From an uncultured delta proteobacterium (lineage in GTDB: Bacteria > Myxococcota_A > UBA9160 > SMWR01), in NCBI GenBank assembly GCA_963832165.1, contig CAWHTE010000003.1, positions 32,001 to 96,000 on the forward strand: a stretch of 64,000 nt of DNA. The letters are read 5' to 3'. A program made the translations under genes and the position numbers. Of the stretch, positions 1 through 64,000 are shown piece by piece. Positions within the stretch are counted from its first letter, which is position 1. Every line of letters starts with the position of its first letter. The notes below the pieces were generated by a model, which was given only the letters and a program-made list of their open reading frames with translations, searched no databases and had not been told where the DNA came from.

Positions 1-1675
1 CGCATAGCCTTCGCCCCAGTACTTTCCCGCCTGCCAGAAGATCCACCCCCAGGCGTGTCCAGCTTGCGAGTGCGCGAGCACCCAGCTCGAGAGCGGCGAG
101 TACTCTGGGCGGGGGCCGAGGCCGATCCGGAGCATGCCGCCATCGCTGGGCAGATCGGCTACGAGCCAGGTGGATCCGCGCAGCAGGTCGAGCGGGTCCC
201 CCGAAGCGAAGCTGCGCGTGCTCGGCCAGTAGTCGAGCACGAGCGCCGCAAGGACCGCGGCGGGCAGCGCCCGGCCGAGCGGCCATGGCGCCGCGCGCCG
301 TGCAAGAGCGGCGAGGCAGACCGCGAACCAGAGCGAGAGCGCGAACGGCGCGGTGTCGAAGAAGTGCCCCGGCGAGCGCTGCACCGCGAACATGGGCAGC
401 CATGCGCACGCGTTCCAGAGCGAGGCCGTGGGAAAGAATGCGAGCAGCGCCGCGGCGAGCCAGGGTCCCACGCGCGCGGGCGCCGCATCGCTCGAGCCGC
501 GTCGCGCCCGCCACCACTGCACGGCCGCGACGATCGCGCACAGCGCGGCTCCCGCGCGCAGCGCGACCGCGATCCGCGCCTCGGTGACCGTCCGCCCAGT
601 GCAGCGCTCCGGCCACCTGCCAGAGCAGCGTGCGCGGCCCGAGCGCGAGCCAGTACTGGAGCAGGAACGCGAGGCCCGCGAGCGCCGCCCAACGCCGCAG
701 TCGGGGCTCGCGCCGCAGGGCGAGCGATCCGACCGCGATCACCGCGATCAGCACCGCGCCGAGGTAGCGCTGTCCGCCATCGGGGATCGCCATGCCGTAG
801 CGCGGCTGGTGCTCTGCGAGCCACGGACCGAGTACGTCGTCGCGGTTGACGAACAGGAACGGCGAGCGCTCCACGTAGATGCCGCGCTGTTGCTCGGTGA
901 TCTCCGCGGGCATCAGGCCGTGATTCTTCGCATCGATCGCGAGCCATGCGATCGGGGAGGCCGCGAACGCGGCGAAGACCGCGAGCGCGGCCAGCATGCG
1001 CAGCGACCAGCGCCGCACGAGCGCAGCGTCGCGCCAGGTCGCGCGCTCGTCCGGATCGGTGCTCCAGGGCCGGAACAGCGCGAGGCCGAGCACGACGAGC
1101 GGCGCGGTGGCCGCGTGCACCCAGCTGTTCGCGAACTGACAGGCGACCGCGAGGCCGAGCGCGATCGCAAAGCGCGCGCCCCCGCGGCGCAGGAGCTCGA
1201 TCGCGGCGATCCAGAGGAAGGGCAGGAGCGCCGTGGCCACGGCCACGTCGAGGTGCTCGATCTGGTGGTTCGCGATCGCGCCATACGAGTAGGCGTACCC
1301 CGCAGCGATCCCGATCGCGGGTGCCGCGAGCTCGCGGGCGACCAGCCAGTAGAGCCCGAACGCGCCGATCACGCGCAGCAGCACGAACGCGAGCTTGGTC
1401 GCGAGCACGGAATCGAAGGCGACCGCGAGCGGGAAGACCCCGATCTCCTTCCAGTTCGGCGTGAAGTTCGTGGTGCCGCCGTAGCACTCGATGCACCAGG
1501 CGGGCACGCGGCCGTACTCGAGCAGCGCGTCGCGCACGTACTGGATCTGAGCCGCATAGCCCGGGAAGTCGCCGGGCGGCATGCGGTCGTCCGTGAACCA
1601 CGCGCGGGTCTGGATCGCGGCCGCGAGCGCGAACGCGAGCAGCGCGACGAGGTGCCATGCGCGGTGGGAATTCAC
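1..1675 (-). CDS. Polytopic membrane protein, YfhO/GT-C glycosyltransferase-like (runs off the left edge)
   Basis: Absent from the ORF track. Hand translation from GTG at 1675 gives MNSHRAWHLVALLAFALAAAIQTRAWFTDDRMPPGDFPGY...GRVPAWCIECYGG followed by many hydrophobic segments. TM1, an acidic loop and a PxW...GG motif are typical of YfhO/PTPS-related GT-C proteins. Confidence 0.6.
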   Translation of the reverse strand, partial: MNSHRAWHLVALLAFALAAAIQTRAWFTDDRMPPGDFPGYAAQIQYVRDALLEYGRVPAWCIECYGGTTNFTPNWKEIGVFPLAVAFDSVLATKLAFVLLRVIGAFGLYWLVARELAAPAIGIAAGYAYSYGAIANHQIEHLDVAVATALLPFLWIAAIELLRRGGARFAIALGLAVACQFANSWVHAATAPLVVLGLALFRPWSTDPDERATWRDAALVRRWSLRMLAALAVFAAFAASPIAWLAIDAKNHGLMPAEITEQQRGIYVERSPFLFVNRDDVLGPWLAEHQPRYGMAIPDGGQRYLGAVLIAVIAVGSLALRREPRLRRWAALAGLAFLLQYWLALGPRTLLWQVAGALHWADGHRGADRGRAARGSRAVRDRRGRAVVAGATRLERCGARARGTLARRGAARILSHGLALERVRMAAHVRGAALAGALLRHRAVRALALVRGLPRRSCTARGAMAARPGAARRGPCGARARLLAEHAQLRFGGPARPAARIHLARSRSAQRWRHAPDRPRPPPRVLAALELGARALASWTRLGVDLLAGGKVLGRRLC

Positions 1676-1717
1676 GCGCGGATTCTCACCGATCCCGCGC
1701 GCAGTCGCGAAGCGGTG

Positions 1718-4700
1718 TCAGGCGCGGTCGGCCGTCCGGCGCCGCCGCAGCCAGGCGAGCAGGGGCAGCGCGCAGCCGAGCGCGGCCCACGCACCGGGCT
1801 CGGGCAGGTACTCGACGACCAGGTCGTCGGTGCGCAGCCCCGCGCCCGTGAGGTCGTTGTTGACGACGAAGTCGAGCGTGTTCACGCCGTGTGCGAAGGC
1901 GCCGGGGAAGCTGCCTTCGTCGATCTGGAGCGCGTGCCACGCATTCGACCCGTTCGATGCGGAAGTGTGGCCCGTCGACGTGCCGTTGATCCGGATGTCG
2001 GTCGTGCCGTTCTGCGAGCTCCAGCGTCCCGTGAGGGTGACCGAGCTCAGCACCGCGTCGGCGGGGATCGTGAACGAGGTGCGGATCGTGTGGGCTCCGG
2101 GCAGCGAGCCCACCTCGAGCCACTGCGAGTCGGGCTCGGTGTGCGCGCAGTCGACCCAGCCCGGCGATGCGCAGCCGACCTGATCGCTGTTCGAGCCCGG
2201 CGGCCCGGCCGTGACCGCGTAGTGCGGATCGTCGCTGCCCGCCGCGAGCTTGGCAAAGGCCGCGTCGAGGCCGGTGTCGAAGAGATCGGTGACCGTCGCG
2301 GTCCCGACCGGCGGCGGCTGCACGTCGCCCGGATCGAGCTCGGCGAGGAACGCCGCGATCGCGCTGCGCTCGGCCGGCGTCGTGGATTCATTGGAGTGGG
2401 CCGCGATCGCCGCCTCGAGCGTCGCCGCGGAGCCGTCGTGGAGGTAGGGCGCGGTGGATCCGACACCGATCAGCGTCGGCGTGTCGAAGCCGTCGAGCGG
2501 TCCCTGGAGCCGGTGCCCGCTGCCCGCGTGGATCGTGCCGACGTCGTGACGCGCGTCGGGCGCGCTGTCGGTGAAGGTGGTGCCGGCGTGGCAGGTGCCG
2601 CAGCCGTGCTCTGCGAACGCGACGCGACCCTCCTGGGCCAGCGCCGAGAACGCGCCGCCCGCGCGCTGCGCGCTCGCGGGTGCGCTCGCGAGCGAGCCGA
2701 GGTAGGCCGCCAGCGCGTCGAGATCGGCGCTGAATCCGGCCTTCGGATCGCCCAGCGGCTGCGCGCGCGTGCCCGCAAAGAAGTCCGCGTTGTTCATGAG
2801 GCCGCTGCCGCCCGCGAGCGTGCGGATCTGGCCCTCGAAGTCCTGCACCTCGTCGAAGTTGCTGGTCCAGTGCAGGGGGCCCTGACCCAGGCCGGCCTTG
2901 CCGCGCAGATCGCTCGTGTTGCGCAGGCCTTCGCCGAAGCCCGAGAGATCCCAGACGCGGCCGTCCTGGCCGCCGTCGTTGTGGCACGACGCGCACGACA
3001 TGTAGTTGTCGCGCGCGAGCCGGTCGTCGGCCGCGTCGTAGAAGAGCCGCTTGCCGAGCAGCACGTTGGCGGGCATCTGCTCGGAAGCCACGGTCGTGAC
3101 GGTTCCGAGCAGCGGAGCCTGCGTCACGTGCAGCGCGACCATGTTCGTGACGTCGAAGCGCGTCAGGGTGCGATCCATGAAGTTGTGCACGTAGAGCGTG
3201 CGGCCGTTGCTCGAGAACGCGACGCCCTGCGGCGCGCGGCCGACGGCGAGCCGCGTCAGCTGGAAGCCCTGGGTCGTGTCGTAGACCGCCACCTCTTTGC
3301 TGGTCTCGAGCGCGACGAAGAGATACCGGCCGTCGCCCGTGACCGCGGCGCCGGTCGCTAAGCCCGCGTTGTCGTGGTCGATCCGCTGTCCGGTCTGTTC
3401 GGTGCCGCTCGGCAGATCCACCACCGAGGTCACCGCGCGCACGGTCTGGTCGAACGTCATGCCCGTGTTTCCGCGGTAGGCGCCGCCTCGCACGTTGTCC
3501 TGCTTCGACGGCACGTAGGCCTTCGAGCCGAAGAGCACTGGGGCGTTCAGGTAGTTCGCGATGCCCGGGCCCGAGACCTCGGCCGGCGGGCGACTCGAGT
3601 AGCCGAACGTGACCGTCTGCGAGAGCGTCATCGCGCCCGTCGCCACCGCGAACAGCTGGCCGCCGCCGCCGCTCACGTCGATCTGGTCGTCCTCACCCGG
3701 CAGCGGCGGGGTGACGAAGTTCGTGACGTAGAGCGTCTGGCCGTCGGCGCTCACGGCGAGATGGCGCGGCTTGCCGGAGAGCGCGGCACTGGCCGAGAGC
3801 GCTCCCGTCGAACGCGTGCGCTTGTCCACGCGCGCGAGCGCCTCGAGCGCGACGAAGAACGTGTCGCTGCCGGGTGCGAACGAGATGCCGTGCGGCTGCG
3901 AAGCCACGGGCAGCGTGACCGTGCGCACCACCGCGAGCGTCTGCGTGCTGATCACCGAGATCGTCGCCGATCCCTTGTTCGCGACGAACACCTCGTTCGC
4001 GAGCGGCGCCTTGGCGAGCGACCACGGGCGGTCGCCGACCTGGATCTCCGCGACGACCGCGCCCGCGGCGCTCGTGACGGTGACCGAGTGATTGTCCGGA
4101 TTCACGTTCCAGATGCGGTCGGCGCCGCTGCTGCCCTCGACGATCAGCGTCGTCGAGTGGAACGGAGCGGAGACGGGCGTCACGCCGTGCTCGGGCAGCC
4201 ACTTGGCGGGATCGCTCGGGAACGCGTCGGAGTTGTCGCCGTGGCCGTCGCCGTCGGTGTCGTCCCACTCGGTGGGATCGTTCGGGAAGGCATCCTCCGA
4301 GTCGGGCACGCCGTCGCCGTCGCTGTCCACGGGCGGCGGCGGCGGACCCACGTACACGAGGCGCATCCAGTCGAGCTTCGTGCCGGCTTCGCGGTGGATC
4401 ACCTCGACCGTGTGAGGTCCCGCGCCGAGCGTCACGAGCACGGGGTCGGTGGCCGTGAGCGCGTCGGAGACGAAGTCGGTCTGCCATGCGCTGTTGACGG
4501 GTATCTCCCAGTCGATGCCGCTGCTGGGCAGGCCGTCGACGAGGACCCAGAACGAATTCTGCCCGCTGGTCGCCGCGAGGACGCGACCTTCGAGCTTGTA
4601 CTGCCCGGGCTGCGCCACCGTGAACGTGAGCGCTCCCCGGCTGCGTGCTGGTCGGGCCGCTCGTCGACGCGGTGCCGCTCGGCAGCCAGATGTAGCGGCC

Positions 4701-7055
4701 GTTGCGCGCCGCTGCGTCGAGACCGACCGTGAGCGAGCCCGCGAGCACGGCGCTCTCGGCCTCGAGATCGAGGGGGTCGCCGGTGCCGCCGTCGTTGCGC
4801 AGCACCTGGAAGGTCTGGCCGATCGACGGCACGCCCGCGCTGTCGACCGCGAAGATCCAGTAGTAGCCCGGGATCAGCACGTTCGGGTTCGGCTCGAGCT
4901 GCACTGCGTAGGAGCCGTCGCCGTTGTCGGTGAAGGGGAGCGGCAGATAGCGCTGATCGGTGTTCATCGCGTGCGTGGTCGCCGAGAGCCGCACCATGCT
5001 GAACTTCGCGATCGTTCCCGTCGCGAACACGGTGATCTCGCCGCCTGCCTCGCCGATCGCGGGCGCCGCCGTGATCGCGGGCCGGCTCGCCAGGCTGCCG
5101 TCCGAGTTGAACAGGTACGGCGGCGAGAAGATCTGTCCGTCGAGATGGTTCGCGGCACAGCCGTCGCCGCACGCGCCGCCGCCCGCCGACAGCACGCGAG
5201 CGTCCTTGAGCAGGAGCGCGGTCGAGTGGTAGGTGCGGGCCACGGCCATGTTCGCGAGCGTGCGCCACTGGTTCGTGGTGGGGTTCCAGGCCTCGGCGGC
5301 GAAGACGGAGCCCGCGTCGTTGAACTGCACGCCGGTGTTGTTGCCGCCGATCACGAGCACCTCGCCGGTCGGCAGCGTCACCGAGTTGTGGAACGCGCGC
5401 GCAAACGCCATCGGCGCCGCCGACGAGATCACGGGGCTCGGGCCGTTGAGGTCGATCTGATAGACCGCGCTCGTGGTCGCGGGATTCTGGGTGCGGTCCG
5501 AGCCGCCCACGAGCAGCACCTTGCCCGCGCCGTAGGTGACCGCGTTGCCCCACATCCGCGTGCGCGTGCCCGCGGGCTGGCCGAGCGACTGCACGCTGCC
5601 CGAGTTGCGCGGATCGAACAGGTGCCAGGTCTGGGTCGGCCCGCCGTGAAAGACGCGCCCGTCCGGCGCCACGGCCATCTGACCCCACCACTCCAGCCCG
5701 CCGGCGGGGTTGGCGTCGTTCTGACCGTTCTCGGCGTTCTGCTCGTTGAGCAGGTCCTGCATCGTCGCGCCGGTGGTCGCGATCCAGTTGTTGGTCGCGG
5801 TGTTGTAGCGCTCGGAGGTGTTGCCGGCTCCGTTCGCGAAGGTCGCGAACAGCTCGTTGCTCGGCAGCGCGAGCACGGTGCTGTACCAGCGGTTCTGGTT
5901 CATGTTGTCGATCGCCTGCCACGCGAGCGTCGACGGGTTGAACGAGCTCGTGCGCGTGTCGAACGGATTGCCGCCGGCCGCGACGATCCGGCCGTCCTCG
6001 AGCGTGGAGACGCCCGCGCAGAACATGTCGTGGAAGTTGCTGTTGGTGGTCTGGAACGTGCTCGCGCTCGGGTCGAACACCGAGGAGTAGGTGAACTCCC
6101 GGTTGCTCGGGAATTCGTTCGTCTCGGTCGACGACCACGAGAGCACGCGCCCGTCGGGCAGGTTGGCCGCGCTGATCGCGATGTGCGGCCACGCGATCAC
6201 GGGGCCCCAGGATCCGAGCGTTGACACGGGGGGCGGCGGGGGTGGGGGCGGCGGCTCTCCTCCCGCGACGGCCGTGTTCATGTCGTTCTGGATCTCGGAC
6301 TGCGAGAGCGCGCGGTTGTAGATCCGCAGCTCGTCGATTCGTCCCGGGAAGAACTCGTCGCTGTAGGTGTTGCCCCCGATGCGGAGCGGGTTGTTATTGA
6401 CCTCGAGGCTGCCAGTGCGGCTCTGGCTGCCCACCTGGGTTCCGTTCAGGTACAGGCGCAGCGACGCTCCGTCGTAGGTGCCGGCCATGTAGGTCCACTC
6501 GTTCAAGGGCAGCGCGTTCGGTCCTTGCGCGGTGGTGCAACAGTTCCCAGCGAACGTCCCGCCGACTCCCACCTTGTTGCTGCTCGTGTTGGCGTTCAGG
6601 TAATAGGCATCTACTTCCTTCTGCAGGATCACCTTCCAGTCCGACATCGCCGACGTCGGATACACCCAGGCCTCGATCGTCATGCCCGTCGTCAGATCGA
6701 GCGAGCTCGAATCCGGGATCAGCACGACGTCGTTCGTGCCGTCGAAACTCAGCGCCGGGCCGTAGCGGCCCGACGGCGTCCGGATCGCGCCGCTGATCGA
6801 GCCGTGGTTCCCCAACCCCGAGGCGTCGGCGACGGTGGGCCCGCTCGCTTCGTCGAACGCGTACGCAGCGACAAGGCCCGACTGGGCCGAAGCCGTGCCC
6901 GCGGCGAGCGAGAGCGCGAGCGACGCAGCCCAGGCTGCCAGGCGGGAGTGGGGGGGTAGGGCTCTCGGCACGGCGGCGTTCGGCTCCCGGGGTGGATCGC
7001 GAGGCGAATGCCCGCCATTCCAAGTGGCCGCGAGTGGCTGGAAGGTTACAGCCAT
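1718..7055 (-). CDS. Large secreted multidomain protein: LamG, galactose-oxidase-like copper radical oxidase (kelch + Ig), CBM-like, TSP3 repeats, YVTN propeller, di-haem cytochrome c, PEP-CTERM; one frameshift near 4635-4645
   Basis: Joins ORF 3693..7055 (valid down to ~4640) and ORF 1718..4618. Motifs: HDMFCAG, NRWYST, ARTYHSTALL, SATTHAMNTDQR (CRO ligands); DSDGDGVPDSEDAFPNDP (TSP3); CASCH and CGTCH; TAPYLHDG; C-terminal LPEPGAWAALGCALPLLAWLRRRR. Confidence 0.85.
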
Positions 7056-7183
7056 GGTCGGGATTCCGATCCCGGCCCCCCGTCGGAGCCGGAAGCGCCG
7101 CAGAAACGGGTGAATTCAGCGGCGAGCTGCGCGTGGCTGTCACCGTCGGCGCAGCGCCGCCAGGACGGGCAGGGCGCGCGCGC

Positions 7184-8443
7184 CTAGGTTGGATCCAGCG
7201 CGCGCAAAAAGGAAGCGAGATTCGCGAGGTCGGGGTCCGAAAGTTCGAGCGCGCGCGGCAGTTCGTGCGGCACGGACGCCTTGTCCGGCGGATGCCGGTA
7301 GAACTCGAGTACCTGTTCGAGGGTAGAGAAGCGCCCGTCGTGCAGGTACGGAGCGGTCGACGAGAGATTGCGCAGTCCGGGCGTCCGAAACGCGCCGCGC
7401 TGCAGCGTCTGAATCTCGCTTCCGAATCCCCCGGTGGGTCCCAGGCAGTCCGAGCTGGGGGATCCATCCCGGAACCGGGTCTCGCAATTGAACTCGAAGT
7501 CGCGCAGGAGCTGCCGTCCCTGGGCGCGCCCGAGGTCCTCGTTGGGCGTCCCGAGATCGCCGGTTCCGATGTTGTGGAACAGGCGGTCCGTGAACAGCGG
7601 GCCGTGGTGACAGGAGAGACAGCCGCTGCGACCCGAGAGGAACACCTCGAGGCCGGCCACCTCGCGCGCGTCGAGATGGTCCAGCGCGTCGCGGTCGCGG
7701 CCCGCGAGCACCGCGTCCACATACGCGTCGAAGCGCGAGGGCCGCGAGCGCAGCGTGCGCTGGTAGGCCGCCAGCGCCTTGCCCAGATTCACGAAGGCGT
7801 GCGTGAGCGCGCTGCGATCGGCCTCGGGCAGCGCCGTCCAGGCCGCGCGCGCGGCGCTGTCGCCGTGCGGACCCGCGTCGGGGCGCAGCGTCTGCCAACG
7901 CACGCTCGGCAGCGGTCCGAACGCGCGCTCGTAGTGCTGCGCGAGCGACGGGTCGGCGGCGACGCGGTGCACGATCGCCGTGCGGCTTCCGCCCATCTCG
8001 TCGGGGGCCTCGAGCGGCCCCAGCGCCTGCGACCACAGGCTGTCGGCGCGCCCGTCCCAGAACAGCCAGCGCTGGTAGCCCACGTCGAGCAGCGAGGGCG
8101 CGTTCCGGCGCATCGTCGCGTGCCCGACCGAGCGCGCGCGTCCGTCGCTGAACGCGCGTTCCGGCAGATGGCAGGTCTGGCACGCGATCTCTCCGTTGCG
8201 GGAGAGCGACGGATCCGCGAACAGCGCTGCGCCGAGCGCGGCCGCGGCCGGATCGTCGCCCGCCGCATTGCCGCGGTCGGGAGGCGGCTCCGGCAGCGCC
8301 GAGATCCGCATCGTCGCGAGCAGTGCGCGCTCGCCGTCCGTCCACGAGCGGGGTACGCGCGCGTCAGCGTTCTGCGCACTGCCGCCGCACGCAGCGCACG
8401 CGAGCGCGAGCAGCAGCGCTCCTGCGCGGCTCGCGCGGATCAC
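7184..8443 (-). CDS. Di-haem cytochrome c peroxidase/MauG-family lipoprotein
   Basis: GTG start at 8443 overlaps the upstream stop. Lipobox-like LALAC; motifs CQTCH, LFWDGRADSL, CLSCH, FRTPGLRN, TAPYLHDG. Confidence 0.85.
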   Translation of the reverse strand: MIRASRAGALLLALACAACGGSAQNADARVPRSWTDGERALLATMRISALPEPPPDRGNAAGDDPAAAALGAALFADPSLSRNGEIACQTCHLPERAFSDGRARSVGHATMRRNAPSLLDVGYQRWLFWDGRADSLWSQALGPLEAPDEMGGSRTAIVHRVAADPSLAQHYERAFGPLPSVRWQTLRPDAGPHGDSAARAAWTALPEADRSALTHAFVNLGKALAAYQRTLRSRPSRFDAYVDAVLAGRDRDALDHLDAREVAGLEVFLSGRSGCLSCHHGPLFTDRLFHNIGTGDLGTPNEDLGRAQGRQLLRDFEFNCETRFRDGSPSSDCLGPTGGFGSEIQTLQRGAFRTPGLRNLSSTAPYLHDGRFSTLEQVLEFYRHPPDKASVPHELPRALELSDPDLANLASFLRALDPT

Positions 8444-9669
8444 CGCGCGGGCTCCACGCTCGAGAGCGCGCGCAGGAAGCGCTCGAGATCCTCGAGCTCG
8501 CGCTCGCGCAGACCCAGCGCGCGCAGCTCGTGGGCGGGATCCGCCGGCGGCGAGTTGTAGTAGTCGAGCACCTCGCGCAGCGTCGCGAAGCGGCCATCGT
8601 GCAGATACGGCGCGGTCTTGGCGACGTCGCGCAACGTCGGAGTCTTGTACGCGCCCTCGAGCGGGATGTGGGCGTCGCGCGAGAGGAAGCGAAGCTCGCT
8701 GCAGGCGTTCTCGGGCGCGTCGCTGTAGGGCCCCGCGCAGTTGAACACGTCGAGCAGCACTCCCTGGATGCCGAGCGCGCGCCCGAAGTCGAGCGTCGTG
8801 CCGGAGAAGGTGCCCGTGCCGAGATTGTGAAAGCCGCCGTTGGTGAGCTGCGGGCCGTTGTGGCACTGCATGCACTGCGTGCGCACGGGGTCGATGAACA
8901 GGCGCAGGCCCGAGACCTCGCGCGCATCGAGCAGCTGCGCCGCGCGGTCGGCGTGCCCCGCGCGCAGCGCGTCGACATAGAGATCGAAGCGCGAGTCGCC
9001 GGGCAGGAGCGTGCGCTCGAACGCCTCGAGCGCCTTGCCGAGGTTCGAGTACGCGCGGTCGATCTGATCGCGCCGCGCCTGCGGCAATCGCTGCCACTCC
9101 GCGCGCGCCGCGTCGCCCGCGAGCGGACCCGCGGGCTTGCTCAGTGCGGCGCCGAGCAGATCGGGGGGCAGGGGGCCGAAGATCGCCTCGTAGTCGGCGC
9201 GGTAGCGCGCGTCACTCGCGATCCGGCGCACGACTTCGGTTCGGGTCCCGCCGATCTCGTCGCTGGCTTCGAATGGAACGAGCGCTTGCGCCCAGAGCGA
9301 GTCGCGCCGGCCATCCCAGGTGAACCAGCTGCCGAACGCGGCGCCGACCACGCTCGGCGCGTTGCGGCCCGCGGGCCCCACCGAGCGCGCGCGTCCGTCG
9401 GTGTAGTGTCGCTCGGGCTGGTGGCAGGTCGCGCACGCGGTCTTGCCGGCTGCGCCGAATCCGGGATCGAAGAAGAGCCGCCGGCCGAGCGCTGCCGCGC
9501 GCGGGTCGTCCGCGACGCGATTCGAGGGCGAAGGCGGCGGCGTGCGCTCGAGTCGCAGCGAGCCGAGCACGCGCACGTCGCGCTCGCTCCACGGCGGTGT
9601 CTCTCCCGCACGCGCCGCCGTGGCAAGCGCGAGTGCGGCGAAGAGTGCCGTGGTGCAGCGCGCGCGCAT
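8440..9669 (-). CDS. Di-haem cytochrome c peroxidase/MauG-family protein
   Basis: Signal peptide; LGRRLFFDP, CATCH, TWDGRRDSL, CMQCH, YKTPTLRDV, TAPYLHDG. Confidence 0.9.
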   Translation of the reverse strand: MRARCTTALFAALALATAARAGETPPWSERDVRVLGSLRLERTPPPSPSNRVADDPRAAALGRRLFFDPGFGAAGKTACATCHQPERHYTDGRARSVGPAGRNAPSVVGAAFGSWFTWDGRRDSLWAQALVPFEASDEIGGTRTEVVRRIASDARYRADYEAIFGPLPPDLLGAALSKPAGPLAGDAARAEWQRLPQARRDQIDRAYSNLGKALEAFERTLLPGDSRFDLYVDALRAGHADRAAQLLDAREVSGLRLFIDPVRTQCMQCHNGPQLTNGGFHNLGTGTFSGTTLDFGRALGIQGVLLDVFNCAGPYSDAPENACSELRFLSRDAHIPLEGAYKTPTLRDVAKTAPYLHDGRFATLREVLDYYNSPPADPAHELRALGLRERELEDLERFLRALSSVEPAR

Positions 9670-9672
9670 GCT

Positions 9673-10113
9673 TCAGAAGTCGATCGCCATGTCGAAGCGC
9701 AGGAGATCGCGCCGCATCGCCGTCTCCACGCGCACTTCGAGCACCCAGGTGCCGTGCATGTTCAACTTCAACCCCTCGATGCGATAGAGCCCGTCGCCCA
9801 TCTCTTCGGTGACCTGCGGCTGGGTCGGGAGCCCGTGCCCGTGGCTCGGCATCCCGCCCGAGATCGAGACGAGAGCGCTTGTGACCGCGGCGCCGCCCGG
9901 CTCGCGCAGCTCGAGGATCCAGGTCTGGAACCGGCCCACCTCGACCGCACCGGATTCCGGCGCGAGCCGGCCCGTCAGGCCGCGGTCGGAGGTCGCCCGC
10001 CAGCCCGGTCGATCGGGGTCGGGCTCGGCGGGCTCGGGAGCGCGGACTTCACGGGCGCAGCCGGCGATGAAGAGGCAGGCCCACAGCGCGACGCCGATCG
10101 CGACACGTTTCAC
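9673..10113 (-). CDS. YtkA/FixH-like lipoprotein
   Basis: Lipobox FIAGC; GGMPSHGHGLPTQP and GLYRIEGLKLNMHGTW are characteristic of YtkA-like Ig domains. Confidence 0.75.
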   Translation of the reverse strand: MKRVAIGVALWACLFIAGCAREVRAPEPAEPDPDRPGWRATSDRGLTGRLAPESGAVEVGRFQTWILELREPGGAAVTSALVSISGGMPSHGHGLPTQPQVTEEMGDGLYRIEGLKLNMHGTWVLEVRVETAMRRDLLRFDMAIDF

Positions 10114-10132
10114 GCGCCGATTGTACAGCGCG

Positions 10133-11641
10133 TCAGGAGCTGCGTTTCACCACCGCGAAGAACGCGCCGCCATCGCGCCGCAGCGCGAGCAGAGCCTTGT
10201 CGTCGGCCTTGCTGAGCTTCGTCTCCGCATCGAGCCCGTCCGCGACACGCTTGCGGTCGACTTCCTCGATCACGTCGCCCAGGCGCAGCCCCGCGTTCGC
10301 GGCGGGACTGCCCGGGTAGACACCCGTGATCACGGCGCCGCCTTTCGCGACCTCGAGCTTTCCACGGAGTTCGTCTGGCACGTCCGTGATGTCGAAGCCG
10401 AACGCGGTCGATCCGTGCTCGTCGGACGGCTCCGCGCGCGCCACGGGCGGCGGTGCCTCCTCTTTGAGCTCGGCGACCTCGACCGTCTTCGTCAGCTCCT
10501 TGCGGTCGCGGAGCAGCGCGAGCTTCACCGTCGTACCGGGCTTCGCCGCGGCGACCGCGCGCGGCAGGTCGCGCGTCCGCACGATCTCGGTCTCACCGAA
10601 GCCCACGATCAGGTCGCCGCGCTCGAGGCCCGCTTTCGCTGCGGGACCGTTCGGAGCGACCTCCGACACGAGCGCGCCTTTCTGCGTCGAGAGATCCAGC
10701 GCCTCGGCGATGTCGGGGGTCGCGGATTGCACCGCGACGCCGAGCCAGCCGCGCACGACGCGTCCCTCCTTCTCGAGCTGCGGCAGGATCTCCTTGGCCA
10801 TCTGGCTCGGCACCGCGAAGCCGATCGTGTTGGCCTGCGGGTTGATCGCGGTGTTGATGCCGACCACTTCGCCCTTGAGGTCGAGCAGCGGGCCGCCCGA
10901 GTTGCCCGGGTTGATCGCAGCGTCGGTCTGGATGAAGTCGTCGTAGGGACCCTGGCCGATGTCGCGGCCCGTCGCAGAGACGATGCCCGCGGTGACGGTG
11001 TGGTCGAGGCCGAACGGATTGCCGACCGCGATCACCCAGTCGCCCGGCAACAGCGCCGTCGAGTCGCCGAGCGGCAATGCCGTGTAGGCGCGCTTGGCCT
11101 TCGCACGGATCAGCGCGATCTCGGTCTTCGGATCGGTCCCGACGACGGTCGCCTCGGAGTGCGTGCCGTCCTGGAACACGACGTCGATCTTCTGCACGCC
11201 GGCGACGACGTGGTGATTGGTCACGATCAGGCCCGAGTCCGAGATCACGAAGCCCGTTCCGAGGCTCGGCACGGTGACGCGGCGCTGCGCGGGCGGGTCG
11301 AGCGGAGAGCGCGGTTCCGCGAGCCCGCCGCGCTGTCCGAACAAGCCGCCGAACAACTCGTCCAGCCCCCCGAGATCGGGCGCGTCGATCGTCTTCTCGG
11401 TGTGCACGTTGACGACGCCCGGCGCGACGGCGCGTGCGAGGATCGCGAAGCGCGAGTGCGCGCCGTCCCCTGCGATGGCGACGTCGGGCAGATCCCCGTG
11501 CGCGGCGATCGGCGCCGCCATCTCTGCGTGCGCGCTCGTCGGCCCGACCGCGCTCGTGAAGGCGATACCGAGTCCTGCAGTGCAACCCGCGGCGAGCGCG
11601 ATTCCCGCAGCGAACCAGCGGATGCTTCCGGCAGCGATCAT
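10133..11641 (-). CDS. degP: Do/DegP-family periplasmic serine endoprotease with two PDZ domains
   Basis: TNHHVV, DPKTEIAL and IQTDAAINPGNSGGPL motifs, followed by two PDZ-like segments. Confidence 0.92.
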   Translation of the reverse strand: MIAAGSIRWFAAGIALAAGCTAGLGIAFTSAVGPTSAHAEMAAPIAAHGDLPDVAIAGDGAHSRFAILARAVAPGVVNVHTEKTIDAPDLGGLDELFGGLFGQRGGLAEPRSPLDPPAQRRVTVPSLGTGFVISDSGLIVTNHHVVAGVQKIDVVFQDGTHSEATVVGTDPKTEIALIRAKAKRAYTALPLGDSTALLPGDWVIAVGNPFGLDHTVTAGIVSATGRDIGQGPYDDFIQTDAAINPGNSGGPLLDLKGEVVGINTAINPQANTIGFAVPSQMAKEILPQLEKEGRVVRGWLGVAVQSATPDIAEALDLSTQKGALVSEVAPNGPAAKAGLERGDLIVGFGETEIVRTRDLPRAVAAAKPGTTVKLALLRDRKELTKTVEVAELKEEAPPPVARAEPSDEHGSTAFGFDITDVPDELRGKLEVAKGGAVITGVYPGSPAANAGLRLGDVIEEVDRKRVADGLDAETKLSKADDKALLALRRDGGAFFAVVKRSS

Positions 11642-11886
11642 GGCGAGTCCTCCGCAGTCCGTTCACCTTTGAAGAAACTGCACCTGTGCCGAGCCCGGAG
11701 ATGCGGGCTCAGCGCCGCTCATCGCACTCGGACATCTGCACGTGCAGCACAGCAAGCCACGTGCCACTCCTCTGGGTCGGCCGAGTGTGTGGTGGTGCTC
11801 CGTCGCCCGCGCGGTGCCTTCTCCGCCGTCGGGAGACGGGTTTCCGGTTTCGGATGCCCCATCTTCGATACCTGCATGGACGACTG

Positions 11887-11914
11887 TTGACATAACATCT
11901 AATACAGCTAGTTT
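11887..11914 (+). promoter_or_regulatory. Sigma70-like promoter for the transposase, probably giving a leaderless transcript
   Basis: Perfect TTGACA at 11887-11892, a 16-nt spacer and TAGTTT at 11909-11914 within an AT-rich patch; ATG at 11921. Confidence 0.55.
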
Positions 11915-11920
11915 CAAGTT

Positions 11921-12607
11921 ATGACGAAGCGACTCGAACAGCTCGAGCTGACGTTCCGCAGCCATGGCGGCAAGCGAGACGGAGCCGGGCGCAAGCCGGC
12001 CTCGACGCGCCCGCCCGTACATCACGTCCGGCGGCCGAAGGTGCCCAAGGGAAGTCCGGCACACGTCACGCTACGCGTGCGGCGCGATGTGCCTTCGCTG
12101 CGCAGCCGCCGCTTCTTCCGCGACTTTCAGGAGCGACTGCGCGCCGGCTGCGAGCGCGGCGAGTTCCGCGTCTGCCACTTCTCGATTCAGCCCGATCATG
12201 TGCACCTGGTGGTGGAGGCTGCCGGCAAGGAGGCCCTGGGTCGCGGGATGAAGTCGGTCGGGATCCGTCTCGCGCGGGCCGTGAACCGGGTGTTCGGACG
12301 AAAGGGTCCGGTGCTGTTCGGGCGCTACCACCTGCGCGTGCTGCGCACGCCGCGTGAGGTGCGGAATGCGCTCGCGTACGTCCTGCTGAACGCGCGCAAG
12401 CATTGGCAGAAGCGGAACGGGAGCGCTCCGCCGGTCTTGGTCGACATCGCGTCGTCCGGCGCCTGGTTCGACGGCTGGAAGCGGCCGCCGCCCACCCCGG
12501 ATCCCAAAGGCACGCCTCCGGTGGCGCCAGCTCGATTCTGGCTCTTGAGGGAAGGATGGCGCCGCCGTGGGTTGGTGGATCCCGCAGAGGTTCCGGGCAG
12601 CGCGTAG
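11921..12607 (+). CDS. REP-associated tyrosine transposase-like protein (RAYT / IS200-family Y1 HUH)
   Basis: HVTLR, HUH motif PDHVHLVVEA, catalytic Tyr in ALAYVLLNARKH, N-terminal GGKRDGAGRKP. No tnpB downstream. Confidence 0.85.
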   Translation: MTKRLEQLELTFRSHGGKRDGAGRKPASTRPPVHHVRRPKVPKGSPAHVTLRVRRDVPSLRSRRFFRDFQERLRAGCERGEFRVCHFSIQPDHVHLVVEAAGKEALGRGMKSVGIRLARAVNRVFGRKGPVLFGRYHLRVLRTPREVRNALAYVLLNARKHWQKRNGSAPPVLVDIASSGAWFDGWKRPPPTPDPKGTPPVAPARFWLLREGWRRRGLVDPAEVPGSA

Positions 12608-12662
12608 GGCAGGTGAAGCCCGGCCGAAAGGGCTCGCTTGGCTCGGGTCGCTCAGGATGACA
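12604..12662. repeat. REP-like imperfect hairpin between the convergent transposase and kinase genes
   Basis: GTAGGGC (containing the transposase stop), then an AGCCC-loop-GGGCT stem, ending in CGCTCAGGATGACA. Confidence 0.4.
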
Positions 12663-13539
12663 ATACGCGAGCAATGTCGAGTCGCGAGGAGTTCCACTCA
12701 TCGCGTGGCTCGGCGGCTGCGCGTGCGAAGGTCCAGAGCCGAACGCTCTCTGCGTCGACGCCGAGGAGGTCCACGAAGCGATCGATCGTCTCGTTGGGCT
12801 TGGCGAGCAGTCGCTCCACGCAGTAGAACAGGTGCTGCGTAGCGTCGTACGCGGGGTCACCGACGAATGGCTTGGGGTCGATCATCAGCCATGGCTCGCG
12901 GCGCGCTCGCAAGATGTTTCCCGCGTGAAGATCGGTCACCAGGAGAACGCTTGCAGACGCCGACCGAGGAAGTTCCTCGAAGAGCGCTAGTCCGGCACGC
13001 ACGAGACCGGGGTCGATCCAGTGCTCGGCGTCGGCCAGCGTCTCCGTCGCCCAGTGAGCCAGCATCGCCGTCAACGGACGGAACGGATGCAAGTCGGCCG
13101 GGGCGCGCCAGAGCCTCCGAAGCAAGCTTGCGACGATTACGTCTTGATCCGGCTCTGGACGCTCGCGCAGCAGCGTGCCGGGCTCACAGCGCTCGAGGAG
13201 CATCGCGCCGACTGACTCGTCGGCCTCGAGGAGACGAACGGTCCCGTCGCCGTTCCAGAGACACAGGCCGGCGATTTCGTGATCTCCCTCCATATGGGGC
13301 ATTCGGATCTTGAGCACGGCGCGGACACCGACGCTACGAGTCGCGGGCGCGACCCACGCCGCGCCTCCCTCGTCGGTGTCGAACGGGGTATCGATCGTGA
13401 GTGACCAACGATCGCCGAGATCACGCACCACTCCGGGCAGCCGCTCGAGCCACGCGGAGCGTTCCGGAGTCTTGCGGCAGTTGCGGGCGAGAGAACTGGG
13501 GATGATCACGGCTATGCCACTGCGGCCGGTAGTGCGCAA
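12652..13539 (-). CDS. APH(6)/StrB-like aminoglycoside/hydroxyurea-resistance kinase family protein
   Basis: AVLKI, MLLERCEPG, DLHAGNIL, IDPKPFVGDPAYD. True start may be the GTG near 13509. Confidence 0.85.
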   Translation of the reverse strand: MRTTGRSGIAVIIPSSLARNCRKTPERSAWLERLPGVVRDLGDRWSLTIDTPFDTDEGGAAWVAPATRSVGVRAVLKIRMPHMEGDHEIAGLCLWNGDGTVRLLEADESVGAMLLERCEPGTLLRERPEPDQDVIVASLLRRLWRAPADLHPFRPLTAMLAHWATETLADAEHWIDPGLVRAGLALFEELPRSASASVLLVTDLHAGNILRARREPWLMIDPKPFVGDPAYDATQHLFYCVERLLAKPNETIDRFVDLLGVDAESVRLWTFARAAAEPRDEWNSSRLDIARVLSS

Positions 13540-13544
13540 CTAGT

Positions 13545-15567
13545 CTAGTGCCGTGGACCCTCGCTCGGAACCGCCGCCGTCGGCCCGCTCTCGAGCGGCG
13601 GCGCGGGCGGAAGTCCCGTCACCTCGAGGATCTCGCGCTCGTCGAGCGTCTCGCGCTCGAGCAGCGCGGCGACCAGCGCGTCGAGCGGCTTGCGGTGCTC
13701 GGAGAGCAGCCGCACGGCATCCTCGTGGCTCTCGCCGATGATGCGCTGCACCTCGGAGTCGATCACGCGCGCGGTCTCCTCGGAAAACGGCGGGTCGGCG
13801 CCGCATTCCTGCGACACTGCCGAGGAACGGGTTCGCGCGCGGCGCGAGCTGTACGAGCCCGAGCGCGTCGCTCATTCCCCAGCGCGTGACCATGTTGCGC
13901 GCGATCTGGGTGGCCTGCTCGATGTCGTTCTCCGCGCCCGTGGTGCGCGTGCCGTAGACGATCTCCTCGGCGGCGCGTCCGCCGAGCATGCCCACGATAC
14001 GCGCGCGCAGATAGCCCTCGGGATAGTTGTAGCGGTCGCTCTCGGGGCGCTGATAGGTCACGCCGAGCGCCTGGCCGCGCGGCACGATCGTCACGCGGTT
14101 CACGGGATCGGCGCCGGGCACGACCAGCCCCAGGATCGCGTGCCCGCCCTCGTGGTAGGCGATGCGCTCGCGGTCGGCGCGCGAGAGCAGGAGAGGGCGC
14201 TCGGGCCCCAGGATGATCTTCTCGAGCGCATCGATGAAGTCCTTCTGCCGCACTTCGTCCTGCTCGCGGCGCGCCGCGAGCAGCGCGGCTTCGTTCACGA
14301 GGTTGCGCAGGTCCGCACCCGAGAGTCCCGGCGTGGTCGACGCGAGCTCGGTCATGTCGACGTCTTTCGCGAGCGGGATCCCGCGCGTGTGGACCGCGAG
14401 GATCGCCTCGCGGCCGGCCTTGTCGGGAAGGTTCACGACGACGCGGCGATCGAAGCGGCCGGGCCGCAGCAACGCCCGGTCGAGCACCTCGGGCTGGTTC
14501 GTCGCCGCGAGCACGATGATGCCCTCGCGGCTCGAGAAGCCGTCCATCTCGGTGAGGATCTGGTTGAGCGTCTGCTCCTGCTCGCTCGAGCCCCCGATCG
14601 CCACGGCGCCGCGCGCGCGGCCGATCGAATCGATCTCGTCGATGAAGATGATCGCGGGTGCGTGCTCGCGCGCCTGCTTGAACAGATCGCGCACGCGCGC
14701 CGCACCCACGCCGACGATCATCTCCACGAACTCCGCGGCGCTCATCGAGAAGAACGGAACGCCCGCCTCGCCCGCGACGGCCCGCGCGAGCAGCGTCTTT
14801 CCGGTTCCGGGCGCACCCACGAGCAGCACGCCCTTGGGCGCCGTGCCGCCGAGCCGCGTGTACTTCTTCGGATCGCGCAGAAAGTCGACGATCTCGACCA
14901 GCTCGTTCTCGGCCTCGTCGATGCCCGCGACGTCTTCGAACGTGACGCGCCCGGTCGCCTCCGTGTCGTAACGGCGCGCGCGGCTGCGCCCGATGCCCAT
15001 GAGGCCGCCGCCCTGCGCGGCCGCGCGCCGGAACATGAACACGTAGAAGCCGATCAACAGGATGGCGGGCCCGAAGCCGTAGAGCAGCGTCGACCACCAG
15101 CTGCTCGACTGGATCGGGACCGCGCTGATCTCGACGCCGTGCTTGATCAGGAAGTCCTCGAGGCCCGGGTCGACGAACGCAGGCAGCGTCGTGGTGAACT
15201 CGCTCGCGGTGCGCGGCGCGGATGGAGCCGCAAGGCCGAACCCCATCGGCTCGTCTCGCTGCGCGGCCATGTCTTCCGCGGCTGGCTCCTTCTTCTCGGG
15301 CGGCCACGTGACCGGCGCCGCAAAGCGGCCCTCGATGCTCTCGCCGCGGCTGTAGATCGACTCGACGTTGCGCTTCGCGACTTCCTGCTTGAACGCCGTG
15401 TAGGGCACGGTGATCGGCTCGGAAGCGGGAAAGAAGAGCCGCATCACGAGGAAGTTCGCGATCAGCGCGGCCAGGAATGCCATCCAGATCTGGCGCGGCG
15501 GCAGGACCGTCTGCCTGGGCGTCTTGGGCTCTCCGGGCTCTGCCTTGCGTCGTTCCATCGCCATCAC
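13545..15567 (-). CDS. ftsH: ATP-dependent zinc metalloprotease FtsH, frameshifted near 13805-13815
   Basis: Two TM helices, [29 protein letters not shown]. The C-terminus [13 protein letters not shown]...LLERETL lies in ORF 13545..13817. Confidence 0.93.
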
Positions 15568-15614
15568 CCGACTACTCTGCGATCGCGGTTCGGTTCCGGT
15601 TCAGCATATCGCCA

Positions 15615-16793
15615 TCAGACGTGGCGCAACGCGGCCACGATCTCGAGCCGCGACGCCGAGCGCGCGGGCAGGAAGCCGCCCACGGCGCCGATCGCGAGCG
15701 CCATCGCCATGCCCTGCGCGGCGTTCGCGGGACCGATCGCGAGCTCGAACGAGAGGCTCACGAGCGAGAACGCGACGCCGTCCCACGCGAACGCGAGCAG
15801 CACACCGATCGCGCCGCCGAAGAGCGACACCATTGCGCTCTCGATCAGGAGTGCGGCGCCGACGCGCCAGCGCCCGAAGCCGAGCGCGCGCAGCGTTCCC
15901 ATCTCCCGGATCCGCCGGCTCATCGTCGCGTACATCGTGTTCGCGCCCGCCACCACCGCGCCGAGCCCGAGCAGTGCGCCGATCAGATTGCCCAGGTAGA
16001 CGAACGCGGTCGACACGCGCTGCATCTGCGCGTAGTAGTCGGGCTCGGTCTTCGCCGACGCGTTGACCGAGCGCGACTGCTCGATCTGATCGACGAGCGT
16101 CCGCGCGGCCTGCGCATCCGCCGCGCGCAGCACCACGGCGGAGGCCTCGCGGTCGCCGCTCTTGCCGCGCAGATCCTCGAGCGTCATCCAGATCTCGCTC
16201 TCGAAGAACTGGCCTTCGGCGGAGAGCACGCCGACCACGCGGTGCGGGCGGCCCTCGACGAGGATCTCGCTGCCGATCCCGATCGCGCCGAGGTTCTCCG
16301 TGACGAGCCGGCCCATCAAGAGCTCGCCGGGTGCGGACGGGAACCGCCCCGCGCTGATCCGCAGGCCCGGATGCACGAGCAGCGCCGCCGGCGTGACCCC
16401 GCGCAGCGTCATGTAGCGCTGGGACGCCGGATCGTCGGGAGGCAGGCCCGGGATCGGGATCCGCCGCATCGCGAGCAGCTCGACGCTCGCGAGCGGCTCG
16501 CCGCTCGCGTCGCGCAGGGCGCCGGGCACATAGCGCGCCGCGTTCACGGTCGGAGCATCGAGGCGCGAGCTCTCGGCGCTGCCCGAGCCCTTCGAGAGCA
16601 CGATCACGTTCGCGGGGTTGCCCGTGCTCGCGGCGATCCCGCGAAGCGAATCGGCGGTGGCGCCCATCACGACGTAGACCATCACCGAGATCGCCACGCC
16701 GAACGCGGTGACGGCGGTGGCGCTGCGGTGCGCCCACGCGTTGCGCCAGGCATAGCGCAGCGGCAGCGAGATCCGGGACCAGCGCGGGCTCAT
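15615..16793 (-). CDS. ABC transporter permease (MacB/FtsX family)
   Basis: NTMYATMSRRIREMGTLRALGF; C-terminal LPARSASRL. Confidence 0.9.
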   Translation of the reverse strand: MSPRWSRISLPLRYAWRNAWAHRSATAVTAFGVAISVMVYVVMGATADSLRGIAASTGNPANVIVLSKGSGSAESSRLDAPTVNAARYVPGALRDASGEPLASVELLAMRRIPIPGLPPDDPASQRYMTLRGVTPAALLVHPGLRISAGRFPSAPGELLMGRLVTENLGAIGIGSEILVEGRPHRVVGVLSAEGQFFESEIWMTLEDLRGKSGDREASAVVLRAADAQAARTLVDQIEQSRSVNASAKTEPDYYAQMQRVSTAFVYLGNLIGALLGLGAVVAGANTMYATMSRRIREMGTLRALGFGRWRVGAALLIESAMVSLFGGAIGVLLAFAWDGVAFSLVSLSFELAIGPANAAQGMAMALAIGAVGGFLPARSASRLEIVAALRHV

Positions 16794-17962
16794 TCGCTGT
16801 ACCGGAGCGCGTCGCTGATCGGCATGCGCACCGCGCGGAGGGCGGGGGGAGCGCCCGCGAGCAGGCCGAGCGGAATCGAGAGCAGCGCCGCGCGCACCAG
16901 GACCGAGACGTCGCTCTTGTAGACGAAGCCCGCGCCGGGGATCTCGACGCGCCCGGTCGCAAACACCGCGTAGGCCGCGAGCGCGCCGATCGTGCCTCCC
17001 ACCACCGCCACCGCGAGCGCCTCGGCGAGCACGAGGCTGATCACGCGCGCGTGGCCGTAGCCCATCGCGCGCAGCGTGCCGATCTCGCGCGTGCGCTCGC
17101 GCACGCCCACCGCGATGCTGTTCGCCACCACGAGCAGCGTCACCGCGAGCGCGAGGTAGCCGACGATGCGCAGGCCGTCGCGCGCATCGGAGAGGCTCGC
17201 GATGAAGGGCGCGATGTGCGCCTTCTCCGTGACGGTCTCGGTCGGCATCGTGTAGTTGGCGAAGCGGAGGTCGATCGCCTCGGCCACCGCGGATGCGATC
17301 CCGGCATCACGCGCGAGCACCTGGATGAACGAGACGCGGCCGCCGCTGCCCTGCACCTCCTCGAGATAGTCGAGCTGCACCAGCGCCACACGGTCGAGCC
17401 GGTCGCCGCGTGCGATGTCGCCGCGGATCGTGAAGGTGAGGTCGGGGCTGCGCGCGCGGCCGCCGATCGTCACGCGATCCCCGATCTTCCAGCCGTTGTC
17501 CTCGAGCATGCGCGCGCCCACGACCGCCGCGTCGCGCTCGGTCAGGAACGCGCGCAGCTCGCTGCCGGTCACGCCGGTGGGGATGCCGAGCTTCAGGTGC
17601 GAGTCGGGCAGGATGCCCATCGCCACCGCATAGCTTCCCTCCTCGCGTCCGGAGCCGAAGTGGAAGCGCACCGGCGAGGCGGCCACCACGCCCGGCATCT
17701 CCTCGATCGCCCGGGCGTAGCTCGCCGGCAGCTGCGCGCGCCAGTAGTCCGGGTCGGCCGCGCGCGTGAACAGGAGCGCGTCGCGCGATGCGCCGGAGAC
17801 CAGGTGGCTCATCGAGTAGAGCAGGCTCTCGAGCGACGTGAACAGGAAGAATGCGATCACGAGCCCGAGGAAGGTGAGCGAGGTGCGGCGCGGGTTGCGG
17901 CGCAGCTGGCGCGCGACCAGCGGCGCCTGCCGGGCGATCTCCGTGAAGAGCTTCGGCGTCAC
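16790..17962 (-). CDS. ABC transporter permease (MacB/FtsX family)
   Basis: GTG at 17962 overlaps the ATPase stop; RRNPRRTSLT, ERTREIGTLRAMG. Confidence 0.88.
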   Translation of the reverse strand: MTPKLFTEIARQAPLVARQLRRNPRRTSLTFLGLVIAFFLFTSLESLLYSMSHLVSGASRDALLFTRAADPDYWRAQLPASYARAIEEMPGVVAASPVRFHFGSGREEGSYAVAMGILPDSHLKLGIPTGVTGSELRAFLTERDAAVVGARMLEDNGWKIGDRVTIGGRARSPDLTFTIRGDIARGDRLDRVALVQLDYLEEVQGSGGRVSFIQVLARDAGIASAVAEAIDLRFANYTMPTETVTEKAHIAPFIASLSDARDGLRIVGYLALAVTLLVVANSIAVGVRERTREIGTLRAMGYGHARVISLVLAEALAVAVVGGTIGALAAYAVFATGRVEIPGAGFVYKSDVSVLVRAALLSIPLGLLAGAPPALRAVRMPISDALRYSE

Positions 17963-18639
17963 GGCATGTCCGCGAGCCGGCCCTTCTCGAGGTGCACGAC
18001 GCGGCGCGCTTTCGCGGCCGCGCGCGGGTCGTGCGTGACCATCACGAACGTGGTGCCGGCCTGGCGGTTCAACAGGGCCATCAGCGAGAGCACCTCTTCC
18101 GCGTTCTCGCTGTCGAGGTCGCCCGTGGGCTCGTCTGCGAGCACGAGCAGCGGGTCGTTCACGAGCGCGCGCGCGATTGCCACGCGCTGCTGCTCGCCGC
18201 CCGACAGCTCGCCGGGCCGGTGATCGAGCCGGTGTCCGAGCCCGACGATCCGCAGCGCGGCCTCGCAGCGCTCCCGCCGCTCGTCGCCACCGTAGTCGGA
18301 GATCAGGAGCGGGATCTCGACGTTCTCGAGCGCGGAGAGCACCGGGATCAGGTTGTAGAACTGGAAGATGAAGCCGACGCGCCGGTTCCTCCAGCGGTCG
18401 AGCTCGGACTCGCTGAAGTCGGAGAGCTCGCGGCCGTCGATGCGCAGGCTGCCGCGCGTCGGGCGGTCGAGCCCCGCGATCAGGTTGAGCAGCGTCGATT
18501 TGCCCGACCCGGACGGGCCCATCAGCGCCACGAACTCGCCGCGCGCGATGTCGAGCGAGAGGTCCGCGAGCACGGGCACTTCGCTCGCACCGCGCCAGTA
18601 GGACTTGTAGACGCCGCGGATCTCGACGAGCCCGCTCAC
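17959..18639 (-). CDS. ABC transporter ATP-binding protein (LolD/MacB-like)
   Basis: GPSGSGKS, LSGGEQQR, LADEPTGDLD. Confidence 0.95.
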   Translation of the reverse strand: MSGLVEIRGVYKSYWRGASEVPVLADLSLDIARGEFVALMGPSGSGKSTLLNLIAGLDRPTRGSLRIDGRELSDFSESELDRWRNRRVGFIFQFYNLIPVLSALENVEIPLLISDYGGDERRERCEAALRIVGLGHRLDHRPGELSGGEQQRVAIARALVNDPLLVLADEPTGDLDSENAEEVLSLMALLNRQAGTTFVMVTHDPRAAAKARRVVHLEKGRLADMP

Positions 18640-19838
18640 GACGCCGCGCTGGCCGGCTGCACCGCATCGCCGTCGCGCAGGCGCTCGGGCGGGTGTTCGA
18701 CGAGCGGCGTGCCCTCCTCGGGGCCTTCGTCGAGTGCGAAGAATCCGTCGCCGAGGTCGCGTCCCTTCACGGGCACCGCTCTGGCGCGGTTGTCGTCGAC
18801 CGTGAACACGACGCGCCCATCGCCGCGCGCGACCACGGCGCTCGTCGGCACCGCGCGCAGCACCTCGATCGCACCGGTCGGCTCTGCGGCGAGGAAGCTC
18901 ACCTTCGCCGACATGTCGGGCAAGAGCGCGCGGTCGGGCGCGCGGATCCGCACCTTCACGGGCACGACGCCCTTCAGGCGGTCCGCCATCGCCGCGATCT
19001 CGATCACGTCGGCGAGGTAGCGCTGGCGCGGCATCGCTTCCGGCGTCACGAGCGCGACTGCGCCCAGCGACACCTTGCGGATCTCGCTCTCACCGACCTC
19101 GAGCGCCACCTCGAGCGCGGAGAGGTCGGCGAGCGTCACGACCGCGGTGCCCGGATCGCCCTCGGCGTTGACGCCGATCGTGAGAAACTCGCCGACGTCG
19201 CGGATCTTCCGGATCACGGTGCCGTCGATCGGAGCGCGGATCTCGCGGTTGTCGAGCGCGACGCGCGCGAGATCGCGCTGTGCGCGCGACACCTCCTGAC
19301 GAGTCCGCGCGCGGTCGAGCGCAGCCTGCGATCCGACGTTGCCCGTGCGCAGGTTCTCCACGCGCCGGAGCTCGCGCGTGGCGTCGGCATACTCCGCTTC
19401 GGCGAGCGCGACCTGCGCGCGGGCCTCGTCGCTCTCGAGCCGCGCGATCAGATCGCCCGTGGAGATGCGCTGGTTCTCGGCGACGGCCATCTCGACGATC
19501 TTGCCCTGCGCCTTGCTGCTCACGGTGATCTGGCGGTGGGCCTCGAGATAGCCCGATGCCGAGAGCGACACGGGCGGCGCGCCGACGTCGCGCCACGCCA
19601 CGGTCGTGAGCGTGACCTCGGGCGGTGCGTTCCAGATGCGCCATGCGCCGGCCGCGCCGAGCGCGAGGGCGACGAGCGCCACCGAGATCCAGATCCGGAT
19701 CCGCCGCCGGCGCGCTGCACTTCGCTCGGGTCCGGGCCCGCGCGCCTCGCCGCGCAGCACCGCGAGGTCGCGCGCGAGCGCGCTCTCGAGCGGCCGCGGA
19801 GCGTCTTCGGGGGAAGGGTCGGGTCGGCGTTGGCTCAT
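18636..19838 (-). CDS. Efflux periplasmic adaptor (MacA/HlyD family)
   Basis: TM anchor, SASGYL, IRAPIDGTV, LLPDMSAKVSF; ATG at 19838. Confidence 0.88.
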   Translation of the reverse strand: MSQRRPDPSPEDAPRPLESALARDLAVLRGEARGPGPERSAARRRRIRIWISVALVALALGAAGAWRIWNAPPEVTLTTVAWRDVGAPPVSLSASGYLEAHRQITVSSKAQGKIVEMAVAENQRISTGDLIARLESDEARAQVALAEAEYADATRELRRVENLRTGNVGSQAALDRARTRQEVSRAQRDLARVALDNREIRAPIDGTVIRKIRDVGEFLTIGVNAEGDPGTAVVTLADLSALEVALEVGESEIRKVSLGAVALVTPEAMPRQRYLADVIEIAAMADRLKGVVPVKVRIRAPDRALLPDMSAKVSFLAAEPTGAIEVLRAVPTSAVVARGDGRVVFTVDDNRARAVPVKGRDLGDGFFALDEGPEEGTPLVEHPPERLRDGDAVQPASAAS

Positions 19839-21325
19839 GGGTTCGCGGCGCGGGCGCAAGCAGAGCCTAGCCCCAGAGGGGCGACGGGGCCCAAAAGCGA
19901 CCGGTGCCTCCATTCCGATGAACTGGATTCAAATCCAGCTCGCCGAAAGCGGGCCATGTGTTGCTCTCCGAAGTCCTGTCGTGCGCGCAGCTGATTGTGT
20001 GCCCGGCAGCGCAGCGTGATCTCCCCAACGGAGTGGCTTCTCGCGCGAGACCAGGCTTCGACATGGTCAAGTTCGATGAAGTCCTGCGAATCGCATCGCC
20101 GGTGAACGGCCGGGGAGATCGGTAACAGATTAGCCGGGGACATGGGTGACAGTCTGTTTCTGGCTCTTCTTCCCAACGCATCTTCGATCTTTCCGTGCCG
20201 TTCGTCCATCTGTCCGAGTCGAAGCGGACCGAAGTAGAGGTCCCAGACGCCGTCTCCGACTTCTTCGAGTCCCACGGACTCGCCACCGAGAACGTGACTC
20301 ACGTTGGCCCAGCGGCTCGACCAGCGGATGCCGCCGTTTCGACTCACGAGTCGTCGCTCGAAATGCGGGGGGTACTCGATCTCGGGTAGCCGAGCGGGGA
20401 ACTCGCGCGCAGAACGTTGATAGCGAGAGGCCGGCGTGTCCTGGTCGAGGGCCTCGTGAGGACGCTCTTCGTTGTACTCGGTCCGGAATCCGTTGAAGCG
20501 CCGCTGCTGAGCTCGGCCGCTCGCCGCGGGCGGCCGCGCGGTGTGTCGCTTCAGCGTTCGGTGCATGCGTTCGTGGCGTCCGTTCTGCTCGGGGTGTCCG
20601 GGTTCGATGAGCTCGGGGTAGATGCCGAGTCGGAACCACCAGACCGAGAGCCGACTCAGGCGCCCCAGCGCGATCGTCGCGAACGGGACGCCGTTGTCGG
20701 TTCGAATCACCTGAGGGAGGCCGAACTCGCGGAACAGCCGCCCGAACACGGGCCGGGCGACTTTGTGCGCCGTGGAATCGAGGCCTTGGCACGCCAGCAG
20801 ATATCGGCTGTAGCCGTCGGTGACAGTGAGCGGATAGCAGTAGGTGCCATCGCCCGTCTTGAACTCGCCCTTGTAGTCTGCACACCAGATCTCATTGGGC
20901 GTACTCATCGGCGTCGTCGGTCTTCCGCCGTGACCCGGGTAGCGACGACGCGTGCGGCTCTCGACCAGACCGTTTCGCTTCAACAGATCGCAGACGGTCG
21001 ATCGAGCGGGCCAGCTCGATCGGGGATTTCGACGCTGAAGAACTTGGATCAGCTTCTTCGCGCCCCAGAACGGATGCCGGCGTCGCAACTCGAGAATCGC
21101 CGAAGTCCTGTCGGCATCCGTGGCGAACGGGCTCGAGTGCGGCCGCCGCGAGTGATCTTCGAGTCCCGGCAAGCCCTCGGCTTCGAATCGTCGGATCCAC
21201 TTGTAGCCGGTCTTGCGGCTCACGCCGTACCGGCGGCACAGCTCGCTGATCGAGGATCCGCCTCGGATGTACTCGTTGATGAATAGCCTCTTCTGATCCA
21301 TGGGTGACGTCTCGCTCCACGGCAT
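19835..21325 (-). CDS. IS481-family DDE transposase reading through the IS end into the HNH domain
   Basis: MPWSETSPMDQK, HTH GVSRKTGYKW, WCADYKG, IRTDNGVPF, NGRHERMHRTLK, YNEERPHEAL. No stop codon before the IR. Confidence 0.92.
   Translation of the reverse strand: MPWSETSPMDQKRLFINEYIRGGSSISELCRRYGVSRKTGYKWIRRFEAEGLPGLEDHSRRPHSSPFATDADRTSAILELRRRHPFWGAKKLIQVLQRRNPRSSWPARSTVCDLLKRNGLVESRTRRRYPGHGGRPTTPMSTPNEIWCADYKGEFKTGDGTYCYPLTVTDGYSRYLLACQGLDSTAHKVARPVFGRLFREFGLPQVIRTDNGVPFATIALGRLSRLSVWWFRLGIYPELIEPGHPEQNGRHERMHRTLKRHTARPPAASGRAQQRRFNGFRTEYNEERPHEALDQDTPASRYQRSAREFPARLPEIEYPPHFERRLVSRNGGIRWSSRWANVSHVLGGESVGLEEVGDGVWDLYFGPLRLGQMDERHGKIEDALGRRARNRLSPMSPANLLPISPAVHRRCDSQDFIELDHVEAWSRARSHSVGEITLRCRAHNQLRARQDFGEQHMARFRRAGFESSSSEWRHRSLLGPVAPLGLGSACARAANP
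19921..19938. repeat. Palindromic direct repeat, copy 1 (AACTGGATTCAAATCCAG)
   Basis: Identical 18-mer at 21841-21858; stem CTGGATT/AATCCAG with a 2-nt loop. Confidence 0.9.
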
Positions 21326-21409
21326 CGGGCCCCCCTTCGGGCTCCGAGCGTGCGAAATCTGTTACCCATGTCCCTGGACTGTTCTGTTACCTATGTCCCC
21401 GGGCCGTAC
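20103..21409 (-). mobile_element. IS481-family insertion sequence (~1.3 kb) with CCGG target duplication
   Basis: Imperfect terminal inverted repeats TGAACGGCCGGGGAGATCGGTAACAG / GTACGGCCCGGGGACATAGGTAACAG, each with an internal sub-repeat (GGGACATGGGT(G/A)ACAG). CCGG at 20099-20102 and 21410-21413. Confidence 0.9.
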
Positions 21410-21840
21410 CCGGCCGCTCTCTGACACGTAGGTGCAGCGCCCCCCGTCGCGCTGCCAGATCTCCCGCCGCACCGCGGCGGGAATGTGTCGTGACGGATGC
21501 ACGTTCCGCTTCGCGGAGCGAGGAGATGAGGTCTCGGAGAACTTCTGCTTGCGCACTGCTTGAATCCGTTTGTATGCCACGCCCTCTGCGAAATGAAGCA
21601 CCCGTTGGCAATAGGTGAACATCGAGGAGCAACCCTCCTCGAGGTAGCGCTGCCGTGCGTCGACCTCTGCGAGATGGGCAATGAGCTCGGCTTCGACGGC
21701 ACTGCCGCGGCGGACGAGCCCCGAACCCGGTCGAGCAGCTGGGCATTGGGGAGCCCAGTGAGTGCGTTCGACATGACTTGACCTCACAGGACCACGGGGT
21801 GAGGTCGACACGTAGACTAACACCGGAATAACACATCGTC

Positions 21841-21860
21841 AACTGGATTCAAATCCAGTT
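21841..21860. repeat. Palindromic direct repeat, copy 2 (AACTGGATTCAAATCCAGTT)
   Basis: 9-bp perfect stem AACTGGATT/AATCCAGTT; matches 19921-19938. Confidence 0.9.
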
Positions 21861-21877
21861 GCGTTGGAGTCCGCCGC

Positions 21878-22645
21878 TCAGCTTGCCGGCTTCACGAACT
21901 CGAGCACGAAGCGGTCGCTGGTACCTCGCCGTTCGGCGGCCACGGACGGGGAATCGTTCCAATCGCGCGTATCGCCGGGGTTGCGCAGGAAGTCGGCCTC
22001 GCGGGCGAGCGCGAAGCCCGCCTGCGCGATCTCGTCCTTCACCGTCTGCTCGTCGATGCGGTGCAGGGTCTGCACGTCGGCGAGGCCGGTACCCGCCCTG
22101 GCGCTGTGATCGATCACGGCGAAGACGCCACCGGGCTTCAGCGCCGCGAAGATCGCCTTGTTCATCCTGGCGCGATCGGTCTTCAGCCAGACGGTGTCGT
22201 GGTAGAGGAGGACCAGGAACACGGCGTCGAGACCGCGCGCCTCGGGCGGCAGCGGGTCGTCGAACTCGCGATCGACGCGGACGACCCGCTTCATCACGGG
22301 CTTTGCCAGGCGCTCGGCCCACGGCTTCGCGGCGAACCGCTCGAGGATGAACTTCGGGTTCTGCGCGTAGACGACGCCGGTCGGGCCGACCGCGCGGGCC
22401 AGCAGCTCGGCCGTATAGCCGCCGCCTGCGCCGACCTCCGCCACCTTCATACCGGGAGCCACACGGAAGAACGCCAGCATCTCGGCGGGGTGACGGCCGG
22501 CATCGAGAGCCCGGTCGGCTTCGCTTCGATCGGGCGCCGCGACGATTGCGCGCACCGCATCGGGCACCTCGATGGTCGACGAACAGGCACCGATCCCGAT
22601 CGCTGCGACCACCATCAGCGCCGCGCACGCGAATCGACGATTCAT
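21878..22645 (-). CDS. Predicted class I SAM-dependent methyltransferase with a lipoprotein signal (COG4798-like)
   Basis: Lipobox GIGAC; DAGRHPAEML, VAEVGAGGGY, LKPGG, TSDRFVLEFVKP. Confidence 0.85.
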   Translation of the reverse strand: MNRRFACAALMVVAAIGIGACSSTIEVPDAVRAIVAAPDRSEADRALDAGRHPAEMLAFFRVAPGMKVAEVGAGGGYTAELLARAVGPTGVVYAQNPKFILERFAAKPWAERLAKPVMKRVVRVDREFDDPLPPEARGLDAVFLVLLYHDTVWLKTDRARMNKAIFAALKPGGVFAVIDHSARAGTGLADVQTLHRIDEQTVKDEIAQAGFALAREADFLRNPGDTRDWNDSPSVAAERRGTSDRFVLEFVKPAS

Positions 22646-22679
22646 GGATCCTCCGGATGTGATGTGAGGCGCGGATCCG

Positions 22680-23459
22680 TCAGCGCATCAGCTCGCCCGT
22701 GTTGACGAGCAGGTGCTGGCCCGTGATCGCCTTCGCGCGGTCGGAGCAGAAGAAGATCGCGGCCTCGGCGACCTCGCCGTCCTCGGTCATGCGCCGCAGC
22801 GCGAACTTGCCCGTGATCTCGTTCACGACGTCGTCGAGCGAGCGCTTCTCGTTCTTCGCGCGCGCCGACAGGAACGCCTCGACCGGCGGCCCCCACATCC
22901 AGCTCGGCACCACCATGTTCACGCGCACGTTGTCTGCGCCGAGCTCCTGGGCGAGGTAGTACATCGCGGTGAGCAGCGCGCCCTTCGAGGCGGCATAGCC
23001 GGCCTGCGGCATGGAGGGCAGGAACTGCGACTGCGATCCGATCAGCACGATCGACCCGCCGCCCGCGCGCTTCATCGCCGGGTGCGCTGCGCGCAAGAGC
23101 GTCATCGTGCCGAGCACGTTGGTCTCGAAGCATTTGCGCCAGTTCTCGAGGTCGGCGTCGTGCAGCCCGCCGAACGCGAGCTCGTAGGCGGCCACCTGGA
23201 CCAGCGCATCGACCTTGCCGAACCGCTTCTCGCCGAGCGCGACCAGCGCCTGGCAATCGCCTGCGTCGGAGATGTCGGTGCGGTGCCACGCGACGCGCTT
23301 GCCGGTCGGATCGACCTCCTTCGCGGTCTGCTCGAGCACTCCTTCGGTGCGCGCTGCGAGCAGCACGTTCGCGCCGTCGCGCAGCGCGGCCTCCACCACG
23401 TGTCGGCCCAGGCCTGCGCCCACGCCGGCGACGAGTACGGTCTTGCCTTCGAGAATCAT
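22680..23459 (-). CDS. SDR family oxidoreductase
   Basis: GVGAGLG, YAASK, ITGQHLLVNTG. Confidence 0.9.
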   Translation of the reverse strand: MILEGKTVLVAGVGAGLGRHVVEAALRDGANVLLAARTEGVLEQTAKEVDPTGKRVAWHRTDISDAGDCQALVALGEKRFGKVDALVQVAAYELAFGGLHDADLENWRKCFETNVLGTMTLLRAAHPAMKRAGGGSIVLIGSQSQFLPSMPQAGYAASKGALLTAMYYLAQELGADNVRVNMVVPSWMWGPPVEAFLSARAKNEKRSLDDVVNEITGKFALRRMTEDGEVAEAAIFFCSDRAKAITGQHLLVNTGELMR

Positions 23460-23473
23460 CGCAACTCCTCCAT

Positions 23474-23506
23474 GGCGGGATCCGCCTTCGGCTCCTCCCG
23501 CCCTAC
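23474..23506 (-). repeat. GTAG-type REP element
   Basis: Minus strand GTAGGGCGGGAGGAGCCGAAGGCGGATCCCGCC: GTAG plus a GGCGGGA/TCCCGCC stem. It supplies the TAG stop of the upstream gene. A second copy lies at 26695-26733. Confidence 0.8.
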
Positions 23507-24564
23507 GATCGCATGTTCCCATGACCCGGGATCAACGGTAGATCGAGCGGCGAGAGCAGGCCGGGCTTCGCCGCGCACACGGCCGGAATCGCGTTCACGG
23601 CGCGCATGCCCGTCGCGAGACAGCCCCCCGCGTTCGCGTCGCCGCCCGCGCCCCGGAACGCGGTCTCCTGCACGATGTTCGGGCTGCCCTCGATCACGAT
23701 GCGATAGGCGTCGTTGTCTTCGATCTTCGGGCGCGGCCAGTGCGGCGCAGCGGCCGTGGTGATCCGGTTGGTGTGCTCCACGATGATGCGCGGCTCGCCG
23801 CCGACCCAGCCGCGGATCTCGAAGCGCACCGCGCCGCAGGTTCCGGCCTCGATCACGCCGTGTGGGAAGACGATGCGTTCCGGGGTCTCCCACTTCTCGT
23901 AGATCGTGTCGATCTTGTCGAGCGTGACGCCGATCGCGTCCGCGACCATCGGGATCGTGTGACCCCAGGCGAAGATCAACACCTGCGGATTCTCGAGGAT
24001 CGCTTTCTGCTCGAGCGGCTCGCCGAAGCCCATCGTCGAGTAGTCGCCCGTGTAGGTCGAGTAGTCGAGGATCTCCTGGATCCGCACGCGATCGACGCGC
24101 CCGCACACGCCCATCAGCGTCATCGGGAACAGGTCGTTGGCGAAGCCCGGATCGATCCCCGTGGTGAAGCAGCTCGTGCCGCCTTCGAGGCAGGCCTTCT
24201 CGAGCGGCTCGAGCATGCTCGGCGGACACGACTTCGGATAGACGAAGGGCGTCATCGCGGTCGACACCACGTTCTTGCCCGCGCGCAGCGCGCGCGACAT
24301 GTGATCGATGTTCTGGGCCGCGAGCGCGGCGGTCGGACCGAAGTGCGCGAGCGCCTCGGCGGGCACGGCGAGCGCGGTGTCGATGTCGGTGGTCGCGGTC
24401 ACGCCGATCGGGCCGATCCCCGCGATCTCGCCCGCGTCGCGGCCCTGCTTCGCGGGGTCGTTGACGATGCAGCCCACGATCTCGTAGTCGGGGTGCGCGA
24501 CAAGCTCGCGGATCACCATCTTTCCGACGAAGCCGGTTCCCTGGACGATCACTCTGTAGGTCAC
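23503..24564 (-). CDS. Dihydrodipicolinate reductase-like / NAD(P)H-dependent amine dehydrogenase family protein
   Basis: GTG at 24564; VQGTGFVG, ALRAGKNVVS, TGIDPGFANDL, NAIPAVCAAKPG. Confidence 0.85.
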   Translation of the reverse strand: MTYRVIVQGTGFVGKMVIRELVAHPDYEIVGCIVNDPAKQGRDAGEIAGIGPIGVTATTDIDTALAVPAEALAHFGPTAALAAQNIDHMSRALRAGKNVVSTAMTPFVYPKSCPPSMLEPLEKACLEGGTSCFTTGIDPGFANDLFPMTLMGVCGRVDRVRIQEILDYSTYTGDYSTMGFGEPLEQKAILENPQVLIFAWGHTIPMVADAIGVTLDKIDTIYEKWETPERIVFPHGVIEAGTCGAVRFEIRGWVGGEPRIIVEHTNRITTAAAPHWPRPKIEDNDAYRIVIEGSPNIVQETAFRGAGGDANAGGCLATGMRAVNAIPAVCAAKPGLLSPLDLPLIPGHGNMRS

Positions 24565-24634
24565 GGGGGGTCCCTCTGCGCAGATTCTTTGTGCAGGTGG
24601 CCGCGATGATACGACAGGTGGTCTAGGATCCAGA

Positions 24635-26683
24635 GTGATGCCCGGGTTGCCGTTTCCGTCGCTACGCGCCGTCGCGTTCGCCGCGATCGGGCTCGCGCTC
24701 GCGTGTCGCAGCGAGCCGGTCGCACCGGACGCGGCGACGAAGGCTGCGAAGCAGAATACGGCGGCCGCCTTCGTCCGGATCCCCGCCGTCGCGAACGTGG
24801 CGCTCTCGCCCGATGGCACGCGCCTCGCGGGGATCTCCTCGAACGAAGGCATCCGGGTCGTGTTCGAGACAGCGCGCACGGTCGAGAAGGCCAACTATCT
24901 CACCAAGATCGAGCCCGGCACGCTCGTGACCGCGTTCGGCTGGTCGGGCGATCGCGTGCTCGTGGTCGCCTTCGAGCAGGCCGATTCGCGCGGAGACCGC
25001 GAGCGCGCGAGCCGGCGCTCGCCCGACGGACTGGTCGTGTACGACGTGGAGCGATCGCGGCCGCGCTCCGGGCGCGAGCGCGAGACGCGCATGATCGGGC
25101 TGCGGATCGAGGATTGGCGCGCGGGACCGGTCGGCTCGAGCTGGCCGCTGCTCGTCCACCCGCTCTTGCCGGGCGCTCTGATCCACCTGTCGCCTTCCGA
25201 TCCGGACCACGTGCTGATCAACTGGTGGGATTCGGGCGAAGTCGGTGCGAGCGCAGTGCGCGCGCGCGTGCGCGACGGATTCCCGGACGTGGTCGTTCCC
25301 GCGACACCGGGCGTGAACCTCTGGTACGCCGATCACGAGGGCCGCGTGCGCGCGGGCAGCGGCCGCAGCGAGGACGGCATCACGGGCATCGTGGTCGGGC
25401 GCCGCACGGCCGACGCGCCATTCGTGGAGCTCAGCGACGAGAGCAGCGCTGGGCCTGCGGACTTCGAGTTCGCGGGCTTCGGCCGCGATCCGAACGTCCT
25501 CTATCTCTACTCCGTCGGTGCGACCGGCCGCAGGGAGCTGCTCGCGTACGACCTCGCCAGGAACCGCCGCACCGAGGTCCTCTACGCGGACAAGTCCTAC
25601 GACGTGGGCGCGCTCGTGAGCTCGCCGCGCGACGGTGCGCTGTGGGCGGTCGAGGTCGACGCAGAGAAGCCCGGGCTCCACTTCTTCGACCGCGCCGCGG
25701 AGCGCGAGCAGGCTTCGATCGACGCCGCGCTGCCGGGCGCAACGAACCGGCTCGTGAGCTTCGACCGCGATGCGAAGACTGCGCTCGTCCGCTCGAGCAG
25801 CGACATCAATCCACCGGACTACTACCGCTACGACCGCGATCGCAAGCGTATGGACTTCCTGTTCTCGGCGAATCCCAAGCTCGACCGCAGCCAGCTCGTG
25901 CCGATGAAGCCGGTCCGTTACGCCGCGCGCGACGGACTCTCGATCCCCGCGTATCTCACGCTCCCGCGCGCGGGTGCCAGGAACGTGCCCGCGATCGTGA
26001 TCGTCCACGACGGACCCGGTGAGCGCGTCGACTGGGGCTGGGATCCCGTGGTGCAGTATCTGGCGAGCCGCGGCTTCGCGGTGCTCCAGCCCAACTACCG
26101 CGGCTCGACCGGCTACGGGCGCGAGCACGAGCGGATGGGATATGGACAGTGGGGTCTCGCGATGCAGAACGACCTCGACGACGGCGTGAGCTGGCTCGTC
26201 GACGAGGGCATCGCGAATCCGACGCGCGTGGGCATCTACGGGGTGGGCTACGGCGGCTATGCCGCGCTGCTCGCGGCGGCGAAGTCACCCAATCTGTACC
26301 GCGCCGCAGCCAGCTACGGCGGCGTGACCGATCTCGTCGATCTCCTCGAGGAGCCCGGGCACTATCGCAGCACCGATCTGAACCAGCCCGTCGAGGGCAA
26401 GCTGCCGGGCGATCGCGAGGAGCTCGCGCAGCTCTCGCCGGCGCGGCTCGCCAAGCGGATCCGGATCCCGGTGTTCGTCGGGCACGGCATCTCCGATCCG
26501 GTCGTCGACGTCGCGCAGGCGCACGCGATCGTGGACGCGATCGAGGGCGCGGGCGGTTCCGTCGAGAGCCACCTCTACCGCCACGAGCTGCACGAGCTCA
26601 CGGACGAAGTGAACCGGATCGAGTTCCACGAGAAGCTCGCGGCGTTCTTCGCGCGCCACCTCTCCGCGATCGAATCGCTCTGA
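24635..26683 (+). CDS. S9 prolyl-oligopeptidase-family lipoprotein lacking the canonical nucleophile Ser
   Basis: Beta-propeller plus alpha/beta hydrolase: HDGP, QPNYRGSTGYG, MQNDLDDG, GVGYGG at the GxSxGG position. Confidence 0.85.
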   Translation: MMPGLPFPSLRAVAFAAIGLALACRSEPVAPDAATKAAKQNTAAAFVRIPAVANVALSPDGTRLAGISSNEGIRVVFETARTVEKANYLTKIEPGTLVTAFGWSGDRVLVVAFEQADSRGDRERASRRSPDGLVVYDVERSRPRSGRERETRMIGLRIEDWRAGPVGSSWPLLVHPLLPGALIHLSPSDPDHVLINWWDSGEVGASAVRARVRDGFPDVVVPATPGVNLWYADHEGRVRAGSGRSEDGITGIVVGRRTADAPFVELSDESSAGPADFEFAGFGRDPNVLYLYSVGATGRRELLAYDLARNRRTEVLYADKSYDVGALVSSPRDGALWAVEVDAEKPGLHFFDRAAEREQASIDAALPGATNRLVSFDRDAKTALVRSSSDINPPDYYRYDRDRKRMDFLFSANPKLDRSQLVPMKPVRYAARDGLSIPAYLTLPRAGARNVPAIVIVHDGPGERVDWGWDPVVQYLASRGFAVLQPNYRGSTGYGREHERMGYGQWGLAMQNDLDDGVSWLVDEGIANPTRVGIYGVGYGGYAALLAAAKSPNLYRAAASYGGVTDLVDLLEEPGHYRSTDLNQPVEGKLPGDREELAQLSPARLAKRIRIPVFVGHGISDPVVDVAQAHAIVDAIEGAGGSVESHLYRHELHELTDEVNRIEFHEKLAAFFARHLSAIESL

Positions 26684-26694
26684 GCGCGCGCTAC

Positions 26695-26733
26695 GGCGGG
26701 ATCCGCTCGCTGCGCTCGCTTCTCCCGCCCTAC
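26695..26733 (-). repeat. GTAG-type REP element
   Basis: Minus strand GTAGGGCGGGAGAAGCGAGCGCAGCGAGCGGATCCCGCC; same arms as 23474-23506 with a different loop. Confidence 0.8.
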
Positions 26734-26761
26734 GAGCGCCGTTTGCGCGGGGACGGGGCCG

Positions 26762-26792
26762 TGATATAGTGAAGCGTCGTCACTAAATGACG
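26762..26792 (+). promoter_or_regulatory. Extended -10 element (TGaTATAGT) overlapped by a candidate TetR operator TAGTGA-N7-TCACTA
   Basis: Inverted repeat at 26767-26772/26780-26785, plus CGTCA-N5-TGACG at 26778-26792, immediately before the tetR start. Confidence 0.55.
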
Positions 26793-27484
26793 TGGAGCAG
26801 CGGATGCGCGCGGCCAGGGCGATCGCGACGAAGCGGGGGCGCGGTCGGCCCGCGCGCCTGTCGCGCGAGTCGATCGTCGATGCGGGGCTCGCGCTGCTCG
26901 AAGCGTCGCCCGACGAGCCGCTCAGGCTCCAGCGCGTCGCGCGAGAAGTGGATGCGGTTCCGGCCGCGCTGTACCGACACGTCGGCAGCCTCGACGAGCT
27001 GCTCGACGGCGTTCTCGCGCGCGCGCTCGAGGGCGTGCACTTCGAGATCCGGCGGCGCGCATCGTGGCGCTCGCAGGTGCGCGACTGGATGCGTTGCATG
27101 CGCGCGCACCTGCTGCGCTACCCGGGCGTCGTGCGCCTGCTCGGGCGCCGCGACCGGACGTCGCCGGCGTGGCTCGACGCCTCGAGTGCGCTGATCGACG
27201 TCCTGCAGGGGGCCGGACTGCGCGGCGCAGCCCTCGCGCGCGCCTACTTGTGGGTGGCGGAGGCGACGATGGGCGTCGTGGTCAACGAGGCGAGCATCCC
27301 GTTCGTCGAGCAGATCGAGGCGGCGCGCAACGCGCTCCCCGAGATGACCCCGGAAGCGCGGCAGCGCCACGAAACGGTGTTGCCCCATCTCACGGCGATG
27401 GACGGCGAGGATTTCTTCGAGCTCGTCGCCGACCGGACGATCGCCGCGGTCGCCGAGTGGGTCACAGACGCGAGGAAGCCATGA
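26792..27484 (+). CDS. TetR/AcrR family transcriptional regulator
   Basis: LSRESIVDAGLALL...VAREVDAVPAALYRHVGSLDELL helix-turn-helix. Confidence 0.9.
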   Translation: MEQRMRAARAIATKRGRGRPARLSRESIVDAGLALLEASPDEPLRLQRVAREVDAVPAALYRHVGSLDELLDGVLARALEGVHFEIRRRASWRSQVRDWMRCMRAHLLRYPGVVRLLGRRDRTSPAWLDASSALIDVLQGAGLRGAALARAYLWVAEATMGVVVNEASIPFVEQIEAARNALPEMTPEARQRHETVLPHLTAMDGEDFFELVADRTIAAVAEWVTDARKP

Positions 27485-28650
27485 TCATCGACATCGATTC
27501 CCACTTCGAACCGGGCTCGGACTGGCTCGAGCCCTATCCGGACCTCGCCCGGCGGCTGCCGAAGGTGGATCCCGGGCTGCTCGCCGTGCACACGATCGTG
27601 GGCGACCTCTTGCGCGACGTACCCGAGCGCGAGCGGCCGCCGGTCGCGGACCTCCTGCCGCCGGGACTGCTCACGCTGTTCGGCGACGAGAAGGCCGGCG
27701 AGGCCGCGCGCCGCGCCGAGTTCGCGGGCAAGCAGCAGTTCCAGAAAGCGAACGCGAGCGCGCGCGTTGCGTGGCTGGACGGGCAGGGCATCGCGCTCCA
27801 GAACGTGATCTGTCTGTCCGGCATCGCACAGACGCTGTTCGTCGAGGACCGCGCGCTGCGCCAGGAGACGCTCGCAGCCAGCAACAGCTGGCTCGCGGAC
27901 ACCTGCGACGAGGCGGGCGGGCGCCTGCTGCCCGTGACCGTGCTCGAGTTCGAGGACGTCGACTGGATCGTGCGCGAGCTCACGCGCATGCGCGGACGCG
28001 GCAGCCGGATCTTCCTCGTGCCGGGTTATCCCGTGAACGGCATTCCGCCGAGCCATCCGAGCTGGGACCGCGTGTGGTCGGCGGCCACGGATCTCGGCAT
28101 GGCGCCGATGCTCCACACGGGATTCGAGCACACGCGGATCGATCCGGGCTGGGCCAACGTCGGCGCCGACGTCACGTTCCTGCGCCAGTTCGGCGGCAGC
28201 TTCCGCCACGTCGCCCCGATGACCCTGATCAACTCGATGATCTACAGCGGCGTGTTCGAGCGGCACCCGCGCCTCACGCTGCTGGTCGCAGAGGTCGGCG
28301 TGGGCTGGCTCCCGTTCCTGTACCGCGAGATCGACGACCGCATCTCGCCGACCGCGGAGCTCTTCCTGGGCAGCTGGAAGTACCCGATGAAGCCCTCCGA
28401 GTACCTCGCGCGCAACGTGCGCGGAACGCCGCTCGCGGGCGGCAACGACACGCCGATCGCGAAGATCATCGAAGAGCTGCCCGACGACATGATCGTGTTC
28501 TCGTCCGACTTCCCGCACTTCGAGGGCTTCACCGACCCGATCGGCCACTACGAGAAGGCGCTCGGCGATCTGAAGCCCGAGCGGCGCGAGCGGTTCTTCG
28601 GCGACGCGATCGCCGAGGTGTACGCGCGCATGGGAGATCCGATTCGATGA
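27481..28650 (+). CDS. Amidohydrolase_2 family protein
   Basis: MIIDIDSH, LHTG, GVFERHPRL, FSSDFPHFEG. Confidence 0.9.
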   Translation: MIIDIDSHFEPGSDWLEPYPDLARRLPKVDPGLLAVHTIVGDLLRDVPERERPPVADLLPPGLLTLFGDEKAGEAARRAEFAGKQQFQKANASARVAWLDGQGIALQNVICLSGIAQTLFVEDRALRQETLAASNSWLADTCDEAGGRLLPVTVLEFEDVDWIVRELTRMRGRGSRIFLVPGYPVNGIPPSHPSWDRVWSAATDLGMAPMLHTGFEHTRIDPGWANVGADVTFLRQFGGSFRHVAPMTLINSMIYSGVFERHPRLTLLVAEVGVGWLPFLYREIDDRISPTAELFLGSWKYPMKPSEYLARNVRGTPLAGGNDTPIAKIIEELPDDMIVFSSDFPHFEGFTDPIGHYEKALGDLKPERRERFFGDAIAEVYARMGDPIR

Positions 28651-29417
28651 ACGCCGAGAAGCTGCGCTCGCTCTTCGACATGACGGATCGCGTGGTGATC
28701 GTGACGGGCGCCACGCGCGGAATCGGCCGCGCGCTCGCCGAGGGCTACGTGGCGGCGGGCGCCAAGGTGGTCGTGACGAGCCGCAAGGCCGCCGCGTGCG
28801 ACGAGACCGCGAAACATCTGCGCGCGCAGGGAGGCGAGGTGCTCGCGGTGCCGTGTCACGTGGGCGATCTCGACGCGCTGCGCGAGCTCGTGGAGCGCAC
28901 CGCCTCCGAATTCGGCGCGATCGACGTGATCGTGAACAACGCGGCCAACGCGCTCGCGCAGCCGCACGGGGAGTACACGCCGGAGGCGTGGGCGAAGTCG
29001 CTCGACGTCAACCTGCGCGGGCCCGTGTTCCTGGTCCAGGAGGCGCTGCCGTATCTGAAGCAGAGCCGGCACGCCGCGGTGCTCAACGTGCTCTCGGGCT
29101 CCGCGTTCCTGTTCTCCTCGTTCGTCTCGCTCTACGGGATCGGCAAGGCCGGCCTCATGGCCGCGACGCGCTCGATGGCCGCCGAGTACGCGCCGCACGG
29201 CATTCGCGTGAACGCGCTCTCGCCCGGCACCACCGACACCGACATGGTGCGCAAGAACACACCCGAGATGCAGGAGGTGATGGTCCGGATGCAGCTCCTG
29301 CCGCGCATGGCCGACCCCGACGAGCTGGTCGGGCCCGCGCTGCTGCTGACCTCGGACGCGGGCAGCTTCATCACGGGTCACGTCGTGTTCGCCGACGGAG
29401 GGATGGTGCCGCGATGA
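28647..29417 (+). CDS. SDR family oxidoreductase
   Basis: TGATRGIG, NNAA, YGIGK, GIRVNALSPG. Confidence 0.9.
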   Translation: MNAEKLRSLFDMTDRVVIVTGATRGIGRALAEGYVAAGAKVVVTSRKAAACDETAKHLRAQGGEVLAVPCHVGDLDALRELVERTASEFGAIDVIVNNAANALAQPHGEYTPEAWAKSLDVNLRGPVFLVQEALPYLKQSRHAAVLNVLSGSAFLFSSFVSLYGIGKAGLMAATRSMAAEYAPHGIRVNALSPGTTDTDMVRKNTPEMQEVMVRMQLLPRMADPDELVGPALLLTSDAGSFITGHVVFADGGMVPR

Positions 29418-29809
29418 GCGAGAGCTACGCGTTCAGCAAGCTGATCGTCCACGATCTCGAGAAGATGTCCACGTTCTATCGCGATGTATACGGGCTGCAT
29501 GCCGTGAATCGCGTGCGCGGCCACAGCATCGGCGGCGAGGAGATCGACGAGATCATGGTGTCCGCCGACCCGCAGGCGCAGTATGGGTCTCTGGTGCTGC
29601 TCAAGTATCTCGGGCGCGGGCCGTCGCCGAGCGGCGAGCTGATCCTCGGATTCACCACCGACGACCTGCCCGGGCTGCTCGAGCGCGTGTGCGCGGCGGG
29701 CGGAAGCGTTCACGCGCCGATCAAGGAGATTCCCGAGATGAAGCTGCGCGTGGCGTTCGCCACCGATCCGGAGGGTCATCTCGCCGAGCTCGTGCAGATG
29801 CTCGCGTGA
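29414..29809 (+). CDS. VOC/glyoxalase family protein
   Basis: VHDLEKMSTFYRDVYG...FATDPEGHLAELVQ. Confidence 0.88.
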   Translation: MSESYAFSKLIVHDLEKMSTFYRDVYGLHAVNRVRGHSIGGEEIDEIMVSADPQAQYGSLVLLKYLGRGPSPSGELILGFTTDDLPGLLERVCAAGGSVHAPIKEIPEMKLRVAFATDPEGHLAELVQMLA

Positions 29810-29854
29810 GCGGCGATCGTTCCCCCAACTCGAACTGCGCGGAGGTCCCAGGCG

Positions 29855-30684
<830 letters not shown>

Positions 30685-30685
<1 letters not shown>

Positions 30686-31815
30686 TGCTCTTCCACTTCG
30701 ACTTCGCCAACTACTTCAGGATGGTCCGCCTCGCGTGGCACGAGAAGAATCCGCGCGCGCGCCGCACCTATCTCGCGAAGCTCGTGTTGTGGGTGCCGCC
30801 GGTCGCGCTGTTCCACGCGGTGTGCTTCTTCCTCGACGGGATCCTGTTCCCGGGCCTGCACCGCACCGCGATCCGCACGCCGGTTTTCGTGGTCGGCCAC
30901 GCGCGCAGCGGTACGACGCTCGTGCACCGGCTCATGAGCGAGGACGGCGAGCGCTTCAGCTCGTTCCGGCTCTACGAGATGTTCTTCCCGTCGCTCTTGC
31001 AGAAGAAGGTGATCCGCGCGATCGGCGCGTTCGATCGCCGGTTCCTCGGCGGCTTCTTCGAGCGGATCGCGCTCGCCTACGACGAGAAGACCTACGGCGC
31101 TTCGCGCGCGATCCATCCGACGGGGCTGTTCGAGACGGAGGAAGACGACCAGGTCCTCTACTACTCGATGGCCGCGGGCTTCTGGATCACGAAGATGCCC
31201 TACATGGGCGATCTCGACTTCTACTACGTCGACCGCTGGCCCGAGCGCCGCCGCCGGCGCCTGATGCGCTTCTACGCCGACTGCATCCGGCGCCAGCTCT
31301 ATCTGAACGGGCGCGACCGGATCCATCTGTCCAAGAACCCGGTGTTTCCGGGCCGGCTCGAGACGCTGCTCGAGGCGTTCCCCGACGCGCGCATCGTGGT
31401 GCCGATGCGCAACCCGTACGAGACGATCCCGTCGCTGCTCGAGCTGATCCGCTCGGGCTGGAAGAGCCTCGGCTGGGACGAGGCGCGCCAGCAGCGCTGC
31501 TTGAAGATCCTCGCCGATCAGTCGTTCGACACCTATCTCTATCCGCTCGCCGTGCTCGCGCGGCATCCCGAGGTCGAGCACGCGGTCGTCGACTATCGCG
31601 ACCTCGTCGCCGACCCCGCAGCGACGATCGAGCAGGTCTACTGCGCGCTCGGCCTGGAGATCTCGCCCGAGTACCGCGAAGTGCTGCTGGCCGAGGGCAA
31701 GCGCGCGCGCAAACACAAGTCGGGACACAGCTACAGTCTCGAGAAGTTCGGGCTCGACGCGGACGCGATCCGCAGCGGGCTCGCGGAGCTGTTCGATCGC
31801 TACGGATGGGACTAG
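30685..31815 (+). CDS. Sulfotransferase family protein
   Basis: PAPS-binding loop FVVGHARSGTTLVH; LSKNP; MRNP...PS. Confidence 0.88.
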
Positions 31816-31826
31816 AGGAGAGCGAG

Positions 31827-33224
31827 ATGGGAGATGCACAGAAGGATCTGCGCGCGGCGTGGGACGATCTGATCGCCGAGCTCGAGCGCGCGCGCGACGC
31901 GATCGACCAGCCCGAGCTCATGCCCGCGCCGCCGAGCGACCGCAATCTCGCCGAGGGCTACCGCTACCTCGCGGGCTTCATGCACAGCGCGATCGAGCGC
32001 GCGTTCCACCACGACCCGCGCTTCCCCGCGTTCCGCAACGCGCTCTCGATCCTCACGAAGGCGACGATCGACAACGCCGACGCGATCTACTTCTTCGCAC
32101 CGATCGACGGACGCGAGTCGTACGTGGTGCGCGGAAGCGTCGGCGACCATCGGCACTGGCGCGGCCAGCCCGCCGCGGCCGCGGGCCGCAAGGCGCCGCA
32201 GTACCTGATCTTCGAGCTGCACGACGGCCCGCTCGCCGGCGACACGGGCAGCCTCACCGAGCTGCGACCCGGCGTGAAGGTGCAGACGGGCCGGCTCGAT
32301 TCCTCCGAGATCGAGGTGGCCGACGACGGCAGCTTCGAGATCCTGCTCGCGCCCGAACGGCCCGACGGATACACGGGGAACTTCATCGTCTCACACAAGC
32401 GCGTGTCGCGTCCGCACCCCGATCAGCTCGATGGATCGCTCGACCGCTATGCGTGCTGGGTCAGCGGCCGCCAGCTCTTCTACGACTGGGAGCGCGAGGA
32501 CCCGAGCCCGCTCTCGATCCGCCGCGTCGGCGCAGAGCACGAGCACCCCCCGGCGTTCACCCCCGAGCGCGCCGCGGCGCAGCTGCGCGAGATGGGCGCA
32601 CTCGTGCGCGGTCAGGTGCACTTCTGGAATGAATTCTACACGGTGCTTCTCGAGACCTACGGCAAGCGAGAGGGCGGACATCCGGGCCGGCCCGGCGAGC
32701 GCTTCATGCCGCGCAATGCGTTCAATCGGCCGAATGCGGCCTCGGGCGCGACGGGCGGCGGTCAGAGCACGAACATCTACGCGGGCGGCGTGTTCGAACT
32801 CGAGCCCGACGAGGCGCTCATCATCGAGTCGCGCATCCCGGTTCCGCCGCAGTACATCGGCTTCCACCTCGGAAACCTCTGGGGCGAGTCACTCGACTTC
32901 GCGAACCACCAGACGAGCCTGAACGGCTTCCAGGTGGAGCCCGACGAGGACGGCGTGCTGCGCTATGTCGTCGCGCACCGCGATCCGGGTGTGCCGAACT
33001 GGATCGACACCACGGGCCATCGCGAGGGCTTCCTCACGCCGCGCTGGGCCTACTCCGAGCAGCCGACGCCCGATTGCTGGCCGAGCATCAGCGCGACCGT
33101 GGTGCGCTTCGACGAGATCCGGAAGCATCTTCCCGCCGGTGTGCGCACGGTGAGCGCCGGCGAGCGCGCCGAGCGGATCCGCGTGCGGCAGGAGCACGTG
33201 CAGCGGCGCTATCGGGTGTTCTGA
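31827..33224 (+). CDS. DUF1214-like protein (actinobacterial-type, often next to sulfotransferases)
   Basis: AEGYRYL, IDNADAIY, DGSFEILL, WGESLDFANHQTSLN, AHRDPGVPNWIDTTGH. Confidence 0.75.
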   Translation: MGDAQKDLRAAWDDLIAELERARDAIDQPELMPAPPSDRNLAEGYRYLAGFMHSAIERAFHHDPRFPAFRNALSILTKATIDNADAIYFFAPIDGRESYVVRGSVGDHRHWRGQPAAAAGRKAPQYLIFELHDGPLAGDTGSLTELRPGVKVQTGRLDSSEIEVADDGSFEILLAPERPDGYTGNFIVSHKRVSRPHPDQLDGSLDRYACWVSGRQLFYDWEREDPSPLSIRRVGAEHEHPPAFTPERAAAQLREMGALVRGQVHFWNEFYTVLLETYGKREGGHPGRPGERFMPRNAFNRPNAASGATGGGQSTNIYAGGVFELEPDEALIIESRIPVPPQYIGFHLGNLWGESLDFANHQTSLNGFQVEPDEDGVLRYVVAHRDPGVPNWIDTTGHREGFLTPRWAYSEQPTPDCWPSISATVVRFDEIRKHLPAGVRTVSAGERAERIRVRQEHVQRRYRVF

Positions 33225-33242
33225 GCCATCGTTCGCGGCACG

Positions 33243-33818
33243 ATGAACGCCCGGCACGCATGGGTCGCGCTCGCGCTGTCTCTCGTCTTCGCACCCGCTG
33301 CACTCGCCGTGGACGCGGGCGCGCCGCCCGGATCGATCACGTTCGTGGGCGAGAACGTGGTGTCGACGGCGCACGGCCGGTTCCGCGAGTGGCGCGTCGT
33401 GCGCGCCGAGATCGATCCCGACGATCCGCAGAGCGGGGTGGTCGAGGTGGAGGTGGACGTCGCGAGCCTCGAGACCGGCATCGAGCGCCGCGACCGGCAT
33501 CTGCGCACGGCCGACTTCTTCGATGTCGAGAAGTTTCCGAAGGCGCACGCGCGCATCCACGGCGCGGAGCCGGACGGCCAGAGCGAGCGCGGCAAGCCGC
33601 GCTATCGCGCGAAGTTCGATCTGGAGATCCGCGGCGTGAGGAAGACCGTCGACGGGGAGTTCGAGGTCGTAGAGACCTCGCCGCCGACCGTCGAGGGCGG
33701 GCTCACGATCAACCGGGTCGACTTTGGCATCGGCGAGCCCTACGCGTGGTACGTGCCCGGGTCGATCGAAGAGCAGGTGCCCGTGCGGTTCCGCGCGACG
33801 CTTCCGGGTGTCCATTGA
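33243..33818 (+). CDS. YceI-family lipid/polyisoprenoid-binding protein
   Basis: Signal peptide; SLETGIERRDRHLRTADFFDVEKFP; INRVDFGIG. Confidence 0.9.
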   Translation: MNARHAWVALALSLVFAPAALAVDAGAPPGSITFVGENVVSTAHGRFREWRVVRAEIDPDDPQSGVVEVEVDVASLETGIERRDRHLRTADFFDVEKFPKAHARIHGAEPDGQSERGKPRYRAKFDLEIRGVRKTVDGEFEVVETSPPTVEGGLTINRVDFGIGEPYAWYVPGSIEEQVPVRFRATLPGVH

Positions 33819-33820
33819 GG

Positions 33821-34420
33821 ATGGCCGTCGTCGCGCTGATCGCGCTAGGCGCGTACATCGCGGCGAGTTTCGGCTGGCGGATGTGGCTCCAGCGCCGGTT
33901 GACGGGGGATGCGGGCCTGCGCGCGGCGCCGCGCACGCGCGCGGAGTGGGTGTCGGGTGCGGGCCTGGTCGCGGGAGCGATCGCCGTCGTGCTGGCTCCC
34001 GTGCTCGATCTGGCCGGGATCAGCGAGCCGATCGCGGCGCTCGAGGGGCCACTGCTGCGCGCGGTCGGCATCACGCTGTTCGCGCTGGGCTTCTATCTGA
34101 CGATTCGGGCGCAGCTCGACATGGGCGAGTCGTGGCGCATCGGCGTCGACCTGGAGGAGAGCACCGCGCTCGTCACGGGCGGTGTGTTCCGCTTCGTGCG
34201 CAATCCGATCTTCACGGGGATGCTGCTCGTGTGCGCGGGCTCGGCGCTCATGGTCCCCAACGCCCTCGCGCTCGCGGGCGCCGCACTGATCGCGGGGAGC
34301 CTCGAGATCCATGTGCGCAGCGTCGAAGAGCCCTACCTGCTCGGGGTTCACGGCGAGCGGTACGCGAGCTATGCGCGATCCGCGGGGCGGTTCATGCCGC
34401 GCGTCGGCCGGCTGGGTTGA
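33821..34420 (+). CDS. Isoprenylcysteine carboxyl methyltransferase (ICMT/PEMT) family membrane protein
   Basis: MGESWRIGVD, LVTGGVFRFVRNPIF, EEPYL...HGERYASY. Confidence 0.88.
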   Translation: MAVVALIALGAYIAASFGWRMWLQRRLTGDAGLRAAPRTRAEWVSGAGLVAGAIAVVLAPVLDLAGISEPIAALEGPLLRAVGITLFALGFYLTIRAQLDMGESWRIGVDLEESTALVTGGVFRFVRNPIFTGMLLVCAGSALMVPNALALAGAALIAGSLEIHVRSVEEPYLLGVHGERYASYARSAGRFMPRVGRLG

Positions 34421-34429
34421 TCGGAAGCG

Positions 34430-37078
34430 CTAGGCGGCCCCGCGCGCGATCTCGGCGAGCCGGCGCACCACTTCGCCCGCGGAGCGCACGCGCTGGCTCG
34501 GCCGCTTCGCGAGCAGCTGCTCGACCAGCGCTGCGAGCGGCTCTGGCGTGCCCGGCGCGATGTCGCGCAGGTGCGGCGGCGGCGTGTGGCGGTGGTGGAA
34601 CGCGACGTCGCCGTCCCTGAACGGGACGTGGCCCGTGAGCAGCTCGAAGAACGTCACGCCGAGCGCATAGAGATCGGCGCGGTGGTCGACCTGCTCGCCC
34701 GCGCTCTGCTCGGGTGCCATGTAGTAGGGCGTTCCGCCGACCACGGTGGTGCTGCGCCGCACCTCCTCGACCATCTTCGCGAGCCCGAAGTCCATGATCT
34801 TCACCACCTTCTTGTCGGTGAAGAAGATGTTCGCGGTCTTGATGTCGCGATGGACGATGCCCTGTTCGTGGGCGTACTGGAGTCCCTGTGCGATCTGCCC
34901 GCCGATCTTCGCGACCGTGCCCGCGGACAAGCGCCCCTTCTCGCGCAGCACCCTCTGCAGCGGGCTTCCGCGCAAGAGCTCCATCGTGATGTAGAGCGTG
35001 TCGCTCTCCTGTGCGGCATCGAACAGCGTCACGATGTTGGGGTGGTTGAGCGCGGCCGCCGCGCGCGCCTCGCGCAGGAACAGCTCGATCGCCTTCGGGT
35101 GGTTGCGGATGTGGTCGGGCAGGCGCTTGAGCGCGACCTCGCGGCCGAGCCGCCGGTCGCGCGCGCGGAACACCACGCCCATGCCGCCGCGGCCCACCTC
35201 TTCGATGAGCTCGTAGCGGAAGCCCTCGTCGAAGCCGTCCACGACGGCCCGGCCCGGCGTGAGGTCGGGGCTCGTGGTCTGCGAGAGCAGCGCCTTGCGC
35301 AGCGCTTCGGAGCGCGTGGCCAGGTGCGGCCAGGTGGCGTCGCGCCCGCGCAGGCGCTCGAGCAGCGACAGCGCGCGGTCGTAGTGGTGCGTCTGCTCGC
35401 ACAGCACCGCGAGGCGATCGAGTGCCTCGCTCGGGACGTCCCCCTCCGGGCGCGTTGCGAGCAGCTCCTCGAGCTTGCGCACCGCCAGGTCGAGGTGGCC
35501 TTCCTTCTGATAGGCGTCGGCGAGCAGCAGCACGGCGGTGGCGTAGTCCGCGTGCGACACGGGGATCCGGTGCAGGCATTGGATCGCCTGGGCGCGGTCG
35601 CCGCGCTCGAGCGCCACCTGCGCGGCCTGGAGGTGCTCGCCGTGCTTCGAGAGCGCATCGATCCAGCGGACGACGTCTCCGGCGCGCTGGAAGCAGTCGA
35701 TCGCACTGTGATAGTCGTCCGCGCGCACGAACGCCTCGCCCGCGCGCGACAGCTCTCCCGCGCTGCGGAACAGCTCGCCCGCGCGCTCGTCGTCGCCGAT
35801 CGACTCGAACAGGTTTGCGGCTTTCTCGTACTGGTTCAGCGCTTGATAGGTCTCGGCCGCCGACGCGCGCTCGCCCGCGAGCTCGTAGTGGCGCGCGGCG
35901 CTCTCGAGCTGCCCTTGCTCCTCGTGGAAGCGCGCGAGCAGCCGGTTGGCGATCTGCGTCTGTCCCTCGCGCTCGAGCGCGCGCGCCGCGGTGGCGACGT
36001 CTCCGTTCAGGTACGGCTCGACCGCCGGCGGGCAGCCCGAGAACACGAGCTGGGAGTGGTCGCCGAGATCGACCGCGATCACGCGCGGCTCGAACGTCTC
36101 GACCTCGAGCGCAGCCTCGGCGACGCGGTCGGTGCTGCCGACGAGGATGCGGTGCTTGCCGGGGTCGAGCGTGTACGGGACGGGGCCGCGCGCGAGGCGC
36201 AGCGAGCCGGGCGTGCCGTAGCGCGCGACGAACGCCTCCTCGACCGCGCGCCGGTCCCACGTCACGCGCACCTCCACGGGGCACGCGCCCGGCGCGAAGT
36301 CGAAGCCCACGCGCACGGTCTCGCGGCGCTTCGGCACGACCTCCTGCTCGGCGAAATGCGTCGCGACGATCTCGTCGCTCTCCGAGGTCAGGAGATAGCC
36401 CTCGACCGCGATGAAGTGCCGTCGGCACGGAACCGCGAGGAACTGCGTTTCGCGCGAGACGCCCCAGCGCTCCGTGGCGCTCGCGACGCGCGCGGCATGG
36501 CGCGCGCGATCGACGTCGCTGGGTGCGGCGGCCTTCGCGCTGCCCGCAGTCGCGCGCGTCGCCGAGCCTCACGCAGAACGTGCCGCGCAGGCCGGCCGGA
36601 TAGTCGATCGTCACCGCGAGCGCACCGCGGCCACGCGTGGTGCGCGCGAGCGCACCGAGCAGCAGCAGCAGCGCCACGACCGCCGTCAGCTCGCGCAGCG
36701 CGTCGGTCGTGAGATCGCCGTGCTGGAGCCCCGCGAAGCCGTCCACCGCGAAGCGCGGCAGCCAGGGCTCGATGCGCGCGAACTGTTCGCCCGCGCGCGC
36801 CGACACGACGTCGTAGAGCGCCGCTGCGGCGCTGCCAGCGCGGATCGCTGCGCCGCCCGGCTCGTGGGTGTCCTCGGCCGCGGGCGCCTCCGCGGTCGGC
36901 ACCGCGGCCGCGGGGGGGGATCGAGCAGGTGGGCGGCCTCGTCGAGCGTCATGCGCGGCGCCGGGGGATCGGGCTGCGCGGGGGGGCCGGCGGGCGCACG
37001 GCTCGCATCCGCGCGACTCGCGATCGCGAGCGCACACAGGAGCGTCAGTGCAACGACGCGCGAGCGCTTCGGCGACAT
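34430..37078 (-). CDS. Membrane-anchored TPR-repeat Ser/Thr protein kinase, frameshifted near 36915 and 36550
   Basis: Signal peptide in ORF 36686..37078; TM VVALLLLLGALA in a second frame; helical repeats and kinase motifs GRGGMG, VALK, HRDIKTAN, DFGLA, GTPYYMAPE in ORF 34430..36337. Confidence 0.8.
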
Positions 37079-37162
37079 GAAAACTCCCCATCCTCATCGG
37101 TCGGGCGAAGCCGCCGGTTGAGAATCGGGACGCGCCGGTGCGGGCGTCGGTTGCCGATGCCT

Positions 37163-37918
37163 CTAGGCGCGCGCGCCGAGCGCGGGTCCGACCAGCTGCG
37201 CGGCCTCGGCAACGGCCCTGGCGGCCGCTCCGCCGCGCACGACCACCCATTTCTCGTCCTGCGCGGCGCTGATCCGCGTGACGAGGAAGTAGCCGAGGCT
37301 CCCGCTCACGGCGGCGCCGACGTCGCCGACGAGCGAGATCCCATGGGCGATCTGGACGTGCTGGATGCCCGCTGCGGTCTGGAACAGCACCAGCGCGAGC
37401 GCCTCGAACCCGACCCACGCCGCGAGCCCGATCCACCACGCGAGCACGAGCCGCGGGGTGGGCAGCCGCTGCCAGCCGAGCGGATCGGCGGACGCGGGAT
37501 CGCTGCCGCGCCAGACCTCGCTCATCACCTGATACGGGCGCCAGGTGTTGAGCACCGGGATCACGAACGCGAGGTAGGTCCACTCGCGGCCGAAGCGGAT
37601 CCGGCGCACGCCGAGCGCGCGCAGGTTGGCGCGCGCCTGGTGGAGCCAGGGCACGAAGACCGCCGCGATCACCACGGCGCACACGATCTGCGCGAGTCCG
37701 ATCCGCCGGCCCGCCTGGGCGTGTGCGACCTTGGCGATCGGGCCCAGCGACGTGCCGCTGTCGACCGCGGCCATCGCGCGCAGCTCGCCGAGGTCGTAGC
37801 CCGCGGCCATCCAGGCGAGCGCCGCCGCGAGCACGAACAGGCAGCCGAGCACGCGCGCCGACCGGCGCACGGAGAAATAGAGCGGGCGCATGTTCACGGA
37901 ATCGGATGCGTGGCTCAT
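37163..37918 (-). CDS. DUF4328-like membrane protein (in frame with the upstream SpoU ORF as sequenced)
   Basis: FVPWLHQARANLRALG...FVIPVLNTWRPYQVMSEVWRGS...LAWW; AGAGGA upstream of the ATG at 37918. Confidence 0.7.
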   Translation of the reverse strand: MSHASDSVNMRPLYFSVRRSARVLGCLFVLAAALAWMAAGYDLGELRAMAAVDSGTSLGPIAKVAHAQAGRRIGLAQIVCAVVIAAVFVPWLHQARANLRALGVRRIRFGREWTYLAFVIPVLNTWRPYQVMSEVWRGSDPASADPLGWQRLPTPRLVLAWWIGLAAWVGFEALALVLFQTAAGIQHVQIAHGISLVGDVGAAVSGSLGYFLVTRISAAQDEKWVVVRGGAAARAVAEAAQLVGPALGARA

Positions 37919-38614
37919 CTGCGATCCTCTGCGTTGGCGCAGCCGCTCGGCGGCGAGGATCGCCACGGCGGCCTGCAGGTTGTACGACGAGACGAATCCC
38001 GCCATCGGAATGCGCGTGACGACGTCGCAGCGCGCGAGCAGCGCGCGCGGAACTCCCTCCGCCTCGCCGCCCACGACGAGCAGCAGCGGCGGCGTGAGAT
38101 CGACCTCCCAGGGCGCCGCGCTTCCGCTGTCCTCGATTCCGACGATCCGTTTGCCCGCGCGGCGCGCGGCGCCGATCACGTCGCCGGCGCGCTCCCACGC
38201 GACCGGCAGGAAGCGGTCGGCGCGCATCGAGGCGCGCCGCGCCTCGCGCCGCTGGTCGTGGTCGAACGAGTTGTCGATGTAGACGCCGTCGGCGCCGCTC
38301 ACCTCGGCGGTGCGGATCGCGGTGCCGACGTTGCCGGCATAGCGCGCGCCCACGATCAGCCACACCGCGCCGCCGCGCGCCATCACGGTGTCGAGGTCGG
38401 CGTCGCGCTCGGGGCCGATCAGCGCCGCGACCTCGAGCTCACCGGCGAGGCGCGCGTGGCGCCGCTCGCCGCTGCGCACGATCTCGGCCCCGGCTGCCGA
38501 CGCGCGCTCGCACAGGGCGGCGAGCTCGGCCGGGAGCGGGCCCTCGGGCACTACCACGCAGCGCACCGGCTCTCCCGCATCGAGCGCCTGCGCGAGCGCG
38601 GCCTGGCCCTCGAT
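37915..38614 (-). CDS. SpoU/TrmH-family RNA 2'-O-ribose methyltransferase (start uncertain)
   Basis: GNVGTAIRTAE, VVGGEAEGV, IPMAGFVSSYNLQAAVAI; N-terminal IEGQAALAQAL segment upstream of the GTG at 38566. Confidence 0.85.
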
Positions 38615-39366
38615 GCGCCGCCGGGAAGGGCTAGGCGCCGGAAGACGAAGTACTCATTCTGGTCGCCCGAGTGGCCGTCGGCGCGATAGCGCTGGTCCAG
38701 CGCGAGCGGAAGGCCGGCTGTCCAGGTCGCGAGCTCGGACTCGTCGAAGAAGTGGAAATAACGCACCCAATCGTCGCCGGGGCCCCAGGGAATCAGGCGA
38801 TCACCGGGCTCCAGCTGTGAGCAATCGATCGGCATACGTGCGCGGGAACTGTAGGAATTCCAGTCGACCGCGCGTTCGGCCTCGCCGCGCAGCCAGGTCG
38901 TGAGGACGAGCCGGCCCCCGGGAGCGACGCGCGCCGCGCAGGCTTCGAGCAGGGCCAGGCGGCGCTCCCGGCTGGGCACGCCGTGGATCACCGCGATCAC
39001 CGATACGAGCTCGAACGGGCCGGAGGGCAGGGCGTCCGGATCCGCGACGACGTCGCCGACCTGCCAGCGCGCGCCGGCCAGGCCCATGCTGCGCGCCTGC
39101 TCGAGCAGCGGCTCGCTCGCGTCGACGCCGCAGATCTCGAGTGCGCGCGGCGCGAGCGCCTGCGCCAGGTAGCGCGCGAACCGGCCATGGCCGCAGCCGA
39201 CGTCGAGCACGCGCAGCGGATCCTCACCCGGCGCCGCGCGCAGCACCGCCGCGAGCGGGTCCCAGCCCGGCCACGGCGCGGTGCGCTTCGCGCTGAACTC
39301 GGCGGCGTGGTCGCGGTAGAAGTCGGTGTTGATCGCGGCGAGAGCGCGCACCGTGGCTTCGTTCAT
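38551..39366 (-). CDS. Class I SAM-dependent methyltransferase resembling the Trm9/ALKBH8 tRNA carboxyl methyltransferase
   Basis: FYRDHAAEFSAKRTAPWP, LDVGCGHG, SVIAVIHGVPSRERR, PGGRLVLTTW, LIPW, RYFHFFDESEL. Confidence 0.8.
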   Translation of the reverse strand: MNEATVRALAAINTDFYRDHAAEFSAKRTAPWPGWDPLAAVLRAAPGEDPLRVLDVGCGHGRFARYLAQALAPRALEICGVDASEPLLEQARSMGLAGARWQVGDVVADPDALPSGPFELVSVIAVIHGVPSRERRLALLEACAARVAPGGRLVLTTWLRGEAERAVDWNSYSSRARMPIDCSQLEPGDRLIPWGPGDDWVRYFHFFDESELATWTAGLPLALDQRYRADGHSGDQNEYFVFRRLALPGGASRARPRSRRRSMRESRCAAW

Positions 39367-39393
39367 GCGCGCCTCTGATACCTTCGGCGCCTC

Positions 39394-41155
39394 ATGCAGC
39401 CGCGCACCTCCCGCGCCGGATTCGATCCCGAGCCGCACCGCGCGGAGCTCAGCGCGATCATCGACGCCGTGCTGCGCGCGCGCGAGCTCGATGCGCGCGG
39501 ATCTCGACCGGATCGTGCGCCGCCATCCCAAAGCCGGGCGCGGCATGTTCTCGAAGTCGGAGATCATCGCGGGGTTCCGCGCGTTCGTGGCGGATGCCGG
39601 AGCCGAGGCCGAGTTCGTGCGCCGGTTGCGCATGCGCCCGGTGCGCACGCTCTCGGGCGTCACGCCCGTGACGGTGCTGACCAAGCCGTTCCCGTGCCCG
39701 GGCACCTGCATCTTCTGCCCGAACGACGTGCGCATGCCGAAGAGCTACCTCGCCGACGAGCCCGGCGCGCAGCGCGCCGAAGACAATCGCTTCGATCCCT
39801 ATCTCCAGACGTGGAACCGTCTCGACGCGTATCGGAGCATGGGACACCCGACCGACAAGGTCGAGCTGATCGTGCTCGGGGGTACCTGGTCGCATCACCC
39901 CGAGGCCTATCAGCTCTGGTTCGTCGAGCGCTGCTTCGATGCGCTGTGCGACTTCGGCGAGGCCGTCGATCGGCGCGCCGAGGCGGGCCGCGCCGCGGCC
40001 GACTACCGCGCGATCGCAACGCTCGATGGCCGCGCGCTCGACGACGGCGCCTACAACCGCGCGATCTCGCGGCATCTCGCCGCGGCGCACGGCGGCGCGC
40101 TGCTGCACGCGAGCGAGACGTCGAGCTGGGACGCGCTCTCGGCCGCGCAGCGGCGCAACGAGTCGTCGCCGGCGCGCTGCGTGGGGCTCGTGTTCGAGAC
40201 GCGACCCGATCAGATCGATGCCGCGGAGACCCGCCGCCTGCGCCGGCTCGGCGCCACCAAGATCCAGCTCGGGGTGCAGAGCCTCGACGACGAGATCCTG
40301 CTCGCGAACCGGCGCGGCCACGACGTCGCCGCGACGCGCCGCGCGTTCCGCGAGCTGCGCGCCGCGGGCTTCAAGCTCCACGCGCACTGGATGCCGAACC
40401 TGCTCGGCGCGACGCCCGCGCGCGACGCGGCCGACTACCGGCGCCTGTTCGACGAGGTCGACTTCCGCCCGGACGAGCTCAAGCTCTACCCGTGCCTGCT
40501 CGTCGAGAGCGCGGCGCTCGCGGCGCATCACGCGCGCGGGGAGTGGCAGCCCTACGGCGACGGTGCGCTCGTCGACCTGCTCACCGACTGCATCGAGGTC
40601 ACGCCGCGCTGGTGCCGCCTCACACGCGTCGTGCGCGACTTCTCCGCGCACGACATCGCGGCGGGGACGCACACGGCGAACCTGCGCGAGGTGGCCGAGC
40701 GCGCGCTCGCGGCGCGCGGCGCACGCGCGCAGGAGATCCGCAGCCGCGAAGTGCGCGGGCGGGCGGTTGCCGCGGCGGATCTTCGCTTCCTCGACACCGG
40801 CTATGCCACCTCGATCGGCCGCGAGCACTTCCTCGAGTTCGCCACGCGCGACGACCAGATCGCCGCGTTCGCGCGCTTGTCGCTTCCCGCGGAGCCGGCG
40901 GACGAGGGCGAGCTCGCGAATGCCGCGCTGCTGCGCGAAGTGCACGTCTACGGCGCGTCGCTGGCGCTCGGCGAGCGCGTGGGCAGCGCCGCGCAGCACG
41001 CGGGCCTGGGCCGCCAGCTGATCGACGCGGCCGCGACCCTCGCGCGCGATGCGGGCTTCGCGAACCTCGCCGTGATCTCGTCGGTCGGCACGCGGCCCTA
41101 CTACCGCAGGCTCGGCTTCGAGGACGGAGAGCTCTACCAGCACCGCGCTCTCTGA
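39394..41155 (+). CDS. elp3: Elongator protein 3 (Elp3) radical SAM/GNAT tRNA uridine(34) acetyltransferase; apparent frameshift near 39497
   Basis: RPVRTLSGVTPVTVLTKPFPCPGTCIFCP, PKSYLADEP, DKVELIVLGGT, ETRPD, LGVQS, HWMPNL, PDELKLYP, RVVRD, REVHVYG, QHAGLG, VISSVGTRPYYRRLGF. Confidence 0.93.
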
Positions 41156-41186
41156 TACCGTTCGGAATCCCACGAGCGAGGAACCC

Positions 41187-42080
41187 ATGGCGAGCCCCGA
41201 GTACGAGCAGCTGCGCAAGGTGTTGAAGCCGGGCCTGGCGATTCCCGGCGATCCGCCCGAGCTCGTGCGCGAGAAGATGCACCGGATCCATCCCACGAAG
41301 TTCCCGGACGACGTGAAGGTCCATCACACGTCGCTCGGCGGCGTCGACGCCGCGTGGGTCGACACGCCCGAGAGCGCGGGCTCCACGCGCGTGTTGCTGC
41401 ACGTGCACGGCGGTGCGTTCGTGTCGACCGGAGTCGAGCACTACATCCCCTACGGCGCGCGGCTGTCGCGCCCGTTCGCGGCACGCGCGGTCGTGTTCGG
41501 CTACCGGCTCGCTCCCGAGCACCGCTTCCCGGCCGCGCTCGACGACACGCGCGCCGTCTATCGCGCGCTGCTCGACGCGGGCACGCCGCCCGACCGGATC
41601 GTCATCGGCGGGGACTCGTGCGGCGGCGGAATCGGCATCGCGCTGCTCTTGCGCCTGCGCGACGAGGGCGCGCCGCTGCCGGCCGCGTTCGTGGGGCTCA
41701 CGGGCTGGTACGACCTCGAGATGACGGGCGACTCGGCGAAGAACCCGCGCGGGGTCGATCCGTACGTGGACCCGGAGTGGATCCGCGCGCGCGGCCGCGA
41801 CTACGCGGGTCCGCACGTCGACGTGCGCAACCCGCTGATCTCGCCGATCCACGCCGATCTCTCGGGGCTTCCGCCGCTGTTCCTCTCCTGCGGCGAGATC
41901 GACATCACGCGCGACGACTCGACGCGGCTCGCCGCGCGCGCGGGCCGCGACGGCGTGGCCGTGACGCTCGAGGTGAACCCGGAGATGATCCACGGCTTCC
42001 ATGGACTCTCGGACCTGATTCCGGAAGGGCGCGCATCGCTCGAACGCGCGGGCGAGTTCGTGCGGAGGCATCTGCCTTGA
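41187..42080 (+). CDS. Alpha/beta hydrolase (HSL-family esterase)
   Basis: HGGAF, YRLAPEHRFPAALDD, GDSCGG, MIHGF. Confidence 0.92.
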   Translation: MASPEYEQLRKVLKPGLAIPGDPPELVREKMHRIHPTKFPDDVKVHHTSLGGVDAAWVDTPESAGSTRVLLHVHGGAFVSTGVEHYIPYGARLSRPFAARAVVFGYRLAPEHRFPAALDDTRAVYRALLDAGTPPDRIVIGGDSCGGGIGIALLLRLRDEGAPLPAAFVGLTGWYDLEMTGDSAKNPRGVDPYVDPEWIRARGRDYAGPHVDVRNPLISPIHADLSGLPPLFLSCGEIDITRDDSTRLAARAGRDGVAVTLEVNPEMIHGFHGLSDLIPEGRASLERAGEFVRRHLP

Positions 42081-43537
42081 ATCGCCCCGTGATCGTAGGC
42101 GTGTCGCAGGTGCTGCAGCGCGACGAGGACCCCGCTGCCACGCGCGAGCCGCTCGAGCTGATGGTGGACGCGGTGCGCGCGGCGGCCGACGACGCGGGCA
42201 GCCGCGAGCTGCTCACGCGCGCGAATCTCGTGCTCGTGTCGCGCGGAATGTGGCGCTATGCGGATCCGGGTCGCGCGATCGCACAGCGCGTGGGCTGCCC
42301 GGGCGCGAAGAGCGGGCTCACCCAGTACGGCGGGAACTACGTGCAGACCGCCGTGAGCCAGACGTGCTCCGAGATCCAGCGCGGCGCGCTCGACGTGGCG
42401 ATCGTCGCGGGCGCCGAGTGCGGGCGCACCTGGGCGCGGCTCTCGAAGCAGGGACGGCCGACGGATTGGAGCGAAGCGCCGGGCACGCCCGACACGATCA
42501 TCGGCGACGAGCTCGTAATGTGGCACGACGCCGAGATCGCGCGCGGGATCCGGATGCCGATCCAGATCTACCCGATCTTCGACGTCGCGCTGCGCGCGGC
42601 GCTCGGCGAATCGGTCGACGCCCACCTGCGGCGCATCTCCGAGCTCTGGGCGGGCTTCTCCGCGGTCGCGGCGGGAAATCCCAACGCATGGATCCGCGAG
42701 CGCAAGAGCGCGGAGGAGATCCGCACGGCCGGCCCCGAGAACCGGCCCGTGAGCTTCCCGTATCCGATGCTCATGAACTCGAACTCGCGCGTCGACATGG
42801 GCGCGGCACTGCTGCTCACGCACGAGGAGATGGCGCGCTCGCTCGGAGTGCCGCGCGAGAAGTGGGTCTACCCGCACGCGGCGACCGATGCGCACGACCA
42901 CCCGTTCGTCTCGGAGCGCGACGAGCTGCACCGCTCGCCTGCGATCCGGATCGCGGGCGGGCGCGCACTCGAGCTCGCGCGCGTCGAGCCGAAGGACCTC
43001 GCCTATCGCGATCTCTACAGCTGCTTCCCGAGTGCAGTCCAGGTGTCCGCGCGCGAGCTCGGCCTCGAGGTGCACCCGCCGCTCACCGTGACGGGTGGAC
43101 TCACGTTCGGCGGCGGTCCGATGAACAACTACGTGATGCACGGCATCGCGCGCATGACCGAGGTGCTGCGCGACGATCCGGGTGCGAGGGGTCTCGTCAC
43201 GGGGAACGGGGGCTACCTCACCAAGCACGCCTTCTGCGTCTACTCGACCGCGCCGCCCGAGCACCCGTTCTCGCACGAGGTCCTCCAGGCCCAGGTCGAT
43301 GCGCTGCCCAAGCGCGACGTGGCGATGGAGCACGAGGGCGCGGTGGCGATCGAGGCCTACAGCGTGATGTACGGCGAGGAGGGCGGTGCCTCGATCGGCC
43401 ACGCCGCGGTGCGTCTGCCCGACGGACGGCGCGCCTGGGGCAACGTCACCGATCGCGACGCTGCGGCCGCGATGACGCGCGAGGAATTCTGCGGGCGCAC
43501 GGCGCGCCTGACCCGAGACGGCGTGCTCGCCGTGTGA
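42077..43537 (+). CDS. Thiolase-like acetyl-CoA acetyltransferase family protein
   Basis: TTG start overlapping the upstream stop; PVIVGVSQ, DLYSCFPSAVQ, LTVTGGLTFGGGPMNNY, GNGGYLTKH. Confidence 0.88.
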   Translation: MNRPVIVGVSQVLQRDEDPAATREPLELMVDAVRAAADDAGSRELLTRANLVLVSRGMWRYADPGRAIAQRVGCPGAKSGLTQYGGNYVQTAVSQTCSEIQRGALDVAIVAGAECGRTWARLSKQGRPTDWSEAPGTPDTIIGDELVMWHDAEIARGIRMPIQIYPIFDVALRAALGESVDAHLRRISELWAGFSAVAAGNPNAWIRERKSAEEIRTAGPENRPVSFPYPMLMNSNSRVDMGAALLLTHEEMARSLGVPREKWVYPHAATDAHDHPFVSERDELHRSPAIRIAGGRALELARVEPKDLAYRDLYSCFPSAVQVSARELGLEVHPPLTVTGGLTFGGGPMNNYVMHGIARMTEVLRDDPGARGLVTGNGGYLTKHAFCVYSTAPPEHPFSHEVLQAQVDALPKRDVAMEHEGAVAIEAYSVMYGEEGGASIGHAAVRLPDGRRAWGNVTDRDAAAAMTREEFCGRTARLTRDGVLAV

Positions 43538-43556
43538 GCGTGCTAGTCGAGCGCGG

Positions 43557-43709
43557 CTAGCAATGTCTGAAGCGCGAGAGCCGCATCACCATCTCGCGGC
43601 TCACGCGAGCTCGCTGACCCGTCCTCCAGATCGCTACGGCGATCCTCGCAATGCCCAGCCAGACGAGTCCGTAGAGCGTTCCCAGATTCAACGGAACCAG
43701 GTCGGTCAT
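43557..43709 (-). CDS. Small hypothetical membrane peptide (50 aa)
   Basis: MTDLVPLNLGTLYGLVWLGIARIAVAIWRTG..., a single TM helix, with a G-rich RBS-like run and an AT-rich upstream region. Confidence 0.35.
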   Translation of the reverse strand: MTDLVPLNLGTLYGLVWLGIARIAVAIWRTGQRARVSREMVMRLSRFRHC

Positions 43710-43840
43710 GCCACCCCCCCGTCGCATGCCTCGGCGCGCCCGCCCAACCGGGCCACCGGTGTCATCGATCTTAGTGCTCGATCCGATCCGTGTTAAGTGG
43801 ATTCTTGGCGGTGAGGCATTTTTCCCCCGAGCTCGGCCCG

Positions 43841-45256
43841 CTAGTCGCAGTCGCGAGGTCGTTCCAGGGCGCGCGGCTCGACGAGCCCCGCCGGGTGGCG
43901 CCCGAAGCGGTCGAGCACGGACTCGAGCACGGGCAGAGCCGCGAATACGCGTCGCGTGCGGATCAACCAATCCCAGAGCGGCTCGAACTTCTTCCAGCCC
44001 GCGGCGTAGGCGAAGTGGCGCGCGCGGCCGATCCACTCGCGTTTCGCCGACGCGCCGCGCCAGATCGCGCTCCAGCGGTAGAAGTCGCGATAGGCGCCCC
44101 AGTAGCCGGCCTCGAGCTGCTCGGCGGTCATGCCGCGCGTGCGGTACACGACCTGACGCGTGTCGTAGCGATCCCAATCGCGATGCAGGATCCGGCCCTC
44201 GCGCTCCATGCGCTGGTGGAGCGCGGTGCCGGGGTAGGGCGTCAGGATGTGGAACGTCGCGGTCTCGATGCCCTGGCCGACCGCCCAGTCGACCGTACGC
44301 GCGAACACGTCGGGGCCGTCCTCGTCCATCCCGAACACGAAGCTGCCGTTCACCATCACGCCGAGGTCGTGCAGGCGTCGGATCGCAGCGCCGTAGTCGC
44401 GGTGCAGGTTCTGCGGCTTGCGCTGCGCGCGCAGGTTCTGCGCGTCGAGCGTTTCGAAGCCGACGAACAGGCTGCGCAGCCCGCAGTCGGCCGCCTTCTC
44501 GAGCAGGCGCGGCCGCAGCACCGAGTGCACGGTGCCCGCGGCCTGCCACAGCCGCCCCATGCCGCGCATGCCGTCGAATAGCGCCTCGGCGAACGGTTCG
44601 TTTCCGAACAGGTGGTCGTCGAGGAAGTAGAGGTGCCGCCCCGGCAGCCGCTCGATCTCGGCGAGCGCGGCGTCGACGGTCTGGGTGTAGAAGCCGCGGC
44701 CGCCGGCGAAGAACGCGTCCTTGTAGCAGAAGCCGCAGTGGTGCGGGCAGCCGCGCGAGACGACGATCGAGTTCGGCACGAGATAGCGCTCGCGCCGGAT
44801 CAGGTCGCGCCGGATCGGCGGCAGCGCTGCGAGCGTGCGTTGCACCGACCGGTAGAGCGGCTTCGCGCTGCCGGCACGGTAGTCGGCCAGGAACACGGGC
44901 CACGTGTCCTCGCCCGGCCCGAGGAAGATCGTGTCGGCGTGCGCGGCCGCCTCGTCGGGCAGCGAGGTCACGTGCAGCCCGCCGAGGCAGACGTGCGCGC
45001 CGCGCGCGCGGTAGCGGTCGGCGATCTGGTACGCGCGCCGCGCCGACGTGATGTAGACCTGGATTACCACGAGGTCGGGCGCGTCGTCGAGATCGAGCGG
45101 CTCGACGTGCTCGTCCTGGATCACGACCTCGTCGTCGGGCGCGAGATAGGCCGCGAGCGTCGCGAGACCGAGCGGCGGGAACAGCGAGTACTTGATCGGC
45201 CGGTAGTAGGGCGAGAGCGCCTCGGTGAGCGCGGGCAGGATCATCTTCACGCGCAC
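43841..45256 (-). CDS. B12-binding domain radical SAM protein
   Basis: PPLGLATLAA, GGLHVTSLPDEA, SRGCPHHCGFC, FLDDHLF, GFET, ILTPYPGT. Confidence 0.92.
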   Translation of the reverse strand: MRVKMILPALTEALSPYYRPIKYSLFPPLGLATLAAYLAPDDEVVIQDEHVEPLDLDDAPDLVVIQVYITSARRAYQIADRYRARGAHVCLGGLHVTSLPDEAAAHADTIFLGPGEDTWPVFLADYRAGSAKPLYRSVQRTLAALPPIRRDLIRRERYLVPNSIVVSRGCPHHCGFCYKDAFFAGGRGFYTQTVDAALAEIERLPGRHLYFLDDHLFGNEPFAEALFDGMRGMGRLWQAAGTVHSVLRPRLLEKAADCGLRSLFVGFETLDAQNLRAQRKPQNLHRDYGAAIRRLHDLGVMVNGSFVFGMDEDGPDVFARTVDWAVGQGIETATFHILTPYPGTALHQRMEREGRILHRDWDRYDTRQVVYRTRGMTAEQLEAGYWGAYRDFYRWSAIWRGASAKREWIGRARHFAYAAGWKKFEPLWDWLIRTRRVFAALPVLESVLDRFGRHPAGLVEPRALERPRDCD

Positions 45257-45753
45257 GATCGCGGTACTCCGAGCACCATCACCGAGACGGTGCGGTCGCG
45301 GGCCTCGTCGCACTCGAGCAGGAACACCCGCTGCCAGCGGCCGAGCTGGAGCCGCCCGCCCACCACGTTCAGGCACTCGGTCGTGCGCAGCACCAGCGCG
45401 CGCGCGTGGGCGTGTCCGTTCGGCCGCTCACCCGGCGCGAGGTTCACCGTGCGCACCTCGAACCGGTCGTGCTGCCAGCCCGCACCCGCGGGCGCCCAGC
45501 GCTCGAGCAGCGCGCGGAAGTCCTCGTGCAGGAGCGGCTCGTTCTCGTTCACGACCAGAGCCGCGCTCGTGTGCAGGCACTGCAGGTTGGCGAGCCCGTG
45601 TGTGATTCCCGAGCGCTCGACGCACGCGATGAGCCAGTCGGTCAGGTCGACGAAGTGCATCGGGCCCGCGGTGCGCAGCTCGATTGTGCAGGTGAACGCG
45701 GAGAGCGGCGGGTCAGCGGGCAATTCGGACGGGTGCGGGGCGGTTGTCGCCAT
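45247..45753 (-). CDS. yjbQ: YjbQ/UPF0047 family protein
   Basis: HTSAALVVNENEP, NGHAH, LGRWQRVFLLECD. Confidence 0.88.
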   Translation of the reverse strand: MATTAPHPSELPADPPLSAFTCTIELRTAGPMHFVDLTDWLIACVERSGITHGLANLQCLHTSAALVVNENEPLLHEDFRALLERWAPAGAGWQHDRFEVRTVNLAPGERPNGHAHARALVLRTTECLNVVGGRLQLGRWQRVFLLECDEARDRTVSVMVLGVPRSCA

Positions 45754-45847
45754 CGATCGGTCTCCCGGGTGGGCGGCTGCCGGAGTGACAGCTGCGTGCG
45801 GGAGCAGGTTCGGCGCCGGACGCGCGGAAGAAATGAGCGCGGTGTGA

Positions 45848-47248
45848 TCAGTTCGTGAGGGGAGGCTGAGCGCGAGGGCCCGGCGGGATGGGCCGGTAGG
45901 TGAGCCCGAGGATCACGCCGGTCCCGAACGCAAAGCCTTCCCATGCGCTCACCACGACCCGCGTGAGCGCGCCCGGGCTCGTCTCACCCAGTAGCCGCGC
46001 GACCGGTGCGAGGCCCACTTCGGAGCCGGGGAACGCGACCGCGAGCAGGTTCAGGCTCATCGCGCCGAGGAAGCTGCCGTTTGCGCCGAGCCATCCGGTC
46101 GCGAGCCCGCAGATTGCGCCCGCGAGCAGCGCCGCCGCGACGCGCGCGGCACCGACCGGCGTCGCGAGGCCGCCGCTGAGACGCGGAGTCGCGAGCGCGT
46201 AGCCAATTCCGATCGCCGCGCCGATCACGAGACCCTCGAAGCCCCCCGCGACCGCCGACAGGTTCACGCCGAAGATCCCGCGCAGCAGCAGCGCGGCGAG
46301 CCCATGACACAGCGCGCCGATCGCCGCGCCGCCCGCTGCGCCGCCGAGCACGACTGCGGGTGCGCGCGCGGCCCGGAACGTCACCTCGCCGAGCGTGAGC
46401 CCGCCCGCGACGCCGACCGCGCCGAGACCGCCGACCACGCCGCCGAAGATCGCCAGCACGGGCATCACGCCCGCGCTGCCGGTCGCGCCGGGTCCGAGCC
46501 AGAGCGCGCTGCCGCCGAGCACACCCGCCACGAGTCCGGCCGCGGCGCCGCCGAACACCGCGGCGAGCCAGCGCCGGCGCGCGAGTGACCACAGTTCGTG
46601 GAGCCGCAGACGCGCGAGCGCCAACCCGCTGCGCCACATCCCGGTGTGTCCCAGAAACGGCACGGGTGCGCCGTCGCGCACGTCCCAGCGCGCGTCGCGC
46701 AGCGTGGCGAGCGCGAGCGCGGAGCCGGCGCGTGCTTCGAGTGCTCGGCGCGCGCGCTCGGCGTCGAGCTCGAGCAGCGTGCGCGCGGCGTCGCGGCGCT
46801 GCGCGTCCGACTCCTCGCCGACCGCGTCCGACAGCAGCGCCGCGAGGGCGGCGTCGAACTCGCCGTCCGCGCGCGGTGCAGGCGCGGCGATCACCGGCTT
46901 GGCCGTGTGGGCGGGCGCGACCTCCTCGATCTCGCGCACCTCGGCGTACACGAACTGATATCCGTGGCGCGCCGCGGTGCGGATGAACGTGGGCGAGCGC
47001 GGGTCGTCGCCGAGCGCGCGCCGCAGCGTGCGCACGGCCTGGTTCAGCGCGTTGTCGCTCACGACGACGTCGCTCCAGACGCGGTCGAAGATCTCGCGCC
47101 GGTGCACCGCCTCGGGGCGGCGCTCGAGCAGCAGCACGAGCAGGTCGAAATAGCGCGGGATCAGCGCGAGGTCGCAGCCGTCGCGCAAGAGCTAGCGGCG
47201 CGCGCGCGACACCACGAAGCCGGCGAAGTGGAAGGCGGCGCGTTGCAC
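45848..47248 (-). CDS. CadC/ToxR-like winged-helix membrane-anchored regulator with an in-frame TAG at 47192-47194
   Basis: GTG at 47248 gives VQRAAFHFAGFVVSRARR*LLRDG...VWSDVVVSDNALNQAVRTLRRALGDD...HGYQF, followed by a Gly/Ala-rich multi-TM C-terminus. Confidence 0.8.
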
Positions 47249-47276
47249 GGGCCCGGAGAATACTCGCCGGCCGCGA

Positions 47277-48323
47277 TCAGTCCGCCCGGCGGACCAGCTC
47301 CACCGCGCGGCCGAGCGCGTCGAGACGCGAGCCGTCGTCGCCCGCGAGCGGCTCGATCCGCAGCATGCCGATCCCCGCGCTGCGATAGGCGCGCAGGCGC
47401 TCGCGGATCCGCGACTCGGGTCCGATCAACGTGGTGCGCAGGATCAGCTCGTCGGGGACGCGGCGTGCGGCCTCGTCGCGCTTGCCCGCGAGCCACAGGC
47501 GCTGCACCTCGATCGCGGTGTCCTCGAAGCCACCGCGGCGATAGGCGTCGTTGTAGAAGTTCGTCTTCGCAGAGCCCATGGCGCCGAGCGTGAATGCCAT
47601 GCGCGGCTTCTGCGCCGCGATCAGCGGCTCCGGATCGTCCGTGACCGCGAACGTGCAACCGACGCAGAGCGTCAGGTCGGAGAGCTTGCGCCCCGCGCGC
47701 TCGGCGCCGCGCCGCAGGTGCGCCAGGTGCGTTTCGGCGGCTTCGGGCGTGAACGAGGTGCCGAGCCAGCCGTCGCCGAGCTCGCCCGTGAGCTCGAGCC
47801 CCTTCGGCGAGAGCGTCGCGAGATAGATCGGGATGTTCGGGTTGGCCGGCTGCGCGAGGCGCAGCGCCTTGCCCTCGCCACCGGGCCGCGGCAGTACGTG
47901 GTGCTCTCCCGCATAGCGCAGCGGCTCACCGCGGAACGCGAGCCGCACGATCTCGATCGTCTCGCGCATGCGCGAGATCGGCTTCGCGAACGACACGCCG
48001 TGCAGGCCCTCGACCACCTGCGGGCCCGACGCACCGAGCCCGAGGATGAAGCGGTTCCCCGAGAGCGCCGCGAGCCCCATCGCCGTCATCGCGGTCATGC
48101 TCGGCGCGCGTGCGCTGATCTGGAGGATCCCGCTGCCGAGCACGAGCCGGTCGGTCTTCGCCGCGAGATAGGCGAGGACCGATACCGCGTCGTAGCCCCA
48201 GGCCTCCGCGCTCCACGCCGCGTCGACGCCGAGCTTCTCGGCCTCGATCGCAAACGCGGCGATCCGCGCGAACTCGCTCGCCTGGCCCGAAGCCGGTCCG
48301 CCGACGCCGATCGCCGTCTTCAT
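47277..48323 (-). CDS. LLM-class flavin/F420-dependent oxidoreductase
   Basis: AWSAEAWGYDA, LGLGASGPQVVEGLHG, GELGDGW. Confidence 0.9.
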   Translation of the reverse strand: MKTAIGVGGPASGQASEFARIAAFAIEAEKLGVDAAWSAEAWGYDAVSVLAYLAAKTDRLVLGSGILQISARAPSMTAMTAMGLAALSGNRFILGLGASGPQVVEGLHGVSFAKPISRMRETIEIVRLAFRGEPLRYAGEHHVLPRPGGEGKALRLAQPANPNIPIYLATLSPKGLELTGELGDGWLGTSFTPEAAETHLAHLRRGAERAGRKLSDLTLCVGCTFAVTDDPEPLIAAQKPRMAFTLGAMGSAKTNFYNDAYRRGGFEDTAIEVQRLWLAGKRDEAARRVPDELILRTTLIGPESRIRERLRAYRSAGIGMLRIEPLAGDDGSRLDALGRAVELVRRAD

Positions 48324-48922
48324 TTCGAGCTCTCCTGCAGCGCGCGTTCGAGGAACGGGAGATGATCGACCCCGAAGTACGGCTCGTCCGCGAAGAACAG
48401 CGTCGGCGCGCCGAACACGCCGCGCGCGACGGCCTCCTCCGTGGTCGCGCGCAGCTCGTCCTTCACGGCGGGCGTCTGGGCGCGCTCGGCGATCTGCGCG
48501 GCGTCGAGTCCCGCGGTGCCGAGCACGTCGGCCACGACGGTGGCATTGCCGAGATCGAGGCCCTTCACCCAGATCGCGGAGTAGATCGCCGCGTGGAAGC
48601 GATCGAACACGCCGGCGTGTTGCGCGGCGACCGCGGTCCGCATGAGCGCGAGGGTGTTGATCGGAAAGTGCGGGTTGTGCTCGAACGGCACGCCGTGGTA
48701 GGCGGCCGCGCGGCGCAGCGCGCGCATGCCGTATGTGCGCTTGGCCGCCACCTCCTCGTACATGGGCGACTGGTTCCCGGTCTCCTTGAATACGCCGCCG
48801 AGCAGCATCGGGCGGTAGACGAGCGTTGCTGCGTGGCGCTGCGCGAGATCCGGGACCACCGCACTCGCGATGTAGCTGTAGGGGCTGCCGTAGTCGAAGA
48901 AGAACTCGAGCGTGCGGGACAT
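48320..48922 (-). CDS. 2-hydroxychromene-2-carboxylate isomerase / kappa-GST family protein
   Basis: FFFDYGSPYSY, LLGGVFK, RGVFGAPT. Confidence 0.9.
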   Translation of the reverse strand: MSRTLEFFFDYGSPYSYIASAVVPDLAQRHAATLVYRPMLLGGVFKETGNQSPMYEEVAAKRTYGMRALRRAAAYHGVPFEHNPHFPINTLALMRTAVAAQHAGVFDRFHAAIYSAIWVKGLDLGNATVVADVLGTAGLDAAQIAERAQTPAVKDELRATTEEAVARGVFGAPTLFFADEPYFGVDHLPFLERALQESSK

Positions 48923-48954
48923 TGGCTCGAAACATAGTTCGCTAGCTTCGCCTC

Positions 48955-49587
48955 GTGAAGCTCCTCTCCGTGAACGTGGGATTGCCGCGCGACGCCGTCT
49001 GGCGTGGCGAAGTCGTGCGCACGGGGATCTTCAAGCACGCGGTACCTGGACCCGTGGCCGTGCGCGGCCACAACCTCGCGGGCGATGGGCAGGCCGACCT
49101 GCGCGTGCACGGCGGCGCCGACAAGGCGGTCTACGGCTATCCGAGCGAGCACTACGCATTCTGGTGTGACTGGCTCGGCGTCGAGTCGCTGCCCTGGGGC
49201 GCGCTCGGCGAGAACCTCACCACCGAGGGCCTGCTCGAAGCCGAGGTCTGCATCGGCGATCGATTTCGCGTGGGAAGCGCGCTGCTCGAGGTGAGCCAGC
49301 CGCGCATTCCGTGCGCGAAGCTCGCGCTGCGCCACGAGCGCGCGGATCTGCCCAAGCATTTTCTCGCGAGCGGGCGCTCCGGGTTCTACTTCCGGATCGC
49401 GCGCGAGGGAGAGGTCTCGCCCGGCGATGCGATCGAACGCGTCGCATCCGACCCGCGCGGGCTCTCGGTCGCCGAAGTGCAGAGCATCAAGCGCGGGGTG
49501 GCGGGGCCAGCGCTGATCCGCCGCGCGTTCGAGCACCCCGCACTCGCGGCGGTCTGGCGCGAGGACCTTCGTAAGCGTCTCGAATAA
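48955..49587 (+). CDS. MOSC domain protein (YiiM-like)
   Basis: GDGQADLRVHGGADKAVY, GENLT, SQPRIPCAK, SGFYFRI. Confidence 0.92.
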   Translation: MKLLSVNVGLPRDAVWRGEVVRTGIFKHAVPGPVAVRGHNLAGDGQADLRVHGGADKAVYGYPSEHYAFWCDWLGVESLPWGALGENLTTEGLLEAEVCIGDRFRVGSALLEVSQPRIPCAKLALRHERADLPKHFLASGRSGFYFRIAREGEVSPGDAIERVASDPRGLSVAEVQSIKRGVAGPALIRRAFEHPALAAVWREDLRKRLE

Positions 49588-49644
49588 CCGCCCCGGGACC
49601 GCGCCGTGCGCAGCGCGCGCGGCTGCCGTACGGTTTCGGGCCGG

Positions 49645-50577
49645 ATGATGGTCCAGGCACCCAGGTTGGGCCGCGCGATGGCCGCGGCGGTCGCGTGCGG
49701 GGTCGCACTCGCGCTCGCGGCCGGGGCGTCCCCCGAGCCGCCGCCGGATCCGCCCGCGGCGATCGCGGCGCTGGGTCTCGACCCCGCGCAGGCGCGCCTG
49801 TGGAGCGAGGGGCTCGCGCTCGAGACCCGCGAGTCGTTTCCCGCCTCGAACCAGCGCTACGAGCAGCTCGCCGCCGCGCATCCGGAATCGGCGTTCCTGG
49901 CGTGGCGGATCGCGCGCAACCACTGGCGCGAAGGCGAGCGGCTGCCGGTCGAGGCCAAGGAGAAACGCCGCGCTGCCTTCGAGCGCGCACTCGAGTGGGC
50001 GGAGCGCTCGCTCGCGCGCGACCCGAACTGCGGCGAGTGCGTGCTCTGGACGGTCGTGTCGCGGGGCCGCCTCGCGACCACCGTGGGCGTCATCCAATCG
50101 GTGCCGATGGTCGCGCCGATGGCGAAGCTGATCGAGCGCGGCATCGCGCTGCAGCCGACCACGCGCGACAACGAATGGAATACCACGCTCGGCAATCTCT
50201 ACTACGCGGCGGCTGCCTTCTATCGCGTGGCGCCCGAATGGCCCGGGGTCGAGTGGGTGATCGGGACGCGCGGGGACAAGGATCGCGCGCTCGACTACAT
50301 CGAACGCGCGGTCGCGATCTCGCCGATGCGGCTCGACTACCAGCTCGAGCGCGGCGTGCTGCTGACCTGCATCGGCGTCGATCGCGGCGACCGCACCGCG
50401 CTCGAGCGCGGCCGCAAAGCGCTCGCGAGCGCGCGCGAGATGCCGCACCACCTCGGCACCGACGCCATCGACGCGAAGAACGCGGAGATCCTGCTCGCGA
50501 AGCCGGAGCTCGCGTGCGGATACCAGCGCGACGGCTTCATCGATCTTTCGAAGATGAAGCGGGCCGGCGTGCTCTGA
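49645..50577 (+). CDS. Secreted TPR-like helical protein of unknown function
   Basis: Signal-like AVACGVALALAAGA; helical repeats such as ALDYIERAVAISP. Start uncertain (49606-49678). Confidence 0.6.
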   Translation: MMVQAPRLGRAMAAAVACGVALALAAGASPEPPPDPPAAIAALGLDPAQARLWSEGLALETRESFPASNQRYEQLAAAHPESAFLAWRIARNHWREGERLPVEAKEKRRAAFERALEWAERSLARDPNCGECVLWTVVSRGRLATTVGVIQSVPMVAPMAKLIERGIALQPTTRDNEWNTTLGNLYYAAAAFYRVAPEWPGVEWVIGTRGDKDRALDYIERAVAISPMRLDYQLERGVLLTCIGVDRGDRTALERGRKALASAREMPHHLGTDAIDAKNAEILLAKPELACGYQRDGFIDLSKMKRAGVL

Positions 50578-50592
50578 CGCCGCAGCGGCGGC

Positions 50593-51714
50593 TCACATCT
50601 GTGCGACGAGATCGGCCAGTGCGAGACACGCGGTGAGCCCCGGGCTCTCGATCCCGTAGAGCTGCACGAGACCGGGGACCCCGTGCTGCGCGGGTCCGTC
50701 GATCGCGAAGTCGCGCCAGCTCCCGCCGGGCGCCGAGAGCTTCGGGCGGATCCCCGCATAGCCCGGCCGCAGCGCGCCGTCGGGTAGCCCCGGCCAGAAT
50801 CGCCGCGCCGCGCGGTAGAACAGATCCGCGCGCTGCGCATCGACGGCATAGTCGAGCGTCGGCACGTATTCCGCGTCCGGCCCGAACTTGAGCTGCCCGC
50901 CGAGATCGACCGTCGAGTGCACCGAGAGCCCGCCGTGGCGGGTCGGGTAGATCGGGCGCCGGAACGGCGAAGGCCCCGCGTACGCGAAATAGCTTCCCTT
51001 CACGTAGTAGAGGTCGGGCACGCGCGCGGCGTCGTAGCCGAGGGTCCGCCGCGCGAGCTCGTTCGCACCGAGGCCCGCCGCATTGATCAGCCGGCGGCAG
51101 CGCACGGTTTCGCGCCGTTCACCGCCGATGCGCACTGCGAAGGACGCTGCCTCCCGCGCCGCGCCGTCGACCGGCGCGTGGTAGGCGATGTGCGCGCCGC
51201 GCTGCTCTGCGTCGGCGAGCAGCGCGCTCATGAGCTGCTCCGGATCGACGATGCCGGTGGCCGGCGAGAGCGCGGCCGCGACGCACGAGACCTCCGGCTC
51301 GAGCTGGCGCGCTTCGGCCGCCGAGAGCACGACGAGCGCGTCGTCGCCGACGAGGCCGTTGGCGCGCGAGAGCACGACCAGGTGCTCGAGCGCCTCCCGC
51401 TCCTGCGCGTCGGTCGCGACCAGCAGCTTCCCCGTGCGCCGGTGGTCGATGCCGCGCTCCGCGCAGTAGCGGTAGAGCGTGCGGCGGCCCGCGACGCAGA
51501 GGCGCGTCTTCCACGAGTCGGTCGGGTTGTAGATCCCCGCGTGGATCACCTCGCTGTTGCGCGACGAGGTCGCCGTGCCGAAGCGCGGCTCGCTCTCGAG
51601 GATGACCACCTCGCGGCCGCGCAGCGACTCCGCGCGCGCGATCGCGAGCCCGATCACGCCCGCGCCCACGACGACCGTGTCGAACACGGCGGTCGTGTCG
51701 AAGGCGCGGCTCAC
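50593..51714 (-). CDS. FAD-dependent oxidoreductase, L-2-hydroxyglutarate oxidase (LhgO)-like
   Basis: VVGAGVIG, TSSRNSEVIHAGIY, GIRPKL, GIESPGLTACLA. Confidence 0.9.
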   Translation of the reverse strand: MSRAFDTTAVFDTVVVGAGVIGLAIARAESLRGREVVILESEPRFGTATSSRNSEVIHAGIYNPTDSWKTRLCVAGRRTLYRYCAERGIDHRRTGKLLVATDAQEREALEHLVVLSRANGLVGDDALVVLSAAEARQLEPEVSCVAAALSPATGIVDPEQLMSALLADAEQRGAHIAYHAPVDGAAREAASFAVRIGGERRETVRCRRLINAAGLGANELARRTLGYDAARVPDLYYVKGSYFAYAGPSPFRRPIYPTRHGGLSVHSTVDLGGQLKFGPDAEYVPTLDYAVDAQRADLFYRAARRFWPGLPDGALRPGYAGIRPKLSAPGGSWRDFAIDGPAQHGVPGLVQLYGIESPGLTACLALADLVAQM

Positions 51715-52928
51715 TGCTCCGGTGCGCTCACTCGGACGCGCAGCCCTTCGCGCAGTCCCTCGATCTCACCCACGACGAGCGCCTCGCCTCCCGTGAGGCC
51801 GCGCGAGACGATCGCGCGGCCGTCCGCGGACTCGCCCGCGCTCGCGATCTCCTGGCGGCGCAGCTTGTCCTCGGTGACCACCCACGCGAACTCGCCCCGA
51901 TCGTCGCGGCGGATCGCGTCGCGCGGCGCGAGCACCTGCGGTGCGGCGCTCGCGACTCCGCCCGCGGGCTCGCCCGCGAAGAACGTGACGCGCACGCTCA
52001 TGTCGGGCCGCAGCCATTCGTCGGGCTCGAGGATGCGCACCTCGACCTTGAGCGTGCCCTTCTGGCGGTTGATCTGCGGATAGAGCTTCACGACGCGCGC
52101 GGCATAACGCTTGTCGGGATAGGCGTCGGGCGCGACCTGGGCGGGCTGGTCCTGCTTCACCTTCGAGAGGTCGGACTCGTTGATGTCGAGCTCGGCGCGC
52201 AGCTCGTCGGTGTTCGCGATCCGGATCAGCTCGCCCGAGCCCGCGAAGCCGCCCGGCACCGCGATCTCGCTCACCTCCTTGAGCTTCTCGAGCACGATGC
52301 CGGCCGTCGGAGCGCGCAGCACCGCGTCGTCGAGGTCGAGCGAGAGCTGATTCACGCGCGCCTGGAGTCGGTCGACCGTGGCGCGTGCCACGTCGAGCTG
52401 GGTCTCCTTCACGTCGAAGGTGGCCTGCGATCCCACGTCGCGCGCACGCAGCTCCTGCTGGCGTTTCAGCTCCTTCTCGGAGAGCGCCACCTGCGCGCGC
52501 GCCTCGGCGAGCGCCGCGCGCGCCTCGGCGTGAGCGGCCCGGAACGGCCGCGCGTCGAGCTTCACGAGCGCCTGGCCCTTCTCGACGCGCTCGCCCTCCT
52601 CCACGAGATAGGCCTCGATGCGTCCGGGGACGCGCACGCCGAGCGAGATGTAGCGGTCGCCCGTCACGACGTAGCCCGAGCCCGTGAGCACGGCGGCGGA
52701 GGTGGGTGTTGCGCCCGAGCCGGAGGCCTGGGCGTAGTCGACCTTCACTTCGGTAACGCTGCCGAGTGTCGCGCGCCAGGCGAGCAGCAGCAGCAACAGG
52801 AACAGCGCGCTCGCGCCGCCGATCCATGCGGGGCCCCACCAGCGCGGCCGCTCGCTTACCGCGGGCGCGCTGCGGTCGATGCGCAGCGCGGCGAGATCGT
52901 CGCGTCTGCGCTCGCTCTCGGCGGCCAT
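51711..52928 (-). CDS. Efflux periplasmic adaptor (MacA/HlyD family)
   Basis: TM anchor, LTGSGYVV, LRAPTAG, LRPDMSVRVTF. Confidence 0.9.
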   Translation of the reverse strand: MAAESERRRDDLAALRIDRSAPAVSERPRWWGPAWIGGASALFLLLLLLAWRATLGSVTEVKVDYAQASGSGATPTSAAVLTGSGYVVTGDRYISLGVRVPGRIEAYLVEEGERVEKGQALVKLDARPFRAAHAEARAALAEARAQVALSEKELKRQQELRARDVGSQATFDVKETQLDVARATVDRLQARVNQLSLDLDDAVLRAPTAGIVLEKLKEVSEIAVPGGFAGSGELIRIANTDELRAELDINESDLSKVKQDQPAQVAPDAYPDKRYAARVVKLYPQINRQKGTLKVEVRILEPDEWLRPDMSVRVTFFAGEPAGGVASAAPQVLAPRDAIRRDDRGEFAWVVTEDKLRRQEIASAGESADGRAIVSRGLTGGEALVVGEIEGLREGLRVRVSAPEQ

Positions 52929-52937
52929 GGCCAGAGC

Positions 52938-54116
52938 TTAGGCCCTCCGCAACGCTTCCACCGGTCGCAGGCGCGCCGCGCGCAGCGCGGGGAACCAGCC
53001 GCCGATCAGGCCGATCGCCAAAGAGAGCGCCGCGGCCCAGGCCAGGTCGAACGCGCTCACGCGCAGGTCGATCACGTTGGTGGTGAACGTCACCGCGGTG
53101 AAGCCGACACCGCCCAGGGCGCTCGAGATCCCCGCGGCGAGAACCGCCGCGAGCGCGCCTCCGACCACGAACCCCGCGCCCGCCATGAGCAGCGACTCGA
53201 TCAGGAACGCGGAGAGGATCGCGCGGCGCGAGAAACCGAGAGCGCGCAGCGTGCCGATCTCGGCGGTGCGCGCCTGTACGCTCGCGTAGAGCGTGTTGGT
53301 CGCGCCGCAGATCGCGCCGATCCCCGACAGCACGGCGAGTCCGATCACGATCAGATAGAGCGCGTCCGCCGACTTGGACTGCTCGGCGTAGTACTCGGTC
53401 TCGCGCTGGGCTTCGAGCGCCCAGCGCGGCTCGTCGCCGATGCGCCGCGCGAGCGCGTCGATGTCGGCGCCGGGCGCCGCGCGCATGCGGAGGCCGGAGT
53501 AGGGCAGCGGGCGCTTCGCGTCTCGCGCGAGCTCGCGCACGTCCGCCCACACTTCGCTCTCGAACGAATCGCCGCTGCTGTCGAAGCGCCCCACCACCTT
53601 CCAGGTGCCGCGCCCGAACTTCAGCTCTTCGCCCACCACGGCGCCCGCATAGCGACCGGCGACGCCGGATCCCACGATCACCTCGCCGCTCGAGGGGTTG
53701 AACATGCGACCCTCGACGATCTGCACCGAGTCGTGCACCGCGAGCGCCACGGGCTCGACGCCGCGCACGAGCACGTTCTCGCGGCCGCCGTCGCGGCGCA
53801 GGAAGAACGGCTGCACCACGAGCTCGGGTGAAACGAGCGGCTCGCCGTTGCTGCCCTTCGCGACGCCCTCGAAATAGCGCAGCGTCTGATAGGCCTCGAG
53901 CGGCACGGCGCTCGATCCGTCGTTGGTGGCGCCCTTGCGCATGATGATCAGGTTGTCCGGCGCGCCCGTCGTCACGAGCGTGCGGCGCAGGCTCGACACG
54001 AGCGAGAGCAGGAGCGTGGTGGCGAGCACCACGACGGCGACCACGCCGAGCGTGAGCGCGGTGCGCGTGCGGCGCGCGAGCAGGTTCCCGATGCTGTAGC
54101 GAAGCGGCAGTGCCAT
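52938..54116 (-). CDS. ABC transporter permease (MacB/FtsX family)
   Basis: NTLYASVQARTAEIGTLRALGF; FPALRAARL. Confidence 0.9.
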   Translation of the reverse strand: MALPLRYSIGNLLARRTRTALTLGVVAVVVLATTLLLSLVSSLRRTLVTTGAPDNLIIMRKGATNDGSSAVPLEAYQTLRYFEGVAKGSNGEPLVSPELVVQPFFLRRDGGRENVLVRGVEPVALAVHDSVQIVEGRMFNPSSGEVIVGSGVAGRYAGAVVGEELKFGRGTWKVVGRFDSSGDSFESEVWADVRELARDAKRPLPYSGLRMRAAPGADIDALARRIGDEPRWALEAQRETEYYAEQSKSADALYLIVIGLAVLSGIGAICGATNTLYASVQARTAEIGTLRALGFSRRAILSAFLIESLLMAGAGFVVGGALAAVLAAGISSALGGVGFTAVTFTTNVIDLRVSAFDLAWAAALSLAIGLIGGWFPALRAARLRPVEALRRA

Positions 54117-54119
54117 GGC

Positions 54120-55286
54120 CTAGAACACTTCGCGCAGCGTCTGCACGACGCCGCGCCGCGCGGCGCCGAACGACGGCACGATGCCCGACAGCATGCCGAT
54201 GAAGAAGGCCAGGAACAGGCCCTGCACGAGGATCGTGTTCGTGACGATGAACGACGCGAGTGGACCCATCGCGGGGTTCCACGAGCTCGAGGCGTGGCGC
54301 ACGATCTGGGAGAGCCCGAGCGAGGCGAATGCGCCGGCCGCGCCCGCGAGCGTCGCGAGCAGCGTCGCCTCGGCCACGAGCATCCCGAACACGGTGCGGC
54401 GCGAGAATCCGATCGCCTTCAGGATCGCGATCTCGCGCATCCGCTCGCGCACGGTCATGCTCGCGGTATTCGCGGCGATGAACACGATGCAGACGGCCAC
54501 GAGCGCCGTTACGAGCATGATCAGGAACACGAGCCCCTCGAGCGCGCCGAAGAAGTTCTTGAAGTAGCTCTTCTCGTTCTCGGTCGCGGTCTGCGCCTCG
54601 CTGTTGCGGAACGTCTCGTCGATCTCGCGCGCGAGCGGATCGAGGCGGGAAGGATGGTCGACGCGCACCCACATCGTGCCCAGGAAGTCGAGCGTGCCGC
54701 CGGCCGCCTCGACCGCCTGCACGAGATACTCGCGCTGGAACCAGAAGTGCGGCGCGCGCTCGTTCGGGATCGTGCCGACGATCTTGAACGTGAGATCGAC
54801 CGGGAACACCGTGCCCTTCAGCGTGACGGTGTCGCCGACCTCCCAGCCATACTTCTTGAGCGTGCCGCCGCCCACGATGGCGCCGTCGCGCCGGCGCTTG
54901 AACTCCTCGAGCTGCTCCTTCGGGATCCCGTAATCGGGCCACGTCTCGGCCACGAGATCGGGCTCGATCGCGAAGTTCGGGAACGAGACGCCGTCCTCTT
55001 CCCGGAACACCCCGCCGAACCAGGTCCAGCTCGTGACCGCGACCACGCCCGGCATCGCGCGCACCTTCTGCATGTAGGAGTAGGGCACCGGGTACACGAG
55101 GCCGGCCTCGTTGTGCACCACGACGCGCGTATTCGTGGCGACCTGGTCGAGGATCCGGTTCATGCCGTCGGGCATCGTGGCCAGGAAGCACACGAGCGCG
55201 ACCGCGAGCGCGATCGCTCCGCCCGTGAGCAGGCTGCGCACCTTGTTGCGCGAGAGGTTGCGCCACAAGAACGCGGGCCAGCTCAC
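54120..55286 (-). CDS. ABC transporter permease (MacB/FtsX family)
   Basis: NLSRNKVRSLLT; ANTASMTVRERMREIAILKAIGF. Confidence 0.9.
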   Translation of the reverse strand: MSWPAFLWRNLSRNKVRSLLTGGAIALAVALVCFLATMPDGMNRILDQVATNTRVVVHNEAGLVYPVPYSYMQKVRAMPGVVAVTSWTWFGGVFREEDGVSFPNFAIEPDLVAETWPDYGIPKEQLEEFKRRRDGAIVGGGTLKKYGWEVGDTVTLKGTVFPVDLTFKIVGTIPNERAPHFWFQREYLVQAVEAAGGTLDFLGTMWVRVDHPSRLDPLAREIDETFRNSEAQTATENEKSYFKNFFGALEGLVFLIMLVTALVAVCIVFIAANTASMTVRERMREIAILKAIGFSRRTVFGMLVAEATLLATLAGAAGAFASLGLSQIVRHASSSWNPAMGPLASFIVTNTILVQGLFLAFFIGMLSGIVPSFGAARRGVVQTLREVF

Positions 55287-55972
55287 GCTGCGCCTCCTCC
55301 CGCTACGGTGCGGTCGAGCAGACCCTTGTCGAGATGGTGGATCTCGTCGACGAACTGCTCGCCGCGCGAATCGTGCGTGACCATCACGACGGTCTTGCCG
55401 AACTCGCGGCGCAGGTCGCGCAGCAGTGCCAGGATCTCGACCGCGTTCTTCGCGTCGAGATCGCCCGTGGGCTCGTCGGCGACCACGATCTCGGGATCGG
55501 ACACGATCGCGCGCGCGATCGCGACGCGCTGCTGCTCGCCGCCCGACATCTCGCTGGGCATGTGCGTGGCGCGCTCGGCGAGCCCGACCACGCGCAGCGC
55601 GGTATTGGCGCGCTCGCGCCGCTCCGTCTTGGAGAGCTTGGTGAGCAAGAGCGGCAGCTCGACGTTCTCGCGCGCCGAGAGCACCGGGATCAGGTTGAAG
55701 AACTGGAAGATGAAGCCGACGTGCTGGGCGCGGAAGCTCGCGAGCTCGTCCTCGGACAGCTCGTTCAGGTCGCGTCCGGCCACCGTCACGCGGCCCTCGC
55801 TCGGTCGGTCGAGCCCTGCGAGCAGGTGGAGCAGCGTGGACTTGCCGGAGCCGGAGGGCCCCATCAGCGCGACGAAGCGTCCGCGCTCGATCGTGAGCGA
55901 GACGTGGTCGAGCGCGCGGACCTCATCGGCGCCGCGGCGATAAACCCGGGACACATCCTCGAGTTGGATCAA
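55283..55972 (-). CDS. ABC transporter ATP-binding protein
   Basis: GPSGSGKS, MSGGEQQR, ADEPTGDLD. Confidence 0.95.
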   Translation of the reverse strand: MIQLEDVSRVYRRGADEVRALDHVSLTIERGRFVALMGPSGSGKSTLLHLLAGLDRPSEGRVTVAGRDLNELSEDELASFRAQHVGFIFQFFNLIPVLSARENVELPLLLTKLSKTERRERANTALRVVGLAERATHMPSEMSGGEQQRVAIARAIVSDPEIVVADEPTGDLDAKNAVEILALLRDLRREFGKTVVMVTHDSRGEQFVDEIHHLDKGLLDRTVAGGGAA

Positions 55973-56013
55973 GTGCGGGAACTCCGCGCAGGCGCCGCCC
56001 TAGCGTACCAGAG

Positions 56014-57184
56014 TCAAAAGACTTCCCGCAGCGTCTCGGCCACGCCCCGGCGCGCGGCCCCCAGCGCGGGGATGACCCCGGAGATCAGGCCGACGAAGAA
56101 CGCCAGGAACAGTCCCTCGACCAGAATCGTGTTGCGTCACGATGAACCACGACAGCGGCCCGAGCTGCGGGTTCCAGCCGCCCGACGCGGCCCGCGCGAG
56201 CCGGGAGAGCCCGAGCGAGACCCCCGCCCCGATCGCGCCCGCGAGCGTCGCGAGCAGCGTCGCCTCGGCCACGAGCATGCCGAACACTTGTCGGCGGGTG
56301 AAGCCGATCGCCTTCAGGATCGCGATCTCGCGAGACCGCTCGCGCACGGTCATGCTCGCGGTGTTCGCGGCGATGAACACGATGCAGATCGCGAGGAGCG
56401 CGCCCACTACCGTGATCAGGAGGGCCATCCCCTCGAGCGCCTGAAATTGGCTTCTGAAGAAGCTCTTCTCCGTCGCGGAGGCGGTCTGCGCTTCGCTGTT
56501 GTGGAAGGTCTCGTCGATCTCGCGCATCAGCGGGTCGACGCGTGCGGGATCGTCGACCCGCAGCCAGATCATGCCCGCGCTGTCGAGATTCCAGCCCTTC
56601 GCGACCACTGCCTGCGCGAGATACTCGCGCTGGAACCAGAAGTGCGGCGCGCGCACGAGCGGGATCTCGCCGACGATCTTGAAGGTGAGCGCGATCTCCC
56701 AGTCCCGGCTCGTGAGCGTGACCTGGTCGCCCGGCGCCCAGCCGTACCGTTCCATGGTGCCGCGCCCGACCACGGCGCCGTCGCGCCGCCGTGCGAACTC
56801 CGCGAGCACCGCCGGATCGATCTTCCAGTCCGCCCACACGACGCCGACCGCGTCAGGCTCGACCGCGAGGGTCGGGAACGACGCGCCTTCCTCTTCTCGA
56901 TAGGCGCCGCCAAACCAGGTCCAGCTCGCCGCGGCCACCACGCCGGGCATCGCACGGATCTTCTCCAGATAGGCATAGGGCAGCCAGTCGTAGGCGACGC
57001 CCGCCCCGTCGTGCACGACGATGCGCGTGTTCGCGGCCACCGAGTCGAGCATTCGGTCGAGCCCGTCGGGCATCGTGGCGAGGAAGCACACCAGCGAGAT
57101 CGCGAGCGCGATCGCGCCTCCCGTGAGCACACTGCGCAGCTTGTTGCGCGCGAGATTGCGCCACAGAAACGAGGTCCAGCTCAT
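56014..57184 (-). CDS. ABC transporter permease, close paralog of 54120..55286; +1 frameshift near 56135
   Basis: MSWTSFLWRNLARNKLRS. Removing one C near 56135 restores VTNTILVEGLFLAFF...TLREVF*, matching the paralog's C-terminus. Confidence 0.85.
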
Positions 57185-57316
57185 GCCGCCTCCTGCTGGT
57201 CTTCGCTCGCCTCCCGGCTCGCTGCGCGAAACTTGCAGCTCCGCGGGCCATCCTATCAGAATGCTGGGAAAACCCCGCTGGATCGGTATCTTTGGCCCCC
57301 TCGCGGCGGAGGACCC

Positions 57317-57604
57317 GTGACCGAGCTCAACATCTTTTCGATGCTTTTCGCGCTGATGCTGGCGACTTTCGTCGGCTTCCAGGTGATCCAGAACGTGTCG
57401 CGGCTGCTCCACACGCCGCTGATGTCGCTGACCAACGCGATCTCCGCGATCGCCGTGGTGGGCTCGATCATCATCGCGGGCGAGCAGAAGACGACGTTCT
57501 CCACGGTGCTCGGAGCGGTCGCGGTGTTCGCGTCGGTGACCAACATCGTCTCCGGGTTCCTGATCACCGACCGCATGCTCAAGATGTTCAAGGAGCGGAA
57601 GTAG
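57317..57604 (+). CDS. pntAB: NAD(P) transhydrogenase alpha-2 (membrane) subunit
   Basis: LLHTPLMSLTNAISAI; NIVSGFLITDRMLKMFK. Confidence 0.92.
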   Translation: MTELNIFSMLFALMLATFVGFQVIQNVSRLLHTPLMSLTNAISAIAVVGSIIIAGEQKTTFSTVLGAVAVFASVTNIVSGFLITDRMLKMFKERK

Positions 57605-57606
57605 CC

Positions 57607-59004
<1,398 letters not shown>

Positions 59005-59033
59005 GATCAGACAGGAACCTGGGGGTGGTGGGG

Positions 59034-60176
59034 ATGACCAGGAACTTTTGCGCGCTCATGATCGCCGCCGCAGTGATCGCCTGCGGACCCGGTGGCGAAT
59101 CCAAGTCGGGTGATGCGGGGCCGATTCCGGTCGGTCACGTCGCGTCGCTGACCGGTGACACCGCGACGTTCGGCCAGAGCACGGACCGCGGCATGCGCAT
59201 GGCGATCGAGGAGATCAACGCCAAGGGCGGCGCGCTCGGCCGGCCGCTCGAGCTGCTCTCCGAGGACGACCGCTCGATCACCGAGGAAGCGCGCACCGCG
59301 GCGCAGAAGCTGCTCCAGCGCGACCAGGTGGTGGCGCTGCTCGGGGAGATCGCCTCGTCGCGCTCGCTCGCGGCCGCACCCGAGGCGCAGCGCTCGCGCG
59401 TGCCGATGATCTCACCCGGCTCGACCAACCCGAAGGTCACCGAGGTCGGCGACTACATCTTCCGCGCCTGCTTCATCGATCCGTTCCAGGGCACCGTGAT
59501 GGCGCGCTTCGCCACCGAAGAGCTCAAGGTCAAGCGCGTGGCGATCCTGTTCGACTTCAAGCAGGACTACTCCGTCGGCCTCGCCGATTACTTCCGCAAG
59601 ACCTTCACGGAGCTCGGCGGCGAGATCGTCGCGGACGAGCGCTACACGAGCGGCGACATCGAGTTCCGCGCGCAGCTGACGACGATCCGCGCCGCCAAGC
59701 CCGACGCGATCTTCGTGCCGGGCTATTACACGGAGCTCGGCCTGATCGCGAAGCAGGCGCGCGAGCTCGGCATCGACGTGCCGCTGCTCGGCGGCGACGG
59801 CTGGGATTCGGAGAAGACGCTCGAGATCGGCGGCAAGGCCGTCGAGGGCTACTTCTTCTCGACGCACTATGCGGCCGACGCCGACAGCCCGAAGGTCCAG
59901 GAGTTCGTGAAGCGCTACACCGAGAAGTACCACCAGACGCCCGACGCGATGGCCGCACTCGGCTACGACACCGCGGGCATCCTCGCCGACGCGCTGACCC
60001 GCGCCGGCTCCACCGATGGCGCGGCGCTGCGCGACGCGATCGCGTCCACGAAGGACTACGAGGGCGTGACGGGCCGGATCAGCATCGACGCCGAGCGCAA
60101 CGCGCGCAAGGACGCCGTCGTGCTCAAGATCGAGGGCGGCAAGTTCAAGTTCTACCGCTCGGTGCCGGCGAGCTAA
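59034..60176 (+). CDS. Branched-chain amino acid ABC transporter substrate-binding lipoprotein (LivK-like)
   Basis: Lipobox VIAC; SLTGDTATFG, EEINAKGG, YIFRACFIDPFQG. Confidence 0.9.
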   Translation: MTRNFCALMIAAAVIACGPGGESKSGDAGPIPVGHVASLTGDTATFGQSTDRGMRMAIEEINAKGGALGRPLELLSEDDRSITEEARTAAQKLLQRDQVVALLGEIASSRSLAAAPEAQRSRVPMISPGSTNPKVTEVGDYIFRACFIDPFQGTVMARFATEELKVKRVAILFDFKQDYSVGLADYFRKTFTELGGEIVADERYTSGDIEFRAQLTTIRAAKPDAIFVPGYYTELGLIAKQARELGIDVPLLGGDGWDSEKTLEIGGKAVEGYFFSTHYAADADSPKVQEFVKRYTEKYHQTPDAMAALGYDTAGILADALTRAGSTDGAALRDAIASTKDYEGVTGRISIDAERNARKDAVVLKIEGGKFKFYRSVPAS

Positions 60177-60185
60177 CGCATTGGA

Positions 60186-60230
60186 CTTCGCTCGGCTTCG
60201 CCTCGCTGCGCGCGCCCTTCGGGCGCTTGC
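60186..60230. repeat. Intercistronic REP-like/hairpin element
   Basis: CTTCGCTCGGCTTCGCCTCGCT followed by a GCGCCC-TTC-GGGCGC stem-loop (60212-60226) between the binding-protein and permease genes. Confidence 0.45.
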
Positions 60231-60256
60231 TTGGCCTTGAGGTCGAGCGTTAGGCT

Positions 60257-61159
60257 TTGGAGCAATTTCTCCAACAGCTCCTGAACGGGATCGCCTGGGG
60301 CAGCATCTACGCCCTGATCGCGCTCGGCTACACGATGGTGTACGGCGTGCTCAAGCTGATCAACTTCGCCCACGGCGAGGTCTACATGGTCGGCGCGATG
60401 GCGGGCTACTACTGCGCGCACGCGCTCGGCTTCGCGGCCGAGCCGTCGCTCGCGGGCCTGTTCGTGGTGCTCGTGCTGTCGATGGCGGCCTGCGCCTTGC
60501 TCGGCGCGACGATCGAGCGCGTGGCCTATCGGCCGCTGCGCAATGCGCCGCGCCTGGCCTCGCTGATCACGGCGATCGGCGTGTCGCTCCTGCTCCAGAA
60601 TGGCGGTCAGCTCCTGTTCGGCGCCGATCCGAAGTTCTTCCCGTCGATCGTGGTCGCGCGCGAGGTCGTGCGCTTCGGCAGCGTCGCGGTGTCGAACATC
60701 CAGCTCTTCGTGCTCGGCACTGCGATGGTGCTGATGGTGGGACTCGAGGTCGTGGTGATGCGCACGCGCTTCGGCCGCGCGATGCGCGCGGTGTCGGTCG
60801 ATGCGCCGGCCGCCGCGCTCATGGGCGTGCCGGTCGACCGCGTGATCTCGGGCACGTTCATGCTCGGTTCGGCGCTCGCGGCCGCCGCCGGGATCCTGGT
60901 CGGGCTCTCCAATCCCAAGATCGATCCGCTGATGGGACTCCTGCCCGGACTCAAGGCGTTCGTGGCCGCCGTGCTCGGCGGCATCGGCAGCATCCCGGGC
61001 GCGATGGTCGGGGGTCTCCTGCTCGGCGTCGTCGAGACGATGGTGTCCGCCTATCTCTCGAGCACCTATCGCGACGCGATCGCGTTCGTGATCCTGATCG
61101 CGATCCTGCTCTACCGGCCGACGGGTCTGTTCGGTACGGGTCAGGTCGAGAAGGTATGA
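60257..61159 (+). CDS. livH: Branched-chain amino acid ABC permease
   Basis: YALIALGYTMVYGVLKLINFAHG; KAFVAAVLGGIGS. Confidence 0.93.
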   Translation: MEQFLQQLLNGIAWGSIYALIALGYTMVYGVLKLINFAHGEVYMVGAMAGYYCAHALGFAAEPSLAGLFVVLVLSMAACALLGATIERVAYRPLRNAPRLASLITAIGVSLLLQNGGQLLFGADPKFFPSIVVAREVVRFGSVAVSNIQLFVLGTAMVLMVGLEVVVMRTRFGRAMRAVSVDAPAAALMGVPVDRVISGTFMLGSALAAAAGILVGLSNPKIDPLMGLLPGLKAFVAAVLGGIGSIPGAMVGGLLLGVVETMVSAYLSSTYRDAIAFVILIAILLYRPTGLFGTGQVEKV

Positions 61160-62172
61160 CGCGCGGCGCGCGCACGGCGGTCGCGTTCGCGGCGGCGTGC
61201 GCGCTGCTCGTGCTGGCCGATCAGGCGCTGCCGCGCGTGCTCAACAGCTACTACCTGACGATCCTCGTGCGCATCCTGGTTGCGGTGCTGGCCGCCGTGA
61301 GCCTGCAGCTCGTGAACGGCTTCACGGGACAGTTCTCGATCGGCCACGCGGGCTTCATGGCGGTGGGCGCCTACACGAGTGCCGCGCTCTCCGTCTACGC
61401 GAGCGCACCGCTCCTGGCGGACCTGCAAGCGTGGTTCCCGGTCTCCGTGGCGCACGCCATCTACTACCCGATCCCGCTCGTGATGGGCGGTCTCGCCGCT
61501 TCGCTCGCGGGTCTGCTCGTCGGGATCCCGGCGCTGCGGCTGCGCGGCGACTACCTCGCCATCGCCACGCTCGGATTCGGCGAGATCATCCGGATCGCGA
61601 TCCTGAACATCGACGCGGTTGGCGGCGCGCGCGGGTTCGCACTCACGGCCCAGGCCGGCGTCGACCTGCGATACGAGAGCCTGGGCGCGGTGGGCGCGGT
61701 GGTGGCGATCTCGGTCGCGTTGATCGCGCGGCTCGTGTACTCGGCAGGCGGGCTCGCGTTTCGCGCCGTGCGCGAGGACGAGATCGCGGCCGAGGCGATG
61801 GGCATCGCCACCACGCGCGTGAAGGTCGAGGCGTTCGCGGTGGCGAGCTTCTTCGCGGGCGTGGCCGGCGCGCTGTTCGCGCACGCCGAGGGCTATGTCC
61901 ACACGAACAGCTTCTCGTTCGTGCGCTCCTTCGAGATCATGGCGTTCGTGGTGCTCGGCGGGCTCGGCTCGCTCACGGGCGCCGCGCTCGCGGCCGCCGT
62001 GCTCACGGCGGCCCCGGAGCTTCTGCGCGGGCTCGGCGAGTGGCGCATGGTGCTCTACTCGCTCCTGATCATCGGGACCATGCTCGTGCGGCCGCAGGGC
62101 CTGCTCGGATCGCGCGAGCTCTCGCTCGCCTTCCTGTCGCGCCGCGTACCACCGCGCGCAGCGGGGCCGTGA
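61156..62172 (+). CDS. livM: Branched-chain amino acid ABC permease
   Basis: GFTGQFSIGHAGF; LRLRGDYLAIATLGFGEI; AVREDEIAA. Confidence 0.93.
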   Translation: MTRGARTAVAFAAACALLVLADQALPRVLNSYYLTILVRILVAVLAAVSLQLVNGFTGQFSIGHAGFMAVGAYTSAALSVYASAPLLADLQAWFPVSVAHAIYYPIPLVMGGLAASLAGLLVGIPALRLRGDYLAIATLGFGEIIRIAILNIDAVGGARGFALTAQAGVDLRYESLGAVGAVVAISVALIARLVYSAGGLAFRAVREDEIAAEAMGIATTRVKVEAFAVASFFAGVAGALFAHAEGYVHTNSFSFVRSFEIMAFVVLGGLGSLTGAALAAAVLTAAPELLRGLGEWRMVLYSLLIIGTMLVRPQGLLGSRELSLAFLSRRVPPRAAGP

Positions 62173-62948
62173 TGGCGCTGCTCGAGCTCTCCGACATCAC
62201 GGTTCGCTTCGGGGGCGTCGTCGCGATCTCGAAGCTCGACCTGCGCGTGGATGCGGGGCAGCTCGTCGCGATGATCGGGCCCAACGGCGCGGGCAAGACC
62301 ACCGCGTTCAACGTGATCACGGGCGCGTGCGCGCCGACCGAGGGGCACGTGCGCTTCGACGGCGCGCAGATCGACGGCCGGCCCGCGCACCAGGTGTGCC
62401 GGCGCGGCATCGCGCGCACGTTCCAGAACATCCGCCTGTTCCGCACGCTCACGGTGCTCGAGAACGCGCTCGCGGCGCTGGTCGGCGCGCAGCGCTCGGG
62501 GCGCGCCGACGTGCTGCGCGGCGGCGACTGGTACCAGCGCGAAGCCGCCAACGAGGAGCAGGCGAGGGCGCTCCTGGAGAGAATGGGTCTCGGGCGTTTC
62601 GCCGACGCGCGCGCCGATTCGCTCCCGTACGGCGAGCAGCGCCGGCTCGAGATCGCGCGCGCTCTCGCGACGCGGCCGCGCCTGCTGCTGCTCGACGAGC
62701 CGGCCGCGGGCATGAATCCCTCGGAGAAGGAGGCGCTGCGCGAGCTGATCGTGCAGCTGCACCGGGACTTCGAGCTCACGATCGTGCTGATCGATCACGA
62801 CATCCCGTTCGTGATGAACCTGTGCGAGCGCGTGTCCGTGCTCGATCACGGCGAGAAGATCGCCGAGGGCGCACCCGACGTGGTGCGCCGCGATCCGCGG
62901 GTCATCGAAGCGTACCTGGGCACGGACGATGCCGCGGAGCACGCGTGA
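62172..62948 (+). CDS. livG: Branched-chain amino acid ABC ATP-binding protein
   Basis: GPNGAGKTT, RTFQNIRLF, LPYGEQRRLEIARAL, VIEAYLG. Confidence 0.93.
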   Translation: MALLELSDITVRFGGVVAISKLDLRVDAGQLVAMIGPNGAGKTTAFNVITGACAPTEGHVRFDGAQIDGRPAHQVCRRGIARTFQNIRLFRTLTVLENALAALVGAQRSGRADVLRGGDWYQREAANEEQARALLERMGLGRFADARADSLPYGEQRRLEIARALATRPRLLLLDEPAAGMNPSEKEALRELIVQLHRDFELTIVLIDHDIPFVMNLCERVSVLDHGEKIAEGAPDVVRRDPRVIEAYLGTDDAAEHA

Positions 62949-63670
62949 GCGGAACGAACACTCCGCTCTTGCGCGTCGAATCGCTGTCGGTCGCCTACGG
63001 CGCGATCCTCGCGCTGCGCGGCGTCGACTTCGAGGTGGCGCCCGGCGAGATCGCCACGCTGATCGGCTCGAACGGCGCGGGCAAGTCGACGCTCTTGCGC
63101 GCCGTGAGCGGACTGCTGCGGCCGCGCTCGGGCCGGATCTGGTTCGACGGAGTGGACATCACCGCGGAGCGCGCGGACCGCCGCGTCGCGCGCGGGATCT
63201 CGCAGGTGCCCGAGGGCCGCCGGATCTTCGCCAACCTGACCGTGCGCGAGAACCTGCAGATGGGCGCCTACCTGCGCGATGCGCGCGACTCGAGCGCCTA
63301 CGAGCGCGCGCTGACGCTGTTCCCGCGCCTGCGCGAGCGGCTCGGCCAGAGCGCGGGAACGCTCTCGGGCGGCGAGCAGCAGATGCTCGCGATCGGCCGC
63401 GCGCTGATGGCCCAGCCGCGACTGCTGCTGCTCGACGAGCCCTCGCTCGGCCTCGCGCCGCTGCTCGTGCAACAGATCTTCGCGATCATCCGCGAGATCA
63501 ACGCGCAGGGAACGACCGTGGTGCTCGTGGAGCAGAACGCGCGCCAGGCGCTGCGCGTCGCACAGCGGGCCTACGTGCTCGAGACGGGCGCGGTCACGCT
63601 CTCGGGTTCCGCGCCCGAGCTCGCGCAGGACGAGCGCGTGCGCCGCGCCTATCTCGGCGGAGCGGGCTGA
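62945..63670 (+). CDS. livF: Branched-chain amino acid ABC ATP-binding protein
   Basis: GSNGAGKS, VPEGRRIF, LSGGEQQMLAIGRAL, LDEPSLGLAP. Confidence 0.93.
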   Translation: MSGTNTPLLRVESLSVAYGAILALRGVDFEVAPGEIATLIGSNGAGKSTLLRAVSGLLRPRSGRIWFDGVDITAERADRRVARGISQVPEGRRIFANLTVRENLQMGAYLRDARDSSAYERALTLFPRLRERLGQSAGTLSGGEQQMLAIGRALMAQPRLLLLDEPSLGLAPLLVQQIFAIIREINAQGTTVVLVEQNARQALRVAQRAYVLETGAVTLSGSAPELAQDERVRRAYLGGAG

Positions 63671-63671
63671 C

Positions 63672-64000
63672 TCATCTGACTCCCCAGCCGCGGAGTCGAT
63701 CTTCGAGGGAAGCCCTCTCAGCGGTGAGATCGAATGATTCGGGCTCGATCGCGTCGGGAAGCCCTTCTTCGCTCCGCACGAACATGGTCAGCACGAAATT
63801 CCTGCGCTTGTCCCCCCGCGCAGCGCGCGGGACGTAGCTGATCGCCATCAGAGTTTCGGGAGCGATCTTCCAGACGGCCATGAAGTACTCAGCACTCGGG
63901 TTCTGCCACTGAGCCGACATCGAAAGGGGTTTGCCCCAGGTCTCCGCGGCGGCTCGGAGCTTCCGCTCGATCGCCGCATCGAGCACCTCGGGAGGGTACG
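63672..64000 (-). CDS. Hypothetical protein (3' part; runs off the right edge)
   Basis: Open frame convergent with livF, lower GC, no recognisable motif. Confidence 0.45.
   Translation of the reverse strand, partial: YPPEVLDAAIERKLRAAAETWGKPLSMSAQWQNPSAEYFMAVWKIAPETLMAISYVPRAARGDKRRNFVLTMFVRSEEGLPDAIEPESFDLTAERASLEDRLRGWGVR

Follow-up and report, generated by a model that had tools for sequence, protein, structure and literature searches.

Why should a bacterial copper radical oxidase carry a di-haem domain on its own chain, and why should it lie beside two further di-haem proteins and a predicted copper carrier? Oxidases of the AA5 type convert primary alcohols to aldehydes while reducing O2 to H2O2; they are valued biocatalysts, and their full activity requires an added peroxidase. 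In the window, the whole 64,000-nucleotide stretch of DNA analysed here, four co-oriented genes on the minus strand (the strand of all coordinates below) encode a YtkA-like lipoprotein, two di-haem proteins and, in one large gene (1718..7055), an oxidase joined to a di-haem unit. After correction of a single frame change, and by comparison with a paralog and intact homologs, the large gene encodes ~1,750-1,780 residues: 1,778 from the ATG at 7055, or 1,750 from the GTG at 6971. The Pfam and NCBIfam matches are to LamG, Kelch/galactose-oxidase E-set, YncE/YVTN, CCP_MauG and YtkA.

The oxidase domain (4800..6218) matches 9G8H (E 7.6e-96) and Fusarium galactose oxidase (E ~1e-78). As the sequence-only reading of this DNA had claimed, it holds all cofactor residues of the galactose-oxidase type: Cys 6018-6020, Tyr 5883-5885, Tyr 5229-5231, His 5226-5228 and His 4971-4973 are in register with both proteins. 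It shares the Cys-Tyr pair and the Tyr/His/His ligands, on a Kelch propeller with an E-set domain, with AA5_2 members (1GOF, the bacterial 9G8H and 9G43, and AlcOx 5C86), but differs from them in an extra helix, in the fused haem module, and in an RWY motif that replaces RGY in 171 of 180 fused domains. As in those members, Phe stands at positions 194 and 464. Galactose binding uses Trp290 and Arg330, according to the available text of PMC4703870 and PMC8207647. Position 290 is Phe or Gly, depending on the alignment used, and in neither case Trp, and the R-x-D-N-H motif of Arg330 is missing, which sets the domain apart from strict galactose 6-oxidases. Because these recognition residues are lacking, the substrate is probably not galactose but another alcohol or a glycan, and the name 'galactose oxidase' was rejected as a statement of substrate. 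The domain also falls below the GlxA equivalog cut-off (NF052501, 155.8 bits against 800).

Around these catalytic parts the large protein carries several accessory regions. A LamG/concanavalin-like domain follows the signal peptide (6273..6884; Pfam Laminin_G_3, E 6.5e-35). Behind the oxidase lies a linker domain (4352..4769) that contains the frame change and reads in frame in a paralog on contig C7 of the same genome and in the homologs P0002, P0006 and P0009; it has no Pfam match in a scan of the C-terminal half, and by resemblance it may be CBM6/35-like. A poly-Pro stretch and acidic, TSP3-like DxDxDG repeats seen in the sequence come next (4199..4327), Pfam TSP_3 matches being found in homologs only and none in the window protein. 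Beyond the haem module, a domain of ~160 residues (1811..2293) has no Pfam match, is absent from the C7 paralog and lies outside the conserved core. The chain ends in a PEP-CTERM sorting signal (1718..1804) with PEP, a hydrophobic stretch and an Arg tail. No NCBIfam PEP-CTERM model matches at E 0.001; the tail is visible in the sequence and exosortase matches are present in the genome, which upholds the earlier call of a PEP-CTERM protein. LamG, YVTN and the two CxxCH motifs likewise stand from the earlier domain list, whereas its 'CBM-like' and TSP3 labels express resemblance only.

The haem module consists of a seven-bladed YVTN propeller (3101..4189), defined by profile matches and structural comparison, and a di-haem domain (2333..3100); the two are modelled as one unit with a pTM of 0.92. 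With the propeller compared alone, the top structural match is the hydrazine synthase (HZS) β subunit (5c2v_B; Z 36.6, rmsd 2.0, 302 residues aligned), close to the runner-up, 1l0q_A, at Z 35.5. The di-haem domain matches 3o5c (E 1.7e-10) and, second best, HZS γ (5c2v_C; E 2.5e-9). It has CxxCH motifs at 2981-2995 and 2588-2602, a Trp between the haems at 2867-2869 and, at the distal position of haem 2, a His (2396-2398) that is kept in 199 of 201 covering rows and in 148 of 150 in a second set. This His aligns with the Met of the His/Met haem of canonical bacterial cytochrome c peroxidases, and it takes the place of the Tyr of a MauG-type His/Tyr haem. Compared with the bCcP/MauG superfamily, the CxxCH motifs, Trp and Gln align, while a gap stands opposite the second Glu, in a loop of low pLDDT. 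Because the Glu at position 115, invariant in the free di-haem enzymes, lacks an aligned counterpart, peroxidase activity of the fused module is not assured. Invariant residues near haem 1 in the alignment include H440, D446, E447, D450 and R456.

Judged by its sequence and by structural comparison, the fused module is HZS-βγ-like, neither MauG nor a canonical peroxidase. The sequence-only reading had spoken of a fused di-haem cytochrome and of two MauG/CCP-family enzymes; the three units are not of one kind, the free pair having a MauG-type Tyr and the fused unit a distal His. The order of a seven-bladed propeller and then a di-haem domain is common to HZS βγ and to its fused non-anammox homologs (5C2V; available text of PMC12758564); the distal His is as in HZS γ, and the inter-haem Trp as in the non-anammox homologs (PMC12758564). 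A true hydrazine synthase differs: it has His where the inter-haem Trp stands here, and the module scores 47 bits against a cut-off of 1250 for NF052342. The α subunit is also missing, the module's partner in the window being the oxidase, and no α-like gene occurs among the recurrent neighbours of fused loci. The word 'galactose' is absent from the main text and one supplement of PMC12758564.

The fusion is recurrent. The oxidase is found in 115 of 120 long homologs, 112 of them with all five residues, and in a length-unbiased set of the closest 150 representatives it is found in 124, always upstream of the module and complete in 107. At 71 of 80 named genome loci, oxidase and module share one ORF. 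The predicted recurrence of an oxidase, YVTN and di-haem architecture is thereby borne out. Each half also occurs alone. Among complete oxidases that lack the module are P0242, P0250, P0252, P0254, P0255, P0259 and P0260, and one of them, P0242, 66% identical, is nested inside the fused clade of an oxidase tree built from 96 of 276 domains. Modules that stand alone behind a signal peptide of their own make up about 6 of the 120 long homologs and 3 of the 150 length-unbiased ones, and the module is also joined to LVIVD domains. In the oxidase tree, several distinct lineages of oxidase carry it, and the linker between the halves ranges from ~45-55 to 1,005 residues. For one homolog of 1,182 residues, AlphaFold gives a pTM of 0.82, where by our own estimate 0.54-0.62 would be expected if the halves were unplaced; this prediction suggests that the two halves dock. 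Covariation yields no coherent inter-domain cluster in 180 sequences (effective number 112): 19 of the top 100 pairs are inter-domain, against 50% of all pairs. In the literature searched, from which subscription papers and bioRxiv supplements were mostly missing, we found no study on the oxidase-module fusion or on YtkA with a cytochrome c peroxidase.

We tentatively favour, at slightly less than an even chance, a role for the module in peroxide-driven self-reactivation, in which it would re-oxidise the resting Cys-Tyr cofactor with the oxidase's own H2O2. A single exported, likely surface-anchored chain carries the oxidase and the βγ-like module with all cofactor residues present; lectin-like domains would hold an alcohol or glycan substrate near, and aldehyde and H2O2 would be formed. 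With the module packed against the oxidase, as predicted, H2O2 would oxidise haem 1, and the off-cycle Cu(II)-Tyr would receive the oxidising equivalent by way of either haem 2, with its His/His ligation, or the conserved Trp, a transfer that may both keep the oxidase active and remove peroxide. The clearest natural activator that we found in print is a fungal tandem pair of Colletotrichum and Magnaporthe, in which a haem enzyme and a copper radical oxidase are likewise linked genetically and AlcOx is activated by one-electron oxidation in close contact (available text of PMC9770985). There, the peroxidase is a separate protein and activation has been shown, whereas here a c-type di-haem domain sits on the same chain and activation is predicted.

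Of the alternatives, the one that survives best, though we consider it unlikely, is that the oxidase merely supplies H2O2 and the βγ-like module acts on a second substrate, which might be a surface protein, a nitrogen compound or the aldehyde that the oxidase forms. The occurrence of the module alone and with other N-terminal domains fits such a division of labour, as do its attachment to separate oxidase lineages, the great variation in tethering linkers and the many invariant acidic and Arg residues around haem 1. However, the pTM of 0.82 suggests a fixed contact that would be unnecessary for peroxide diffusion, and no conserved neighbour gene indicates a second substrate. Still less probable is an electron relay, in which the His/His haem would draw electrons from the reduced copper and hand them to a cytochrome c, feeding respiration without producing peroxide. 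Haem γII of HZS is bis-His and is a proposed electron-transfer haem (available text of PMC12607021 and PMC12758564), the predicted docking of the halves would suit a relay, and a small mono-CxxCH protein adjoins the gene at 6 of 80 loci; yet this neighbour is missing at the other 74, many members are surface-anchored or released, far from periplasmic carriers, and the active site is of the O2-reducing oxidase type.

Self-reactivation, the reading that we prefer, leaves the neighbouring genes to be accounted for. The YtkA-like lipoprotein, a predicted copper carrier (9673..10113; Pfam YtkA, E 1.8e-11, 45 bits against a cut-off of 25.9), has a lipobox visible in its sequence (Cys 10057-10059) and the motifs M-P-x-H-x-H (9835-9852) and M-x-G-x-W (9745-9759), whose Met, His, His, Met and Trp are unchanged in all 25 homologs aligned. 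It had been described as His/Met-rich; with 3 His and 5 Met in 146 residues it is not, and what distinguishes it is this conserved motif. The first MauG/MbnH-type di-haem protein (8440..9669; Pfam CCP_MauG, E 1e-38) has a signal peptide, two CxxCH motifs, an inter-haem Trp (9316-9318) and a distal Tyr (8557-8559). The second (7184..8443; CCP_MauG, E 1.8e-45), a probable lipoprotein with its distal Tyr at 7298-7300, is 47% identical to the first, and its start overlaps the stop of the first. The distal Tyr of these free enzymes is invariant (30 of 30), occupies the alignment column of the Met that ligates haem in bacterial peroxidases and is presumably a haem ligand here too.

With MauG, MbnH and BthA the free pair has in common the Tyr of the six-coordinate haem and, on the haem 1 side, the Trp, the Gln and the Glu. 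It differs from MauG and MbnH in lacking a mau or mbn operon and in scoring well below their equivalog cut-offs (TIGR03791, 129-156 bits against 443.85; TIGR04039, 119-146 against 362.85), and its partner is YtkA-like with M-x-G-x-W, unlike MbnP with W-x-W. In a quick tree, from which rows under 280 residues were left out, the MauG-like proteins that accompany oxidases group in one clade (SH-aLRT 97), and the second window protein lies in a clade of its own with four members. The arrangement with two MauG-type genes generalizes in part: a MauG-like gene recurs, but the two copies are a lineage-specific duplication, present in 5 of 28 genomes.

Co-occurrence with the oxidase is strong. Among genomes of the class, all 29 with the oxidase have YtkA and 28 have a MauG-like gene (adjacent to the oxidase in 24 of the 29), against 8 and 8 of 196 other genomes. 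Homologs are fused, and YtkA and di-haem genes accompany the oxidase, both as the sequence-only reading expected. YtkA and MauG form a single ORF in L034, L044 and L052. In other lineages the helper slot is taken by MbnP-MbnH fusions (9 loci; the true fusions are in Verrucomicrobiota) or by Sco (9 loci, with no MauG-like gene nearby), two kinds of helper occurring together at 1 of 80 loci. Because MbnP-MbnH or Sco replaces them in this way, the neighbours are likely copper-loading factors and not co-catalysts. YtkA domains act with Sco in CuA assembly (PMC13344008), GlxA maturation requires Sco and DtpA (PMC4736821), and, because the Cys-Tyr link arises autocatalytically (PMC11951088), that step can do without a helper, as far as the available text of these sources goes. 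The mtoX-SCO1-mauG clusters (PMC5739008) and GlxA-Sco-DtpA (PMC4736821) likewise combine a copper oxidase, a chaperone and a haem enzyme, and chaperone-MauG fusions occur both in mtoX clusters and at the oxidase loci here; as those systems are described in the available text, however, they use another oxidase or haem family and carry no haem module on the oxidase chain.

In this putative copper-maturation pair, YtkA would carry copper on its Met/His motif and the Tyr-ligated MauG-type enzymes would be maturation catalysts, with the carrier as their probable target by analogy with MbnH and MbnP. One YtkA/MauG set may serve several oxidase paralogs; G157, G167, G172 and G181 have 3-4 paralogs and one MauG-like gene. 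That the target of the MauG-type neighbours is instead the oxidase chain, in which they would make a Trp-derived cofactor or cross-link, is improbable: the gene logic of the methanethiol oxidase clusters (available text of PMC5739008), the Trp conserved in both halves and the single clade of oxidase-associated MauG-like proteins would fit it, but the MauG-like gene tracks YtkA, even when fused to it and distant from the oxidase, is missing near Sco-type loci, and in distant YtkA-MauG pairs adjoins unrelated genes. The earlier description of a self-contained module is too strong, in that each half also occurs alone and some oxidase genomes lack helpers: of 45 loci whose flanks are long, 17 have no copper helper nearby, and of five genomes from outside the class, two gave no YtkA match. 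An apparent four-way fusion in G164 (oxidase, di-haem and YtkA in one 1,774-residue frame) was rejected, as it contains an internal sorting signal followed by a new signal peptide.

A broader reading, which we regard as rather doubtful, would make these proteins widespread self-switching oxidases, with the βγ-like unit docking as βγ does on HZS α and using the peroxide that the oxidase makes to recharge the Cys-Tyr radical; the non-anammox βγ homologs, which are common, would thereby gain their first function. On this reading YtkA-MauG would be a new copper-chaperone system, exchangeable for MbnP-MbnH or Sco, whose Trp-derived site is made by an enzyme. If self-reactivation is true, a single bacterial chain would provide an enzyme that activates itself, ready for use, and a simple system in which to study haem-to-radical transfer. 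It also offers a testable job for His-ligated βγ-like di-haem proteins, orphan relatives of hydrazine synthase, and for an orphan MauG-type clade whose likely substrate, YtkA, is encoded adjacent.

Finally, the integrity of the large gene was assessed. The GC3 profile shows that the coding frame changes once, near 4650, and alignment with the C7 paralog reveals exactly one surplus base in the 4643 segment (4643..4646). The paralog has its own single surplus base at a different place. The junction reads through in frame in the paralog and the three homologs named above, and the intact P0002 (1,722 residues) has the same order of LamG, oxidase, propeller and di-haem domain as the window gene. 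On this comparison of sequences, oxidase, propeller and di-haem domain form a single gene in which one base at ~4643 is surplus, likely through an assembly error; the earlier claim of a single fused gene holds, with the join moved from ~4640 to ~4643. Among public runs, five contain just 5-7% of the words and none from RNA was listed; no contig crosses 4643 in four runs compared with the whole locus or four compared with the junction. Those read data, and a second paralog that could render one copy dispensable, are compatible with a frameshift genuine in the strain that leaves a pseudogene or two pieces, but this is very improbable, as both pieces retain all motifs and high GC3, the paralog also has a single extra base, frame changes occur elsewhere in the assembly (FtsH, gene 2-1675, one C11 gene and one exosortase) and the downstream piece has no signal peptide. 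A promoter and terminator scan of the locus gave nothing above shuffles, so that co-transcription of the four genes is at most presumed. The locus is flanked by degP, 20 bp upstream, and by a membrane-protein gene downstream, neither of which is a conserved neighbour.

The long oxidase–di-haem gene (7055 or 6971 to 1718) is the fourth of four co-oriented minus-strand genes, preceded by those for the YtkA-like lipoprotein (10113–9673) and two free di-haem proteins (9669–8440 and 8443–7184). It contains a single frame switch, near 4643, across which the sequence-only reading had joined one protein. That join is borne out: a paralog on contig C7 of the same genome (88% DNA identity) is in frame through the junction, as are intact homologs (for example, P0002) across the matching junction, and, aligned with the C7 paralog, the window carries a single additional base at this point (the paralog has one of its own at another site). 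In a survey of 54 gene stretches with protein matches from other loci, seven were flagged for frame changes; two were multi-gene artefacts and three the same paralog, leaving three distinct genes. The gene at 2–1675 and one exosortase are also split in this assembly. Because the paralog and homologs read through and the assembly has other frame changes, the extra base is likely an assembly error.

The oxidase–di-haem arrangement is real, and it recurs widely. When the search was restricted to proteins longer than 1,085 aa, 3,018 of the 8,000 scored were matches; the best 120 contain the oxidase in 115 cases and all five cofactor residues in 112. Searching without length bias, we obtained 1,354 clusters with E of at most 1e-30; in the best 150 the oxidase is present in 124, always upstream of the module, and complete in 107; the remaining 26 mostly start mid-domain. 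We examined 80 named genome loci, whose titles mention, among others, Myxococcota, Gammaproteobacteria, Burkholderiales, Verrucomicrobiota and one Trueperaceae: oxidase and module are joined in 71, a contig start truncates 8 and one is split. The two halves need not be joined, as complete oxidases lacking the module, stand-alone modules and modules fused to LVIVD domains all exist. Every part comes from a known family and oxidase–haem partnerships are already known; the literature searched yielded no study of the oxidase–di-haem fusion or of the YtkA–MauG pair.

Several variants were observed. The named homolog P0001 has two tandem propeller–di-haem modules (four CxxCH) behind one oxidase. Two proteins (L017:7276–11256 and L018:8748–13145) carry the module behind an LVIVD-type domain (Pfam match in L017) and Ig domains, with no oxidase, and form a second uncharacterised family. 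The C7 paralog (L013, G000:C7:209000–214500) has neither nearby helper genes nor a PEP-CTERM tail. Its LamG domain shares 98% identity with that of the window gene, against 68–88% for the remainder, which suggests a recent exchange of this domain.

The oxidase domain (6218–4800) matches solved galactose oxidases with E values from 7.6e-96 to about 1e-78. Its Cys, Tyr, Tyr, His and His, the cofactor residues first read from the sequence, are in register with those enzymes and are invariant in 183 family members wherever covered. Lectin-like and Ig domains flanking the oxidase vary freely among members. Trp290 and Arg330 are important for galactose (PMC4703870, PMC8207647); unlike galactose oxidase, this family does not conserve Trp290 and lacks the Arg330 motif, which makes another alcohol or glycan the probable substrate.

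The propeller and di-haem domain were modelled as a single unit (pLDDT 90.5, pTM 0.92). The best VIA match of the propeller is hydrazine synthase β (Z 36.6, r.m.s.d. 2.0, 302 aligned), with an archaeal YVTN propeller just below, an order that Foldseek reverses; hydrazine synthase γ ranks second among the PDB sequence matches of the di-haem part. The linker domain (4352–4769) is putatively CBM6/35-like. At the distal ligand position, Met in peroxidases and Tyr in MauG (PMC6405878), the module has His in 148 of the best 150 of the 1,354 clusters. Fused βγ homologs with a Trp between the haems are described as common in environmental bacteria (PMC12758564); the parts of that paper searched, including one supplement, make no mention of an oxidase fusion. 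In one homolog (L026), modelled with no control, oxidase, 91-aa linker and module gave a pTM of 0.82 with the linker disordered; as this exceeds the 0.54–0.62 that we estimate for unplaced halves, the module is predicted to dock on the oxidase. Linkers reach 1,005 aa among homologs. In a covariation analysis of 180 sequences (effective 112), inter-domain pairs supplied 19 of the top 100, although they are 50% of all pairs, and formed no cluster.

Architecture, residues and co-occurrence are established here. Copper radical oxidases oxidise alcohols and release H2O2, and the window enzyme would do the same. We tentatively propose that the fused module, driven by this peroxide, would re-oxidise the resting cofactor, the analogy being a tandem peroxidase of fungi (PMC9770985), and that YtkA–MauG would load copper, a role proposed by comparison with Sco–DtpA (PMC4736821) and mtoX–SCO1–mauG (PMC5739008). 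That the module instead performs a second catalytic step is unlikely, and that it serves as an electron relay somewhat more so; modification of the oxidase itself by MauG is less probable still.

Both free di-haem proteins have the MauG-type Tyr, invariant in 30/30. The YtkA Met, His, His, Met and Trp are kept in 25/25, and YtkA domains help CuA assembly (PMC13344008). We surveyed 225 genomes of the class, calling the oxidase family at 1e-140 (module) or 1e-90 (oxidase), thresholds that we picked from gaps in the match lists. The 29 genomes with the family have YtkA in 29 and a MauG-like gene in 28, compared with 8 and 8 among the other 196, related genomes not being independent. The proposed association of di-haem and YtkA genes with the oxidase thus stands, but the pair of di-haem genes does not generalise, two MauG-like copies occurring in only 5 of 28. 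The place tables put the MauG-like gene next to the oxidase gene in 24 of 29. Distribution is patchy within one genus: G004 and G005 have the exact window gene order, whereas G001 (95% complete) and G003 (90%) lack oxidase, YtkA and MauG-like genes by these queries. Among five genomes outside the class, two have the YtkA–MauG pair elsewhere and two have no YtkA match. YtkA and MauG-like form a single ORF in three loci.

Of the 80 named loci, 20 have YtkA and a MauG-like gene in the helper slot, 9 have an MbnP–MbnH fusion (two of them checked against Pfam) and 9 have Sco (one checked against Pfam; 3 weak matches), with two kinds together at only one locus; any copper helper is found in 37/80, and in 28/45 with long flanks. 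Genomes with several oxidase paralogs, the source genome included, have one helper set, consistent with maturation in trans. In MbnP, a kynurenine copper site is created by MbnH (PMC11951088). The single-chain MbnP–MbnH fusions immediately precede the oxidase in Verrucomicrobiota (L057, L061, L071, L082, L086, L088, L092, L094 and L100); two residues before W-x-W, eight of nine have Leu where L086 has Met. In Burkholderiales and Polyangiales (L065, L075, L085, L087, L089 and L093), Sco and a small single-CxxCH protein (no Pfam match for that of L075) lie beside the oxidase. More distant pairs of YtkA and MauG-like genes (L109 (G154:C11), L110 and L112) occur next to a YHYH protein, an NHL propeller and an F5/8-domain protein and may mark other unknown copper proteins.

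Downstream of the oxidase by 43 bp, the minus-strand gene at 2–1675 encodes a multi-pass membrane protein with no Pfam match and a frame change near 600. A DegP-like protease (trypsin and two PDZ; 10133–11641, minus strand) lies 20 bp upstream of ytkA, a position at which G004 and G005 do not conserve it. Further upstream (11921–15567) are an IS200-like transposase, an APH_6_hur kinase-family gene and a frameshifted FtsH. As FtsH directly precedes ytkA in G004, the window genes between them look like an insertion.
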